A stretch of DNA of 64,000 bases from an archaeon (GTDB lineage Archaea; SpSt-1190; DYHY01), in contig JBBIPP010000010.1 of the NCBI GenBank assembly GCA_037442745.1, positions 49 to 64,048 of the forward strand, read 5' to 3'. A program made the position numbers and the translations under genes. Below the pieces are notes generated by a model. That model saw nothing but the letters and a program-made list of their open reading frames with translations, did no database searches and was not told the DNA's origin. Each line of letters opens with the position of its first letter. Positions within the stretch are counted from its first letter, which is position 1. Shown piece by piece: positions 1 through 64,000 of the stretch.

Positions 1-99
1 AGGGTTTAAAAAGACCAAAAGAAGCCCCTTTGCTATTTCCCGAACTGTCGTTTTCCAAGGAAACCCTTTTATTTATCGGATTCACCTGATTTTGGACAA

Positions 100-1602
100 A
101 TGGCAATTAACGAGGATCTTCACTCCCTTGAAATAAGGGTTCTGAAAGCCCTTTCCAAAGCAGGTTCAGAAATCGGGACTGACGAGCTCTCAAAACTTGC
201 CGGAATTGCGAAAATTTCAGCAACAAGGACTGCCTACTTTCTTTCAACAAAAGGCTTGGCAACACTTGAGGAGAAAACCAATGTTCTCTTCAAAATAACT
301 GACGAGGGCCTCCAGGTATCAATTGACGGGCTTCCGGAAAAGCGCGTTCTCGCTTCAATTGCCCGAATCGGGAATTCCCAACTCTCGAAAATTCCGGCAA
401 TCTCCGGGATTGACGCCAAATTCGTCTCAATAACAATAGGCCACCTGAAGAAAGCTGCACTAGTCGAGATTCTGAAAATTGAAGGGGAAACAATTGTCTC
501 AATAACCCGTAGGGGGGAAGAGTTCCTGAAAATTAAGACTCCTGAAGAGGAGGCGCTCTCAAAGCTTTCGGGCGGGGAAGAACTCCCATTGCCGGAAGAC
601 GTTTCCGCCCTTCTTATCCACAGGAAATGGGCTGAGCTAGTTGAGAGGAAGAGCCATAGGGTGAAAATAACGGAAGTTGGTATTGCTCTTGTCGAATCCG
701 GCCTGAAGGAAAAGGAGAATTCCCTTACCCAAGAAATACTAAAATCTGGGAGATGGAGGGAGCTTGAGTTCCGCTCATATGATGTCTCAGCCCCGGTTCC
801 GGCGCCGGTTCCGGGCAAGCACCACCCCCTTCACTCAATAATTGACCGGATACGGAAAATCTTCCTCCAGATGGGGTTCACCGAAGAGAGAGGCCCCTTT
901 GTTGAATCTACTTTTTGGTGTTTTGACGCCCTTTTCCAGCCACAGGATCACCCAGCAAGGGATTTGGCTGACACTTTCTATCTCTCAAACCCGCGCGAAG
1001 CGAAGGTTCCCGCAGAACTGGTCCCGAAAGTGAAGGCTGCGCACGAGCACGGGATAATAGGGTCAAAGGGCTGGGGAGGAGCCTGGTCGGAAGCAGTCAC
1101 AAAGCAGCTTGTTCTCCGGACTCACACAACATCCGTTTCGGCAAGGAGCCTTGCGAAATACAAGCCACCCGCGAAGATTTTCACAATTGACAAAGTTTAT
1201 AGGAACGAGACTCTCGACTACAAGCACTTGGCCGAGCTCTACCAGGTTGAGGGAATTGTTTTCGACGAGAGCGCTAATTTCAGGAACCTCCTCGGTTATC
1301 TGAAGGAGTTCTATGTTTCCCAGATGGGATTCGAAAAAGTCAGGTTCCGCCCGGCATATTTCCCATATACCGAACTCTCGGTAGAGCCGGAAGTATTCAT
1401 TGAGGGCAAAGGGTGGCTGGAACTTGGGGGAGCCGGAATTTTCAGGCCGGAAGTTGTCCGGCCATTGACAGGCCTTGAATACCCCGTCCTTGCATGGGGC
1501 TTGGGGCTCGACCGCCTCGCAATGCTCAAGCTCGCGCAGACTGACGTCAGGGCGAACTACCAAAACGACCTTGCCTGGCTAAGGGAGGTAGTTTTGCCGT
1601 AA
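100..1602 (+). CDS. pheS: Phenylalanine--tRNA ligase alpha subunit (archaeal long form)
   Basis: FDALFQPQDHPARD, LRTHTT, YRNE, FPYTE and GLGLDRLAM motifs; N-terminal winged-helix extension. Confidence 0.97.
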   Translation: MAINEDLHSLEIRVLKALSKAGSEIGTDELSKLAGIAKISATRTAYFLSTKGLATLEEKTNVLFKITDEGLQVSIDGLPEKRVLASIARIGNSQLSKIPAISGIDAKFVSITIGHLKKAALVEILKIEGETIVSITRRGEEFLKIKTPEEEALSKLSGGEELPLPEDVSALLIHRKWAELVERKSHRVKITEVGIALVESGLKEKENSLTQEILKSGRWRELEFRSYDVSAPVPAPVPGKHHPLHSIIDRIRKIFLQMGFTEERGPFVESTFWCFDALFQPQDHPARDLADTFYLSNPREAKVPAELVPKVKAAHEHGIIGSKGWGGAWSEAVTKQLVLRTHTTSVSARSLAKYKPPAKIFTIDKVYRNETLDYKHLAELYQVEGIVFDESANFRNLLGYLKEFYVSQMGFEKVRFRPAYFPYTELSVEPEVFIEGKGWLELGGAGIFRPEVVRPLTGLEYPVLAWGLGLDRLAMLKLAQTDVRANYQNDLAWLREVVLP

Positions 1603-1603
1603 A

Positions 1604-3229
1604 ATGATAACCGAATTTTCGCTCTTTGACCTGATGAGATTAATTGGCAACCCGGACGTTTCGAAAGGGGAGATTCAGGACCTGTTCGCAATGTACGGAT
1701 GTCCCCCAGACCCGCCAGAGGGGGACACACTGAGAATAGAGGTCTTTCCGAATAGGCCAGACATGCTAATGGTCGAAGGCGCTGCCCGGGCGCTCAAGGG
1801 AATCCTTGGAATTGAAAAGGGGCTCAGGGTCTTCTCCCCTTCTCCTGCTGTCAATTTCGTCAAAATCGACCCTTCGGTGAAAGCTGTCCGGCCCAATTCC
1901 TCGTTCGCAATAATAAGGAACGTCGTTTTGGACGAGCAGACTGTTGCCTCAATTATGCAGATACAGGAAAAGCTCCACCAGACGCACGGGAGAAAGCGCA
2001 GAAAGGTAGCAATCGGCATACACGACCTTGACAAAATAAAGTTCCCGATAACATATTCGGCGGTCGAGCCCGACAAGGTTTCATTCATCCCCTTGGAAGG
2101 GGAATTTGCTCTGACTTGCAGGCAGATTCTCGAGCGCCACCCGAAAGGGAAAGAGTACGCCCACCTTCTTGAAGGGGCGAAATATTATCCCCTGATTTTC
2201 GACTCGAATGGAACTGTTCTTTCAATGCCCCCGATAATCAACGGGAACGCGACAAGGGTGACTCCGCATACGCGGAACCTCCTGATTGACGTGACAGGAA
2301 CTGACGAGGAAGCTGTTGAGAAGGCGTGCACAATAATAGCGTCCGGCCTTTCAGAAAGAGGGGCGACAATAGAGCTTGTCCATACGGGAGAAAAGGTGAC
2401 TCCCATCCTCTCGCCTTCGAAAATGAAATTCTCAGCAGGCTATTGCAGGAGGCTTTTGGGCGAAGACCTGTCGAATTCCGAAATTGTTGAAGCTCTCCTA
2501 AGGATGCGCTTTCTCGCGGAGGAAATAGATTCTGACACAATTGAGGTGACAGTTCCCGCATACAGAACCGACATTCTCCACCAGTTCGACCTTGTTGAGG
2601 AAACTGCAATTGGCCACGGCTATGGGAATTTCGAGCCAATAATTCCTTCCCTTCCGACAATCGGCCGGGAGCACCCGGTGATTATGAAATCGAACAAGGC
2701 AAAGGATGTCATGATAGGCCTCGGCTATCAGGAGGTATATACCTTCGCAATGACCTCTCCCGGCAAGCTATTCTCCAAAATGAACGAGGCGGGGAGGGAA
2801 ATCGCGTCGGTCTCTAATCCAAAGACGGAGGATTTCACAATACTTAGGGACGAGCTAATTCCCTCGCTAATTGCGCTTCTTGAAATTAACAAGCACAACA
2901 CATATCCCCAGAAAATTTTCGAGGCGGGAGATGTCGTTGTCCTCGATTCCGGAGCTGATGTCTTCTGCAGGACTGAAAGAAGAATTGCGGCAGCCTTCTC
3001 TGGCGGGACGTTCGAGGCAACGAAAGGGCATTTCGTCTATCTCCTGAAGCAGTTGGGGGTTGAGAATCCGGAGTTCGTCCCCTCAGAGCGCTCAAGCTTC
3101 CTTCCGGGGAGGCAGGCATGTGTTGTTTCCGGAGGAAGGGAAATAGGGATAATAGGCGAATTGCATCCCCGGGCCCTGATAAACCACGGAATTGATACCC
3201 CGACAGTCTGCTTCGAAGCCACTATTTAA
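1604..3229 (+). CDS. pheT: Phenylalanine--tRNA ligase beta subunit
   Basis: PNRPDML, QEKLH..GRKRRKVAIGIHD, YRTDILH..DLVEE motifs; directly follows pheS. Confidence 0.96.
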   Translation: MITEFSLFDLMRLIGNPDVSKGEIQDLFAMYGCPPDPPEGDTLRIEVFPNRPDMLMVEGAARALKGILGIEKGLRVFSPSPAVNFVKIDPSVKAVRPNSSFAIIRNVVLDEQTVASIMQIQEKLHQTHGRKRRKVAIGIHDLDKIKFPITYSAVEPDKVSFIPLEGEFALTCRQILERHPKGKEYAHLLEGAKYYPLIFDSNGTVLSMPPIINGNATRVTPHTRNLLIDVTGTDEEAVEKACTIIASGLSERGATIELVHTGEKVTPILSPSKMKFSAGYCRRLLGEDLSNSEIVEALLRMRFLAEEIDSDTIEVTVPAYRTDILHQFDLVEETAIGHGYGNFEPIIPSLPTIGREHPVIMKSNKAKDVMIGLGYQEVYTFAMTSPGKLFSKMNEAGREIASVSNPKTEDFTILRDELIPSLIALLEINKHNTYPQKIFEAGDVVVLDSGADVFCRTERRIAAAFSGGTFEATKGHFVYLLKQLGVENPEFVPSERSSFLPGRQACVVSGGREIGIIGELHPRALINHGIDTPTVCFEATI

Positions 3230-3284
3230 TGGTTAATTATTAGAAAAGTATATAAACCACCGGTCAGTTGGGAATCTTCGCAAA

Positions 3285-4535
3285 ATGGTAAATTGGAAAA
3301 CAATTGGAAAATTTGGAATGCTTGCGATAAGTCTCGCTGCAAATAGCGGGGCTGCGTTCCTTGCAGACACGCAAGAAGCAAAGGCTGCGCCTAACGAAGC
3401 GCCCCTCAATTGCCAGTTCGGAGGAACGGGAACTGTAGACTGCTACACTGCCACAGGTCAGATTGTGAACAACTACGGAATAACTTATACTGCAGCGGAC
3501 GGCCTTGAAGCCTATTTCGCTATCGGATCGGATCTCATTCCAATATCCCAGAACTTTTTCATTGCTGATTATGCGGGAGAGGACGGAATAACACCCGGAG
3601 AAGTTGTTGTTCTACCTACAGTCGATTTGACTCCCTACAACCTCTATGCAGGAACCCAAGTTTTCCTGATGATAGAGGAAGATTATTCGCCGGACACTTA
3701 TGAGGCAGTCAAGATTGGGACAATCCCGGCAAACTGCAATCCGACATTCACCCCGACGGCAACACTTACTCCGACAGCAACCAAGACGCCCTTCCAAGGC
3801 CAGGCAAGCTTTGAAGCGTCCGCATCCGTTGACTGCTCAAATTCTGCGGGATCAATAACGAACACCGGGAACATTGCATATACCGGCCAGCCGACAGCAA
3901 ACTTTTACTGGGCGGTCGGTCCTAACAAGAACAGCTTGACTCCGGTAACCTCGCCCATGAGCATTCTTTCCCTTGACAACAACGGAAGCATTGATGCTGG
4001 CGAGACAGTGTTCTCCGATGGCCCAGATTATTCCGCTCTTATGCAGTACGGGGGACAGAACCTTTACTTTGTTGTTGACAAGCCCCATTTCAACGGGAAC
4101 ACCGACCCTATTGTGGAAAGCGCAGGGCAGATTCCGACGGATTGCTGGCCCACAATAACTCCGACATTCACACCGACACGGACACCGACTCTGACTTTCA
4201 CACCGACAGAAACCCAAACACCAACAATAACCTACACACCGACAGAAACCCCGACAGGGCCTTATTTCACGCCCACGCCCTCAGAAACCCAAACACCAAC
4301 AATAACCTACACACCGACAATAACAAACACTCCGAACTGGCCAACCTTGACACCGGGAAGCCCGACAGCGACAGCAGTCTCCCTTACAGCAACCCCGAAC
4401 CAAGGGGGAGGGAATTATAATGAGGATTCCGGAAACGGATATCTCTGGCTTGTCGGTGCGGCAAGTCTCGGATTGGGATATTCTGCCTACCGGCTTATCA
4501 ACAACGGAAAGGGACTTGACGGAACAAGGCCTTAG
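3285..4535 (+). CDS. Secreted Thr/Pro-rich cell-surface protein with C-terminal membrane anchor
   Basis: N-terminal signal-like segment, paired Cys, long (TP)n linker, C-terminal hydrophobic helix (YLWLVGAASLGLGYSAY). Confidence 0.75.
   Translation: MVNWKTIGKFGMLAISLAANSGAAFLADTQEAKAAPNEAPLNCQFGGTGTVDCYTATGQIVNNYGITYTAADGLEAYFAIGSDLIPISQNFFIADYAGEDGITPGEVVVLPTVDLTPYNLYAGTQVFLMIEEDYSPDTYEAVKIGTIPANCNPTFTPTATLTPTATKTPFQGQASFEASASVDCSNSAGSITNTGNIAYTGQPTANFYWAVGPNKNSLTPVTSPMSILSLDNNGSIDAGETVFSDGPDYSALMQYGGQNLYFVVDKPHFNGNTDPIVESAGQIPTDCWPTITPTFTPTRTPTLTFTPTETQTPTITYTPTETPTGPYFTPTPSETQTPTITYTPTITNTPNWPTLTPGSPTATAVSLTATPNQGGGNYNEDSGNGYLWLVGAASLGLGYSAYRLINNGKGLDGTRP
4207..4319 (+). repeat. 38-bp intragenic direct repeat (75-bp period) encoding ETQTPTITYTPT
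   Basis: cagaaacccaaacaccaacaataacctacacaccgaca at 4207 and 4282. Confidence 0.9.
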
Positions 4536-4583
4536 GTAACCAATTCACCGGAAAAAAATGACAAAGGAGGACTGGCAAGTATA

Positions 4584-5975
4584 ATGAAAAAAAGGATGCT
4601 TATTCCGCTCTTGTTTCTCGCAGCGGCAAGCGCTTCCTGCGTCCTTCCTTCCCTTGCCACGAATCCGAGCGCCCCTGATGCGACCTCCCTTCCGGAAGAA
4701 GGAACCTCCTTTCCCTGGCAGGGTAACCCGGTCGCAGTTCTCCCTACGAGCACCCCCTTTCCTACAAACACCCCAATCCCAACATCAACCCCCGTCCCAA
4801 CAGAAGCGGAAAAGTTCGTCTCTAACTATGGCCAGGCATCTTATGACGCTTTCCTTTCGGGAGCGTCCGGCCTCTCCCCTGCGCTGGTTGACGATGTCCT
4901 TGGAATATACAATTTGTCCGCCCCAACTTTCAACGACGCAAGGGAATCATATGGATTCCCCCTAGATTCCGCCTTTTCAGAACTCTTGCGGACTGAAGAC
5001 ATCTTAAGGCTAATTGAGAACTACAAGGCAATAGGCTTCAAGCACGGGCCGGAGCTTGCATCAAACTATGTTGACCAGGCCCTCGCCCTCTACGGAGCGA
5101 ATCCTCTGGAAGAGCAGATTGTTTTTCTGAACGGAGGGCAATGGACCAACGGCAACCCCCCCCCGGCCCGGGCTTTTCTTGATTATTTCAACAACGAAAT
5201 GCTTCAAAGGCATTCCCAAGACGACATAACAACGTTCGATCTCTCGGGAAACCCCCCTAGCGAAGCATCTTATTCCTCCTATATTGAAGGCCTCGTAGCT
5301 ACGGCGGAAAAGGGCATTCCTTCCGCGCCTTCGATTTCGGGCCTCGGGCCCTCGGAAACACTCTCCCAGATAGCCGGAATTGTCGCAGGAAACGATTTCG
5401 TTGACATTACACTTAATCTCCACGGATATACCGAGAGCTTTGTTCTTTCAGGGGACGCAAACCCAGCCCTAGCCCAGACAACTTTCCAGAAACTCGCCGG
5501 CGCAATTGTTGAAGGTTATTCTCAAGGGAACGGCGGATTGGACAGGCTAGTAGTCCGTCTGAACGAATGCGGTGGGAACACCTCAGTCCAGAATTTCGCG
5601 ACTTCCCTCTATTCCGCTTTCCGGAATGCGGGGGTTGGTGGCGAGTCCTTTCCCCAGATTTACATACAGATTTCAAACGATTCCCCATTTGGTCTGACAG
5701 ATCTCGGGGCATATTCTTTCGGCCAGATTGAGAACTGGCAGAGCGCCCCGGGAATAACTGACTTCAACTGGCCGGAAATAAACTCAAGAGGGTCCGCAAA
5801 CATCTATTCCGCAGGGAGCGTCCTAGTTTCCCAGCCGACCGATTTCCCCGAGAAATCAATTGACCTGAACGTCCAGACTTACCAATTGACGTATGAAGGG
5901 GCCTTGCAGAAAGTTCCGACAGAATCCCAAGTCCTCCTCTCCCCGGCATATGTCGGAAGCTATGCGAATCCTTGA
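4584..5975 (+). CDS. Putative lipoprotein with Pro/Thr-rich linker
   Basis: MKKR + hydrophobic stretch + ASASC lipobox-like Cys, followed by PTSTPFPTNTPIPTSTP. Confidence 0.7.
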   Translation: MKKRMLIPLLFLAAASASCVLPSLATNPSAPDATSLPEEGTSFPWQGNPVAVLPTSTPFPTNTPIPTSTPVPTEAEKFVSNYGQASYDAFLSGASGLSPALVDDVLGIYNLSAPTFNDARESYGFPLDSAFSELLRTEDILRLIENYKAIGFKHGPELASNYVDQALALYGANPLEEQIVFLNGGQWTNGNPPPARAFLDYFNNEMLQRHSQDDITTFDLSGNPPSEASYSSYIEGLVATAEKGIPSAPSISGLGPSETLSQIAGIVAGNDFVDITLNLHGYTESFVLSGDANPALAQTTFQKLAGAIVEGYSQGNGGLDRLVVRLNECGGNTSVQNFATSLYSAFRNAGVGGESFPQIYIQISNDSPFGLTDLGAYSFGQIENWQSAPGITDFNWPEINSRGSANIYSAGSVLVSQPTDFPEKSIDLNVQTYQLTYEGALQKVPTESQVLLSPAYVGSYANP

Positions 5976-6017
5976 GGCAAAGAAATCTTTTTATAAGGGA
6001 ATTTCATCCATTTCTCA

Positions 6018-6893
6018 ATGGGAGCCTTCAACAACAAGGGAATTCTTTTCGCCCTCGGAACTGCGCTGGTCAGCGGAGTCTCAATCTACCTGAACAAATT
6101 CGCTGTCGGCCAGACCGACCCAGTCCTCTTTTCGTTCCTGAAGAATCTCCTTGTCGCAATTGTCCTCGGAGCGTTCCTTGTCAAAATTTCGGATGTCAAA
6201 AAAGCTTTCTCGAAAAAAACCTCCCTTCCCTTGGGATATATTTCCCTGTTTTCGGGTGGAACTGCCTTCCTCCTCTTCTTCCTCGGCCTGAAGGAGACTT
6301 CTGCCGTTTCAGCGAACTTTTTCCACAAGTCAATGTTCCTAGGAGTCTTCGCGCTCTCAATTTTCCTTTTGAAGAGGAATGTTTCCCTGAAGAATTCCCT
6401 AATTTCTGGCGCAATACTCCTCGGAAATTTCCTTTTCTGGAAAGTTGCAAAAATCTCCCTTAACTACGGGGATTTCCTAGTTCTCGGGGCTACTCTTCTT
6501 TGGGCTGGGGAAGCAGTTATTGTCGAAAAATTCCTCTCGAAAATTCCGGCAAAGACCCTCTCCCTTGTCAGGTTCGCAGGAGGCCTCCCAGTTCTCCTCC
6601 TATTCCTCCTCTTCGGAAAGAAGACAGACTGGTCAATTGCTTTCAATTCCTTCCAATGGACGCTCGGCCTTGCGGGAGTTCTCCTTCTTTATTCCCTCTT
6701 GTATTTCTCCGCCCTGAAAGAATCGGGGGCCTTTGCAACAACAGCAGTCCTTTCAGCCTCCCCGCTAGTTACCTATGCCCTATCCTCCGGGCTCTCGTTC
6801 CCAACAATTTCCCAAGGTGTTGGCGCGGGAATAATTGTCGGAGCGCTCTTCTATTTCCTCCTTTCGGAAAGAAGAGCTGTCGCATCTTCCTGA
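6018..6893 (+). CDS. EamA/DMT family transporter
   Basis: About 10 hydrophobic segments in 291 aa with two-repeat DMT architecture. Confidence 0.85.
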   Translation: MGAFNNKGILFALGTALVSGVSIYLNKFAVGQTDPVLFSFLKNLLVAIVLGAFLVKISDVKKAFSKKTSLPLGYISLFSGGTAFLLFFLGLKETSAVSANFFHKSMFLGVFALSIFLLKRNVSLKNSLISGAILLGNFLFWKVAKISLNYGDFLVLGATLLWAGEAVIVEKFLSKIPAKTLSLVRFAGGLPVLLLFLLFGKKTDWSIAFNSFQWTLGLAGVLLLYSLLYFSALKESGAFATTAVLSASPLVTYALSSGLSFPTISQGVGAGIIVGALFYFLLSERRAVASS

Positions 6894-6894
6894 A

Positions 6895-7596
6895 ATGCCA
6901 GAGGGCGGAATTGCCCTAGCTTCCCGCTACGGATATATCACTAACAGCCTCGGCTATTGCGGGCCAAAGGAGACAGGGCGCGACCTCTACAATTCAGTAA
7001 TTGGAAAAGACCCTATGCCGGCGAAAAAGTCCCTTGAGAATTTCGAGGCGCTATATCCCTATCTTTCCCTGATTGCCGAAAAAAATGGTCTCGAGCCATT
7101 TGACGAAAAAGTTGTCCGGGCGCATTTCACCGGCTCTTCTCTTCTGTCAGGGAACTGGCAGGAGGGAATTTCCTCTCTAATAAGAAACACTTTTTCAAAA
7201 AGGGGGCTTCCGGAGAAATTGGCCGAATGCCTCGCCTCTTCCGTCCCGAAAAATGCGGTCCCCCACCATTCTTTCCACGTCCTTTTCATCCACACAATAA
7301 CTGGCCGGGTCCCAAAGACAATTGAGACTGAGAACAATTGCCTAATAACTCCTGCGAAATTCCTCGGAGGAAATTCGGTTGAGAGGAAATTCATCCTCCC
7401 TTCCGGGAAATTCTCAAGGCCGGAAAAGGAAACTGCCACAATTGACGAGAAATTCCTCGGAAGGTCGCCTGAGAAAGGTGAATATCTGGCCCTTCACTGG
7501 GGCTATTCCGCAGAAATTCTCACAAAAGCCCATGCAAAAACTCTGGAGAAATTCAACAGGAAGAACCTTTCCGCAGTCCTTTCGGGCAGGCAATAA
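6895..7596 (+). CDS. DUF6390-like protein (Cys/His-rich; C-terminal part HypC-like)
   Basis: NSLGYCGP, FEALYPYL..IA, PHHSFHV, NNCLI and ALHWG motifs; ATG 1 nt after the EamA stop. Confidence 0.7.
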   Translation: MPEGGIALASRYGYITNSLGYCGPKETGRDLYNSVIGKDPMPAKKSLENFEALYPYLSLIAEKNGLEPFDEKVVRAHFTGSSLLSGNWQEGISSLIRNTFSKRGLPEKLAECLASSVPKNAVPHHSFHVLFIHTITGRVPKTIETENNCLITPAKFLGGNSVERKFILPSGKFSRPEKETATIDEKFLGRSPEKGEYLALHWGYSAEILTKAHAKTLEKFNRKNLSAVLSGRQ

Positions 7597-7622
7597 TTTC
7601 CAATTATTAAATATATTTTTAA

Positions 7623-8504
7623 ATGAGTAACCCCTTATTTGTGAGGAAAATGGCAAATAGAGACTACATCAACATCTCGGAGACTCAGGAACTCCCTTAT
7701 TTCTTCAGGGAGAATGTCCTCGGCAATTCCGAGAAAATCCTCCTGGTTTCGGGGGTCAATTCCTCCCCGGGCGCCCTCGCCCGCCTTGCCGAAGAGTCGA
7801 GGAACTCTGGAAGTAAGTATTCGAAAATCTACGTACTTGGAAACCTCTTCAGCCCAAGGGGAGGCTTAAAGCCAAGCGGATCCAATGTATCGAGGGACGA
7901 GCTCGTCCTTATGACTCTTGCCATGGCTGACGCTATTATAATTCCGGGCAGTAATGATCTTGCGTGGACGAGTAACTTTTCGAAAGAAGGCATCAGTCTC
8001 CTCAAATCCTTTTCAGGAAACTATTCAGCCTCCCCGACAAAAGAAACCAGGTGCTATTTCGCAAGCCCGGGCGATGGGCCGGATTCGAGAAATGTTCCGA
8101 CAGTCCCTCTCGACTGCATTGGCAATAGGTTATGCGACATCGAAAGGCTTTCCGAAGGGGTAGAGTACAGGTATGTCACAGTTGAGGATGCTCTTGAAAA
8201 TGCTAGGAAAGAAGGCATCTCCGCAGTTTTCACTGGCGCGTCAATATATTCCCCCGAGTTCAGGTATTCCGGAACTCCCGGGAAAGGGAGCAGAGAAGTA
8301 AATGGACCTCTCTCGGAAAAGAAACCTTTGAAACTGCCATTGAACCCGGAAACTCCTCTCTTAGCCGAAATCCCGAAACTCGCTACAGCGAAATACAACG
8401 GCCTTGGATCCTACGGAGTCCTTGTTGCGCCCGGTGGAATGGCGAAGATGCTGGAAATAGTGTCTTTCAAGCCAGTTTTCGTTTCTGAGCGGAGCTTTGG
8501 CTGA
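7623..8504 (+). CDS. Degenerate calcineurin-like metallophosphoesterase-fold protein
   Basis: LLVSGVNS / YVLGNLF / IPGSND / VFTGAS occupy the positions of DxH / GD / GNHD / GHTH but lack the metal ligands. Confidence 0.5.
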   Translation: MSNPLFVRKMANRDYINISETQELPYFFRENVLGNSEKILLVSGVNSSPGALARLAEESRNSGSKYSKIYVLGNLFSPRGGLKPSGSNVSRDELVLMTLAMADAIIIPGSNDLAWTSNFSKEGISLLKSFSGNYSASPTKETRCYFASPGDGPDSRNVPTVPLDCIGNRLCDIERLSEGVEYRYVTVEDALENARKEGISAVFTGASIYSPEFRYSGTPGKGSREVNGPLSEKKPLKLPLNPETPLLAEIPKLATAKYNGLGSYGVLVAPGGMAKMLEIVSFKPVFVSERSFG

Positions 8505-8505
8505 A

Positions 8506-9840
8506 TCATCCCGAAGATAGCAATTTCCCGACAAGTTCTTCGGCCGGCTTGTTCCTCAGGGACGGCGAAATGCGTATCTTTGCAGGAACCTGCGGGTCAA
8601 CCGCGTCGTCCAACAAGAACGAGCCAAAAATAAATCTCCCACTGTTTTCCTTGCCTTCAAGGCCTTTGAGAAACGCCCGGTGTTGGTCGGCCTGATTGTA
8701 ATAATCCTTCACTGCTCAGGATGTTTTCTGGTCGAGTATGTCGCAGAATTCGATAATTCCCAGATTCGAGGAATTCTTGTATGAGAAAGGCTGGAATAGG
8801 ACGGACACCTCTACCCCTTTTTCGAGCTCGGCGTCAATGTCTGAAAGCATCCTTCCATACGCTTCAGCCAGTCCCTCAAGGGAAATGTTCCCTGTCTTGT
8901 ATTTCCAGAAAAGGTAATGGATGTTCAATTGCAAAATGTTCGCTTCCCTGTAATAGTCATATTCCCCATAATCCTCGTATTCAGTGTTTTTGGTATCCGA
9001 GAGGAAAGCTTCGGCGTTGAGGATTACCGCAATTTTTCCCTTGAATTTCCAGCGGACATTCTTTATCAAATCATTCCAGAGGGAATTCGCCAGAGCCTCG
9101 TTGTTCATTAACTCTGGGCCAATCTAGGTCTGGGTTATCCCAATTATGTCGAAACCAGCTTCTTGAAGAGCCTCAGATTTTGCGAGAATCCTTTTTTTCC
9201 ACTTCAAGAAAAAGTCCCTCTTCCACTCGTCAGTTTTGTTGCGGTTGAACTCTGAATAGTCTTTCGCAACCGGAGTCAATATCCGAAGAGCCGATGTATT
9301 TTCCGATTTTGACAAAGGCGATGTTGTTCTGGTAGCCAATTTCAAGTCCCCTCAAATGAGCTTCCTTTGCGAGCTCATTTGGGCGATTTTTTGAAATCTT
9401 CTCGTCCCTAAAGTCGTTCCAAAAAGGGTCCCAATCAATCGAATAATCCGCCCCTGAGAAAGCTATGCCCTTGGCCCAATGGAAATCGTGGACATAGACT
9501 TCCTTTGCCTCGAGGGCAGCTACCATGTCAAAAGATGGGGCAACGTTTTTCCATGCGACCTAGGAAATCCGGAAATTGTAGTTCCTTCCCGATGTGTCTG
9601 CTATCTTGACTCAAATTTTTCCCGGGGAATATCTCGATATTTTGTAGTTTTCCATCTTAAACTCTAGGCACCAAGGGGCATTGGCTAGGGGCCTTTCGGC
9701 GGGCAGATTGCGAAGCGAACATTGTCGTTGCAATTGCGAGAATTATGCCAAGCCCCGCAACGGCGAAAAGAGGGAATTTCAGGAAAGGAGTGACAACCTT
9801 GCGCTTTTCAATTGTTTTTCCCCGCCCGCCTTTGCCAATG
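8506..9840 (-). pseudogene. Secreted GH113-like TIM-barrel glycoside hydrolase pseudogene
   Basis: ORF pieces 9230-9526, 9124-9345, 8716-9108 and 8506-8712 join across a frameshift and in-frame TAG (9124) and TGA (8716); WNDLIKNVRWKFKGKI and SLRNKPAEELV motifs; N-terminal TM remnant FPLFAVAGLGIILAI near 9720-9790. Confidence 0.6.
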
Positions 9841-9848
9841 AAGAAAAT

Positions 9849-10073
9849 TCACTCCTTGTGGCTGTTGTGCTCGCAGGCGGATGCAACTTTCAGCGTTTCG
9901 AGAGCTTCCTCTTCCTTCATTAACTGGACTGCCAAATTCGCGTGTATCAGCAAATAGTCCCCAACTTTCGCGTCCGGGACAAGGGTTATGTCAATTTCCC
10001 TTCCTCCGGAAACAATTGCTTTCGAATTCTCGGAATCTATTTTCTCGATTTTCTCAGGTATTGCAAGGCACAT
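9849..10073 (-). CDS. hypC: Hydrogenase maturation chaperone HypC
   Basis: MCLAIP N-terminus and VGDYLLIHA...EEEALETL. Confidence 0.95.
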   Translation of the reverse strand: MCLAIPEKIEKIDSENSKAIVSGGREIDITLVPDAKVGDYLLIHANLAVQLMKEEEALETLKVASACEHNSHKE

Positions 10074-10764
10074 TTGACTGGCAAAACCATTCTCTTTCGG
10101 ATTTAAGCTTTTTCTCGGGAAGGGACTGCTTTCAGGAGAATGTATTCTCGGCTTTTGCTGTTCTTCTCAAGGGAACTGCCTTAATAGTCGAACCTCGAAA
10201 TCCGTTCGACTAAGCCCGCATCCTCAAGGAGCGCAGTATATGCTTCCTCAGGGCGCTTTCCATTTCTAGCAATTTACGGAAAAGTAGCGCGAACTAGCGC
10301 GGAATCCGACCAGAAGCTAGCGTATTCGGCAATATAGACCGGCGAATTGAGCTCCCTTGCTTTCTTCAGGCCCCCGTCATTACAGCAGTAACTATTGAAT
10401 CAAGGCCGGCTCCGTTTCCTCTCGTCCAATTTGTAGCTTCAAGATTGCCAATAATGGAGCCCAAGCCTGTCGCGAAATTGGCAACCTGCCAAACTAGGAC
10501 AACTGCATCGTATTCTCTCGGCTGGAAAGTCCAAAGGAGTGTTGTTTCATTCGGAATGTCCGCATATAAGACAACTGAATGAGAATCCCTGCCAATATCG
10601 TCACTGACAAGAGCCAGAAGGCCTCTTTGCCCGAGTAGTTGTCGGTTGCCCCGCATTATTTCGCTATAATCTGAAAGCCCACCCTTGCTGTGTTGCTATG
10701 AGAATTTTGCCAGAGGGCAACTCCTTTTATATAATAACCATTCAAAGATTGTTATTCCTCAATT

Positions 10765-11961
10765 CTAATGAACCGAACAAGTAATACACGGATCATATGC
10801 TCTGACAAGCATTTCAAGGAGCCGTTTAAGTTCAGCTTCGCTCTTTCCCCTGTTTTGGGCAAGAAGGGCGTTCGCATCCTCTTCAACATTCGTCAGGTTC
10901 TGGGCAGTAGGGGTGACAATGTCAGCTTTCGTGCAAATCCCGTTAGAATCAAACCATAGCTTGTTGTAAAGGGTCCCCCTTGGAGCCTCAATTGCCCCGA
11001 CACCAACCCCTTCCCTTGGGGAGAATGAAACTTTTTCCTCCCCTTTCTTCAAGCCGGTTGAAACAGCAAGAGCCAGCTGCTTTTCAATTTCCTGGGTGAA
11101 CTCGAAAATTTCCTCCCCTTGGGCAATGTTGTTCTCAAAAGTGTTCCCGGTAATGTTCCTTTTTCCGGAAAGAATCCTCCTTGAGAGCGCGCCAACCAAA
11201 AAGCCCTTGTTGTTTCTCACGCCGTATTTTGCGCTCGAATACATCCTGACATTCTCCTTGAAATTCTCCTGATAGTCATTTGGGTCGAAGCTCGCTGGCT
11301 CGCTTGTGTAGACTTTGGAGTTCCCGTAATAGTCCTCAAGCGCAAGATGCGTTGTTGGCCTGTGGAAGGGGGCAAAGTCGCCGATTGCCTTTGTCGCAGT
11401 CTCCATCAATTCTTCGGCAACCGGAACAGTCCTCCTTGCAAGGTCAATTAGCTCCTCAGCCGAATGGAATTCGGGGAACTTTGTGAACCCCCCGACAATT
11501 GTTGTTGTCGGATGGACTTCCCTTCCCCCTATTCCCCGGAGAATTGTGTCGCACATTCCCTTCATTGCGAGAATTTTTTTCAGGAGTTTCGGGTTCTTCT
11601 TCATAAGTTCAGTCCCAGAATCAATTCCCATAAAATCCGGAAGGGCGAGGAAGAAAAGGTGAAGCGTGTGGCTCTGGACAATCTGGGCAGAAAGCATTGC
11701 CTTCCGAAGAGCGATTGCCTCAGGAGTGGGAACAACCCCAAAGGCGGACTCAATCGCCTTGATTGTCGCAATATTGTGCGCAGTCGGGCAGACTCCGCAG
11801 ATTCTCGGGGTTATGAAATGGACATCCTCGTATTTTCTTCCGACAACAATTCCCTCGAAGAGGCGCTCCCCCTCCTCAATATGGAGCTGTGCCGTTCCCG
11901 CTCCAAAGTCGACGTCAATTCTTCCATGCCCCTCGATTTTCGCAATATAGTCGGCCACCAC
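10765..11961 (-). CDS. [NiFe]-hydrogenase large (alpha) subunit, group 3b/sulfhydrogenase-like
   Basis: IEGHG, L1 motif RICGVCPTAH, EAPRG, L2 motif DPCITCSVH. Confidence 0.95.
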   Translation of the reverse strand: MVADYIAKIEGHGRIDVDFGAGTAQLHIEEGERLFEGIVVGRKYEDVHFITPRICGVCPTAHNIATIKAIESAFGVVPTPEAIALRKAMLSAQIVQSHTLHLFFLALPDFMGIDSGTELMKKNPKLLKKILAMKGMCDTILRGIGGREVHPTTTIVGGFTKFPEFHSAEELIDLARRTVPVAEELMETATKAIGDFAPFHRPTTHLALEDYYGNSKVYTSEPASFDPNDYQENFKENVRMYSSAKYGVRNNKGFLVGALSRRILSGKRNITGNTFENNIAQGEEIFEFTQEIEKQLALAVSTGLKKGEEKVSFSPREGVGVGAIEAPRGTLYNKLWFDSNGICTKADIVTPTAQNLTNVEEDANALLAQNRGKSEAELKRLLEMLVRAYDPCITCSVH

Positions 11962-11968
11962 TCTTTCT

Positions 11969-12778
11969 TCACCTTGATTGTTGTTTCCAGTCCTTCAGGA
12001 ATATTCTCATATGCTCGTCAGCGGATTTTTCGCTTCCCAGAATTTTGACAAGCTCCTTCCTCATCTGGGGAATGTTCGCGCCCTTCACTTTCCCGGTGCA
12101 TCCGTAGCAGATTTTTCCGAATGTCGGGCAGGGCGCCCCGCAGTTCCCGGCGGAAACGGGCCCGAGGCAGGGTTTTCCATCAAGAAGGAGGCAGTTGTTC
12201 TCTTTTTCCTTGCAGGCGAGACACACTGGATATCCCCCGAACTTGTCAGGCTTCTTCCCAATAAGCACCTGCTCAAGGAACAATTCAACTGTTTCGGGGA
12301 GAACCGGGCAACCGTGGAGATAATAATCAACCTTTATTGTCCTGTCAAGGGGTTCTGCAGGAAGGTCGCTCTTCGGCTTGTATTCTTGAGAGTATATAAT
12401 TGACATGAATTTCTCCCGCAGTTCCCTGTCGGCAAGGCTAGGTACTCCGCCAACGCACGCGCAGGAGCCGAACGACACAATTACTGAACTTCTTTCCCGC
12501 AGTTCTTTCATCAGTTCCCTGTCTTCCGGAGTCATTGGCGAGCCCTCTACAAAGGAGACGGCAATCTTCTCTCCGTCCTTCAGGGGGATTTTCCTCTCCT
12601 GCCCGAGGCGCCATTCCACAATCTTTGCCCCACGGACAACTTTTTCAACAATAGGGACGAACGCAAGCTCGCATCCCTCGCAGTCAGTGAGGTCGTATAT
12701 TGCTACCGTAGGACGAGAGTCCAAAGCCACTTTTCGGACAATTCTCCCTTTTCCGACAAACTTCCCCTTAGAACGCAT
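11969..12778 (-). CDS. [NiFe]-hydrogenase small (delta) subunit
   Basis: DCEGC, FVEGS, GSCACVGG, HGCP and a C-terminal Cys cluster (CLGP..CGAPCP..CYGC). Confidence 0.92.
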   Translation of the reverse strand: MRSKGKFVGKGRIVRKVALDSRPTVAIYDLTDCEGCELAFVPIVEKVVRGAKIVEWRLGQERKIPLKDGEKIAVSFVEGSPMTPEDRELMKELRERSSVIVSFGSCACVGGVPSLADRELREKFMSIIYSQEYKPKSDLPAEPLDRTIKVDYYLHGCPVLPETVELFLEQVLIGKKPDKFGGYPVCLACKEKENNCLLLDGKPCLGPVSAGNCGAPCPTFGKICYGCTGKVKGANIPQMRKELVKILGSEKSADEHMRIFLKDWKQQSR

Positions 12779-13568
12779 CAGGCATCTCCTCCAGGATTTG
12801 CTTGTATGAAAAGACCGGCCCGTCCCTGCAGACATATTTCTCGTTAATTGCGCAGTGCTGGCAGATTCCTACACCGCACTTCATTCTTCTTTCGAACGAG
12901 AGCAGTATTTCCGAATTGTCAATCCCCATTTTCCCCAGCTCAAGGACGGCCGGCTTGTACATTATCGGGGGCCCGCAGAGTATTGCCGTCGCCTTCTTCG
13001 CGTCCTTAAGCTTTATGTCAGCTAGCCTTGTGTGGGCAAAGCCGACGCATCCTTTCCACTCTGGAGCCGACCTGTCAATTGTCGTGAGAACCTTCATGAA
13101 CTTCTCCCAGTTCGGGAACTCTTCCGAGAAAAGGAGGTCTTGGGGCGTTCTTGCGCCATAGACAAGAAAAACTTCCCCGAAATCCTTCCTGTGGGTCTCG
13201 ACATAATGTATTAGCGACCGAAACGGAGGTATTCCGCATCCTCCGGTCAGCATTATCAGGTCCCTTCCCTTGAGGCCAGCCACATTGAAGCCGTTCCCGA
13301 ATGGCCCTCTTACCCCGACATAATCCCCTTTCATCGCCTCGAAAAGCTTTGAAGTGACTGTCCCGACCGAGCGGATTGCGACATCGAACTGCCTTTTCCC
13401 GTAGGAAGCAAAGCCGACGGGGATTTCCCCGAACCCGAGGACGGAGAGCATCAAAAACTGCCCCGGAGTCCAATTCTCCATTTTCATCTCAGGCTCAAGA
13501 GTCAGATGAACAACATCGCCGGAAAGCTTCTTTGAAAGAACGACTCTCGCCCTTGTCGGCTCTAGCAT
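12768..13568 (-). CDS. Hydrogenase gamma subunit (FAD/NAD(P)-binding, 2Fe-2S)
   Basis: PGQF, RGPFGNGF, GGCGIPP, CGPPIM, ERRMKCGVGICQHC...VCRDGPVF. Confidence 0.93.
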   Translation of the reverse strand: MLEPTRARVVLSKKLSGDVVHLTLEPEMKMENWTPGQFLMLSVLGFGEIPVGFASYGKRQFDVAIRSVGTVTSKLFEAMKGDYVGVRGPFGNGFNVAGLKGRDLIMLTGGCGIPPFRSLIHYVETHRKDFGEVFLVYGARTPQDLLFSEEFPNWEKFMKVLTTIDRSAPEWKGCVGFAHTRLADIKLKDAKKATAILCGPPIMYKPAVLELGKMGIDNSEILLSFERRMKCGVGICQHCAINEKYVCRDGPVFSYKQILEEMPDAF

Positions 13569-14503
13569 TTCCCGAGAACCTCCCTGAAGTTTATTGCAAC
13601 GGGGCAGAAATGAAAGCACCTGTCGCACCCGACGCAGTCTGGAACGCCCCTCTCAGCAGTTGCCCTAGCGAACTTGTGGAAATACCAGCTCTTAATCCTT
13701 TCAGAAAGGTTCTTTTGGAAAACATGGCCTCCTGCTACTTCGGAGAAGCTCTCGAGCATGCAGGAATCCCATTTCGTGCAGCGTGTCCCGGTCTTTCCTC
13801 CAATCGGAACCCTGTCTTCAACCTCAAAGCAGTAGCAGAGCGGGCAGACATAGGAGCATATTCCGCATCCTAGGCAGGTTCTGGCAACCTCTTCCCAGAC
13901 CTCCTTTGGCGCGCGCCTGACCTTTTCCCGCAGTTTTTCGGAATCAAGGAGGAACTTGTCCTTGGCAGTCCCGATTTCCGGGAGGCTCCCGGAGAATTTC
14001 CCGAGTTTCATTTTCCCGGCAAAAGACCTGCCCTTCTCGCTTCCGACAATTACAATAAAGCCCTGCCCGTCGTCATGGAAGAAGAGGTCGAACGACTCGC
14101 CGGATTTACTGGCGTCCCCAGCGCCAATCACAATTGACGCTTTCCTTTTTTTCTGGTAATACGGGATTTTCTCGAAAACCTTGTCCAAGGTATCTAGCGC
14201 GCGGATGTCTAGGGGATTGATGCCGAAGAGGATTTTCCTCCTTTCGGCAGGGCTTTTCAGAGTTTTTCCGCTTTTTCTGTCGAAAATAAATGACGCGCTT
14301 CCGTCCGGAAGGAACGCCTGTTTTACTGGAGGAACCATTGTGAGGTTCCCCTGAAGGTCTATCTTGCCCCGGAATTCCCTGAACTTTCCGTCAAACGGAA
14401 CGAGCGGGGTTGGCCTTATTGAGGAGACGAATTTAATCAATTTTTCTTTCGGAAGATAGAACGCAGTCCAGATTTTCCCGGCCTTATTCCCTTTGCCCTT
14501 CAC
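13562..14503 (-). CDS. Hydrogenase beta subunit (4Fe-4S dicluster)
   Basis: CLGCGICSYVCPLCYCF, WDSC, HKF, CVGCDRCFHFCP. Confidence 0.92.
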   Translation of the reverse strand: MKGKGNKAGKIWTAFYLPKEKLIKFVSSIRPTPLVPFDGKFREFRGKIDLQGNLTMVPPVKQAFLPDGSASFIFDRKSGKTLKSPAERRKILFGINPLDIRALDTLDKVFEKIPYYQKKRKASIVIGAGDASKSGESFDLFFHDDGQGFIVIVGSEKGRSFAGKMKLGKFSGSLPEIGTAKDKFLLDSEKLREKVRRAPKEVWEEVARTCLGCGICSYVCPLCYCFEVEDRVPIGGKTGTRCTKWDSCMLESFSEVAGGHVFQKNLSERIKSWYFHKFARATAERGVPDCVGCDRCFHFCPVAINFREVLGKC

Positions 14504-14593
14504 TTGCCCTTTTCCTACCTCCCTTTCTTCAGTTCCAAGAAAAATTCCCCGGATAAATAACTAACCCTTTTCCCAGTCCCAAGACCGGACAGT

Positions 14594-15814
14594 TCAGCCC
14601 TTGAAAGAATTCTCAAGGGCGTCTAAGACAGGCATTCTTCCTCCTGTAATGAACGTCTCAAGCGCCCCTCCTCCAGTGCTCTGGTAGCTGAATTTTCCGG
14701 AAAACCCAAGTTTCTCAATTGCCGCGTTAGTGTGCCCGCCACCAATTACTGTGTGGGCTCCGTCAAGGGTTCTTTTCGAAATTTCCCCAAGAACCGCTTT
14801 AGTCCCTTCAGAGAAGCCGTCCTTTTCGAAAAGGCCGAGGGGCCCGCTAAGGAATATTGTCCTTGCGACAGCTATTTCCGCCCGGAACTGATTCTGCGTC
14901 TCTGGACCAATGTCATATATCGGATATTGGGTCGGGACAACGCTCACAACTGCTTTCCATCCGTCCTTTTCAATTGAATGATCAGATGGCAGTATTATTC
15001 TCAGCGGATATTTCTCAAGGAGTTCCGCCAGTTTCCCAATCTCTTCCAAAGAGAGCTCCTTTTGGAGAACGGAGTCTGTCGGCCCAAGCGAGTGGCCGGA
15101 CGCGAGGACGAACGCGAGACCGGTCAGGCCACCGAGAAGAATCTTGTCCGCTTTCCCAGAGTTGAGGAGCTTTTCAACCAAATCCGAGACTCCTTCAACC
15201 TTCGCCCCCCCGAAAATGAAAAGTGAGGGCTTTTCCGGATTTGCGAGCTTCTCCAAGTTCTCAAGCTCCTTTTCCATTACCCTTCCGACTGCGGAAGGCA
15301 TCAGGGGGCAGAACCCGACAAGAGACCTCTGGCTCCGGTGCGCCGCCGAGAAGGCGTCGTTGACGAAAACATCCGCGATTTTGGCAAGGGAGAGTATGAA
15401 CGGGCTGTTCGCATGCTCGTCAGGGGAGAGTTCCTTCTCCTCGTCCTTCTCAAACCGCTGGTTCTCCAGAAGCAAGACATCTCCCCATTTCGCCTTTGTT
15501 ATTTTTTCGGAATAATCTGCCGGATTTTTGACAAATGCGACCTCTTCCCCAAGAGTCCGGGAGAGCGCTTTCCCGTGCGCCTCAAGGGAGATGCAATCAT
15601 TCTTGCCGTTACGTCCCTGATGAGCCAGAATTACAACTTTCGCGTTCCTCTCCGAAAGCTCCCGGATTGTCGGGACTGCCGCCCTTATTCTTGTGGTGTC
15701 GAGTAGTTCGCCATTCTCCCCAAGCGGACAATTTATGTCGAGCCGGAGAAGAACTGTCTTCTCTTCGACGTTGATGTCGTCAAGTGTCTTTACCTTGCCA
15801 GAGAGGACCGGCAT
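14594..15814 (-). CDS. pgk: Phosphoglycerate kinase (archaeal type)
   Basis: RLDINCP, AHQGR, LLEN.RF, NDAFSAAHRSQ.SLVGF, GGAK, STGGGA. Confidence 0.96.
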   Translation of the reverse strand: MPVLSGKVKTLDDINVEEKTVLLRLDINCPLGENGELLDTTRIRAAVPTIRELSERNAKVVILAHQGRNGKNDCISLEAHGKALSRTLGEEVAFVKNPADYSEKITKAKWGDVLLLENQRFEKDEEKELSPDEHANSPFILSLAKIADVFVNDAFSAAHRSQRSLVGFCPLMPSAVGRVMEKELENLEKLANPEKPSLFIFGGAKVEGVSDLVEKLLNSGKADKILLGGLTGLAFVLASGHSLGPTDSVLQKELSLEEIGKLAELLEKYPLRIILPSDHSIEKDGWKAVVSVVPTQYPIYDIGPETQNQFRAEIAVARTIFLSGPLGLFEKDGFSEGTKAVLGEISKRTLDGAHTVIGGGHTNAAIEKLGFSGKFSYQSTGGGALETFITGGRMPVLDALENSFKG

Positions 15815-15818
15815 TTTC

Positions 15819-16880
<1,062 letters not shown>

Positions 16881-17129
16881 TTATTTTTGTAAATGGCTAA
16901 TTTCCTCTAAAAACCAATCTCGGACACTTTGCCCAATAAAATGACGAAAAGGTTGTTCCAAACAAGCTCTCCAAGGAATTCCCCGGAGGACAATCCAAGA
17001 GGCTCCTCTATGCAATTCTCCCAGTCTTCTGGGCGCTCCAGATTTTCATTGACAAGTTCTCCCTGAAATACAGGGGCAAAGAACCCTCTTTCATACAACT
17101 TCAAGACTTTCCTCCCCCGGATTAACAGA

Positions 17130-17550
17130 ATCTGTCTATCTCTTCCTTATTTGGAAGGGAAGTGCTCGGTTCCCGAAAAAATCCGCTATCGACTATTCCG
17201 GGATGGCCATACCTGTTTCTGTTGCCACAATCCTTGCAATCCTCGGGCTCCGGCTTTCCATCCAAATAAACTACGGCTCAAGTCAACCGTGATATTCGTC
17301 CAGATTTTCGCAGTCCTCTTCCTGAAAGAGGCGCTCTCCCGCCTTTAGAAGCCTCTTGCCCTTGTTTTCCTCCTTGGAATTTGCCTTCCCTCGACCCGGT
17401 GAAAGGGGATTGTCCCTGCTCCCGAGAGCGAGCACGCAATAGCTGAAGCAATCCGGATTGCAAAGCGGGCCAGGGAGAAGACAATGCTCTTCAACCTCTC
17501 CGGCCACGGGCTCTTTGCCCTTGGCGCCTATTCGGGCAAAAGGTTAGATT
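17130..17550 (+). pseudogene. trpB: Tryptophan synthase beta-2 (TrpB2) C-terminal relic
   Basis: From 17406 the + strand reads GIVPAPESEHAIAEAIRIAKRAREKTMLFNLSGHGLFALGAY, the TrpB2 C-terminal signature; upstream part is frameshifted and eroded. Confidence 0.8.
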
Positions 17551-17598
17551 GGTTTTTGGGTAAATTAATAAGGAAACAAGGGGGCGTTTGGCTGGAAA

Positions 17599-18717
17599 AT
17601 GGCTGACGATTTCAAGGTTACTCCGTGGGAAGTAAAGGGTAATGTAGACTATTCAAAGCTAATCAAGCAGTTCGGAACGAGCCCGCTTGATGACAAGATT
17701 CTTTCAAGAATGAGGAATCTTTCCGGAGGAGAGCTCCATCCGTATCTCAAGCGGAAAATATTTTTCTCACACAGGGACTTGGGAGCTCTCCTTGACGGCT
17801 ATGAGGCGGGAAAGAAGTTCGCTCTCTACACAGGCCGGGCGCCCTCAGGTTCAGTCCATCTCGGCCACCTCGTCCCCTGGATGTTTTCCAAATGGCTTCA
17901 GGACAAGTTCGGCTGCGATTTCTACTTCATGGTGACTGACGAGGAAAAATTCCTCGCAAGGGACTATACTTTGAAGAAAACAAAAGAGCTTGCATATGAC
18001 GACATTCTGGACATAATTGCGCTGGGATTCGACCCGAAGAGGACGAGAATTTTTGTCAACACGGAATACGGAAAGACTCTCTACACTCTCGGGACAATGG
18101 TCGGCAAGCACGTGACATTCTCGACTGCGAAATCCGTCTTTGGATTCACGAACGAGACGAACACCGGGCTCGTTTTCTACCCGAACGTTCAGGCTGGAGC
18201 GGCATTCCTTCCATCTTTCCTAGAGAAGAAGGATGTCCCTGTCCTTATACCTGCGGCAATTGACCAGGACCCCTACTGGCGTATTGCTCGGGATGTTGCC
18301 CCAAAGCTCGGGTTCCCGAAACCGGCGGCAATCCACTCCGTTTTCCTACCGGCGCTCTCGGAAGGAGGGAAAATGTCGTCCTCAGATGCGAACTCCGCAA
18401 TCTATACGAAGGATTCCCCGAAAGAAGTCAGGAAGAAAATAATGAAATACGCTTTTTCTGGGGGGCAACCGACAGTCGAAGAGCACAAAAAATTGGGCGG
18501 GAACCCGGAAATTGACATACCTTACCAATATCTCAGGTTCTTTGAGGAGTCGGATTCCCGTCTTCGGCAAATACACGACGACTACAAGAGCGGGAAAATG
18601 CTCACAGGCGAAATCAAGGAAATATTGTCGGAAAAGCTCAATTCCTTCCTCGAAAAGCATCAGGCGGAAAGGGAGCTGGCAAAAGACAGGATAGCTAATT
18701 TCATTCTCAGGGATTAG
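17599..18717 (+). CDS. trpS: Tryptophan--tRNA ligase (archaeal/eukaryotic type)
   Basis: VTPWEV, YTGRAPS..HLGH, AIDQDPYW, KMSSS, AFSGG. Confidence 0.97.
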   Translation: MADDFKVTPWEVKGNVDYSKLIKQFGTSPLDDKILSRMRNLSGGELHPYLKRKIFFSHRDLGALLDGYEAGKKFALYTGRAPSGSVHLGHLVPWMFSKWLQDKFGCDFYFMVTDEEKFLARDYTLKKTKELAYDDILDIIALGFDPKRTRIFVNTEYGKTLYTLGTMVGKHVTFSTAKSVFGFTNETNTGLVFYPNVQAGAAFLPSFLEKKDVPVLIPAAIDQDPYWRIARDVAPKLGFPKPAAIHSVFLPALSEGGKMSSSDANSAIYTKDSPKEVRKKIMKYAFSGGQPTVEEHKKLGGNPEIDIPYQYLRFFEESDSRLRQIHDDYKSGKMLTGEIKEILSEKLNSFLEKHQAERELAKDRIANFILRD

Positions 18718-18796
18718 ACTTCTCCTGCCTGTCAGGTCAAAGACCGGACGCTTTCCCCGAAGGCTCGCCTCCGGCTTTTGCAAAGGCTTAATTCCC

Positions 18797-19462
18797 TCAT
18801 TGACTGGAATAGTTTCCGGCTTTTCCGGCATCCTCGAGAATCTGCCTTGCAATTTCCGGGTTCATCTGGACGAAGATGGCGAGCGCCACGACGAAAATAA
18901 GGAGAGGGGCAAGTATTCCAAGAATTGCCCTGAATTTCCCGATTCCGTGCGCTTTTGCTATTCCGCGGCTCTCAAGATAGATTGACCAGAAGAGCCCGAA
19001 GAAGGATGCTATCGGGACTGAGGAGAGCAGGAACCAAGGAGTTCCCCCGAAGAAAAACGAGTTCATTGTCTCGGACAATTTTCCCTTTCCCCCAAGAGCC
19101 TTCAGGGAGAGATGGGCAATTCCGGCCGAAATTGCGGAAGAAAACACGATGAAAAGGTATCCGTAGGCTCCTGCCTGAATTGCCGGGAAGATTCCCCCGA
19201 GAAATCCGATGTTCGCCCCGAAAATCCAGACAGCCGGGAATGCCGAAATAAGGAGGAGATAGACAATTCCGGATTCCGCCGAAAAGTGCCCGATTTTTTC
19301 GAAGAACAGGTTTGGGGCAAAAAGGACGTTCCTGATTGTCGGAAGAAGGGGAGCTCTCCTCAGGAGGCCTTTTTCTGGCGCCCCAGAGATCCCAAGCTCC
19401 TTCGAGACTTCGGAAACCGAATATGCCCGTGCGCCCTTTTTTTGTGTTGCCTTCTTTTTCAT
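18797..19462 (-). CDS. YIP1-family membrane protein
   Basis: P..FF motif followed by about 5 TM segments with GGKG loop. Confidence 0.65.
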   Translation of the reverse strand: MKKKATQKKGARAYSVSEVSKELGISGAPEKGLLRRAPLLPTIRNVLFAPNLFFEKIGHFSAESGIVYLLLISAFPAVWIFGANIGFLGGIFPAIQAGAYGYLFIVFSSAISAGIAHLSLKALGGKGKLSETMNSFFFGGTPWFLLSSVPIASFFGLFWSIYLESRGIAKAHGIGKFRAILGILAPLLIFVVALAIFVQMNPEIARQILEDAGKAGNYSSQ

Positions 19463-19471
19463 CAGAAAAAT

Positions 19472-20236
19472 TCACCCGAACAATTTCTCAAAGAGCCGGC
19501 CCATCCTTCTCCTGAATTTTCCGGGTGGCCTGTATTCGACTGCGGCAATGTTCGCCGCAAGCTGGGTGAAAGCAATTGCCGCGTCCGAGTTCGGGGATGA
19601 TATTACTATCGGGTTCTTGTTCGCGACAGCCTCTTTGACTCCCTTGTCCTCCGGGATTATTGAGACAATGTTAGCCTCAAGTATTGTTTCCAAGCCCTTC
19701 ATGTTCGGCTCGATTTTCGAGTTCGTGACTCGGTTAAGGACAACTCCAGTTATGTGGGCTCCGTACTCTTTCGCGAGTATTATTGTTTTCAGGGCGTCCG
19801 TTATTGCCGGCCATTCCGGGTTCGTTACAACCAAGACCTCGTCAGACGCGGCAACAACCGAGAGGACTTCGCTTGAGAGCCCGGCCTGTGTGTCGAGGAT
19901 AATATAGTCCCCCTTGAGTTTCTCAATAACTTTCTCGAGCCTGTGGTATCTCCTCTTCTTCATGTCGTGTATTGCAATGCTTGCCGGAAGGAAATTCAGG
20001 CCAGAAACGTGGGTGTGCATTGACTGGTCGAGCGTGTATTCCCCTGCGAGTATGTGGTGGAGAGTCGGTGTCCCTACCGGCGTCCCGAAATGCATTGTCA
20101 GGTCAGGCGTTGTGAAGTTCGCGTCAACAAGGGTCACTTTTCTCCCGAGTTTTGCGAGCGAAATCGCGAGGTTCGCGGCAGTCGTAGTTTTTCCGACTCC
20201 GCCCTTTCCGGAAACAATTGCAATCCTTCTTGTCAT
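19472..20236 (-). CDS. minD: MinD-family ATPase
   Basis: Deviant Walker A SGKGGVGKTT, LVDAN, IILD, VVLNRV and C-terminal amphipathic helix. Confidence 0.9.
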   Translation of the reverse strand: MTRRIAIVSGKGGVGKTTTAANLAISLAKLGRKVTLVDANFTTPDLTMHFGTPVGTPTLHHILAGEYTLDQSMHTHVSGLNFLPASIAIHDMKKRRYHRLEKVIEKLKGDYIILDTQAGLSSEVLSVVAASDEVLVVTNPEWPAITDALKTIILAKEYGAHITGVVLNRVTNSKIEPNMKGLETILEANIVSIIPEDKGVKEAVANKNPIVISSPNSDAAIAFTQLAANIAAVEYRPPGKFRRRMGRLFEKLFG

Positions 20237-20322
20237 TTCAGGAAGTAACAATTCCCTCGGGCTTTTATTCTTTTCCCGGGAAGAAACACATTATAAAGGG
20301 AACATCCGGACTTTCGGGAGAA

Positions 20323-21132
20323 ATGGCGAAAAAGAACAGGCAAAAGCATTCCAGCAACGCTAAATCTGCTCATCCTGCCCAAAAGCCAGAGGGGGCAAAA
20401 CCAGCTTCCACGGACAGAAAACCGGGCTTCTTTCAAACGCCACTGGGAATTGCGTCAGGGATATTCGTGTTGGCGTTCATTGTCTTGTTCCTCTATTTTG
20501 CCCTTCCACTCTTCTCAGGAAACTCCGGAGCCTCCAATGGAGATACAGTCCTTGTCAACTATCTCGGCAGGTTCGAGGACGGAACCGTTTTTGACACGAA
20601 TATTGAAGAGTCGGCAAAGGCTGCAGGGATTTATTCCTCGGCAAGAGAATACTACCCAATGGAATTCGCGCTAGGTTCCAACGCAGTAATTCCCGGTTTC
20701 GAGGACGCGATAATCGGGATGAATCCGGGAGAGAAGAAGACTGTAAGAATTTCCCCGGAGGACGCATATGGATATCCCCAAGAGTCAATGATGCAGAACG
20801 TAACTGTTCCGAAATATCTCCTCGAGCCTTATGAGAGAATTCGAGAAAAGGGAATTAACGAGACTGTTGGCTCGAAATCCTCGACAATCTACGGGGACGC
20901 CTATCTTGTTGACATCAACTCTACCTCCGCCCTCTTCGAACTTCGGCCGGAAATAGGGTCTCGCATAATTTTCCCGACAGGAGTCTCGGCAAAGCTCCTC
21001 TCAGTCGGGGAAGCCCCGAATGACGAACTGGTGCTTTTGCTTGATGCGAACCATCCGTTGGCTGGCCAGGCTTTGGTATTTGAAATAACTCTGGTTGACT
21101 TGAAAAAGCCCCCTGCCCCGTCCTCCTCTTAG
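20323..21132 (+). CDS. Membrane-anchored FKBP-type (SlyD-like) peptidyl-prolyl isomerase
   Basis: N-terminal TM helix; V.V.Y.GR..DG.VFDT, IPGFE, PEDAYG, DANHPLAG. Confidence 0.92.
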   Translation: MAKKNRQKHSSNAKSAHPAQKPEGAKPASTDRKPGFFQTPLGIASGIFVLAFIVLFLYFALPLFSGNSGASNGDTVLVNYLGRFEDGTVFDTNIEESAKAAGIYSSAREYYPMEFALGSNAVIPGFEDAIIGMNPGEKKTVRISPEDAYGYPQESMMQNVTVPKYLLEPYERIREKGINETVGSKSSTIYGDAYLVDINSTSALFELRPEIGSRIIFPTGVSAKLLSVGEAPNDELVLLLDANHPLAGQALVFEITLVDLKKPPAPSSS

Positions 21133-23384
21133 GCGTTTCCGGAAAGAATTGCTTTTGCAACATTCTCCCCCAGAAGGGACGCGAGCTTTTCCTGCCTAGT
21201 GTTCAGGACTGCTGATGCTGTTTTAAGGCCCTCGGAATGGAGTTTCCGCGCCCTCGCCCTGCCAATTCCTTTGAGCTTGATGAGATCAATGAGCTCTTCT
21301 TTTATCCCGTGCTCAAGCCTTATTTGGAGCTTTAACAACTCCTTTGTCTCCTCCCTTTTTCCGGAGAGTTTCGAGAGTTCGGACGCAGAGTAGCAGATCC
21401 AGTCAGAGTTGACAAGCTTTCCCCGTAGGTCTCCGGGAGCAATTCCCCATTTCTCCATTATTTCCTTGTCCGGAGCCTCGTTAATCCATGCCTCAAGGGC
21501 GAGAGCGAGCTTCACTGCCTTTGCGAAAATCTCTGCTTCCGGTTCCCAAGGCTCGGGGGGATTTTTCGGAAGCCAATCCTTTTCCCTTGAAACCCTTTCC
21601 CATATTTTCTCCTCCTCCGCAATCCTGACGGACGGGCCGGGCATAAGTTCAGTTGTTGAGGCAATTAAAACGAGAAGAGGGAAAGTGCCGGAAAACCCTT
21701 TTGAAAGTCCCTCAATTATTTCCTTTGCGCTCAGCGGGTCAAGATAGAGCTCAGCAACCCTCTTTCCTATTGGAGTAAGGGAGATTTCTCCCCAATTCCC
21801 CTGCCTTTCCGAGTTAGGGAGAATTTTTGAGAGCTCAAGGAACAATCCCTTGTTTTTACCTACCTTACCTTTTCCTTTCCCCGAATAATTGACAAAGCCC
21901 CACTCCGAGAGCTCCTCCAAAACAGAGATAATTGTCCCCTCAACTCTCCCTAACCCGCCGTTCCTGTGGGAATAGAAAGTCTCCTCGAAGAAGGAGAGCA
22001 GGCTTTCCAGATTGCTCCCGAATCCAGAGGATATTGCGCCGAGTATTTCCTTTCGTAGGACTGGCGGGCTTCCTAGAAGGGAGGAAATCTCCTCAGTTTC
22101 CCCCAGAATGTATTTTTCGACAATTTCCGGGCGCGCCCTCTCGTCTTTTGCAATTACAATTGATTCCCCTAGGCTGTCTAATCCAGGTCTGCCAGCCCTT
22201 CCGCAAGCCTGCTTGTAGAGGGAGACAGGCCATCCCCTCGGGCCGTCCCCGCCCCAAGTAATAATGCTTTTGATTATTATTCTCCTTGCCGGAAGGTTCA
22301 TTCCAGCTACAAGAGTGACTGTTGCCGAAAGCGCCCGTATCAGCCCTCTCCTGAACGCTTCCTCAACAAGAGTTTTCTGCCCGCTAACAAGCCCAGCATG
22401 GTGGAAAGCAGTTCCCTTCTTTACGCATTCCGCAAGCTTGACGCACTGGTCGGTCGGAATCGGGAGGGCGAAGCGTATTTTCTCGGAGAGCTCTTCTAAT
22501 GCCCGCCTCTCATTTTCGCTAATTGGAGGGAGTTTTTTCCCCACAAGCCCAGCCAAATCCTCTGCAGTCTTCTGAGCGCTCTTCCTTGTGGGGTTGAAGA
22601 CAATGCATTGGTTTTTTCCCTCTAGGCAGTCGAGAACAGCCCCTTCAGTCCCGGGAAGGGAAGTAGCCCTCTCCTCTACTTCGCCCGGATTTTCCTTGTC
22701 AAGAACGAACTCAATCCTCTTTCCCACACTTGTCCCTTCCTTCAATTGAACCGGCCGGAAATTGCTCTCAACTAGTTCCGAATCAAGCCATTCTGCAAGC
22801 TCCTTTGCGTTCCCGACAGTTGCCGAAAGCGCAAGAATCTGGAGTGTTGGGCAGAGCTTTCTCAATTTGACAATAACCATTTCAAGGGTCGGCCCCCTCC
22901 CGGAGCTCCCGATTTCATGTATCTCGTCAGCAACTAGGAGGCCGATTTCCTCAAGCCAGTCAACCCGATGGCGCATAAGGGCGTCTAGCTTCTCAGTTGT
23001 TAGGAAAATAATGTCAGAGCCCGAAAGCCAGCAATCCTCGGAATCCATCCCCCCGATGCTTAGGGAAATCTTGAATGTCCCGCAATACTTTTCCTTGAAT
23101 TCGGAATGCTTCTCCTGTGAGAGCGCCCGAAGGGGCGTGATATAGACGACTTTCTTCCCTGAAATTGCAGTGTTAATTGACGCAAGCTCTGCTACAAGAG
23201 TCTTTCCGCTCCCCGTTCCTGTGCAAAGGAGGAGGCTTTTCCCGGAGAAAATGCCCGAATTGAGAGCCTCTTTTTGGTGGGGATAGAGGGATTCTTTCCA
23301 GCCAGCCCCTGCCAGAAGCTTTTTTTTCGAGAGGCCCTTCTCAAAAATCTCGGAGACTCTTTTCGGTATTCCAGGCTCTTTCAA
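21129..23384 (-). CDS. hel308: Ski2-like DNA helicase Hel308/Hjm
   Basis: GTGSGKT, TTEK.D, DEIH, LSAT, HHAGL, GRAGRP and C-terminal HhH (GIGRARARKL). Confidence 0.92.
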   Translation of the reverse strand: MKEPGIPKRVSEIFEKGLSKKKLLAGAGWKESLYPHQKEALNSGIFSGKSLLLCTGTGSGKTLVAELASINTAISGKKVVYITPLRALSQEKHSEFKEKYCGTFKISLSIGGMDSEDCWLSGSDIIFLTTEKLDALMRHRVDWLEEIGLLVADEIHEIGSSGRGPTLEMVIVKLRKLCPTLQILALSATVGNAKELAEWLDSELVESNFRPVQLKEGTSVGKRIEFVLDKENPGEVEERATSLPGTEGAVLDCLEGKNQCIVFNPTRKSAQKTAEDLAGLVGKKLPPISENERRALEELSEKIRFALPIPTDQCVKLAECVKKGTAFHHAGLVSGQKTLVEEAFRRGLIRALSATVTLVAGMNLPARRIIIKSIITWGGDGPRGWPVSLYKQACGRAGRPGLDSLGESIVIAKDERARPEIVEKYILGETEEISSLLGSPPVLRKEILGAISSGFGSNLESLLSFFEETFYSHRNGGLGRVEGTIISVLEELSEWGFVNYSGKGKGKVGKNKGLFLELSKILPNSERQGNWGEISLTPIGKRVAELYLDPLSAKEIIEGLSKGFSGTFPLLVLIASTTELMPGPSVRIAEEEKIWERVSREKDWLPKNPPEPWEPEAEIFAKAVKLALALEAWINEAPDKEIMEKWGIAPGDLRGKLVNSDWICYSASELSKLSGKREETKELLKLQIRLEHGIKEELIDLIKLKGIGRARARKLHSEGLKTASAVLNTRQEKLASLLGENVAKAILSGNA

Positions 23385-23450
23385 GGGGGCTTTAGTTGAA
23401 TTGCCCGATTAAAAAAGTTGAGATTGCTCTTCCGATACTAGATGAGCCAA

Positions 23451-24041
23451 TCAGGAGAACCTCTTCCCGTCGCATTCGGCCAGAATTACCTCGAATTTGC
23501 AGTATTTTCCGCTGACTGCAGTGAACGCCCGGTTCGCGCAATAGTAGGAGTTCGCCTTGTAGATTGCTGTGATTATCTCGGCCGAGAGATTCCCTATTCT
23601 AGTCTGGTTCTCGGAAATCGGGTCCCCTGATTTCGCGACAATTGAGCGTATTTTCGAGGGGAACTGCTTTTCCGAAATCCCGGATGTTGTGTTTATCTGA
23701 AGGATGCAGCCACGCCCTACTTGGACAAAGTTTTTGCCCGCAACAACCGGTTCGCTTGTGTTATACCCAATTTTCAGGTGGAACTTGTCCCCCCAATATT
23801 CCCACTCCTCCCGCCTGAGTGGCTCAGGAAGGGGGCCAGTTCCCGCTCTTCCGGAGGAAAGGACAAGGAAAACCGCCCCAAAGGACACAATCATTAGTAT
23901 TGCCCCGATAATTATTACAGTTGATATCGGAATGTCTCCGGGTTTTTTTTCGGAAGTGGCGCTTTCCGGGCTTTCCAACACCCCAAACTGCCCCGAAGAA
24001 TTCTCCTCCGCGTTCAAGGGGACTTCCTCCTTATCGAGCAC
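23451..24041 (-). CDS. Hypothetical single-pass membrane protein
   Basis: TM helix VIIIGAILMIVSFGAVFLVL; co-directional with neighbours. Confidence 0.55.
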   Translation of the reverse strand: MLDKEEVPLNAEENSSGQFGVLESPESATSEKKPGDIPISTVIIIGAILMIVSFGAVFLVLSSGRAGTGPLPEPLRREEWEYWGDKFHLKIGYNTSEPVVAGKNFVQVGRGCILQINTTSGISEKQFPSKIRSIVAKSGDPISENQTRIGNLSAEIITAIYKANSYYCANRAFTAVSGKYCKFEVILAECDGKRFS

Positions 24042-24811
24042 TTGCCTGGTGGAAGGAGCCGGTCAATTAGGTCGTCTTTTCCGGAAAACCCGAGGAGCTT
24101 CTTTATTTCGGAAACCGCCTCCTTCCTGTCAGTTGAACCCGGCGCAAGCTCAACCCTTTCCCCCGGGCATGCCGGAAGAGGCGCTGACCTAGGTTCTCCG
24201 TCCTTTAGGAAAATCCCGAGCTCAAGGACAGTGTTCTTGAAATAGTTCTTCTTTCCGTAAATCATGAACGCGCCCTTTGGGACATATTCCCCGGGAAGGG
24301 CTGCCTTTTTCACCTGCTCAGGCAGGACCCAATAGACATCAACTGAGCCGAGCCGGGCTTGCCATGCCCGGGAATACGAGGCGCAGAATGACGCCGCTTC
24401 CGAAAGGGTTTCTTCGTCCGAGGTTCCGCCCCTTATTACGACAAATGGGCTTCCGGCATGGTCGGCGTGGAATACAATGTCGCCTTTTCCAGTGTGCTTT
24501 TTTATAACGCTCTCATTTGTCCGGGCGTCCTTTCCGGCAATTACGAGGGCGCCTTTGCTCGAGAAGAAGAAGCGGTATTTCTCCTCATACCATTCCTTCT
24601 TCGCTTTTTCTTTCGTCCTTCCTTGTGGGGAATTCTTTCGCCCTTGGATTGAAACAAGCGTTTCCTTCAAATGCTCCCTTGTCCTTGCAATCTTGTCCCG
24701 GAGCTTCTTTGCCTTGTCGAAATAGACGGCGGCGTTCTCCCGGGCAGTCCTCCTAATGTCAATTTCAACAGGGACAGCGGAGGAGCCTTCGTTTTCAGCG
24801 AAAGAAGCCAT
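24014..24811 (-). CDS. NFACT RNA-binding domain protein (Rqc2/NEMF C-terminal-like)
   Basis: WYE.KYRFF.S..G.LVIAGKDA..NE, FHAD..GSP, GEYVPKGAFMI.G. Confidence 0.88.
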   Translation of the reverse strand: MASFAENEGSSAVPVEIDIRRTARENAAVYFDKAKKLRDKIARTREHLKETLVSIQGRKNSPQGRTKEKAKKEWYEEKYRFFFSSKGALVIAGKDARTNESVIKKHTGKGDIVFHADHAGSPFVVIRGGTSDEETLSEAASFCASYSRAWQARLGSVDVYWVLPEQVKKAALPGEYVPKGAFMIYGKKNYFKNTVLELGIFLKDGEPRSAPLPACPGERVELAPGSTDRKEAVSEIKKLLGFSGKDDLIDRLLPPGKCSIRRKSP

Positions 24812-24850
24812 CTGGAAAAAGTTATATCTGCAAAGGTAAATAAGCTTATT

Positions 24851-25678
24851 GTGATTTCGGAAAACTGCTTTTATGCCCTGAAAATTGGGTATTTCGGGGA
24901 GACCTTTTTCGGGAGCCAGGTTCAGCCGAATGTCCCGACAGTTGCATCTGCCCTGAGGGAAGCCCTTCTCAGGTCAGGAACAATTCTTCCCGGAACAATT
25001 GGGAAAATCGCTTTTGCTTCAAGGACTGACAGGGGAGTCTCCGCACGCGGGAATGTTTGCAAATATTATGGAAAGAAACCGATTCTCGGGAGAATAAACA
25101 AATTCCTCCCGGAAACCGCGTGCGTTTGGGGATATTCCAAGGTTCCCACGAGCTTTTCCGAAAGAAGGGACGCTTCCCTGAAGAGATACTCATATTTCCT
25201 TCCTGATACTGGGGAGGATTTTTCAGTTATGAGAAAAGTCTGCCGGATGTATTCATTAAATTCAGTTTCATCCTTCCGAGCTTTTTCCAAGAAGGATAAG
25301 GTTGACAGGGGATCAGGCACCCCTCTCTCAATTGCAAAAGTCTCAAAGGAAGGGGGTTTCTTTGTTTTCAGGTTCGCCGGGAAAGCTTTCCTTTGGAACC
25401 AAGTGAGAAAAATGGTCGGGGCTGCATCAGGAGCAGCCAAGGGAAAAATCAGCCTTTCTTTGATAAGAGACTGCCTGTCAGGGTCCTTTGCCGGAAGGGA
25501 TGCGGGGATTCCGACATCCCCTCCCGAAGGTCTTATTCTCGAGTCAATCGAGTATCCGGAAATCTCCTTCATTGACGAGCCCAAAAAAATCCAGGAGCGC
25601 TTTTCAAAATCAGCGTTTTCCGCCCTCCAGAAATCCCGAGTTCTTTCAGGACTTGCTTCAGAGCGATTTGGACATTAG
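24851..25678 (+). CDS. truA: tRNA pseudouridine(38-40) synthase TruA
   Basis: Y.G..F.GSQ.QP, SRTDRGVSA, FLWNQVRKMVG, PPEGL. Confidence 0.92.
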   Translation: MISENCFYALKIGYFGETFFGSQVQPNVPTVASALREALLRSGTILPGTIGKIAFASRTDRGVSARGNVCKYYGKKPILGRINKFLPETACVWGYSKVPTSFSERRDASLKRYSYFLPDTGEDFSVMRKVCRMYSLNSVSSFRAFSKKDKVDRGSGTPLSIAKVSKEGGFFVFRFAGKAFLWNQVRKMVGAASGAAKGKISLSLIRDCLSGSFAGRDAGIPTSPPEGLILESIEYPEISFIDEPKKIQERFSKSAFSALQKSRVLSGLASERFGH

Positions 25679-26188
25679 TATTTCGTTCGAATATTTCCCC
25701 TTGTAGAGGAGATGGCCGATTCTTTTTCCCTCCTCCAAAAATCCATTTCCTGAATAAAGAGCCCTTGCCGGAAGGTTCTCCTCGAAAACGCTCAAGGTTG
25801 CTATTTTCGCCCCGAGTTTGGTTTTTGCTTCGAAGAGTATTCTTTCAAGGAGGGCGCGCCCGATTCCCCGCCTCCTATTGTCCTTTGAGACAGAGAGCCC
25901 GATTGTCGCAACATGGCTCCTTCTTCCCTTGCCGAGTTCCGCCTGGGCAATTGCCTTGAGTTTCCCTTTCCGGTCGAAAGCGAAGAGAAAGACAGCTTTT
26001 CCGGCGGAAATTTTCGAAAGAGCGTCGACAAGCCATCTCTCCTCGCTCTCGGGAGTGTTCTTCTCGTTGTTCCCGAGCATTGCATCCTCGTCAACAAGGC
26101 TGTTGAAGAATTCAAGGGCCTCCGGCCCGTCCCCGGTCTCTGGCTCCCTCGCGAAAATCCCCGGAGCAATCTCAATTCCCACCCCCAT
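25658..26188 (-). CDS. GNAT family N-acetyltransferase
   Basis: V....RRRGIGRALL and N..ARALY...GF acetyl-CoA motifs. Confidence 0.9.
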   Translation of the reverse strand: MGVGIEIAPGIFAREPETGDGPEALEFFNSLVDEDAMLGNNEKNTPESEERWLVDALSKISAGKAVFLFAFDRKGKLKAIAQAELGKGRRSHVATIGLSVSKDNRRRGIGRALLERILFEAKTKLGAKIATLSVFEENLPARALYSGNGFLEEGKRIGHLLYKGKYSNEILMSKSL

Positions 26189-27642
26189 CAGCGCTTCATC
26201 CTCTTCCCGGAGATGGACAAGACGAACTCCGTTTCCTCAGAGTCCAATTCTAGCGCCTCTTTGACTGCCGGATCAATTATGGCGAGCCGTATCACTGCCT
26301 TACCATTTGTGAGGGGGAACCTTTTCCTTATTTTCCAGTGCACCTGTTTTCTTAGGCGCTTCTTTTTCATAATTGAAGGGCTGTATTTCGAGAGGGGGTT
26401 TGTTATTTTCCCAGATATCGGAATTCTTCCATTCTCCTTTGCAACCGAGACCCCTCCAGTCAGGAAGGAAATCCTATAGGGCAAGAGGGACTGGCTTCCC
26501 GAAGAAATTATCCTTCCAGAGACAATATCCGCGTCCGAGAGAGCCCGATACCCCTCCTTTAGCGAGTTGCCCGAATAAAACCTGAGAATGTTCTCGGAAA
26601 GATAGCTTGCAAGCTCTTCTGGCTGGCTTTCAGTACTCTTGAACGCGTCCCTCGAGAGCTCCGAGCTCCCGGTTGCAAGAATTATCCGGACAGCGTCCTC
26701 AAGGTTCCTCCGTCTCTCCTTCGATGTCGCAATTCCCAAGTCAGCCAACCGAAGTGTCTCCTTTCCCCGCCCGAGCGCCTCAAGTAGGGTTATTGCTGCC
26801 CGGGCATCTCCCCCTGTCTTTTCGGCAATCTCTTCGGCAACCCCGCTTTCAAGCGAAATTCCCTCGGCTTTTGAGACTTTCCTCACAAGTTCCTCGATTT
26901 CCTCCGTCGAAGGGCTAGAGAACTCTATCTGGATTGTAGCAGTTTTGATTGGCGAGAGCTTTGGGTTCCATTCCCACCAGTTCGATCCCCGGGCAATCGG
27001 AAGAGCCTCCAGGAATGCGGAGATTTTCCCACCGGCCTTCTTTTCAGTTGAGAAAACTGTTGCCCAAATCGCCTTGTCGTTTGGCCTCTCCCCGGTCTCG
27101 GAAAAATACACCTCTTTTAGGAATGCGAACACCTTGAATCTATTGTCCGCCTTTCCAATGAATTTCCTCTCCCATTTTTCGGAATCGAATTGCGCGGTTC
27201 TCCCGGAATTTCCCGAGACAATCGCGTTGTTCGCAGTGAGAATTATCGGGTATTTTGACTCTTTTATCAGGGCGGATATTGCGGAAACCCCCCCGTAATC
27301 CTTCCTTCCGGAAATTCCGTCAACCTCGTCAACAAGAATTATTTTTTTCCCCTCTCCCGAAGAATCAAAGAGGCTCCTCTGCGTTGCTGCGGAGCCTACA
27401 ATCCTGTCAATTTCCTTTTTGTTCCTGTAATTGCTCGCGTTCGTCTCAATTATCTCCGCTCCAGCTTCCTTTGCTAGGAGATGCGCGGCAGTCGTCTTCC
27501 CGACTCCCGGGGGGCCGAAAAGAAGGGCTGCTTTCCCTCCAGGAGCCCAGGAGGAGAACCATCTCTGAAGAGCCTTGACAGCGGGGCCGTTCCCCGCAAT
27601 CTGAGAGAGCCTCTTTGGTGCGTGCTTGTCAACCCAGAGCAT
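26188..27642 (-). CDS. rfcL: Replication factor C large subunit (with ~85-aa insertion)
   Basis: WVDKHAP, GPPGVGKTT, E.NAS..R, ILVDEVDG, GDARAAI. Confidence 0.9.
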   Translation of the reverse strand: MLWVDKHAPKRLSQIAGNGPAVKALQRWFSSWAPGGKAALLFGPPGVGKTTAAHLLAKEAGAEIIETNASNYRNKKEIDRIVGSAATQRSLFDSSGEGKKIILVDEVDGISGRKDYGGVSAISALIKESKYPIILTANNAIVSGNSGRTAQFDSEKWERKFIGKADNRFKVFAFLKEVYFSETGERPNDKAIWATVFSTEKKAGGKISAFLEALPIARGSNWWEWNPKLSPIKTATIQIEFSSPSTEEIEELVRKVSKAEGISLESGVAEEIAEKTGGDARAAITLLEALGRGKETLRLADLGIATSKERRRNLEDAVRIILATGSSELSRDAFKSTESQPEELASYLSENILRFYSGNSLKEGYRALSDADIVSGRIISSGSQSLLPYRISFLTGGVSVAKENGRIPISGKITNPLSKYSPSIMKKKRLRKQVHWKIRKRFPLTNGKAVIRLAIIDPAVKEALELDSEETEFVLSISGKRMKR

Positions 27643-27706
27643 TGCCAATGCTTCCTCTTGAAATGCGAAGTATTTAAAATTTGAACGGTCGCTTTTCCCC
27701 CAATCA

Positions 27707-28558
27707 ATGCTGAAACTGCTCCCTTTGTTCTCCTATGACACTCCCCACTCAATATTCGCTGCTAGGAAAATCCTCGCGGACAAGCCAGATTTCGTCGCAG
27801 TCGAGGTTCCGGAGGAATTCCAGAAAATTCTTGACATGTTCTCTTCGGGGCGCATCGGAGAAGATGCGCTTGTTTCCGCCTTTTCCGGAAAGGACGTTCC
27901 AAAAGGGGCGCTTGACCGGGGGAAAAAGCTCTTGTTCGGGAAATCCGAACCCAACTATCTCCTGCCTGACTTTGGCTCTCCCGGGCATTCAATAGAATAT
28001 ATTGCAATTGCTGCGAAAAAGGCCGGAGCGAAGCTCGTTGCAGTTGACATGACGTTCGCTTCGGCGGAAAATGCAATTGACGGAATGCTTGTCCATACAA
28101 AGAAGGGAAGGCGGGCCGCAATTGATAGGGCGAAAAAGTCCCTCGGCTCTCCAGATAGAGGGCTCTCAATGTTTTTCGAGTTCGTTTATTCCCCATTTTA
28201 TTTCTTCGAACTCCTGATTGGTCACCAGCCAAACAAAGATCCCCCGGGAAAGCACCCGTCCGGCTGTCCAATATGCACTGCCGGAATATACTGGGAGCGC
28301 TCTTTCTACGAGGCATATGCCCTTTTCACCAACCTGTTCCACCCTATTGGGGAGGCTAAATATGTCCCAGCAATGAAATATTTCGAGACTCTTCGGGAGA
28401 GGAAAATAGCGAGGAAAATAGCGCGAATCCTAATTGACTGGAAAATATCATATCCGAAAAAGCCCGAACCAAGAGTCCTCGCAATAACGCACCTGTGGCA
28501 TTCGCGGGAAGTCAAAAGACGGCTCGCTCAGATGGGCTTTCAGCCTGCATATATCTAG
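27707..28558 (+). CDS. Hypothetical protein, distant TraB/GumN-like
   Basis: KPDFVAVEVP, AKLVAVD, RERKIARKI and LAITHLWH resemble TraB-fold motifs. Confidence 0.45.
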   Translation: MLKLLPLFSYDTPHSIFAARKILADKPDFVAVEVPEEFQKILDMFSSGRIGEDALVSAFSGKDVPKGALDRGKKLLFGKSEPNYLLPDFGSPGHSIEYIAIAAKKAGAKLVAVDMTFASAENAIDGMLVHTKKGRRAAIDRAKKSLGSPDRGLSMFFEFVYSPFYFFELLIGHQPNKDPPGKHPSGCPICTAGIYWERSFYEAYALFTNLFHPIGEAKYVPAMKYFETLRERKIARKIARILIDWKISYPKKPEPRVLAITHLWHSREVKRRLAQMGFQPAYI

Positions 28559-31212
28559 TATTTTCCCATTCCCTTCTGTTGCTGGGATGGAGGCTGTTGC
28601 TGCTGTTGGAGATACGGATTGTTATATCCGACACCAAGCTTGGCGGTGTTCACGCCAAACGAATATCCTTGGACATTTTGCGGTGGCTTTGAAAATTTCT
28701 TCCTATAGACAATGAAATAATATCCAGCCCCTCCAACTGCCCCGAGACCTGCAAGGACTAGGAGAGTTGCCGCGCTGTCCGGTTTCTGGCATTTGACTTC
28801 GGCAAAATCCAACTCGTTTAGTGCTTGTGTGTAATAGCTCTTTGCGGTTGTCAGTTCTCCCTTTCCGAGCCTCTCCCTTGCGTTGTTTGCAATGGTTGTC
28901 AATTTGTTGAGGTTGTAGAACCTGCAGTCGGCCGATAATGTCTGTATTTCGTCAATTATCCCGTCAATATTCTTCTTCAGGCGCGCCTTTTCAGAGGATA
29001 CTACAAGGATGTCCGTCTTGTAGAGAGTCTCTTCGCCGGTTGATTCGGATTTTACCGTAACCCCCGTCGCGATTTTCGAGCCCTCGACAACGTCTTCGCT
29101 GAGGGATATTGTAAAGTTGACGCTTTGGCTCCTTCCCGGCTCTATTTCGAGCGCATCAGGCGTTATTTTCACCGGGCCTGCCGGGGAAAATGAGAACCTC
29201 TCCTTCAGAGGCCCAATATTCCTGAACTTTAGCTCAATTGTCTTGTTTTCCCCCTGCTCGAGCTTTGTCTGGCTTGAGAACGGGTTCACGAGCTCTACTA
29301 ACGCGCTCCTGACTGAGACTGAGAACTGGGTTGATGCGACAATCGGTTCGCCGGTGACGTCAGTTGTCGTTGCCTCAATTTGTATCGGCTCAGCGTTCGG
29401 CTTGACAATTGTCCCCTTGTCAGTTACCGACACGTTGAATAGAAGGCTCCCCTTGGAAGGGATTTTCGCAAAAGTCCCGCCCGGAAACTCGACCCTGAAA
29501 GATGTTGTCCCGGAAGTCCTCAGAGAAACTTGCTTTTCTGACGGGAAGTTGCTTGTTAGCTTCATTGTCGCGTTCCCCGTCCCGCCCTTTGGTATTGAGA
29601 TGTTCTTGTCAATTGCTTCTATGAAAAACGAACCGCTTTTTCCCGAGACCTGGACAGTTGTCCTTTCCGACTCGAATGTCGCGCCGTTGAGAGTGCTAAG
29701 GGAAAAAACATAGAGGGAGACTGCCCCTTCAGAGAGAGTGCAGTTTGCGAGAGCTTTATCTTCCGCGCTAGTTACCTTGGAAAGCAGGGTTCCCGCAGCA
29801 ACGCTCTTGTTCTTGCTCGAAATGAAATTCGAGACATCCTTCTCAAGCCCTGTCCCGTTCCCGAGACCGGAGGCTCCGGCTGAAATCGAATCCGCCATTG
29901 ACGGGTTTTCAAGGACTGCATTCAGGACTAGCCAGAGCTTCCTCAGGTTCGGGCTTCCCTTGCAGGCGAGCTTTTGGAAGAAAGTCTTGTTGGAATACGT
30001 CTGGGTTCCGAAAGCCGACATTTTTCCGTGGGGGAAAACGCCCATTTTCGAATAGGGCTCTGGCACAACTGTCCAATAGATCTTTTCAGTTGGAGCGGAG
30101 CCGGAAATGCGTATTAGGGTTGTAACATCGAACTCCTCTCCCGCGGGAACCGAGAAGACGGATGTGTATGCCTCCGGGAAAACCTGTATTGTCTTTGCTA
30201 CCGAGAAAGAAACCGGGACGCTTTTCGTCTTTTGTGTTCCTGACGCCTTTGCCGAAATTGTCGCGTTAGCTGATATCGGAGATTCTGTCGGGGAAATGCT
30301 CAAGGAGAATATGCCAGTCTCCCCGGGGGAGAGCGCGCGGGTAGTTGTCGATGAAGTCTGCCATCCAGTAGGAAGGCCCTCGAAGAAGAGCTCATAATAT
30401 TCCGTTATACTCCCTTTGTTGGTAATGTTCAGACGGACGTCAGTCCTCGTTCCTGAGGAGAGCCTTATCTGCCCCGGGGAATCCACCTTTATTGAAAAGT
30501 CGTTAGGCTTTAGGACTTCTGGCGGAAAGAGGCCGTACACTGTTCCGGACTCCGCGTCAGTTACTGCCACCTGGAAGGACAGGGGGTCGTCCGACGAATA
30601 TATTTTGACTGAGGACGCCTCGAAATAGTCTCCGGCCGAATTGGCGGAAATCGTTTCGAACGGGGCTCCTGCCCTGGAAATGAAAAGAGTTGTCTTGTAA
30701 ATTACGCTTCCGTCAGTCTTGCATCCGGAGCTTCCGGAAACTGCTCCCTGGAGTATCTGACGGCCGGTCTCATCATCGTATTTGACTGAAAAACCCTTCC
30801 TGTCAAGAACGCACGGGCACGCCGTCGCTGTCAGGGAATCGGTTGTGTTCGCGGTTATCCCGTTTATCGTTATTCTTGTCGAGAACAAGCCCGATGCTAT
30901 TTTCGGGGCTGGGAAGAAGAGTGACGCGCCCTCCTGATAGAAAGTCTTGTAGAGCGTTCCGCCTCCCGCAAGATATGTTCCTTGGGAATCTGGAGTGAAG
31001 TTTCCGGGGAAATCGACGTCAACCCTGACAGAATTGTTCAGGTTCGCGGGAAGGCAGATTTCAGAGAGCTTTGCCGAAAAGTCAAAAGGGCAGGCAATCA
31101 CAGTCCCGCCAATGTTGCACTCGACCGGCGAGAATGCCGGAAGAAGGGGAAGGAAAAAAACAACTGCAATCAGGACAGCCGCTCCCTTTCTTTTCAGAAG
31201 TTCCCACATCAC
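28555..31212 (-). CDS. Large secreted Ig-like-repeat surface protein with C-terminal TM anchor and Gln-rich tail
   Basis: Signal peptide; repeated I.N.G...E/L.PG.S beta-sandwich motifs; helical segment, TM helix, QQQQQPPSQQQ tail. Confidence 0.75.
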   Translation of the reverse strand: MMWELLKRKGAAVLIAVVFFLPLLPAFSPVECNIGGTVIACPFDFSAKLSEICLPANLNNSVRVDVDFPGNFTPDSQGTYLAGGGTLYKTFYQEGASLFFPAPKIASGLFSTRITINGITANTTDSLTATACPCVLDRKGFSVKYDDETGRQILQGAVSGSSGCKTDGSVIYKTTLFISRAGAPFETISANSAGDYFEASSVKIYSSDDPLSFQVAVTDAESGTVYGLFPPEVLKPNDFSIKVDSPGQIRLSSGTRTDVRLNITNKGSITEYYELFFEGLPTGWQTSSTTTRALSPGETGIFSLSISPTESPISANATISAKASGTQKTKSVPVSFSVAKTIQVFPEAYTSVFSVPAGEEFDVTTLIRISGSAPTEKIYWTVVPEPYSKMGVFPHGKMSAFGTQTYSNKTFFQKLACKGSPNLRKLWLVLNAVLENPSMADSISAGASGLGNGTGLEKDVSNFISSKNKSVAAGTLLSKVTSAEDKALANCTLSEGAVSLYVFSLSTLNGATFESERTTVQVSGKSGSFFIEAIDKNISIPKGGTGNATMKLTSNFPSEKQVSLRTSGTTSFRVEFPGGTFAKIPSKGSLLFNVSVTDKGTIVKPNAEPIQIEATTTDVTGEPIVASTQFSVSVRSALVELVNPFSSQTKLEQGENKTIELKFRNIGPLKERFSFSPAGPVKITPDALEIEPGRSQSVNFTISLSEDVVEGSKIATGVTVKSESTGEETLYKTDILVVSSEKARLKKNIDGIIDEIQTLSADCRFYNLNKLTTIANNARERLGKGELTTAKSYYTQALNELDFAEVKCQKPDSAATLLVLAGLGAVGGAGYYFIVYRKKFSKPPQNVQGYSFGVNTAKLGVGYNNPYLQQQQQPPSQQQKGMGKY

Positions 31213-32219
31213 TTGCTATCCCTTTCTCCCAAATACCCGAGGGCGGAGATTTCCGCCAAAAGGCCGTCCAATTGTATTTTCTCGTTCGCGCCGGAAAGGA
31301 GCCTAAATGAGTATTCGGAGAGTAGGGCGACAATTGCCATCTTCCTTTTTTCGGGTATTTTGAGGGAGAAGACTTCTCTGTGGAATGCCCGTATTATCTC
31401 CTCTCCCGAGAGTGCTTCCTCAATAACAGCCTCCCCTAGAAGGGCCCTGGCATCAGAGAACTTCCCCTCAACTGCCGAGAGTTCGAGGACTTTTGTCACT
31501 TTCTCCGGCATCAGCATTCTTGCGACAGAATAGACGTGCTTTTCAGTTATTTTTTTCTCCCCGACGCTCGCCCCTTGGAGAATGTTTGTCGCGAACCGGA
31601 GGTCCCCTTCGGAAATCCTTGCAATTGCGCCTACAGCCAATTCATCAATCTCAAGGCCCTCCCCTTCAGAGACCCGCTCGACATATTTCCTTACATCCTC
31701 CTCCTTCAAGGCCCTGAAGCGGAATGTCGCGCACCTTGATTGGATCGGATCAATAATCTTGTTGACATAGTTGCACGAGAGTATGAACCTGCAGGTTCCG
31801 GAGTATTTCTCCATAGTCCTCCTAAGCGCGTTCTGGGCATCCCTCGTGAGTGCGTCGCATTCGTCAAGGAAAATTATCCGATATGCCCCGCCTCCGACTG
31901 GGAGCGTTCTCGCGAAATTCTTTATCTTGACCCTGACAACATCAATTCCCCGCTCGTCTGAAGCGTTCGTTTCGAGGAAATTCTCCTTCCACCCGTCTTT
32001 TCCGAAAAGCTCCCGCGCAATTGCTACGGCAGCGGTAGTTTTCCCAACTCCCGGTGGCCCGGAAAAGAGCAGGTGGGGAATGCTTCCCGACCTTACAAGG
32101 GCTTCGAGGCGGGAGACAGTCTCCTTCTGCCCGATGAACTCCTTCAATGAGGATGGCCTGTATTTCTCAGTCCAGACAATATTATTCGAATTTTCCCTTT
32201 CAGCCACGCTTTTTACCAC
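31209..32219 (-). CDS. rfcS: Replication factor C small subunit
   Basis: WTEKYRP, GPPGVGKTT, NASDERGIDVVR, LDECD, AQNALRRTME, SRC. Confidence 0.97.
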   Translation of the reverse strand: MVKSVAERENSNNIVWTEKYRPSSLKEFIGQKETVSRLEALVRSGSIPHLLFSGPPGVGKTTAAVAIARELFGKDGWKENFLETNASDERGIDVVRVKIKNFARTLPVGGGAYRIIFLDECDALTRDAQNALRRTMEKYSGTCRFILSCNYVNKIIDPIQSRCATFRFRALKEEDVRKYVERVSEGEGLEIDELAVGAIARISEGDLRFATNILQGASVGEKKITEKHVYSVARMLMPEKVTKVLELSAVEGKFSDARALLGEAVIEEALSGEEIIRAFHREVFSLKIPEKRKMAIVALLSEYSFRLLSGANEKIQLDGLLAEISALGYLGERDSK

Positions 32220-32250
32220 CAGTCCCCAATGTTTTTAAAAACTAGCACGA

Positions 32251-32493
32251 ATGTTCCCAAAAATGGTTGACTTGAAAAGCGGAACTGGCCCCCTAGTGGC
32301 TTTCCTTATTGGCGCAATATCCCCCTTTCTCCCGAGCTTCGGCGGATTTCCCTTCATTGCAATGGGCGTCGCGACAATTTCGGCAATAGCAGTCCCGTCG
32401 AAATCCAAGGGGAACATAATCCTCGCAATGCTTGTATGGGTCCTCTCCTTCGCCCTTTTCTCATCAATTTTCTCGCAAATAGGTGTTGCCTGA
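32251..32493 (+). CDS. Small membrane protein
   Basis: 80 aa, three hydrophobic stretches, stop 2 nt before aspS start. Confidence 0.6.
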   Translation: MFPKMVDLKSGTGPLVAFLIGAISPFLPSFGGFPFIAMGVATISAIAVPSKSKGNIILAMLVWVLSFALFSSIFSQIGVA

Positions 32494-32495
32494 AA

Positions 32496-33767
32496 ATGTC
32501 ATACAGGACCCATTATTCTTCAGCCCTCTCGCCAGAAATGGACGGGGAGACAGTCTCCGTTGCCGGATGGGTCGCAAGCTTCCGCGACCTGAAAAAAGTC
32601 AGGTTCCTAGTCCTCCGGGACAGGACCGGGACAGTCCAGATTGTTGCCAATTCAGAGAACCCTGAATTCGAGAAATTCTCAGGAATTGGCAAGGAGGACG
32701 TTCTTTCAGTAACTGGAAGGATTGTCAAGAGCAAGGCGAACGCGGGGTTTGAGATTGTCCCTTCAGCAGTCGAGATTGTCTCGAAATCAGCCCAGCCTCT
32801 TCCATTGGACCCTTCAGAGAAGACTCCCGCCCTTCCGGACACCCGATTTGACAACAGGTTCCTCGATTGCCGGCGGAAGAAGATCTCAGATATTTTCCTC
32901 CTGAATTCGGAGCTCTTGGCCGAAGCCCGGAAATTCTTCAGGGAGAACGGGTTTGTCGAAATAAACACCCCAAAAATCGTTGTGGCAGGAGCGGAAGGTG
33001 GCGCGACGCTTTTCCCAGTAAAATATTATGACAGGGAAGCATACCTTGCCCAGTCCCCCCAGCTCTACAAGCAGATGATGATGGCTTCAGGAATTGACAG
33101 GGTCTTTGAGATTGCGCCTGCTTACCGCGCGGAGAAAAGCAACACAACAAGGCATCTCTCCGAATTCATTTCAGTTGACTGCGAGCTCTCGTTCATCAGG
33201 GACGAAAACGATGTTATGGACATTATGGAGGGGATTGTAAAAGCCCTTGTCAGGAGGACTGCGGAGATTTTCCCGGACAGGCCCCTCACAAAGACGGACT
33301 ATTCCTTCCCGAGAATTACCTGCGCCGAGGGGGCAAAGCTCCTCGACCGGGCGCCCGGAGGGGACTTTACAAGCGAGGAGGAGAAGGCTCTCGGAAAACT
33401 GATGGCCGAGAAGGGAATTGACTTTTTCTTCCTCACAAAATACGATTCGGACATAAAGCCCTTCTACATAATGGAGGATTCCGACAATCCGGTTGTCTGC
33501 AGGTCGTTCGACCTAGAGTTCCGGGGACTTGAAGTAACAAGCGGGGGGCAGAGGGAGCACAGGCCGGAGGAATTGAGGAAAAGGATTGAAAAGCTCGGGC
33601 TAAAGCCAGCGGATTTCGAGTTCTATATTGAGAACTTCCGGTACGGGATGCCCCCTCACGGGGGCTTTGGCTTTGGGATTGCCCGCTTCATCCAGATGAT
33701 GCTGGAACTCGATAACGTGAAGGAGGCTGTCCTCTTCCCACGCGACCTCTCAAGGCTCGTTCCCTAG
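32496..33767 (+). CDS. aspS: Aspartate--tRNA ligase (archaeal type)
   Basis: GWV..RD, AEGGATLF, LAQSPQLYKQ, RAEKS.T.RHL.EF, GMPPHGGFG.G. Confidence 0.96.
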   Translation: MSYRTHYSSALSPEMDGETVSVAGWVASFRDLKKVRFLVLRDRTGTVQIVANSENPEFEKFSGIGKEDVLSVTGRIVKSKANAGFEIVPSAVEIVSKSAQPLPLDPSEKTPALPDTRFDNRFLDCRRKKISDIFLLNSELLAEARKFFRENGFVEINTPKIVVAGAEGGATLFPVKYYDREAYLAQSPQLYKQMMMASGIDRVFEIAPAYRAEKSNTTRHLSEFISVDCELSFIRDENDVMDIMEGIVKALVRRTAEIFPDRPLTKTDYSFPRITCAEGAKLLDRAPGGDFTSEEEKALGKLMAEKGIDFFFLTKYDSDIKPFYIMEDSDNPVVCRSFDLEFRGLEVTSGGQREHRPEELRKRIEKLGLKPADFEFYIENFRYGMPPHGGFGFGIARFIQMMLELDNVKEAVLFPRDLSRLVP

Positions 33768-35095
33768 AACCTGTTAGGAAGAATCTCCTTCGCCTTTTCA
33801 AGGGCTGATTCCAAGGTTTCCCCGAGGAAAAGGAGCCCTCCAATGTGTCCGCCCATCCTTATTGCCCGCGCGCCTCCAGACGCTAGCTCTCCCGCAGACC
33901 TCGCGATTTCGGGCGTCCCGTATTCAGCGTTCTTCGGTGTTGACGGAATCTTTCCGGACAGCCGTCTCCAGTCTGAGTCCGAATGAACGTGGAGTATTGC
34001 TCCCACCCATTTCGCCCTCCTGTAGCATTCCGCATGCGTCAGGGATTCGGATGAGGCGTCCGATGAGCCTGTGCACGATAGGTGGTTCTTGCCAATGTCA
34101 AACGAGGTTACGATGGAATAATTCTTTCGGGAAAGCCTGACAAGTCCTCCTGTTCTTGATCCAGTTATTGCAAAGACGGGCTCTTTGGAGCCGCCTCTCC
34201 TTTTGCTAATGTTCCCGAACCCGACCCCGTCCGGATGAATTCCCAAAAGGCCGGCCCTGACAAGTTCGGAGCGAGCCCTTCCAATCTCCCGGGCTTCCTC
34301 AGGAGTTGCCCCCTCCCCCGGCGAGCGGGAGCAGGAGAATTTCGAATAGCCCTCGCCAGCTGATTCCGAGAGCCTCTCAAGCAGTTCTCCCGCCTCCCGG
34401 AGATTTCCGGCGAAAAAGTCAGGGATTGTGTTGTCGAACTTATTTCGCGCTCTCCGTCTTCTACGCTCTCCCAAAAGTATTGTCACCATTCCAACATACT
34501 TGGCGCCCTCGATGTCAGCTACAGGGTTGTCCCCGACAATCGCGACTTTCTCCGGGGGGAGCCCCATTTTCCGGAGGGCGAGGAAGAACATTACCGAATG
34601 GGGCTTGTCGTTGCCGGCCTCTTCAGATGTTACGACGAAATCGACATATTGCGATATTCCGAGCTTCTCAAGCTTCCTTAGCTGTATTTCCGTCGTGAGG
34701 TCGGTCAGTATCCCGATTTTCAGGCCCTTTGTCCGGAGCTTTGAGAGCAATTCCCTCGCCCCTCCCACAAGCCTCATTTTGGAGAGGAAGGCTCGCCAAT
34801 ATTCGGAATTGAGGGCGAGTATCTCCCGGGGGCTTGCCCTGCTCCCGAGCTTCTCAAGCAGCCTCTGGAAATAGAGTATCCTGTTGTGGGACGACGCGGT
34901 TCCAGAGAGCTCCTTATGTATTTCCGCCCTTGACGCCAAATATGCGTCCTCGAACACCTTCCTTGAGGCGCGCCCGGCCCCTTTCAGGTCGATGAACTTC
35001 CGGTATGCGCCGGAAATGCCGGCTTCACTCGGCTCCCTGTAGGAGTAAAGTGTGTTATCCAGGTCGAAGAGTACGCCACGTATCTGCTTATCCAT
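33764..35095 (-). CDS. HAD-family hydrolase fused to a class II aldolase/adducin-like domain
   Basis: FDLDNTL, KP, VGD...DI.GA in the N-half; GFGNIS, ITGS.TG, SSESLTH, ILHVH in the C-half. Confidence 0.85.
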   Translation of the reverse strand: MDKQIRGVLFDLDNTLYSYREPSEAGISGAYRKFIDLKGAGRASRKVFEDAYLASRAEIHKELSGTASSHNRILYFQRLLEKLGSRASPREILALNSEYWRAFLSKMRLVGGARELLSKLRTKGLKIGILTDLTTEIQLRKLEKLGISQYVDFVVTSEEAGNDKPHSVMFFLALRKMGLPPEKVAIVGDNPVADIEGAKYVGMVTILLGERRRRRARNKFDNTIPDFFAGNLREAGELLERLSESAGEGYSKFSCSRSPGEGATPEEAREIGRARSELVRAGLLGIHPDGVGFGNISKRRGGSKEPVFAITGSRTGGLVRLSRKNYSIVTSFDIGKNHLSCTGSSDASSESLTHAECYRRAKWVGAILHVHSDSDWRRLSGKIPSTPKNAEYGTPEIARSAGELASGGARAIRMGGHIGGLLFLGETLESALEKAKEILPNRF

Positions 35096-35185
35096 CCGAA
35101 AAATCCGAGCAAACACCTAAATATTGCTTTCTCCTGAGAAAGATAAATAAGGGGTTGGGCGTTTTCCGGCGAGGAATCATCCAGA

Positions 35186-35524
35186 ATGGAAAACAGATAC
35201 AATTTCAATGTTGCTATTCTCCCGATACTCGCGCTTATTGCACTAGGGACGTTTTTCCACAATTATGTCGAGGGACGGACTCTTCCTGATGGCGCATATT
35301 TTTCCGCAACAACGTTGACAACGGTCGTGTTCGGCGACCTACGCCCGACAACTCCCCTGTGGAATGTGTTTACAATAATATACGTCCTCTCAGGAGTTTC
35401 CCTCATTTTCTATGCAATTACCCGGTTCGCCCACCTGCAGATAGAGGCAACTGACGAGAAAATAATGAAGAGGTTCTTGAGTGCGAAGGACTTTTTTGCT
35501 GGCTCGACCGGCGCAGGATTCTAA
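35186..35524 (+). CDS. Two-TM potassium-channel-like protein with altered filter (TTVVFGD)
   Basis: TM1 - YFS..TLTTVVFGDL.P - TM2 KcsA-like layout. Confidence 0.8.
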   Translation: MENRYNFNVAILPILALIALGTFFHNYVEGRTLPDGAYFSATTLTTVVFGDLRPTTPLWNVFTIIYVLSGVSLIFYAITRFAHLQIEATDEKIMKRFLSAKDFFAGSTGAGF

Positions 35525-35542
35525 CAGGAGGCGCTAGGAAGA

Positions 35543-35908
35543 ATGGCTGAAAAGAAAAAGGCGAAACCGAGTTTCAAGCTTCACCCGATAAAGATTGCGA
35601 AGAAGGTGAAGCGGGTTGTCGCGGAGAAGGAGAACTTCCCATTGATTCTCGACAATAAGAGCTACTTCCTGATTAAGATAGATTTCAGGAAAAAAGAGCT
35701 CGCCGTCGGAAGGTGCACGACAGACCATTTCCTCACCCACGAGTTCCGGGGGAAAACGGCGAAACAGCTCTCAAAAGCTGTTGTTGCGTCTGGCCTGATA
35801 ACCAGGATGGACCACTGCGCATATCTCGGGCGGGAGCTTGCCCGGGCGGAAACCGCTCTCAGGAACCAGAAGAATCCGAAATTGAAATACATACAGGATG
35901 CTGCCTAG
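35543..35908 (+). CDS. DUF4346-like protein
   Basis: D...YFLI.ID, G.TA..L, DH.AYLGREL.RAE.AL....Y.QD. Confidence 0.8.
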   Translation: MAEKKKAKPSFKLHPIKIAKKVKRVVAEKENFPLILDNKSYFLIKIDFRKKELAVGRCTTDHFLTHEFRGKTAKQLSKAVVASGLITRMDHCAYLGRELARAETALRNQKNPKLKYIQDAA

Positions 35909-36596
35909 TTTTTTCCAAGTCCGCGGAAAAATTCGAATGTCTTTTTCATTGCCTATTTTTCGATTTCAGGGAGCTTCTCGCCAGTTAAGGGGTTCCTCCA
36001 GCCGTGCCCGGAGTCCAGAAAAACAATTTTCTTTCTCTCGGACGCAAGCTTTCCGAAAAAGCCCCTGACTGCAGGGATTGAGATTGCTCTGTCATCTTTT
36101 CCTTGAAGAATCAGAAAAGGGCACCTTATTTTTCCCGCAATAACTGATGAATCCCACAGGATAATCTCCCCGAGGAATTTTTCCGAAACAACCGCTTCCT
36201 CCCCTGTCTTGTGATGGATATTCAGAAAAAGCCCCCCGCTTTTCGGTTCTCTCCCATTCCTCTCTCGCTCCAAAACAGGCTCTCTTTCGGGGCAACTGAC
36301 TGGTTACAAAAGAAGGCGCCAATGCAGTATTTTCCCCTTTCCCTAGAGAGAACCCCTGCCACGATTATTGCCCAGAAGATTGATGCGAAAATGAGGAATT
36401 TCCTCCCCTTTGGAATTGCCCCTTCCGTCCTTCCGAGAAGCTCTCCGAGCCCTTACCTAATTACGACAGGCATTTTCCAATAGGAGAGTTACGGGAGAAT
36501 TGGTTCAAGCCCCAGTTTCTTGAAAATCTCTGATCTCTCCACATATCTTTTCCCTTTTGACAAAAAGCCCGGGAGAATCAGGAGATTGGTTTTCAT
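35905..36596 (-). pseudogene. Alpha/beta-hydrolase paralogue 3 (pseudogene)
   Basis: MKTNLLILPGF start overlapping the upstream stop; KIRCPFLILQGKDD and SGHGW motifs; frameshifts and in-frame TAG at 35953. Confidence 0.7.
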
Positions 36597-37372
36597 TCCT
36601 GGCCTGAAATCCACTCAGCAGTCATCTTTGTTGCCAGTTCCGCCGCATTCTTGTCCTGCCTCTCCGTTCTAGGAATCCACCATACGTGGCCAGCGCCCCC
36701 AAAGGTTACGAGAACTTTCCTTCCGAACGGGAGAAGGAAGAACAGCCTCTCGGATTGGTCAATTGGGACGTTTCCGTCCGCATTCCCGTGCAGTATGAGG
36801 ACAGGGCAGGAGATTTTTCCTGCGAATTTTTCGGCGCTGATGTCAATTACTTCATTCAGGAATTTCTCCGAGAGGGAATATTCCCTGACCTCTCCCCTGA
36901 AGGAGCGCCTGAATTTCGCAAATCCAGTCTTCTTGAGGGAAGCTCTCTGCTCAATTGACAGACAGTTCCTCTCCGAATTGCTCTCAGCGGGAAAACTCAG
37001 CGGGTACCAAAGCACAATTCCCGATATATTTTTCGAGAATGCGAGATTGGCAATGAGCCCTCCGAAGCTCGCCCCTACAAGGAATATTTTTTTATGGGTT
37101 TTAGAGAAGAAGGAAACTATTTTCCTGAGCTTTCTAGCTTCGCCCCTTATGGAGAGCCTCCCGAATTCGGAAAGCTTGTTCCTCGAGAACCCAAGCTCGT
37201 AGCCGAAGGATGAGACGCCTCTCCTTGCAAGCAGTTCTTTCAGGTGCAGGAATTCGGAAGGTAGCCCAGTGTATCCGTGGACGAGTATTGCGACGTAGCC
37301 ATTCGCCGCGCCCTCGGGAAATGCGAGAGTCCCTTCAACACCCTTTCCGATGGAGATTTTCTTTTCGATCAA
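36593..37372 (-). CDS. Alpha/beta-hydrolase (esterase/peptidase-like)
   Basis: VHGY, nucleophile GASFGG, PVLILHGNAD, GAGH. Confidence 0.9.
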   Translation of the reverse strand: MIEKKISIGKGVEGTLAFPEGAANGYVAILVHGYTGLPSEFLHLKELLARRGVSSFGYELGFSRNKLSEFGRLSIRGEARKLRKIVSFFSKTHKKIFLVGASFGGLIANLAFSKNISGIVLWYPLSFPAESNSERNCLSIEQRASLKKTGFAKFRRSFRGEVREYSLSEKFLNEVIDISAEKFAGKISCPVLILHGNADGNVPIDQSERLFFLLPFGRKVLVTFGGAGHVWWIPRTERQDKNAAELATKMTAEWISGQE

Positions 37373-38126
37373 TGTTCGGAAATCCAGCTAGAGGTCAGTT
37401 TTATTGCTTTTGCCCGGGCAAATCTGTCTGGCTCTGTCCTCCCTATTTTCCACCACCAATGGTCCCCTTCCATTTTGACAACGGTCCTGTCCGGGCAATT
37501 CAGGGAGGAAAAAAGCCGTTCCCCCTCTGAAAACGGGACAATCGAATCTTTCTCCGGATGGAGGATTAGGGCCGGAGCGGTTATTTTCTTGGCAAGCTTC
37601 TTGGAATCGAGCTTTCCTATCTCTCCCAGGTATTTCTCCCCAAGAAGGAAAGTCTCGCAGGTGTTCTTCTTCAGGAACCCGAGAAAGCCCCTGTCCGAGA
37701 GCTCCTGTTTTTCCTTCGCTCGGATTATTGGGTTCGGAAGGATTCCTTTGGGAACCCTGTCGGGGAATACCAAAAGACAGCTCCCGCATAGTTCCCCGGG
37801 TTTTCTGAGAGTTCGATTTGTGAGACAATCCCGCCAATGCTCACTCCGACCAGGAAGATTTTCTTGAACGATTCCGATAGCATCTTTCTCTTTTCGGAGA
37901 TTTTTTTCGCCTCATCCCAGAGGGAACCGCGCGGTTTCCTGTATATTTCCGGAGGGGAATATCCGAGGGAAATTCTAACGGAAGAAATCCCTGCCAGTTC
38001 CAGTTCTTCCGAGAGGAGCCGGAAGCTCCTGTGCCGTCCGTCCGCGTTCTCAATGAATCACGGGACAATTATTGCGAGCTTTTCTCCCCTTTTCTTCCCA
38101 GAGAATTCTTCCATAATTTTCACCAT
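37369..38126 (-). pseudogene. Alpha/beta-hydrolase paralogue 1 (pseudogene)
   Basis: MVKIMEEF...IIVP*FIE with TGA where Gly is expected, then GVSIGG, PALILHPEKD, GDH. Confidence 0.72.
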
Positions 38127-39406
38127 TAGGAAACGTAATCCGCCCTTATTAGGACCGGGGGCGCAATCATGTCGCCCGATCTTTCAATCCCGTCCTTTGC
38201 AACCCTTATTTCTTTCAGGATTTCGAAAATGTTCCCGGCAACAATGCCCGATTTCAGCGCACGTCCATTTCCGGAAAAGACGTTCTTTGCCTCAACTGAG
38301 AAATCCCCGGAAAACGGGTTTATTGTGTGCGTTCCCGAAAACCATAGTATTTTGACTTCAGCCTCCCTTTCCAATTCCTCCTTTCCAATCCTTCCGGGGG
38401 AGAGGGCGAGGTTTGTCGGGGAGATTTTGGGAAGGGAGGAGAACCCTCTCGAAGCGTTCCCGGTGCTCCCGGTTTTCATTTTCAGGCAAGTCTCCCAGTT
38501 TGTGAGGAACGCCTTCAAAACCCCCCTTTCAAAAACAACCGTTCTTTGGGAAGGCGCCCCTTCTGCGTCGAATGACGAGCTACCGAGCTCACCTTCAATA
38601 AGGCCGTTGTCCTCGAGAGTGAAATCGTCAGAAAACATTTTTTCCCCGAGCCTTCCGGAGAATGCCGAGTTCTTCCTGAAAACGTTCTCCCCGTCAATTG
38701 AGGGGATTAGCGCGCCAGAGAGGAGACCTTCCACGGCATACGGGTGGAGGAGCATCGGAATCCCTTTTCTTGTGCCGAAAGATTCCTGATTTTTTCCTAG
38801 TACCGCCCTTTCTCCGGACACCCTTCCTATTTCGGAATAGTTGATAGAGTCTTTCCTCAAAGCCTTGCTCTCAAAGCCAGTCGAGCTCCCCGAGGACGAA
38901 TAGCTCCCGGCGGAAACAGTTGCTCTCTCTTCTTCGAGGAAGACCCCGTTTGTGTTGGCAACAATTGTCCTCTCAGTACCAGCAGATACCCCCGCATATG
39001 TCGGTCTTGCCCCAGCTCTCCATGAAGCCGAAATTATTTCTTTCACCCTATCAATAATCTCTTTTCCGGAGAGTTCCCTGATTTTCCTGTCATATAGCCC
39101 CTTGACTGCGGGCGTTTTCCTTTTGGGCGGAAGGCTTGAGAGTTCCCCCCCAATTCTCGAATTTAGGACGGCTTTCCTTACGACAAGTGGCGCCTTTTCA
39201 GGGGAATTCCCAAAGGAAAATCCGACCTTTCCCTTCCTTATTACCCGTATCCCGAAACCGAACAATTCTCCTTCCCTAACTTCAGAGAGCTTTCCGGATT
39301 CCGAGGATATTGAAACATCCCTTCCAAAGGAAACGAAAACCTCTGCCGAGTCCGCTCCGAGCCTTCTCGATTCCCGCAGGATTTTCTCACAATCAATTTC
39401 CTCCAT
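38126..39406 (-). CDS. pmbA: TldE/PmbA family protein
   Basis: AEVF, GIRV, FD.EG.P, TGNA.R, GDFS; no HExxxH; follows tldD. Confidence 0.88.
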   Translation of the reverse strand: MEEIDCEKILRESRRLGADSAEVFVSFGRDVSISSESGKLSEVREGELFGFGIRVIRKGKVGFSFGNSPEKAPLVVRKAVLNSRIGGELSSLPPKRKTPAVKGLYDRKIRELSGKEIIDRVKEIISASWRAGARPTYAGVSAGTERTIVANTNGVFLEEERATVSAGSYSSSGSSTGFESKALRKDSINYSEIGRVSGERAVLGKNQESFGTRKGIPMLLHPYAVEGLLSGALIPSIDGENVFRKNSAFSGRLGEKMFSDDFTLEDNGLIEGELGSSSFDAEGAPSQRTVVFERGVLKAFLTNWETCLKMKTGSTGNASRGFSSLPKISPTNLALSPGRIGKEELEREAEVKILWFSGTHTINPFSGDFSVEAKNVFSGNGRALKSGIVAGNIFEILKEIRVAKDGIERSGDMIAPPVLIRADYVS

Positions 39407-40735
39407 TCAGCCAGTCCCTCCGACAACTGCCGTTGCCCTGAAATGTGGCCCTCCGCTTCCTACAGGAACCCATTCCCCGTTCTTCCCGCAATGGCCGGAC
39501 TCTATCGCAAGGCCGTCCGACACGTAGTCAATTGATTTCATTGTCTCTAGCGTCTTTCCTAGGAGGCTCACATCCCGTATTTTCTCCCCAAGCTCGCCCT
39601 TCTGTATCAGGAAACCTTCGGTTGCGGCGAAATTGAACGTCCCGTCCGATGTCTGGGCAGTCCCTCCAGATGAGCCAATCAGATAAACACCTTTCTTTGT
39701 TTCCTTCAGAATTTCCGAGAACTTGGTTTTCCCCGGAAGGGCATATGTGTTTGACATTCTTACGTTGTTGTATTCAGCCCAAGAGTTTCCTGTAGAACGC
39801 CCCCCAACCTTTCCGGCCGAGTTCCTCGACTGCATATACCTGACGAGGAAGCCTTTCTCGATTATTTTCGTCAATTCCGATTTCGCTCCGTCCCTGTCAA
39901 ACCCCCGCGTTCCATAGCCCCGCGGAAGGGTCTTGTCATCGACAATTGTCACAAGGGAAGAGCCTATCTTTCGCCCGAGTTTCCCCCTGAGAACGGAATC
40001 CCTGTTCGCAATATGGTCGGCTTCCGCCATGTGCCCGACTGCCTCGTGGACGAAGGTTCCGACCATTTTTGGATCAATTATTACCTGCATTTTTCCAGAC
40101 GGGGGGCTTTTTGCCGAAAGGAGAGAGAGAGCCCTTTTCGCGCACTCCTTTCCGAAATCCGCCCCAAGAGCTTCAACAGTCTCAAACCCCGCAGTCTCTC
40201 GCCTTGAATCAAAAGCCCGCTGGATAAGGGTCCCCTCCCTCGCAATGCACGAGAGGAAAAGCCCGCATATTGTTATTTCCTGCTCTAGGAACAGCCCTTC
40301 TGAAGTCTCAAGCGAAATCCTCGATTTCGAGTCGGAATATCCGAGGTCTGTGTTGACCCCTTTCGCTCCCCTGAGAATTTCCTTCATTTTGGCGAGCTTC
40401 TTTCCTATTTCGACAGCTTCTGGATCCTTTTTGACGGGAGTCCTGTATCCTGTCTTGCCTTCCGAGAAACTGCCGAGGGCGTATTTTTCCCCCGCCTTCA
40501 GGTTCCTCGAGAGCTTCTCAGCGCTCTCGCAGGTCTTCCTGAGGAGCTCGCGCTTCTTTTCTTCCTCAGTAGTCTCGGAATATGCCCATGCCCCTGAATG
40601 AAACGCCCGTATCCTGAATTTCCTCGAAAAGCCGTCCTTTGCCTCAATTACTTCCCCGTTCTTCAGGCGAAGGGCGGTAAGGCTCCCAGAAGCTTCTTCA
40701 ATATCCCAATAGTCGACGTTTTCCGGGGAATCCAT
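39407..40735 (-). CDS. tldD: TldD family metalloprotease
   Basis: HEAVGHMAEAD, RMSNT, G.CGK.G..VPVG.GGP. Confidence 0.92.
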   Translation of the reverse strand: MDSPENVDYWDIEEASGSLTALRLKNGEVIEAKDGFSRKFRIRAFHSGAWAYSETTEEEKKRELLRKTCESAEKLSRNLKAGEKYALGSFSEGKTGYRTPVKKDPEAVEIGKKLAKMKEILRGAKGVNTDLGYSDSKSRISLETSEGLFLEQEITICGLFLSCIAREGTLIQRAFDSRRETAGFETVEALGADFGKECAKRALSLLSAKSPPSGKMQVIIDPKMVGTFVHEAVGHMAEADHIANRDSVLRGKLGRKIGSSLVTIVDDKTLPRGYGTRGFDRDGAKSELTKIIEKGFLVRYMQSRNSAGKVGGRSTGNSWAEYNNVRMSNTYALPGKTKFSEILKETKKGVYLIGSSGGTAQTSDGTFNFAATEGFLIQKGELGEKIRDVSLLGKTLETMKSIDYVSDGLAIESGHCGKNGEWVPVGSGGPHFRATAVVGGTG

Positions 40736-40885
40736 TTAATTTCCGGAAATTTCCGGCATGAACAGCTATTATAAGAATACCATTTTTCCATTTTGCCCCC
40801 TCTAACCGAAGACCCTGTTATTTTGGCTCTTTTAGTTCAAAATAGATATATTTATAATTACTGAGTGATAGTATAAGTTTTCATT

Positions 40886-41506
40886 ATGGCAATCCCGACA
40901 ATTGAAAAATATGGAGAATGTCCGATAATCGCTCTGGCAGCCCTCGAACTTATCCGCAACCCGTCGAGGGGCGACCTTGATTCCAGCGGATTCGAAACAA
41001 TTGACCTTGCCATGAAATACGAGAATATGGCGCGCAAAATTGTGGAGAATCCTAGCATTGCCTGGGAATACGCTCTCATGATACTCGACATCCAAAAAAA
41101 GAAAGTTGGGCCGGATGGGGTCGAGTCTGCCGCAGGATATTACTGGGACCTCTCAAAATATGCAATGAGCCTTGCCGAAATCCACAAGCCAAGCTATCTT
41201 GCCTACAATAATGCTAAAGTTGCCCATTCAATACACTCTTCCCTTGGGCTGGAGTTTTACGGCGGTGACCATGCTCTCAAAGAAGAGGTTGTCTTTGATT
41301 CGGCAATTCCGCTAATTATGGGAACTGAAGTCGAAAAAGAGGCTTACCTATACATACGTTATCACACAATCTCCGAGGCATACAGGAATGTCGCAATTGC
41401 ATTGAACCAGCTCGACCGCCTTGACAGACTCGGGAAGCTTGAGGCGACAATACGCCCGCTTTCCCCTTCTTTCTGGAGGAACCAAAACCATTTTAACCGC
41501 ACTTGA
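40886..41506 (+). CDS. Hypothetical helical protein
   Basis: 206-aa ORF with AT-rich TATA-like upstream region, co-directional with lonB. Confidence 0.6.
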
Positions 41507-41520
41507 GAGCCTCTTCACAA

Positions 41521-43416
41521 ATGGCCAAGTCTTCTAAGATACCAAAAACGGAGTCGGACATTCTCCTTATAAAGGACCTTCCGAAAACAACTGCCGAGAT
41601 TCCAGTTCCGAAATCAATTATTGAGCAGGTAATTGGCCAGGACAAGGCGGCCGAAATTATGAGAAAAGCAGCATCCCAGCGAAGGCATGTTCTCCTTATT
41701 GGGGAACCGGGGATTGGAAAGTCCCTTCTGGCTCAGGGAATGGCTGAACTTATTCCGAAAGAGGAGCTGGAGGACATTGTCGTCCTCCCGAACACCCTTG
41801 ACGAGAACACCCCGATTGTCAGGAAAATGCGGGCAGGCCACGGGAAAATCCTCCTTGAGCGGGCAATGAGTGAAGTGAAGAATGTTGAAGGGGTTAGGCG
41901 AACCCTTTTCCTCGTTCTCTTCGGCGCAATTGCGGCAATTACCGGATACTATTTCATTGTCCAGCAGCAGCCACTGATTCTTTTCGGGGGAATAACCGCA
42001 TCAGTCTTCCTCCTGATGGGAATGCAGTATACAAAGAGGGCGAAGAATGTAATCAACGTCCCGAAAGTGATTATTTCAAGGAGGCGGATTGACGACGCCC
42101 CGTTCATTGACGCCACCGGCTCCTATGCGGGAGCGCTTTTGGGGGATGTACGGCACGACCCATTCCAGTCGGGTGGGTTGGAAACTCCTGCGCACGAGCG
42201 GGTGGAACCAGGAGCAATACACAGGGCGCACAAGGGCGTCTTGTTCATTGACGAGGTCGCTACTCTGACAAGAAGGACGCAAATTGAGCTCTTGACAGCA
42301 ATGCAGGAGAAGAAATATGCGATTTCCGGGAAATCCGAGCGTTCATCCGGGAGCATGGTCAAGACAGAACCAGTCCCTTGCGATTTCGTCCTAGTTGCCG
42401 CCGGAAACCTTCCGACTCTCGGGACAATGAACCCAGCTCTCAGGTCAAGGATACGTGGGTATGGCTATGAGGTCTATATGGAGGACACAATGCCAGACAC
42501 TCCGGAGAACGAGGCTCTACTAGTGAAATTCATTGCGCAGGAGGTTGCAAAGGACGGGAAAATACCCTCGTTTGACTCTTCGGCAATCAAGGATATAATT
42601 ATTGAAGCCAGGAGGCGGGCCGGACGAAAGAACCACTTGACTCTCAAGCTCAGGGAACTAGGCGGGCTAGTAAGGGCTGCAGGGGACGTTGCCAAGACCA
42701 AGGGGGCGCGGATTGTCTCCTCTGAACATGTCTCAGTTGCAAAGAAGCTTGCGACAACCCTCGAACAGCAGGTTGCTGTGAAATTCACTGAGAAGAAAAA
42801 GGAATATCAGGTAATTCTCAATTCAGGGGCAATTGTTGGGCGTGTTAACGGCCTTGCGGTAATTGGGACTGATTCGGCAATAGTTCTTCCAATTGAGGCG
42901 GAGGCAACTCCCGGAGGAAGGAAACGGGACATTGTCGCAACAGGGAAACTTGGGGAAATTGCGAAAGAGGCAATAAAGAACGTCAACGCAGTTGTGAGGA
43001 AGCTCTACGGGAAGAACATTGAGAAATCCAACGATCTTTATGTCCAGTTCCTCCAGACTTATGAGGGAGTTGAAGGGGACTCGGCCTCTGTCGCAGTTGC
43101 AACCGCAATAATTTCGGCATTCAGAAAGGAGGCGGTAGATCAGTCGGTTGCAATGACTGGCTCACTTTCAGTCCGAGGAGAAGTCCTTCCAATAGGGGGG
43201 GTTACTCCAAAGGTTGAGGCTGCAATTGCCGCAGGAATTGCTTCTGTAATTATTCCGGAATCGAACCTGAGGGACCTCATTCTCTCGGAAGAGGACAGGA
43301 AGAAAATCAGGATAATTCCGGTGAAAAGGATTGAAGATGTCCTAAAGCACGCATTTGTCAAGAAAGGGAAGATTCTTCCGGGAGTTTCAAGTGTTGCAAA
43401 GCCCGCAATAGCCTGA
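41521..43416 (+). CDS. lonB: Archaeal membrane-anchored ATP-dependent protease LonB
   Basis: GEPGIGKS, two TM helices, [26 protein letters not shown] catalytic Ser, GGVTPK. Confidence 0.96.
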
Positions 43417-43479
43417 TTTCAAGAAATTTCGCCCGAATAAAATCCGGGAAAAGGGAATCGAGTTTCCCGGAAAAACCCA

Positions 43480-43878
43480 TTAGAACCTGAACGGGCTTCT
43501 CGGATATCCACCAATTTGTTGCTGCTGTTGTGGGGCAGGAGCCGGAGCTGAGGGCGCTTGAGAGGGCATTTGGGCTGAAGGAATTTCGTCATGTCCCCCT
43601 TCCTGCATATCTTCAGTGTCTTCCTGGGCGCGACCGAGCTCAATATTCTGGGAAATTATCACAATATCCCCTATTGCCCGGACCGCCTTGTGCGGGACAA
43701 TTACTGCCCTGACATTCGAGAGAGCTTCCCGGAGCATTGACTGGGGAGTTGACTTTATTACCCAGCCATGTATCATGAATTTTCCGAGAACAACGTCAGA
43801 GACTTTGCCGAAATAGGCGCCTGCATCTGTGAAAACATCCTTGTCATACATTTCTGAGATTTTCATTATTGTTGCCAT
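43480..43878 (-). CDS. PRC-barrel domain protein with low-complexity Pro/Gln tail
   Basis: V.T..G.Y.G.V.DV and IVPH.AVRAIGDIVII. Confidence 0.85.
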   Translation of the reverse strand: MATIMKISEMYDKDVFTDAGAYFGKVSDVVLGKFMIHGWVIKSTPQSMLREALSNVRAVIVPHKAVRAIGDIVIISQNIELGRAQEDTEDMQEGGHDEIPSAQMPSQAPSAPAPAPQQQQQIGGYPRSPFRF

Positions 43879-43996
43879 GTCGGGATTAGGGTATTCCGGA
43901 TTATATATAACTTTTCTGGCTAATTCAAGGCTTTAAACCCGGTTTTATCCCCTTTGAAATATTTTAAACACTGGAAATTCCCAGAGTTTCAGGGAA

Positions 43997-44809
43997 ATGG
44001 GAATAATAAGGTCAACTACGGAAGCTTTAAATAGGAACCTTTTCAAAGTGGTTAATAAAATGACATTAGTGAAGGCAAAACCGGTTGTTGTCGGAATCTC
44101 GTCCTTTTCCGGCGCTGGAACCTCGACAGCTGTTGAGAATGTCGCGGAAATCCTTAGGGAACGGGGCCAGACTGTTGAGACTCTTAACTACACTTTTACA
44201 AATTTATCCCAGGATCTAGGGATCGGCTTTGACGAGTTCAGGAAATTGGCTGAAAAGGACGAAACATATGATTTCGGAATAGACCTCCTAATCAGAAGGC
44301 GGGCGGAAAAAGCCCTCTCAGAAGGAAAATCAGTTGTCGCAGGCTCGAGAATTGCCGACTGGGCTCTTGGCGGGATTGCCGACCTTTATGTCTGGATTGA
44401 TCTCGACTCCGAGATCCGGGCCGGAAGAATTTATCAAAGGGAGAAGGAAATCTGGGCCGGAAAAGTCAAGGGAGCCAAGCCGAGATATAATGAAGGGGTC
44501 TCTCTCGAGGAAATCAAGGAGAAATCGGATTCGAGGGACGCAGACGACCTAGCGAGATACAAGAGGCTCTATGGAATTGACCTCAACGACAATTCCTTCT
44601 GCAACCTCGTCCTCAACAGCGGAAAGGACGGGCCGGAGGAAATTGCAACGAAGATTTATTCAAAGCTTACCGAGAGGATAGGCTCCCCGAAATCTGGGGA
44701 AGACAGATGGAAGAAAATAGAGGCTGTCGCATCCAAGAAATATTCATCAATTGAGGAGAAAATGGGGAAGGTTTTCGAGAAATACGGCGTATCTGTGAGA
44801 GGCAATTGA
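43997..44809 (+). CDS. cmk: Cytidylate kinase-like protein (archaeal type)
   Basis: ISSFSGAGTST P-loop, D..ID, SRIA.W, RAGRI..RE, D..RY..LYGID. Confidence 0.8.
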   Translation: MGIIRSTTEALNRNLFKVVNKMTLVKAKPVVVGISSFSGAGTSTAVENVAEILRERGQTVETLNYTFTNLSQDLGIGFDEFRKLAEKDETYDFGIDLLIRRRAEKALSEGKSVVAGSRIADWALGGIADLYVWIDLDSEIRAGRIYQREKEIWAGKVKGAKPRYNEGVSLEEIKEKSDSRDADDLARYKRLYGIDLNDNSFCNLVLNSGKDGPEEIATKIYSKLTERIGSPKSGEDRWKKIEAVASKKYSSIEEKMGKVFEKYGVSVRGN

Positions 44810-44837
44810 TTTAATCCCCCTCCCCAGTTCTCCGGGA

Positions 44838-45494
44838 ATGCCCCCAAAAGAGCTCTTCATTCTCCCAATATCCCACATTGCCCCAGAGAGCAGGAGCCGT
44901 GTCCGGGAGGAAATGAACCGGATTGCCCCAGACATTCTCGCAATTGAGCTTGACCCGCAGAGGCTGATTGCCCTCTTGGAGGAGAGGCGGACAGGGAAAA
45001 GAAGGGAGAATTTTTCCCTGTTCCACCTGAGGGAGTTCATTCTCGTGTTCGTCCTCTCAAAAGTCCAGAAATTCCTTGCTGAGAAAATTTCCCAGGTTCC
45101 AGGAGAGGAGTTCCTCGTTGGTATAGATTCCGCGGTCGAAAGAAGAATTCCGGTTGCTCTTGTTGACCGGGACATTTCAGTTACTGTAAAGCGCCTCTTG
45201 TCGGAACTGAAGCTCTCAGTAATCGGAAAACTCCTCTGGTTCTCCCTGTTCGGCAAGGGGGGAAAAATCGAGATTGACATTGCAAGGGTTCCGGATGAGA
45301 GGATTGTAAGAAAGCTCCTTTTCCAGCTGAAAAGGGAATTCCCGGGCATTTACAAGGCATTGGTTTCCGAGAGGGATGCTTTTATTGCCGGAGAAATCGG
45401 GAAAATCCCGGAGGAAAAGCGGGTTCTCCTAATAGTCGGAGCGGCGCACGTCCAAGGGCTCCGGAGGAAATTTCCGGAAGCAAAAATCTTATAG
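44838..45494 (+). CDS. TraB/GumN family protein
   Basis: SHIA..S, PD..AIELD..R, PGEEF, LVDRDI, LV.ERD, VGAAHV.G. Confidence 0.88.
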   Translation: MPPKELFILPISHIAPESRSRVREEMNRIAPDILAIELDPQRLIALLEERRTGKRRENFSLFHLREFILVFVLSKVQKFLAEKISQVPGEEFLVGIDSAVERRIPVALVDRDISVTVKRLLSELKLSVIGKLLWFSLFGKGGKIEIDIARVPDERIVRKLLFQLKREFPGIYKALVSERDAFIAGEIGKIPEEKRVLLIVGAAHVQGLRRKFPEAKIL

Positions 45495-45511
45495 CCGGGG
45501 AATTCTCCCCC

Positions 45512-46174
45512 TTGCCAATGTTCAGGAAAAAAAAAGTGGGCGCCTTCCTCGGTTCCGGAAAATTCCTGTTCTCCCTCACAGAAATCTGGCAGTTGCTTTT
45601 CTCAGCGCTAGTAATATCCGTAATATTCGCATATCCATATCCGGCCTGCTCCGGCCTCTCAGACACTTCCTGCATTGCGCTCTCGACAGCCCTCCTCTTC
45701 CTGATAGTGGGTTCCGCCTTCATTGTCCACGAATCTAGCCACAAATTGACTGCCCAGTATTTCGGCGTATGGAGCGAATACCGTATGTGGGCGGAAGGAC
45801 TTGTTCTCGCTCTCGTAATGAAAATCTTGGCGGGCTTCTCCTTCATTGCCCCGGGAGCAGCATATTTCGAGCCATACAAGAGGAAGGGCTCCTTCTCGGC
45901 GTTCTTTGCCGAGAACTATCTGACAAAGGACGAGATCGGGAAAATCGGCCTTGCTGGCCCATTGTCAAATGTTGTCCTCGCCCTCATGTTCTTTGCTCTT
46001 TCTCCTTTCCTCGGCCAAATTGCACATGCAGGAATTGAGATAAACCTTGCCCTTGCAATGTTTAACCTTATTCCTATACACCCGATTGACGGGGCGAAAA
46101 TATTCTCCTGGAGCTGGCAAGTCTGGCTCGCGCTCCTTGGGACTGTTTTCGCTTTCCAGTTCTTCCTCTACTAG
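45512..46174 (+). CDS. Site-2 (M50) intramembrane metalloprotease
   Basis: HESSH, APGA, AGPLSN, FNLIP..P.DG. Confidence 0.92.
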   Translation: MPMFRKKKVGAFLGSGKFLFSLTEIWQLLFSALVISVIFAYPYPACSGLSDTSCIALSTALLFLIVGSAFIVHESSHKLTAQYFGVWSEYRMWAEGLVLALVMKILAGFSFIAPGAAYFEPYKRKGSFSAFFAENYLTKDEIGKIGLAGPLSNVVLALMFFALSPFLGQIAHAGIEINLALAMFNLIPIHPIDGAKIFSWSWQVWLALLGTVFAFQFFLY

Positions 46175-46759
46175 TTCCTTGGATATCCGGAATTGGGAGC
46201 AGTCCTGAGCGTTTTCCCCCTTTCGGAAGATTATTCGGAGAACCGGACAGCTGCCACGACATTCTTCTCGCCTGAGTAAGACGTCGAGAGAGCCTCCATT
46301 ATTCCGACAATTACTAGCCAGCCCTTTGTAAGAATGCCCTTTCTTTTGCCGAGACCTCGAGCCCGTCCTCTTCCCTGTAGAAATCGGGGAAATTGTCGAG
46401 CTTCTTTTTCAGGTGGGAGAATCTTATTCCTTTCAGTTCGGCGAGCGTAATGAAACTGGGCGAATCGAACAGCCCGCTTACCCCCTAGAAAACCTCCCGG
46501 ACATACTCGCTTGCTTCCTCAAGAATACCCCTCACTCCCGCGACAGGGGAAAAGCCGGCATAGTTCCTGACTCCGAAGAAGAGCCAGAACAGGTTATATT
46601 GCCTCCCATCGTTCCCGAGATAATCTATTCCGTATCTTTCAACCTGTAGATTTCAAGTGAAGGATGTTAAGAATTAGGCTGTTTTAACATAGGAATTTAG
46701 CGAATTCGAATTTTTGGGGGATTGAGAGAGACAGGCAACCAAGAAAATTCCGACAACCA

Positions 46760-46816
46760 AGTGAGCAATTTGGGAAACTGAAGTGCAACGAGGTTTCCGC
46801 ACAAGCCCCGTTAAGT
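46760..46816 (-). other. attC-like half site (distal)
   Basis: Minus strand ACTTAAC (RYYYAAC) followed by ggggcttgtgcggaaac...gtttcccaaattgc arm; partner arm missing. Confidence 0.45.
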
Positions 46817-47089
46817 GACCCGAACGGAACGAAGTTGAGTGAGAATGCAATGTGGTCGAGGAGAAGCGACGAAGAAGTTTTGTTTTTGAGAATATATAGT
46901 TTCGAACGAAGTGAGCGTAAAATTAAAAGCCTCTATCGTTTAGGTGAATTAAGTTCAGCAGAGTCTCCAATTCCACACATACCAATATCGATTATTGCAA
47001 GAAGTAAACCAAAATCCTTATTAAATTCTGCTTTGTAAGGCAAGTCTCCCAATCGGCCTAAATATCTTCCAGAAAACGCATCGGATTTT

Positions 47090-47185
47090 GATTTTTCCAA
47101 TTGATATGCCAAGTTTGCCAACTTTTGGAGAAGCCAAAAACTTGGAAAAATCGCAGGGGTTTCCCCCATTAATCGCTGTTAGAAG
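47090..47185 (-). other. attC-like truncated hairpin downstream of sua5
   Basis: Minus strand TTCTAAC-agcgattaatgggg followed by nested inverted repeats gatttttccaa...ttggaaaaatc and ccaagttt...aaacttgg. Confidence 0.5.
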
Positions 47186-47353
47186 TCCTGAACGAAGCGA
47201 AAGCCAGCAGGGCGCGGCAAAATTTCCGGAAGAAATTTTGAGTTTAGAATTCGGCGGTGGCGGGACGCCACGATTTTTATAAAAAAGAGTGGTTGCTTTG
47301 GATGATATCTGCCGAAGGCACCATATGTCCGAAGAATGGGGCAGGGGATTTTT

Positions 47354-48280
47354 TCAATGTTTATACATTTTTCCAGCTTTCTTCAATCTATTCATTATTG
47401 CAACTCCCAAACCTTTTTCTTGAATTGATTTTATTATTATAATGTCAAACCCCTTTTTGTCACATTCTCTAAAATCCCTGAATAAATTGCTCGCCATATT
47501 GATTTCATTCGGATAATCCAAAACTCTTATCTTTTTATAAAAGTATTTTCTGAGAACCTCCCCAAGTTCTTTGTTATTTCTTATGATAATAACTTTTGCA
47601 TTAGGCGAATAATGCCTATATTTCATCCCGGGAGACATCGGCCTTTTTGATTTTATATTGTATCTAACATTTCCTATAACTTGCTCTAATTGTTCTTTTG
47701 TAATCTTACCTGGCCTTAAAATTTGAGGAATTTTTTGAGTTAAATTCAGAACTGTCGATTCTATTCCAATTTTACATTTTCGAGCTTTAATAATTCCCGC
47801 TATTTTACCATTAAAATCTTCATAAACGTGCTCAAAACAAGTCCCAGAGGGTTTTCCAGAAATATTTGCTGAGGGAGCTGCAATAGGACAATCGGAGTTT
47901 TTTATCAATTCCAATGAAATCTTATTTTTTGGCATTCTTATTGCAACCGTATTTAATTCAGCAGTCACATTTTTTGGAACAATTTTTTTCTTTCTCAAAA
48001 TAATGGTTAACGGACCGGGCCAGAATTTTTTAACTATTTTTTTGGCCAAAGGGGTTAAATAAGCTATTTTTTCAACCTGTTTTATGCCGCTAACATGAAT
48101 TATTAAAGGATTATCAGAGGGTCGTCCTTTTACAGAAAAAATTTTATTAACTGCCTTAGGATTTAATGCATTTGCTCCTAATCCATAAACAGTTTCGGTT
48201 GGAAAAGCGACTAATTTCCCTTCTCTGATTAGCTCCCCAGCTTCTTTTAATTGTCTTGAATTAAATATTTTCGTTTTCAT
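47354..48280 (-). CDS. sua5: Threonylcarbamoyl-AMP synthase Sua5/TsaC2
   Basis: FPTETVYGLGA, KGRP.DNPLI.H, WPGPLT, APSANISG.PS, SPGMKYRHY.P, AIMNRL.KA. Confidence 0.96.
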   Translation of the reverse strand: MKTKIFNSRQLKEAGELIREGKLVAFPTETVYGLGANALNPKAVNKIFSVKGRPSDNPLIIHVSGIKQVEKIAYLTPLAKKIVKKFWPGPLTIILRKKKIVPKNVTAELNTVAIRMPKNKISLELIKNSDCPIAAPSANISGKPSGTCFEHVYEDFNGKIAGIIKARKCKIGIESTVLNLTQKIPQILRPGKITKEQLEQVIGNVRYNIKSKRPMSPGMKYRHYSPNAKVIIIRNNKELGEVLRKYFYKKIRVLDYPNEINMASNLFRDFRECDKKGFDIIIIKSIQEKGLGVAIMNRLKKAGKMYKH

Positions 48281-48357
48281 ATTTACTAATCTCTTTCGCA
48301 ACAGATAAAAAATCGGTTAAGATAATTGCAGGATTTATCCCTTCTAATCTCAGCCAA

Positions 48358-48618
48358 TCAAAAATGTTCTCTGCCATGCCAGCTAAGATAAACTGCTCTG
48401 CATCCGGCATTTCTACCAATAACTTTATCAGAAGGGCGGTCTCCTATTACCAACAAGGTAAGCAAATTAATACAATACCTCGAAACAATTTTTCCCATGT
48501 TCTTTATACTTGGTTTTTTGCATTCGCAGTTTTCAATAATTCCCAAATCTTCCGATTTATGAACACAACAATCTTCAATCATTTTTCCATCTCCACCCAA
48601 GAATATTGCCCTTTTCAT
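48358..48618 (-). pseudogene. GmhB/HisB-like HAD phosphatase remnant with internal deletion
   Basis: RAIFLGGDG (degenerate FLDRDG), CECKKP, IGDR.SD...G.NAGC; middle of the domain missing. Confidence 0.7.
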
Positions 48619-48848
48619 TTCAAACTCTTTTAAAATTTACCAACTTTTTCGCAGAAATAAACTTATTTATAAATCTAATTACTTTTTCCGATAAAAATTA
48701 TCCCAAAATCTTTGATTAGCACACGCCAGTTTTCGTTAAGAAAAATCTTTGGGTGTAGCGAAGCGAAACAGCTTAACAAAGGTTAGATCTGTTTGCGAAG
48801 CAAACCAAGTTTTCGTTTTTTTCGTTTCGTAGCGAGTGGGCAAATTGC

Positions 48849-48855
48849 ACCTAAC
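48849..48855 (-). other. Putative attI-like core site GTTAGGT
   Basis: GTTRRRY match located between the recombinase 5' end and divergently oriented cargo genes. Confidence 0.45.
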
Positions 48856-48959
48856 ATAGCTTAAACGCAACATTATTACGCTTAATTCTTGATTTCAATG
48901 CAAAATACGAAATTTTATGAATAATGTTCGTTTTCTTTTTCTTACGATAGTTAATTGAT

Positions 48960-49715
48960 TGTTGGCTCAAACATAAGCACTAATTGTTCAAGAATGTAAG
49001 CTCGAGGGCTATTCTAAAAAGACTACGGATTCGTATTTATTTCACATAAATAAATACATTCTGTCCGGCAAACCAACTCTGGACTTTCCTCTCAAGCTTA
49101 TGAATAATGAATGCTTCGATGAAACCTTAAGAGACGCAGGATTTGCAATAAAATTTTACTTATACTCTAAGTAAAGATAGTTCACAAATTCAGAATTCGC
49201 TTGACAATCTTCCAAACGTGAAACGCGAGAAAAAGTTGCCAGTCATTTTGTCAAAAGAAGAAATCGGAAAACTTATATGGGTCACAAAAAATATCAATCA
49301 TTGTTTAATTATGCAAACCGGTTATTCGGCAGGACTTCAAGTGAAATTATTAACCTCCAGCGGCAAGACATTGACTTACAGAAACCTCACCAATCCGAAG
49401 AGAGCAAAAGGGAAAAATATAGAATAGCGATTCTTTCACAAAAAGTAAAAGACGGGCCACATAATTTATCTCAAGAAAAATCAAGACGTGTCTTTCAAAC
49501 TAATAGATGCGGGAAATATACTCAAAGAACCATACAAAAAATAATGGAAAACGCCACAAACCCTAAGACATTCTTTTGCTCCCAACCTGCCGGAAAATGG
49601 CGCCGATATTGTGTAAATAAGAGATTTGCTAGGAAATCCGGATATCAGTACAACTCTAATCTATACAAAGGTTTCAAACAAAGACCTCTCAAAAATAAAA
49701 AGTCCACTAGATCAA
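48960..49715 (+). pseudogene. Tyrosine recombinase / integron-integrase-like pseudogene
   Basis: GYSKKT..SY, KKLPVILSKEEI, YSAGL, SEIINL...DID, YTQRTIQKI, LLG..DISTT.IYT.VS...L.KIKSPLD spread over several frames. Confidence 0.85.
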
Positions 49716-49861
49716 TTTTTCTTTTTCTTAGGTATGTTCCAGTATGGGCTTTTGCATTTTGGGCAGATTCTTGGATCTTCTTTTACTTTTACTCTTGGTA
49801 TCCATTCGTGTTTGCATCGTTCACATCGAAATCCCGGAACTTTAACGATTATCTTAGCCAT
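49712..49861 (-). CDS. Small CxxC...CxxC zinc-ribbon protein (49 aa)
   Basis: GFRCERCKHEWIPR...PRICPKCKSPYWN; divergent from the transposase remnant. Confidence 0.75.
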   Translation of the reverse strand: MAKIIVKVPGFRCERCKHEWIPRVKVKEDPRICPKCKSPYWNIPKKKKN

Positions 49862-49998
49862 GCGAGTGAGAAAACAGCTCATCCACATAAAATTTCTCGT
49901 AAAAGCTATACTTCTATGCGTAATAAACGACAAGATTTGTATATAAGACGGCCTTTTTTGAGTTATGCCTGTATAAGTAGGTAATTTAAGGCATTTAC

Positions 49999-50874
49999 TA
50001 TGGAAAATCAATAAGAAAACTGCCGGACTGTCCTGTCTGCAAAAGCAAAAGTCAGAAAAGACAGCGCAAGAAAAAAGCTGCTTGAAAACAAGAAAGATGG
50101 TTTTGCAAAGCTTGTGGAAAGCGTTGGGTTAATTCTCCAATCATAAACATTAGGGAGATCCTAAAACAGCAGTTACTTTTATGGATTTGTACATGAAAGG
50201 CGTTAGCTATCGTTCAATTGCAGACAATTTAAAGCAAATTTACGGAATTGAAGTAAGTTACATCACAGTTATGAACTGGGTAAACACTTATTTTTCAAGA
50301 ATCGCTCAATTTGCCAAGTCCATGAAACCTCAAGCAAGAGATTGTTGGCTTGCGGACAAACAATTTATCAAAGGCAATCGGCAATGCGTTTTGAATGTCT
50401 TGGACAACAAAACAAGATTTCTTCTAGCAAGTAACGCAAGTAAAACAAAAACTTGCGATTATGCCAGAAGAACATTCAAGAGAGCAAAGAAAACTGCTGG
50501 CAAGAAAGCAAAGACGGTGATTGCTGACAGCTCATTCAACTATTCAAAAGCAGTAAAAAATGAATTTGCAAATTATCAAAATCCTAAACCACACAAGCGT
50601 TACGTTTAGGGCAAAAAATCAGGAAATAATAACAAAGTAGGGGTGTTTCCATGAAAAATTAAGGCAAAGAGACAAAGCGATGCGCGGATTCAAGGGAAAC
50701 CAAAAGCAATACACAGAGAACTTCCAAAAATACTACAACTTTGTAAGAAAGCATTCAAAGATTGGAATGACTCCGGCTCAAAAAGCAAAAATAGATCAAA
50801 AACCAGAATGGAAAGAACGCCTCATAAAAGCAATGCAAAGCCAAGTGCCTGAAGGACAAACAAGACTAGTGTAA
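49999..50874 (+). pseudogene. IS6-like DDE transposase pseudogene
   Basis: WFCKACGKR, G.S.R.I...L HTH, W.AD, D..TRFLLA, VIAD, YYNFVRKH...TPAQ.A; frameshifts and internal stops. Confidence 0.8.
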
Positions 50875-51144
50875 AACAGTGGACTCGTGCCAAGTCTATG
50901 AAGCAATTTACACTTGAAAATAGCTTGGACTTATATTTCTTTAAGATTAAACACTTGACTTTTCCAAAATTCCGATTATGTCCAATCCCCATTTCTGACT
51001 GTCTGTCTCACTGTCCGCCTTATTTTTTGCCAGCAGGTCTGCCTAATGGCTTCAATTTGGGCGGTTAGTCTCTCGGTTAGCTTCAATTTTTAGAATAATT
51101 TTTAGGTGTTCATTCTTCATTTCAGAGAATGTGTCTGAGACGGG

Positions 51145-51333
51145 GTTTCAATCTGACCAGCCCCAATTTCAGAGACGGCGTTTAAATATGGCTACTGCTA
51201 TTTTCAGATGGCTCGTTTCAAATTTCCACCAATCGTTTTAGACTGTTGGAAAGACCGTTTACATCAAAAACTCCCCTTCATTTTGACTACATGTTTGACT
51301 GCCGGTTTCAAATTAATAATCTGGATTTTGGAC
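51145..51333. repeat. Array of spaced GTTT(C/A)AA-N15-TTT(CAGA/AGAC/GGAC) sites
   Basis: Units start at 51145, 51180, 51215 (35-bp period) and 51305, each with a 15-nt variable spacer. Confidence 0.6.
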
Positions 51334-51575
51334 TGTTAGACTTAGAAAAAGCCGTTTTTGACGTTTTGACCTATCCACTTCCAGAACATCCGCAATTTAA
51401 CGGATAGGATTGACATCCACAAGGCGACCAATACGCTCTATTCCGAGAGCTGGCCTCAATCTGCAGGAATTGTCCCTGTACTCGCCCAAGCCGGAAATCC
51501 TAGTTACCGTCTCCGTTGATGCGAACAGGGCAATTGGTAAAAGTTTTAAACAATCCGGTTTTCAGGCTCTTCATA

Positions 51576-51740
51576 ATGGCATCCCCAAATGAAGGCAAGC
51601 TTCCCTTTGGAGGAGGGGGCTTTATGAGATATTCGGAAGACTTCAAGAGCGCCTTTGAGCTCACTCCAGAAACCGTTATTGCAATCTGCGGTGGAGTAAT
51701 TGTGCTTGAGCTAGTCCTCCGGTTCACTCTCAGGCCCTGA
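51576..51740 (+). CDS. secG: Preprotein translocase subunit Sec61beta/SecG
   Basis: P..GGG.MRY.E......L.PE.V + TM helix; 54 aa. Confidence 0.9.
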   Translation: MASPNEGKLPFGGGGFMRYSEDFKSAFELTPETVIAICGGVIVLELVLRFTLRP

Positions 51741-51757
51741 CAGGAAAAGTTTCCCGA

Positions 51758-52618
51758 ATGTCGACAAGAAGGATTTCTTCCCCGCGGTTCGGTCCCGCAG
51801 GTGTTCCCCCCTCGTGCTCGAGCATCCTTGAGGCAGTGTCCCATGTCAGGAAAATGGGGCTCTTGGCCCTGGAAATGGAGTTCGTCCGGGGGGTTAAAAT
51901 GGGGGAGAAATTGGCGGGTGAAATCGGCGCCCTTGCAAAAAAAGAGGGAATTTCCCTCTCCTGCCACGCACCATACTGGATAAACTGCTCCGCCTTGGAG
52001 GAAATCAAAATTAAGAATTCAACAAGGCACCTGACTGACTGCGTGAAAGTCGGGGAAGGTCTTGGGGACCAGAGGTTTGTCATAGTCTTCCACCCGGGTT
52101 TCTATCTGGGCCAATCGTCAGAGATCGCCGGAAAGAAGGTGCGGGAGACAATTAAGCACGTTGTTTCGGAAATCAAGGAGCGCTCTCTGAAGAACGTTGT
52201 CCTCGGAATGGAGACAACCGGAAAGCAGCTCCAGTTCGGGACTCTTGAAGAAATTCTCCCAATTTGCTCCGAACTAGATTCTACAGTCCCGGTAGTTGAT
52301 TTCGCTCACCTCCATGCCCGCTCCAAAGGGGCGATGAAAACGGAGAGCGACTATCTGGCCGTCTTTGAGAAAATAGAGAAAGCTCTCGGGAAAAAGGCGG
52401 CGGAGAACCTCCACTGCCACTTTTCCGAACTGAATTTCGACCCAATAAAGGGGAACGAGAAGAACCACGTCCCCTTGGGGACTGGCCCGGGTCCGGATTT
52501 CCTCCCACTGGCGAAGGTTATTGCAAGGAACGGCTTCTCCCCGACCATCATCTGCGAATCCCCTCTCCTTGACAAAGACGCCCTGAGAATGAAGGCTATT
52601 TTCGAGAGTGTTTCATAA
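51758..52618 (+). CDS. nfo: Endonuclease IV / AP endonuclease 2 family
   Basis: E.EFVRG, HAPY.IN, FHPG, ETTGK..QFG, DFAHLHAR, H.HFS, ICESP. Confidence 0.9.
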   Translation: MSTRRISSPRFGPAGVPPSCSSILEAVSHVRKMGLLALEMEFVRGVKMGEKLAGEIGALAKKEGISLSCHAPYWINCSALEEIKIKNSTRHLTDCVKVGEGLGDQRFVIVFHPGFYLGQSSEIAGKKVRETIKHVVSEIKERSLKNVVLGMETTGKQLQFGTLEEILPICSELDSTVPVVDFAHLHARSKGAMKTESDYLAVFEKIEKALGKKAAENLHCHFSELNFDPIKGNEKNHVPLGTGPGPDFLPLAKVIARNGFSPTIICESPLLDKDALRMKAIFESVS

Positions 52619-52619
52619 G

Positions 52620-53171
52620 ATGGAAACAATTGTTGTTTCAATTGGGACGAAAAATCCGGTGAAAATTCTCGGAATTAAGAGAGCATTCAGAAAGGCCTTT
52701 CCCGGAAAAAAATTCTCGTTTGTTCCCGTTTCGGCAGAGTCTGGCGTAGGAGACAGTCCGAAAGGGAGGGAGACTTTTGTTGGCGCAAAAGTCCGGGCGG
52801 AAAATTCCCTCCAATTGGTTCCCGGCGCTGACTATGGCGTCGGAGTCGAGGGGGGCCTTCGGGACTGCGGCCCGGATTTCGGGTGGTTCGTCGAGGGGGT
52901 TGTGGCGGTTTCGGACAAAAGGGGGAGGACAACCTACGGGATTTCTGGGGGAGTTACTGTCCCGAAAGCAATAATGGACAAGTTCCTCTCGGGGCGCGAG
53001 GAATTGGGGAAAGTCGTTGATTCTGTTTTCAGGACGAAGAATATCAAGCAGGGCCCCGGGCTCTCCGGGATTATGTCTGGGGGCAAGTTCCCTAGGGAAG
53101 AAAAGATCTTCGAGGCCTGCCTCTTTGCCCTGGAATCGGAAAAAGTCCTCCGGAAACTGGGAGAAATCTGA
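52620..53171 (+). CDS. yjjX: Non-canonical purine NTP phosphatase (YjjX/DUF84 family)
   Basis: GT.NPVK, SGV...P, GA..RA, GVEGG, ELG. Confidence 0.88.
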   Translation: METIVVSIGTKNPVKILGIKRAFRKAFPGKKFSFVPVSAESGVGDSPKGRETFVGAKVRAENSLQLVPGADYGVGVEGGLRDCGPDFGWFVEGVVAVSDKRGRTTYGISGGVTVPKAIMDKFLSGREELGKVVDSVFRTKNIKQGPGLSGIMSGGKFPREEKIFEACLFALESEKVLRKLGEI

Positions 53172-53214
53172 AATGTCCGCTAGTATTATTAATAGCACGC
53201 GCGCCCCTTTCTGA

Positions 53215-53718
53215 ATGGATTCTGACAAGCCCCCGGCCGGACATTCCCGGCCATCCTGGGACGAGTATTTCCTTAGCCTAGTTGACACAGTCTCCCTTCG
53301 GGCTACCTGCGATAGGGGGAAATCCGGCTGCGTTATTGTGAAAGACAAGCGGATAATATCAACTGGATATGTTGGTAGCCCTCCGGGAACGCCCCACTGC
53401 GACAACGAGGGCCATATGTTCGCAAAGGCATTGGAAGAGGACGGAACAGTGAAAAGCCACTGCATCCGGACAACGCACGCGGAGCAGAACGCAATTTGCC
53501 AAGCTGCGAAAGCCGGGGTTTCAATTAACGGGGGGACTCTCTACTGCACAATGACCCCCTGCTTTGTCTGCGCAAAGCTCCTTGTCACCTGCGGAATTCT
53601 CAGAGTTGTGGCAAAGAAAGACTACCACGCGTCCGCTCTCTCAAAGGATCTCTTCAGGAATGCTGGGGTGAATCTCGAAATAATCAACCCGGAGATCGTG
53701 AAATACGAAAGGCAATAG
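53215..53718 (+). CDS. dCMP deaminase family protein
   Basis: RPSWDEYF, R.TC.R, HAEQNAI, PCFVC. Confidence 0.93.
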   Translation: MDSDKPPAGHSRPSWDEYFLSLVDTVSLRATCDRGKSGCVIVKDKRIISTGYVGSPPGTPHCDNEGHMFAKALEEDGTVKSHCIRTTHAEQNAICQAAKAGVSINGGTLYCTMTPCFVCAKLLVTCGILRVVAKKDYHASALSKDLFRNAGVNLEIINPEIVKYERQ

Positions 53719-53723
53719 AGAAA

Positions 53724-53846
53724 ATGGATAGGAAAGACTTTTTCGGACTAATTTTCCTTGTCCTCCTCGTTGGTCTCATTCTCGCATACGCTTTCATAAT
53801 GGGAATAGGAAGGCTGATTGCCTTTCTCCTGAGCATTTTCAGGTGA
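53724..53846 (+). CDS. Small (40 aa) membrane peptide
   Basis: MDRKDFFGLIFLVLLVGLILAYAFIMGIGRLIAFLLSIFR; ATG 5 nt after the deaminase stop; below the ORF-track cutoff. Confidence 0.55.
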   Translation: MDRKDFFGLIFLVLLVGLILAYAFIMGIGRLIAFLLSIFR

Positions 53847-54195
53847 ATGCGACGGGAAACTTAAATAAGAAAGAAATTTTTTGTTTTGTTTGGTTTGTCT
53901 TTCTTTTGATGATTCCTTTTTTCCGATATCCTTTTTCTGCATCAATGGAGTAATCGCACACATATTTTACCTAACTTCAATTGTTTTGCATGAGAACGCT
54001 CACAAACAAGCCGATTTGAAACACAAAATACGCATTTTATCAAAAAATCAAGCGATCCGGGACCGTTATGTAAAAACAATTTCGCCCCTAACTTTCAGAG
54101 GAATTAGTTGTTTTCCATTGGTTATAAAACCGCCTTGACAGGAACTATTTTGATGTTAATTATAACCTCTTTGATCTTTCTTCCCGGTTCAGACA

Positions 54196-54600
54196 TTAAC
54201 CTTGTGAAAAAATATTTGTAGTCCAAGTTCTGAAGCCAAGTCTCTCGCCCCTCTTCAACCGGATTTTATCCGAGCACTCCAAAATCCATTTCGCCCCGCC
54301 CCTATTTGGATAATACACTTTCCAGCTCGCCGGTTTGAAAAGCTCCGCAGGAACCGCCCTGACCGAATCAATCACTTTTCCAGATGAATCTAGCCAGGCA
54401 ACGGTTATTGGGAAAAAGCACCAGTGCATGTGTATCCCCAGAAATTCCCTAGGAAGCTCCCTGTCGAAAGAGAATAGCAGGCACTCGTCTTTCCCAAATG
54501 GTCTCTTCCGAAACATTATTCCAAGGCCCTTGGAGAATGTGTCCGAACACACCTTGACTCTGGCGAAAAGGGGTTTTTTGCCCCGGAGGATTTTTGTCAT
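54196..54600 (-). CDS. DUF192 family protein
   Basis: GLGIMFR, LLF.F, IHM..CFFPI.V.WLD..G.V, ILE. Confidence 0.85.
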   Translation of the reverse strand: MTKILRGKKPLFARVKVCSDTFSKGLGIMFRKRPFGKDECLLFSFDRELPREFLGIHMHWCFFPITVAWLDSSGKVIDSVRAVPAELFKPASWKVYYPNRGGAKWILECSDKIRLKRGERLGFRTWTTNIFSQG

Positions 54601-55145
54601 TCCTTCCTTCCAGCTTTCCCTCCATTAATAAAAATGTTCTTCCCCCTTTCGGCAACAATTGTCTCCCCGTCCTCCACATCCTCAAGAACAAGAGCCAACG
54701 CCCCTATTTTCGCATTATTCCCTATTTTTACTGGCCCAAGAACTGTCGCGCCAACACCGAGAATGACATTGTCCCCGACAGTAGGGTGCCTCTTTTTCCC
54801 TTTCTCGTCCCTCCACCATCCCCGCCCGCCCAAAGTAACCTGGTGGTACATCATTACGTTCTCCCCGATTTCCGCAGTCTCTCCAATAACAACCCCTATT
54901 GCATGGTCAATGAAGAAGCCCCCTCCGATTTTCGCTCCCGGATGTATTTCAGCTCCTGTGAGGAACCTCCCGAAATAGGAGAGCGCCCTCGGAAGCAGAG
55001 GAATTCCAAGCCTCCAGAGGAAATTCGAAGCCCTGTATATCAAGATTGCCTGAACTCCCGGATAGAAAAACACCTCAAGGAAAGACAATCCTCCCCGAAG
55101 GGCAGGGTCTTTTCTGTATGCAGTCTTTATTGTGTCAAGAACCAT
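54597..55145 (-). CDS. cysE: Serine O-acetyltransferase
   Basis: DPA, YPG..A, TG.EIHPGA.IG, FIDH..GVVIGETA, VTLGG, KRHPT. Confidence 0.95.
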   Translation of the reverse strand: MVLDTIKTAYRKDPALRGGLSFLEVFFYPGVQAILIYRASNFLWRLGIPLLPRALSYFGRFLTGAEIHPGAKIGGGFFIDHAIGVVIGETAEIGENVMMYHQVTLGGRGWWRDEKGKKRHPTVGDNVILGVGATVLGPVKIGNNAKIGALALVLEDVEDGETIVAERGKNIFINGGKAGRKE

Positions 55146-55153
55146 TTTTCAAT

Positions 55154-56059
55154 TCACCCGAAAACCCCAGTCGGCAGATAGCGCTCACCAGTGTCCAGAA
55201 GAAGTACCACAATTCTCTTTCCTTTCCCAAGCTCCCGTGCAACCTCTCTTGCAACGAAGAGCGCGGCCCCTGAAGAAATTCCGGCAAGGATTCCATCAGT
55301 TTTCGGAAGCGCTCTCGCTTCAGAAATCGCATCCTCGTTTCTTACCAGGACAATCCTGTCAATAATTCCCCTGTCAAGAATTTTCGGGACAAACCCTGCC
55401 CCAATCCCTTGTATTTTGTGGGGCCTAGGAGCTTCTCCAGAGAGGACTGCCGAAGAGTCCGGCTCCGCTCCGACAACAAGCGTTCTCTGGCTAATTTCCT
55501 TCAGCTTCCGCCCAACTCCGGTTATTGTCCCCCCAGTCCCGATTCCAGCAACGAACGCATCAGGGACGAATTCTGAAACTATTTCCTGATTAGTCTCCTC
55601 ATACACTTTCAGGTTCGCCGGGTTCTCAAACTGCCGGGGCACGAATGCGCCCAGTTCCGCAGAAATCTCCCCGGCTTTTTCAATCGCCCACTTCATTCCG
55701 AGCGTCCCCGGAGTTAGGACAAGTTCAGCCCCGTATGCGAGGAGTATCTGCCTCCTCTCAATGCTAATAGTTTCCAGCATTGTGAGAATTACCCGGTATC
55801 CGAGAGTAGCCCCAATCATTGCGAGGCCAATTCCGGTGTTCCCGCTAGTTGGTTCAACTATTGTCCCACTTTTCAGCAGTTTTTCGTTTCTTTCAGCGTC
55901 AAGAATTGTTCCGAGGGCAATCCTGTCATTTACCGACCCGCCCGGGTTCATCGATTCTGGTTTTCCGAAAATCCCGGCGGAGCAAGAGTCAGTCCTCATT
56001 CTCACAAGTGGGGCATTCCAAATCAATCCCATAGCTTTCTCATACATCATTTTTTTCAT
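55154..56059 (-). CDS. cysK: Cysteine synthase A, probably inactive (PLP Lys replaced by Asn)
   Basis: NPGGSVNDR (normally SVKDR), EPTSGNTGIGLA, QFENPAN, GIGTGGT, HKIQGIG, GISSGA, DTGERYL. Confidence 0.88.
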   Translation of the reverse strand: MKKMMYEKAMGLIWNAPLVRMRTDSCSAGIFGKPESMNPGGSVNDRIALGTILDAERNEKLLKSGTIVEPTSGNTGIGLAMIGATLGYRVILTMLETISIERRQILLAYGAELVLTPGTLGMKWAIEKAGEISAELGAFVPRQFENPANLKVYEETNQEIVSEFVPDAFVAGIGTGGTITGVGRKLKEISQRTLVVGAEPDSSAVLSGEAPRPHKIQGIGAGFVPKILDRGIIDRIVLVRNEDAISEARALPKTDGILAGISSGAALFVAREVARELGKGKRIVVLLLDTGERYLPTGVFG

Positions 56060-56315
56060 TACCTTCTGTCTGTCTTTTGTCAGAAAAATATTGCTGTCGA
56101 AAATTCTAGTCCGTTCCGGTTTATTGTCACAATTAATCCGGCGGGGGGCTTTTCGCGCCTAACAGCAAGGACAGGCGGGGAAGGAGAAGAGAATGTCCGA
56201 ATTCCCGCCGATTTCCATTGCCAACTAATCACAATCCCCCTTTATTAGCTTTGCCGGAAACCTATCCTAAAAGCCCCCCTAAAACAATATATAACAAGCC
56301 GGATTCCCAACCGGA

Positions 56316-58709
56316 ATGGCGAAGCAATCGGACAGGTCAAAGGAGCTTATTTTGTGGTTTGAGGATTTGAGGAAGGACGACATCCCTCTTGTCGGGGGAA
56401 AGAACGCGAACCTCGGGGAAATGATTTCCTCAGGAATTCCGGTTCCGGGCGGGTTTGCAGTGACCGCATATGCCTACAAGAAATTCATAACTGACACAGG
56501 CATTGCCGAGAAAATCTACGAACTTTTGAGGAAGACTGATGTCAATAACGCCGATGCCCTGACAAAGGCATGCGCCAAAATGCGCGCCCTTATTGAGGAT
56601 GCGGAAATGCCAAAGGAAATCGAGGAGGCGGTAAAAGAGAGCTACAAACAGCTCTCGAAGAAATACAAGTCCCCCGAACTTTTCGTTGCAGTAAGGTCGT
56701 CTGCTACTGCAGAAGACCTCCCGGACGCCTCTTTTGCCGGCCAGCAGGAGACTTTTCTCAACGTCAGGGGGGAAAAAGACCTCCTTCTCTATACTAAAAA
56801 GTGCTGGTCATCCCTCTTCACTCCGAGGGCAACTTTCTACAGGAACGACAAGGGGTTCAGGCACGAAGACGTCCTCCTCTCAGTCGCTGTCCAGAAAATG
56901 GTCAATTCTAGGTCAGCGGGAGTAATGTTCACCTTGGACATCTCGACTGGCGAACCTGATGTGATAATAATCGAATCTAACTGGGGCTTGGGAGAGGCGG
57001 TAGTCTCCGGCGCAGTGACTCCGGATAGCTTCCATGTGAACGAGAGAACTCTCCAGATAATTGACAGGCATTTGGCAGTAAAACACATTGAATACATCAG
57101 GGACCCGAAATCAGGGGGAGTAATCCATTCCCGGGTTCCGGATGACCGGCAAAATATCCAATCAATTACTGACGAGGAGATTGTCCGGATTGCCGAACTC
57201 GGAAAACTGGTTGAAAATCACTATGGCAGGGAAATGGACATTGAATGGGCTGTTGACAGGGACCTGAAGTTCCCGGAATCGGTTTTCCTTGTCCAGGCAA
57301 GGGCCGAGACAGTCTGGAGCAAGAAAGGCAAAGAGGCTCCGGCCTCCGCAGTCCCCGAGACTACGGAGCGAAAAGTTGTTGCCAAGGGAATGGCCGCATC
57401 CCCAGGAAACGCTGTCGGGATTGCGAAAATAATCCCCAATGTCGAGCAAATTGACCTTGTAAAGGAAGGCGACCTCCTTGTGACGAGCATGACAACTCCC
57501 GACTGGGTCCCTGCAATGAGGAAAGCCTGCGCAATAGTTACTGAGGAAGGAGGAGCGACTTGCCATGCGGCAATTGTCTCAAGGGAACTAGGAATTCCTT
57601 GCGTTGTCGGGACAGGAAACGCAATGAAAGTAATGAAAGACGGCTCCTTCTACACAGTTGACGGGAAAGCAGGGGTTGTCTATTATGGAAAATTGGCTGA
57701 GAAGAAATCGACAGAGAAGACTGCATATGAAAGGGGAACTGCGGTAATTGCCGAGAGCTTCACCCCCACTGCAACCAAAATCTACATGAATCTCGGGATT
57801 CCTGAGAAAATAGAGGATTATGGCAACCTGCCATTTGACGGAATAGGCCTAATGCGCCTCGAGTTCATTATTGCGACATATGTCAAGGCGCACCCAATGG
57901 ACTTGATTGCCCAAGGGAAGGGCGGGCAATATGTCGAAAAATTGGCGGAGGGAATAGGAACTGTCGCGAAAGCAATTAACCCGAGGCCCGTAGTTATCCG
58001 CTTCTCTGACTTCAAGACGAACGAGTACAAGGACCTCCCGGGAGGCGAGAAATACGAGCCGAAAGAGGACAACCCAATGATTGGCTGGAGGGGCGTCTCC
58101 CGCTACATATCGCCCGGGTTCGACAAGGCGTTCCGGCTAGAATGCCAGGCAATAAAGAAATGCAGGGAGGAGTTCGGGCTGAAGAACGTCTGGGTAATGC
58201 TTCCCTTTGTCCGAACTGAGTGGGAAGTGAAAAAAGCCCTCGCAATAATGGCGGAGGAGGGCCTTGAGAAGAACAAGGATTTCAAGGTCTGGGCAATGGC
58301 CGAAGTTCCCTCAATCGTCTTCCAGGCGGACAGGTTCTACCAGTATTTCGACGGGTTCTCAATTGGGAGCAACGATCTCACGCAGTTGACAATCGGAGCC
58401 GACAGGGATTCAGAGATCCTCGGAAAAATGGGATATGCTGACGAGCGGGACCCGGCGGTTGTCGAGGCAATAAGGCAATTGATTGTTGCTGCGCACCGAA
58501 ACAGAAAGACAATTTCCATTTGCGGGCAGGCTCCGTCCAACATGCCTGATTTCGTCGAGTTCTTGGTAAAAGAAGGGATAACGTCCGTCTCAGTAAATCC
58601 GGACGCTGTTGTCGCAACAAGGAAGCTTGTCGCATCAATTGAGAAGAAGGTAATGCTCGAGCGCTTGAGGAAGCTCTCGGAACAAGGGCACGGGTGTTGC
58701 CACAGGTAA
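56316..58709 (+). CDS. ppsA: Phosphoenolpyruvate synthase
   Basis: GGKNANLGE, VRSSATAED, SFAGQQET, TCHAAIVSRELG, ENPM-like DNPMIGWRG, SIGSNDLTQ, ICGQAPS. Confidence 0.97.
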   Translation: MAKQSDRSKELILWFEDLRKDDIPLVGGKNANLGEMISSGIPVPGGFAVTAYAYKKFITDTGIAEKIYELLRKTDVNNADALTKACAKMRALIEDAEMPKEIEEAVKESYKQLSKKYKSPELFVAVRSSATAEDLPDASFAGQQETFLNVRGEKDLLLYTKKCWSSLFTPRATFYRNDKGFRHEDVLLSVAVQKMVNSRSAGVMFTLDISTGEPDVIIIESNWGLGEAVVSGAVTPDSFHVNERTLQIIDRHLAVKHIEYIRDPKSGGVIHSRVPDDRQNIQSITDEEIVRIAELGKLVENHYGREMDIEWAVDRDLKFPESVFLVQARAETVWSKKGKEAPASAVPETTERKVVAKGMAASPGNAVGIAKIIPNVEQIDLVKEGDLLVTSMTTPDWVPAMRKACAIVTEEGGATCHAAIVSRELGIPCVVGTGNAMKVMKDGSFYTVDGKAGVVYYGKLAEKKSTEKTAYERGTAVIAESFTPTATKIYMNLGIPEKIEDYGNLPFDGIGLMRLEFIIATYVKAHPMDLIAQGKGGQYVEKLAEGIGTVAKAINPRPVVIRFSDFKTNEYKDLPGGEKYEPKEDNPMIGWRGVSRYISPGFDKAFRLECQAIKKCREEFGLKNVWVMLPFVRTEWEVKKALAIMAEEGLEKNKDFKVWAMAEVPSIVFQADRFYQYFDGFSIGSNDLTQLTIGADRDSEILGKMGYADERDPAVVEAIRQLIVAAHRNRKTISICGQAPSNMPDFVEFLVKEGITSVSVNPDAVVATRKLVASIEKKVMLERLRKLSEQGHGCCHR

Positions 58710-58729
58710 GCTCTCTTGCGGGAAAGGGA

Positions 58730-59270
58730 CCGTGGATTAAACTCCCCGGCAATTTCTTTTATTTTTAGAGACAAATCCAATCTATTTTTGCATTCTTCTT
58801 CTTCTTCTTCTTCTTCTTCTTCTTCTTCTTCTTGGATTGTGTTTATTTCGAATAAGCGCATATCCGTATCTTTGTGGGGCTTTCCATTCCTACCCGGTTT
58901 TTTCAACCACGCTTTATGCGTTCTAGAAACATATTCCGAAACTTCTGCACTTGGAACAACGAAGAACTCGTCCTTTTTTCCCTCGCACAAATCAACAAAA
59001 ACGTAAAAGAGGTTTTTGAAATTCCTAGTTTCGTCCTTTTTCGACATTATCCAACTATGTTTGAATGAATTGCTTTCTTTAGCTTTTGCGGAACTCGTCT
59101 TTACTTGAATCGAAACTGCTTTTCCCTGTATATTGGCTGCCAAAACGTCTATTCCTTCGGCATTTCTTGAGGTAACTGTTGCTATTATGTTCCTTTTGGA
59201 AAGTTCCGCAGCAACAAGGTAGACGCCGACTTGCCCCACAATTCCCTTTCCAAGAGAATATTTTGCAATT
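58730..59270 (-). pseudogene. PD-(D/E)XK nuclease-like gene, probably disrupted, with poly-Glu tract
   Basis: YLVAAEL, GIDVL.....SIQVK, FYVFVDL, FFVVPS; ATT where a start is expected after the tmk stop; frame runs on antisense into ppsA. Confidence 0.6.
58793..58831. repeat. Perfect trinucleotide microsatellite (TTC)13 / (GAA)13
   Basis: Read directly from the sequence; encodes E13. Confidence 0.95.
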
Positions 59271-59274
59271 CTTT

Positions 59275-59952
59275 TCAGGCCTTCCCAGAAACCTTCTCCC
59301 AGACTAGCCACGAAATCTCCTCAATCCCCAAAAGCTTCCCTTCAGGCGCGCAGTTGACAACAGTCCAGCCGAATTTCTCCGCGCAGTAGAGATATGCTTC
59401 AGAAGCCTTTTTCAGGTGGACGAGATCCACCTCATGAATGTCCTTTGTTTTCCCGCCCTCAATATACTCCCTCATTTTCTTCCGCTCAACGAGCTTCTGC
59501 CCTATTTCCGGGGGGAGATTGAGGAGAATTACTTGGTCGGGCCGGGGAATCCCGAATATCTCGAACTCGAGGTTCTCGACCCAGGAGAGGAATCTGTCGC
59601 GCTTCTCCCGCCCCTCAATTTTCCCCGTCTGATGCCCCATGTTCGATGAGGCATACCTGTTCGAGACAATGGTTTTACCTTCCGAGAGCGCCTTCCTGAT
59701 TTCAAAAGACGCGGCAAACCTGTCGACTGCGTAGAAAATCGACGCCCTATATGGCCCGACCTCGTCAGAAGTTCCGTATTTCCCGTTCAGATACTCTTCA
59801 ACCGGCCCAGCGCTCTTCTTCCCGTACTGGGGGAAATCGAAAACAACAACATCTGCGCCCTGCTTTTTCAGCCGGTCAATCAGGATCCTCGTCTGGGTCG
59901 CCTTTCCAGTCCCGTCAGTCCCGTCAATTACAATGAATTTCCCAGAACCCAT
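59275..59952 (-). CDS. tmk: Thymidylate kinase
   Basis: IDGTDGTGKATQ, DFPQY, YAVDR, NRY..SN..HQ, PD..I.L, DIHE. Confidence 0.9.
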   Translation of the reverse strand: MGSGKFIVIDGTDGTGKATQTRILIDRLKKQGADVVVFDFPQYGKKSAGPVEEYLNGKYGTSDEVGPYRASIFYAVDRFAASFEIRKALSEGKTIVSNRYASSNMGHQTGKIEGREKRDRFLSWVENLEFEIFGIPRPDQVILLNLPPEIGQKLVERKKMREYIEGGKTKDIHEVDLVHLKKASEAYLYCAEKFGWTVVNCAPEGKLLGIEEISWLVWEKVSGKA

Positions 59953-60011
59953 CTTCCGGTTACCCCTTTCAATACCTTAATAAACTTTGGGCTGGCAAGT
60001 CTCCAAGAAGA

Positions 60012-60602
60012 ATGGGTTTGATTGAAAAGCTTTCGGCAGTTCTCCTCATCCTAATCTTCATCCTAGACCCCCTTCCGGGCATTGCGACTGGGAAAATAGC
60101 AATTGAAAAGTCAGCTCCCAAGGGAATTGATGTCGGCGCCAAGGGAATGGTTGTCCTGGAAATAACCGCAAATCAGTCAGTCTCCTCCCTCGACATCGTG
60201 GAATCAATCCCACTCTCCCTTTCTTTCGAGGAGTGGTCAATTTCCGGCTATGACCCGGCAATGGTCGCCTTTGAGGAGAGGATTGACGGAAGCCTGATGA
60301 AGCGGAGATGGGCTTTCCGCCAGGGCTTCTCGCCCGGCGAGCGTTCGACCCTCACTTATTTCTTTTCCTCCCAAACGGAGGGCGAATTCAACCTCTCGAC
60401 CCTCTACATATACCCATCGTCCTTCGAGAGGGTTGAATCAATTGTCAAGGTCAGCGAGAACCGCCCGCTCGTCTTCGTCTTCGTTTTGGGGTCCCTAATT
60501 CTCCTCCTTTCCCTCTATCTGACCCATCGGTCGAAGAAAGGGGAGAGGAAGCTCTTTTCATTTGTCGGGAAACTTTTGAAGAAGAAAAAGCAAATGGAGT
60601 GA
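60012..60602 (+). CDS. Secreted/membrane-anchored Ig-like protein
   Basis: Signal peptide, beta-rich core, C-terminal TM helix and basic tail. Confidence 0.65.
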   Translation: MGLIEKLSAVLLILIFILDPLPGIATGKIAIEKSAPKGIDVGAKGMVVLEITANQSVSSLDIVESIPLSLSFEEWSISGYDPAMVAFEERIDGSLMKRRWAFRQGFSPGERSTLTYFFSSQTEGEFNLSTLYIYPSSFERVESIVKVSENRPLVFVFVLGSLILLLSLYLTHRSKKGERKLFSFVGKLLKKKKQME

Positions 60603-60756
60603 AACCCTTTGCCGGGCTGAAAAGCCCCGCACTTTGGGTCAAGCCTTTCGTAAAGGGTTGTGAAAAAGCAAATGGAGTGAAACCCTTTGCCGGGCTGAAA
60701 AGCCCCGCACTTTGGGTCAAGCCTTTCGTAAAGGGTTGTGAAAAAGCAAATGGAGT
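60584..60756. repeat. Perfect 78-bp tandem repeat (2 copies + 17-bp third start) containing a two-hairpin element
   Basis: gaaaaagcaaatggagt at 60584, 60662 and 60740 flanking two identical 61-bp palindromic inserts. Confidence 0.95.
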
Positions 60757-60759
60757 TAA

Positions 60760-61356
60760 TTAGTCTTCCAGGACGGCTCTTCCGTCAACTGCAACAAGCC
60801 TTCCCCCGGAAGTGCAGATTAGTGGATTGACGTCAAGTTCGATAATTTTCTTCTCGTTCGCAAGCTCTCCCAAGGCAGAAATCGCCCTTGCAAGGGCTTT
60901 CCTGTCAATTGCGGGCTTCCCCCGGAAGCCGTCTAGTATTTTCTGCGCCTTCAAGGATGCGAGCATTCTCTCAGCGTCCGCTTCCGACACTGGAAATACG
61001 CCTGTGGAGACGTCAGAATACGCCTCTGCAAGAGTCCCCCCGATTCCGACGAGGACAACTGTTCCGAACACCTGATCGCGTTTGGCGCCCAAAATCAGCT
61101 CTGTCCCGGAGATTTTCTCCTGAATTATCGCCTTCTCCGGCAATATTTTCAGGAGAGCTTCTTTCAGTTCCGCGGAATTTCTGACTTCAATAACTAGGCC
61201 CTTCTCCGACTTGTGGCCGGAAGTGTCGGGTTTCACAAAAACCGGAAAAGACCTGACCGAACTTTCCCCAAAAATTGTCGGCTGCGAAATTCCGGTCATC
61301 CCGTTGCAAACGAGAGCTAGTGTTTCCGAGACTGGTAGCGTCCTCATCAACCGCAT
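60760..61356 (-). CDS. Acetate--CoA ligase (ADP-forming) beta subunit, ATP-grasp domain
   Basis: FPV.VK....HKSEKGLV, QE...G.ELILG.KRD..FG.V..VG.GG..AE...D, ELDVNPL, AVD.R. Confidence 0.88.
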   Translation of the reverse strand: MRLMRTLPVSETLALVCNGMTGISQPTIFGESSVRSFPVFVKPDTSGHKSEKGLVIEVRNSAELKEALLKILPEKAIIQEKISGTELILGAKRDQVFGTVVLVGIGGTLAEAYSDVSTGVFPVSEADAERMLASLKAQKILDGFRGKPAIDRKALARAISALGELANEKKIIELDVNPLICTSGGRLVAVDGRAVLED

Positions 61357-61552
61357 TTTTCCGTCCCTAGTTTTATTCTTTTCCTTCGGTTCCCCTCCAG
61401 TTCCAGCGATTTCCCTTCAAGCCCCAATCATTTGTTTCAAATAAAACAAAAGTGTTTTATTTTGTCTGTTTCAATCCGATATGAATTTATATCAGAGCAG
61501 TCAAATTGATTTCAATTGACGCTTCGCGCGAAGAAAGGTGGTGACAAGACAA

Positions 61553-61594
61553 ATGGCAACAAAGAAAAAGGCAAAAAAGGTCAAAAAAAAGTAA
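61553..61594 (+). CDS. Lys-rich micro-ORF MATKKKAKKVKKK
   Basis: SD-like aggtggtga upstream, TATA-like tttata at ~61486, T-run directly after the stop. Confidence 0.5.
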   Translation: MATKKKAKKVKKK

Positions 61595-61775
61595 TTTTTC
61601 CTTGATTGGAAAATTCTAGGGAGCCAGATGAGGGACCGGAACGCGGATTTCCGGCTTTCCCGACAGCCCCGAAAAAAATCCCCCCTTTTCGCGAGCTTTT
61701 CGCGGGGGATTTTCCGCGACCTTTTCGACAATCGGAAAATCTAATAAAGAAACAATTCGAAAATTCCCCTGAAAA

Positions 61776-63653
61776 ATGCAGAACTCACAGTCCCCTGTTT
61801 GGGAAGCTTTTGTCTCTGAATCGGCCTTCCTTCTGAAAGTCTCCCCCGAAAAGCTCACAATCCCAAAAGGAGAGGCTTCCAGAGGAGCTGATCTTGCCTG
61901 CTCTCTTGCGTTCGAACTTGCCAGAGAAAGGAAAATGCCCCCTTTCAAGGTTGCTGACGAAATTCTTTCCTCAATTGACTTGTCAAAAACTGCTTTCACA
62001 GAAAAGATTGAGAACAAGGGCGGTTATCTCAACATTTTCGCGAAAAAAGGAATTGTCCTGAAGAGAGCCGTCTCCGATGCCCTAGCGTCCCCCGGAAACT
62101 ATGGAAAATCAAATTCTCTTTCCGGAAACGTATTGGTCGAATTCCCGTCAGTCAACCCGAACAAGCCCTGGCACATTGGCCATGTCAGGAACGCGTGTCT
62201 CGGGGACACCCTCTCAAGAGTTCTTGAAGGCGCAGGGTATTCAGTGAGAAAGCTCGACTATATTGACGACCTCGGCCTCCAGGTAGCAAAGGTCTATTGG
62301 GGAACAAGGAATCTCCCGGATTTCCCACGAACTGAGGAGAAATTCGATCAGCATCTCGGGCGCCTCTATGTCCAGGTTGAAAAAGAGTCCTCAAAGGCGG
62401 AAGTTGATTCCGAAATACGGAAAATAATGAAGGAAATTGAGGAGAAGACCGCTCCTACAGGTCAAGGCGCCCGCTCCCTTGCAGAAGAATGCGTGAGAGC
62501 CCAGTATCTGACAGCATATAGGCTTGGAATTTTCCACAATCTCCTGATTTTCGAATCCGAAATTGTCTCATCCGGCCTCTTCGCAAAAGCCCTGGAAAAA
62601 ATGCTCTCAACTGGCGCAGTCTATCGGGCGACAGAAGGGGAGAAGAAGGACTGCATTGTCTGCGATGTCTCGACAATCCCGGGCTTTGAGAATCTGGAGG
62701 ACAAGGAGGTTGTCTTGGTGAGGAGCGACGGGACCGCGACATATGCAGCAAAGGACGTTGCTTTCCAGATGTGGAAATTCGGGCTCTTTGAAAACCCTTT
62801 CCATTTTGCGGATTTTGAAAAACAGCCAAACGGAGTTCTTGCTGAAAAGTCGGTTCCTTCCGGAAGGGAAATTGACCTAGGGAAATCCGCCCTTGTGATA
62901 AACGTAATCGGGGCGGAACAGGCGCATCCCCAGAGAATTGTCTATTCGTTGTTGGGCCGGCTCGGCTTTACTGAGCAGGAGAAAAGGAGCTTCCATCTCT
63001 CCTATGAGCATGTCTGGCTCCCTGAAGGGAAATTTTCAGGCAGGAAGGGGACCTGGGTTGGCTTTTCGGCTGATGATGTTTTGGATGAGGCTAAAGAGAG
63101 GGCGCTAGCAGAGGTTGAGAAGAAGAGCCCAGACCTCTCAAAGGAAGAAAAGGAGAAGATTGCCGAGGCTGTTGGAGTAGGGGCAGTTAGATACACAATG
63201 CTCAAATACGCTCCTGAAAAGAAAATTACCTTCAAGTGGGACGACGCTCTCTCCTTCGACGGCGACTCTGCGCCCTATCTCCAGTATGCGCTTGCCCGGT
63301 GCTCTAGAATAATCGAGAAATCCGGGAAAACTGATTTTTCAATAGGCGACTCTGACCTGGAAAACATTGAGGAAGAAGAGTTCCTATTGGCAAAACAGGT
63401 GGCATTCCTCCCATCAGAGATTGTCCGGGTTGCATCCTCCCTTAGAAAGGAGCTCTGGGGAACGAGGACGGAAATATCAAGGATTTCGGAATATGCATTC
63501 CAATTGGCAACAACTCTCTCCAAGTTCTATGTGAAATGCAGGGTAATTGGCTCCCCTGAAGAAAAAAGAAGGCTTGCTCTGGTGAAAGCAAGCCAGATTG
63601 CCTTGAAATCCGCCCTCTATTTCTTGGGCATTCCTGCAATTGAGAGGATGTAG
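61776..63653 (+). CDS. argS: Arginine--tRNA ligase
   Basis: EFPSVNPNKPWHIGH.RN, DDLG.Q, RSDGT.TY..KD, KFSGRKG, YLQYA.AR, ERM. Confidence 0.97.
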   Translation: MQNSQSPVWEAFVSESAFLLKVSPEKLTIPKGEASRGADLACSLAFELARERKMPPFKVADEILSSIDLSKTAFTEKIENKGGYLNIFAKKGIVLKRAVSDALASPGNYGKSNSLSGNVLVEFPSVNPNKPWHIGHVRNACLGDTLSRVLEGAGYSVRKLDYIDDLGLQVAKVYWGTRNLPDFPRTEEKFDQHLGRLYVQVEKESSKAEVDSEIRKIMKEIEEKTAPTGQGARSLAEECVRAQYLTAYRLGIFHNLLIFESEIVSSGLFAKALEKMLSTGAVYRATEGEKKDCIVCDVSTIPGFENLEDKEVVLVRSDGTATYAAKDVAFQMWKFGLFENPFHFADFEKQPNGVLAEKSVPSGREIDLGKSALVINVIGAEQAHPQRIVYSLLGRLGFTEQEKRSFHLSYEHVWLPEGKFSGRKGTWVGFSADDVLDEAKERALAEVEKKSPDLSKEEKEKIAEAVGVGAVRYTMLKYAPEKKITFKWDDALSFDGDSAPYLQYALARCSRIIEKSGKTDFSIGDSDLENIEEEEFLLAKQVAFLPSEIVRVASSLRKELWGTRTEISRISEYAFQLATTLSKFYVKCRVIGSPEEKRRLALVKASQIALKSALYFLGIPAIERM

Positions 63654-63743
63654 CACAAACTTTACGAAAGTTTGACCAAAAGGCGGGGTTCGCGCAGGCA
63701 AACCCCCAAACCGAACGGATGTAGCACAAACTTTACGAAAGTT
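63646..63743 (+). repeat. 27-bp direct repeat (71-bp period) at the argS 3' end with a two-hairpin element
   Basis: ggatgtagcacaaactttacgaaagtt at 63646 and 63717. Confidence 0.9.
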
Positions 63744-63825
63744 CGGAGGAGCCAGATTGGCTACGCGGATTATATAGAGAACCTCCTAGAACCGCTCATT
63801 TTCCGAAGAAAACCCTTCACTCTAT

Positions 63826-64000
63826 CCCAGTTATCCGAAAAAAGCCCGAAAAAACAATTTATTTAAGAAACCCTTTTTTCTTTTTCAAAAAGAAAAAAGC
63901 CTTTCACGGGAAAAAAGAAAAGAAACTGCTATAACCCTTGTTTCATTGAAAATCAACTTTACTTGTTCCCAGTTATCCGAAAAAAGCCCGAAAAAACAAT
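63826..64000. repeat. 33-bp direct repeat (142-bp period) flanking an A/T-tract palindrome
   Basis: cccagttatccgaaaaaagcccgaaaaaacaat at 63826 and 63968; cttttttctttttcaaaaagaaaaaag between them. Confidence 0.85.

Follow-up and report, generated by a model that had tools for sequence, protein, structure and literature searches.

A decayed integron-like platform with a short tyrosine recombinase in an archaeal genome

We analyzed a 64,000-nucleotide stretch of archaeal DNA (the window) and found in it a locus that, judged from the sequence, belongs in decayed form to a non-canonical integron-like class and is not a canonical integron. In the reading that we favor, with a probability of about 0.75, the locus is a broken, likely horizontally acquired platform with an Xer-sized recombinase that lacks the insertion of integron integrases, and its cassettes were inserted at a fixed site upstream of the recombinase gene, likely by way of folded single-stranded cassette ends. 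A recombinase pseudogene, an attI-like site, three decayed cassette-site arms and cargo lie together at 46650-49715. The original prediction, a decaying integron-like platform that might be a distinct class with a shorter Xer-like recombinase, is supported by the arrays of relatives and by the missing insertion, but the sites are not canonical attC sites. The platform at this locus is dead, and sua5 alone is still intact. The features are as follows.

46190..46645, minus: 3' part of a host gene (six-frame comparison and blastn; GC 0.51; whole in the same-genus genome G001)
46682..46706, plus: R'-type arm (AAC, 3-nt loop, 11-nt stem, AATT; rank 1 with a trimmed arm profile)
46764..46890, minus: cassette site B (conserved tail; R'' core GTT at 46810-46812 on plus; stem arm 46798-46808; half of the branched tip)
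46936..47097, minus: open fragment (open frame; no family match)
47123..47250, minus: cassette site A (conserved tail; R'' core GTT at 47178-47180 on plus; 11-nt stem arm 47166-47176; branched tip; partner arm lost)
47354..48280, minus: intact sua5 (TsaC and Sua5_C; Pfam and NCBIfam over cut-off; GC 32%)
48264..48618, minus: broken HAD-IIIA/GmhB-like phosphatase remnant, spread over two frames (E 1.5e-10 with TIGR01656, far below its cut-off)
48734..48803, minus: conserved non-coding cassette leader (87% over 70 nt to the leader of L329-1; 82% to L267)
48844..48871, no strand: attI-like site, dif-like 11-6-11 layout (18.9 bits with a profile from 45 relatives' attI sites)
48943..49712, plus: pseudogene of a tyrosine recombinase from a ~270-aa family that lacks the IntI insertion (tblastn, family scores, motif spacing)
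49712..49861, minus: small zinc-ribbon ORF (weak Pfam Zn-ribbon matches)
50000..50874, plus: IS6-family transposase remnant within low-GC DNA of the island (NF033587 E 3.3e-17, under cut-off)

Remnants in the window

The GC content across 46650-49715 is 35%, and the island is likely foreign DNA acquired horizontally. It abuts the missing 5' end of the host gene at 46190-46645. Six-frame comparison and blastn did not find its DNA in the equivalent gap of genomes G003 and G001, and there was no holder of it among 16 relatives in the phylum. The remnants are 72-88% identical to the corresponding parts of relatives' arrays, and four separate parts match their intact-array counterparts in the right order and orientation (E-values of 1e-7 to 1e-16). 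The counterpart of the zinc-ribbon frame lies directly downstream of the recombinase in relative L320 (78% over 140 nt). An Rfam search gave three chance matches only, all far under gathering scores, and a general repeat finder gave nothing informative.

The predicted plus-strand recombinase remnant ending in KSPLD is present at about 48943-49712. Compared to an intact 272-aa relative (P0003), 193 of 254 aligned codons (76%) are identical, and there are six frameshifts, two in-frame stops and 12 missing residues. This remnant is the PF00589 match in the window; the only other one in this genome is a 427-aa integrase. No IntI insertion had been visible in the remnant, and the motif spacing agrees: only 159 nt separate KGK and RHSF in the window; an intact relative has 62 aa there, and IntI3 has 106 aa. 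The PF13495 profile did not detect the remnant, and a viral scan with a 69-aa piece found no relative.

The GTTAGGT core described upstream of the recombinase was found on the minus strand at 48855-48849. The attI profile exceeded 9 bits at one place only in the 1.14-Mb genome, position 48844, and the crossover would fall between 48854 and 48855 (G^TT on the minus strand). The GCGAAGC motifs, previously described as mini-hairpins, occur at 48758 and 48795 (the latter had been placed at 48791), but they are parts of the cassette leader and not recombination sites.

The cargo reported on the opposite strand consists of the HAD/GmhB-like remnant (48618-48264) and the intact sua5 (48280-47354), both on the minus strand. 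This sua5 is a second copy, another tsaC-like gene being located on contig C15 of the genome. Its best relatives are at 55-75%, the named ones mostly from Woese-, Pace- and Micrarchaeota, and none of nine Sua5 relatives was near a complete cassette site. The further cargo fragment corresponds to the open frame at 46936-47097, which probably represents the 3' end of the gene in a second cassette, but profile and homologue searches identified no family or homologue for it.

The TTCTAAC (47184-47178) and ACTTAAC (46816-46810) sites, with both associated hairpin arms (at 47164 and 46793), were also confirmed. These two arms ranked 1 and 2 in the genome with an arm-plus-tail profile, and 1 and 3 of 76 matches with a shorter profile. 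Site A is similar to sequences in L351 (87.5% over 64 nt) and L329 (78% over 97 nt), and site B to two sites of L357 (78-79% over 95-108 nt). The long imperfect hairpins ascribed to the sites are not intact: site A is without a partner arm, site B pairs at 7 of 11 positions with the arm at 46682-46706, and both fold like shuffled sequences (z of -1.8/-1.3 for A and -0.2/+0.1 for B). From its sequence, the arm at 46682-46706 appears to form a hybrid or worn site with arm B; its stem is one change away from that of L319, L320 and L350. It is the weakest part of the locus, because the full left-arm profile missed it and a trimmed profile, made afterwards, found it. There was no complete cassette site in the window.

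The recombinase family and its cassette arrays

Intact relatives of the recombinase keep the R-K-H-R-H-Y motifs and are labeled mostly as Woesearchaeota. Their best-scoring model was archaeal XerA (NF040815), at 204-214 bits, yet this is under the cut-off of 220; TIGR02249 gave 183-195 bits, split into two stretches, against a cut-off of 265. The alignment of the family to 2A3V breaks at the IntI-specific insertion (I2 helix region). The best matches among solved structures were XerA structures, and an AlphaFold model (pLDDT 82.6) matched XerA and VchIntIA about equally, with no discrimination between them. The family is distributed patchily, in 63 of 401 draft genomes at E ≤ 1e-66 and in one of the 401 at 1e-75 (order-level searches around G061 and G064, same genome set), and several members are truncated or interrupted by stops. 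In a quick tree the family forms a clade separate from the XerA group, and genome G062 has one protein of each. The backbone does not resolve the order of IntI, XerA and the family, so we make no claim that the family is ancestral to IntI. A TIGR02249 search of the relatives' genomes gave no match anywhere, controls included, and hence is uninformative on canonical IntI.

There were arrays upstream of the recombinase in 21 of 56 relative loci, with 35 hairpin sites; these loci are kin, and the counts are not of independent events. No complete site was found in the remaining 35 loci, many of which are at a contig end. Among the 30 best relatives, the contig ends within 450 bases upstream in 12, compared to two downstream. 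Hairpins with a perfect 11-bp stem and a 3/1 or 4/1 loop numbered 25 in 130 kb upstream of relatives versus none in 87 kb downstream; none were found in the mirror geometry or in the 1.14-Mb host genome. Homologues of the window's arms do occur as complete AAC...GTT hairpin sites between unrelated genes, and homologues of the recombinase do head arrays, so the original prediction survives the refutation test set for it. The form RYYYAAC...GTTRRRY, which the original prediction had used for such sites, often does not describe them, as the cores often fall outside RYYYAAC.

In these sites the 11-bp stem is unbroken, a 1x3/4-base loop lies next to the cut, and the tip is branched. The lack of a bulge is partly built in because the hairpin detector demanded an unbroken stem; a pairing-free check, which recovered only 23 known sites, found no bulged partner. 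In the stem columns of 32 distinct sites, pairing is maintained while the type of pair changes. The bottom strand gave the more stable fold in 33 of 34 sites.

Cassette borders in relatives break exactly at G^TT. In 30 of 33 cassettes all four bases that follow match the cassette's own downstream R'' core, whereas 20,000 shuffles gave a mean of 3.1 and a maximum of 12; the two cores of one site match in only 5 of 33. This match between the start of a cassette and its own R'' core appears, from these sequences, to be the footprint of cassette integration. The attI-like site of relatives follows the same rule, and in 47 of 53 loci it lies ~65-115 bases ahead of the short recombinase. The symmetry of its arms in 45 relatives was 6.4/11 at a spacer of 6 versus 2.4-3.5 at other spacers, a preference partly built in by the pattern used for picking sites. 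The cargo is different and unrelated between cassettes. It is forward in 19 of 33 cassettes, reverse in eight and mixed in three, and three are without an ORF of 50 aa; five of the reverse or mixed cassettes have Pfam-supported reverse genes. Cassette-specific inverted repeats close the cargo in 24 of 32 cassettes. The first cassette in the window fails both the core rule (AGGTG versus AGAAG, 3/5) and the inverted-repeat test (4/12), which is compatible with decay or a lost site yet gives no support for the platform. No closing-repeat partner was found within the island for either window cassette.

Proposed mechanism and competing explanations

The platform is likely a second, simpler kind of integron, and we infer that it recombines single-stranded DNA. 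The attI site would act as a double-stranded, dif-like 11-6-11 site, and the bottom strand at each cassette end would fold to give an 11-bp stem, with two or three extra bases looped out beside the cut. The looped-out bases could replace the flipped-out ones gripped by the insertion in IntI. The two partners have spacers that differ both in length (6 versus 8-9) and in sequence, a mismatch that makes a classical second strand exchange unlikely; one strand exchange followed by resolution through replication, as in integrons, would be the likely path. In the excised circle, the inverted repeat that flanks the cargo and is specific to each cassette would form the closure of a second stem. The platform at this locus probably came from a Woesearchaeota-like donor, truncated the host gene and then decayed by deletion. 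A broader proposal, to which we give somewhat better than even odds, is that a second integron class is common in DPANN and mobile between archaeal phyla, and recombines folded single-stranded cassettes without I2 at a dif-like attI, with the cassette site completed only when the whole cassette folds, including its cargo-specific closing stem.

The recombinase could instead be the housekeeping XerA, the attI-like site the chromosomal dif, and the cassettes IMEX-like elements that hijack Xer as phage CTX does. The dif-like layout, the XerA model being the best scorer (although under its cut-off) and the XerA structural matches all fit this explanation, but it seems improbable given that the family is patchy, often broken and apart from XerA in the tree, that G062 has one protein of each kind, and that the recombinase here lies in a foreign island. 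About equally improbable is a real platform with double-stranded sites and ordinary two-exchange Xer chemistry, as in pdif modules, in which the hairpins have another role. Such chemistry would suit an enzyme lacking the part of IntI that prevents a second exchange (PMC7790495), and the R'' arm alone is weakly symmetric at a 6-bp spacer (4.7/11). However, the crossover falls at the R' arm, where the double-stranded spacer has 8-9 bp and is unlike that of attI, stem pairing survives changes on both sides, and one strand folds better in nearly every site.

It is very unlikely that a canonical IntI elsewhere acts on the arrays as ordinary attC clusters, the short recombinase being a bystander. 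Published archaeal integrons are indeed mostly attC clusters without an integrase (PMC9668308), but the attI-like site keeps its position before the short recombinase and obeys the core rule, the site geometry is unlike the canonical attC taken for comparison, and the 427-aa integrase is the only further PF00589 match in this genome, leaving no other candidate. The least probable explanation, which we consider largely refuted already, is that the window holds a random foreign scrap with chance motifs or REP-like hairpins. The poor folding of the window sites and the IS6 remnant next door speak for it, but the four ordered part matches and the genome-wide ranks of the arms oppose it.

Relation to known systems

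Like integrons with IntI, attI and attC, the relatives' loci have a divergent recombinase gene, an adjoining attI, tandem cassettes, crossover at an AAC/GTT triplet, cassette starts complementary to their own R'' core, and hairpin sites biased to the bottom strand. They differ in the absence of the IntI insertion (62 versus 106 aa between motifs), in a conserved leader and tail with a cassette-specific closing inverted repeat, and in cargo that faces either way, whereas canonical cassette genes are co-oriented and share a Pc promoter. A canonical attC has extrahelical bases and an unpaired central spacer; here there is a stem without a bulge, a 1x3/4 loop by the cut and a branched, conserved tip. 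The insertion is present in every archaeal IntI of Ghaly et al. 2022, whose pipeline requires it (PMC9668308). Archaeal XerA/dif (PDB 4A8E, 5HXY; NF040815) shares with the family its size, its fold, the lack of an insertion and a dif-like 11-6-11 target. It differs in that XerA acts at a single resolution site, whereas the family heads an array of unrelated genes, scores under the XerA cut-off, and is separate in the tree, patchy and often broken.

The Xer-exploiting CTX phage integrates as a folded single strand (PMC7790495), and in this it resembles the platform as we propose it from sequence. The "Integron-like" subgroup of simple tyrosine recombinases (Smyshlyaev et al. 2021, PMC8138268), compared here by description only, is a close known group; the accessible part of that paper treats the insertion as indispensable to integron function and does not connect these proteins with cassette arrays. 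We found no description of an insertion-less cassette class in the literature searched, mostly open texts without supplements; the supplement of PMC9668308 may list some of the sites.

The I2 insertion is held to have enabled integron integrases to act on single-stranded DNA, but direct proof is lacking because deletion of I2 kills IntI1 (PMC7790495). With a natural enzyme that has cassette arrays of its own but no insertion, this question can be tested directly. Standard tools require the insertion and therefore cannot report such platforms as complete integrons, so gene flow among DPANN archaea by this route would be overlooked. How cassettes form has been named as an open question (PMC8618304), and the fixed leader-tail frame with a cargo-specific closing repeat provides a sequence signature for it. 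If there is indeed a second class, it would be a living model of the transition from Xer to integrons, and its standard leader-tail frame would offer a way to study how cassettes arise. The locus described here adds evidence that the platform can pass from one archaeal lineage to another, with an intact gene remaining afterwards.

A recombinase family without the IntI insertion

The locus has the following features (window positions):

46764-46890, minus strand, cassette site B, decayed
47123-47250, minus strand, cassette site A, decayed
47354-48280, minus strand, sua5
48264-48618, minus strand, HAD remnant
48734-48803, leader-like segment
48844-48871, attI-like site
48943-49712, plus strand, recombinase remnant (193 of 254 codons identical to P0003, an intact 272-aa relative)

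Compared to P0003, the recombinase remnant has six frameshifts and two stops, and is missing 12 residues. Its relatives are a tight family of proteins of about 270 aa, and the few named members are mostly from Woesearchaeota. Four members were tested against existing models. Their scores were below both cut-offs: 204-214 bits against 220 for the archaeal XerA model, and 183-195 bits against 265 for the integron integrase model, which matched in two separate parts; the alignment with VchIntIA (2A3V) was interrupted at the same place. KGK and HxxRH are 62 aa apart in P0003 and 106 aa apart in IntI3; in the window, the distance is 159 nt. The IntI insertion (the I2 helix region) is absent from the family, and the failure of the original prediction to see it in the remnant is borne out by the motif spacing. 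A quick tree of 114 proteins placed IntI in one clade (support 100) and the window family in another (support 98), with XerA apart and the backbone unresolved.

In the available text of Ghaly et al. 2022 (PMC9668308), archaeal integrons have integrases with the insertion, and the detection pipeline requires it. According to the accessible part of Smyshlyaev et al. 2021 (PMC8138268), conservation of the insertion is incomplete in an integron-like subgroup. Neither DPANN nor Woesearchaeota is mentioned in the portion available of a review of archaeal tyrosine recombinases (PMC8371274). A literature search of article texts found no description of insertion-less cassette arrays.

At the loci of three close relatives (L326, L327, and L328; 81-86% by tblastn), the match begins only at residue 115-125, with unrelated sequence upstream, and the family gene seems often to be disrupted. 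Locus L003, in a genome of the host's class (G008, contig C31), has a tandem pair of related insertion-less recombinase genes.

Attachment sites and cassettes at intact loci

The family was present in 63 of 401 genomes (E ≤ 1e-66) from the phylum of a Woesearchaeota-labelled genome; this tally includes one unpublished genome that was left out of further analysis. We analyzed 56 non-redundant loci out of about 350: the 30 best matches of the 401-genome search, extended or added regions, three loci from another search, and two metagenome loci. An attI-like motif was found about 65-115 bases ahead of the gene in 47 of the 53 loci with a usable start. Its symmetry peaks as 11-6-11, like dif, a result that is partly built into the pattern used to pick the sites.

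Perfect 11-bp hairpins with a 3/1 or 4/1 loop beside AAC/GTT occurred 25 times in 130 kb upstream of the gene and not at all in 87 kb downstream, and there were none in the mirror geometry or in the host genome. When the rule was relaxed slightly, 35 sites of 74-209 nt were found, spread over 21 of the 56 loci; one of these sites (at L352) looked spurious and was excluded from profiles. A contig ended less than 450 bases from the gene on the upstream side in 12 of the 30 best matches and on the downstream side in two, and the upstream ends would fit a first cassette that varies within populations. Collapsed sites, which keep AAC, the loop, and GTT but have lost most of the stem and the tip, were seen about 2.7 kb upstream of the recombinase at L319 and 5.8 and 6.8 kb upstream at L353. 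They look like hairpin deletions, a likely route of array decay.

If circular cassettes are cut at G^TT, the bases after the cut must equal the cassette's own downstream R'' core. We found agreement at four of four bases in 30 of 33 cassettes, compared to a mean of 3.1 and never more than 12 in 20,000 trials with shuffled core pairings. The two cores of one site agreed in only 5 of 33. Cargo was varied (metallo-hydrolase, NUDIX, alkylation repair, methyltransferases, a MunI-like restriction pair, Schlafen, LemA, and others), with a Pfam match for 20 of 44 proteins. It could face either way: it was forward in 19 cassettes, reverse in eight, and mixed in three, and the other three had no ORF of 50 aa. 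Each cassette frame also has a cassette-specific inverted repeat that starts at a fixed offset and ends ahead of the conserved tail. At least 8 of its 12 bases were paired in 24 of 32 cassettes, compared to 1.6% of 992 cross pairs, and in all eight reverse cassettes. When five circle junctions were folded in silico, this closing repeat and the site came together in one structure. Geneless cassettes of 105-154 bases with a complete leader-tail frame were present at L323 and L344.

In canonical attC sites some bases are extrahelical, the central spacer is unpaired, and the tip varies (PMC5027507, available text). The extrahelical bases dock to the I2 helix, which also blocks the second exchange (PMC7790495, available text). 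In contrast, the stem here is unbroken, and in 32 distinct sites it stays paired while the type of pair changes. On its short side the loop has a single base (a T in 31 of the 32 sites), and the tip has conserved motifs. The site detector demanded an unbroken stem. In a check anchored on the tail only, 23 known sites were recovered, none of which was improved by a gap, and the 16 further matches had no bulged partner. The bottom strand gave the more stable fold in 33 of 34 sites. The R' arm has the same arms as attI (11-6-11, like dif) but a spacer of 8 or 9 bases.

The layout, the missing insertion, the one-sided arrays, and the crossover point can be read directly from these sequence comparisons. 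Covariation and strand bias indicate that the cassette end would fold as a single strand. Because the partner spacers differ in length and sequence, we infer that one strand exchange would be followed by replicative resolution. The class thus described appears integron-like in its working, and two defining tests of integron membership place it outside the canonical integrons. The arrays of the intact relatives and the core match in 30 of 33 cassettes support the earlier reading of the window as a decaying integron-like platform, possibly of a distinct class with a shorter Xer-like recombinase. More distant recombinase relatives (L027, L108, L109, L116, L117, and L122) share this type of site, with a 4/1 loop, and one is a Peregrinibacteria record, so the class extends to candidate-phyla bacteria.

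The relic in the window

The locus in the window is a relic, and interest lies in the class rather than in this locus. A profile of 45 attI sites had a single match above 9 bits genome-wide, at 48844, and the leader and sites A and B were 78-88% identical to parts of intact arrays. What had been noticed from sequence alone was mostly right: the attI site and an insertion-less remnant are present, but neither site A nor site B folds better than shuffles. The leader and site A both resemble AGGCG-core cassettes (at L329 and L351), so the simplest reading of 48854-47178 would be a single cassette with two genes, HAD and sua5, the ends of which have drifted. Against this, the cores agree at 3 of 5 positions and the closing repeat at 4 of 12. 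The R' arm of site A is gone. At site B, 7 of 11 positions pair with an arm at 46682; the two arms are similar to different stem families, suggesting that the site is a deletion hybrid.

The sua5 gene is intact among broken neighbors, and a further tsaC-like gene is present in the genome. No complete site was found within 1.5 kb of any of nine Sua5 relatives; in this sample, therefore, sua5 is not typical cassette cargo. Two public sequencing runs (X1 and X2) contain a second copy of sua5 and the site A tail (window 47169-48300) that is 90-95% alike. One loose end of this copy leads to an intact-looking site arm; the other, at 47278, leads to different sequence. Among the 35 sua5 differences listed, the window has G/C and the other copy A/T at 25, and the opposite holds at seven; the difference is silent in 20 of 33 codons. 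The window copy may thus have drifted toward host GC, and the community may contain a living relative of this cassette.

The window (contig C10) belongs to an archaeal host genome of 1.14 Mb with a GC content of about 49%. GC is 35% at 46650-49715 and 37% at 49716-51000, compared to 51% on both flanks. In a genome of the same family (G003), the protease and endonuclease IV genes that flank the island are only about 0.9 kb apart, and in one of the same genus (G001) the gap is occupied by a whole gene, the 3' part of which persists at window 46190-46645. Recombinase DNA was found in none of 16 other genomes of the phylum. From the GC content, protein relatives, and empty sites, the island was probably imported from a Woesearchaeota-like donor. 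Contigs of X1 and X2 (one study, one run possibly the source) cross both borders of the island and, among the pieces listed, have no differences from the window in the recombinase region; therefore, the island and frameshifts are not obviously assembly errors.

No XerA-like gene was found in the host genome (94.5% complete). Its only other PF00589 match is a 427-aa integrase, and therefore there is no obvious enzyme to act on the array in trans. Isolated high-scoring matches to cassette-site arms at about 91185 on contig C2 and about 44712 on contig C6 of the host may be chance or other relics. A small zinc-ribbon ORF (window 49712-49861) is convergent to the recombinase both in the window and at L320, where it is 78% alike, and possibly belongs to the mobile unit.
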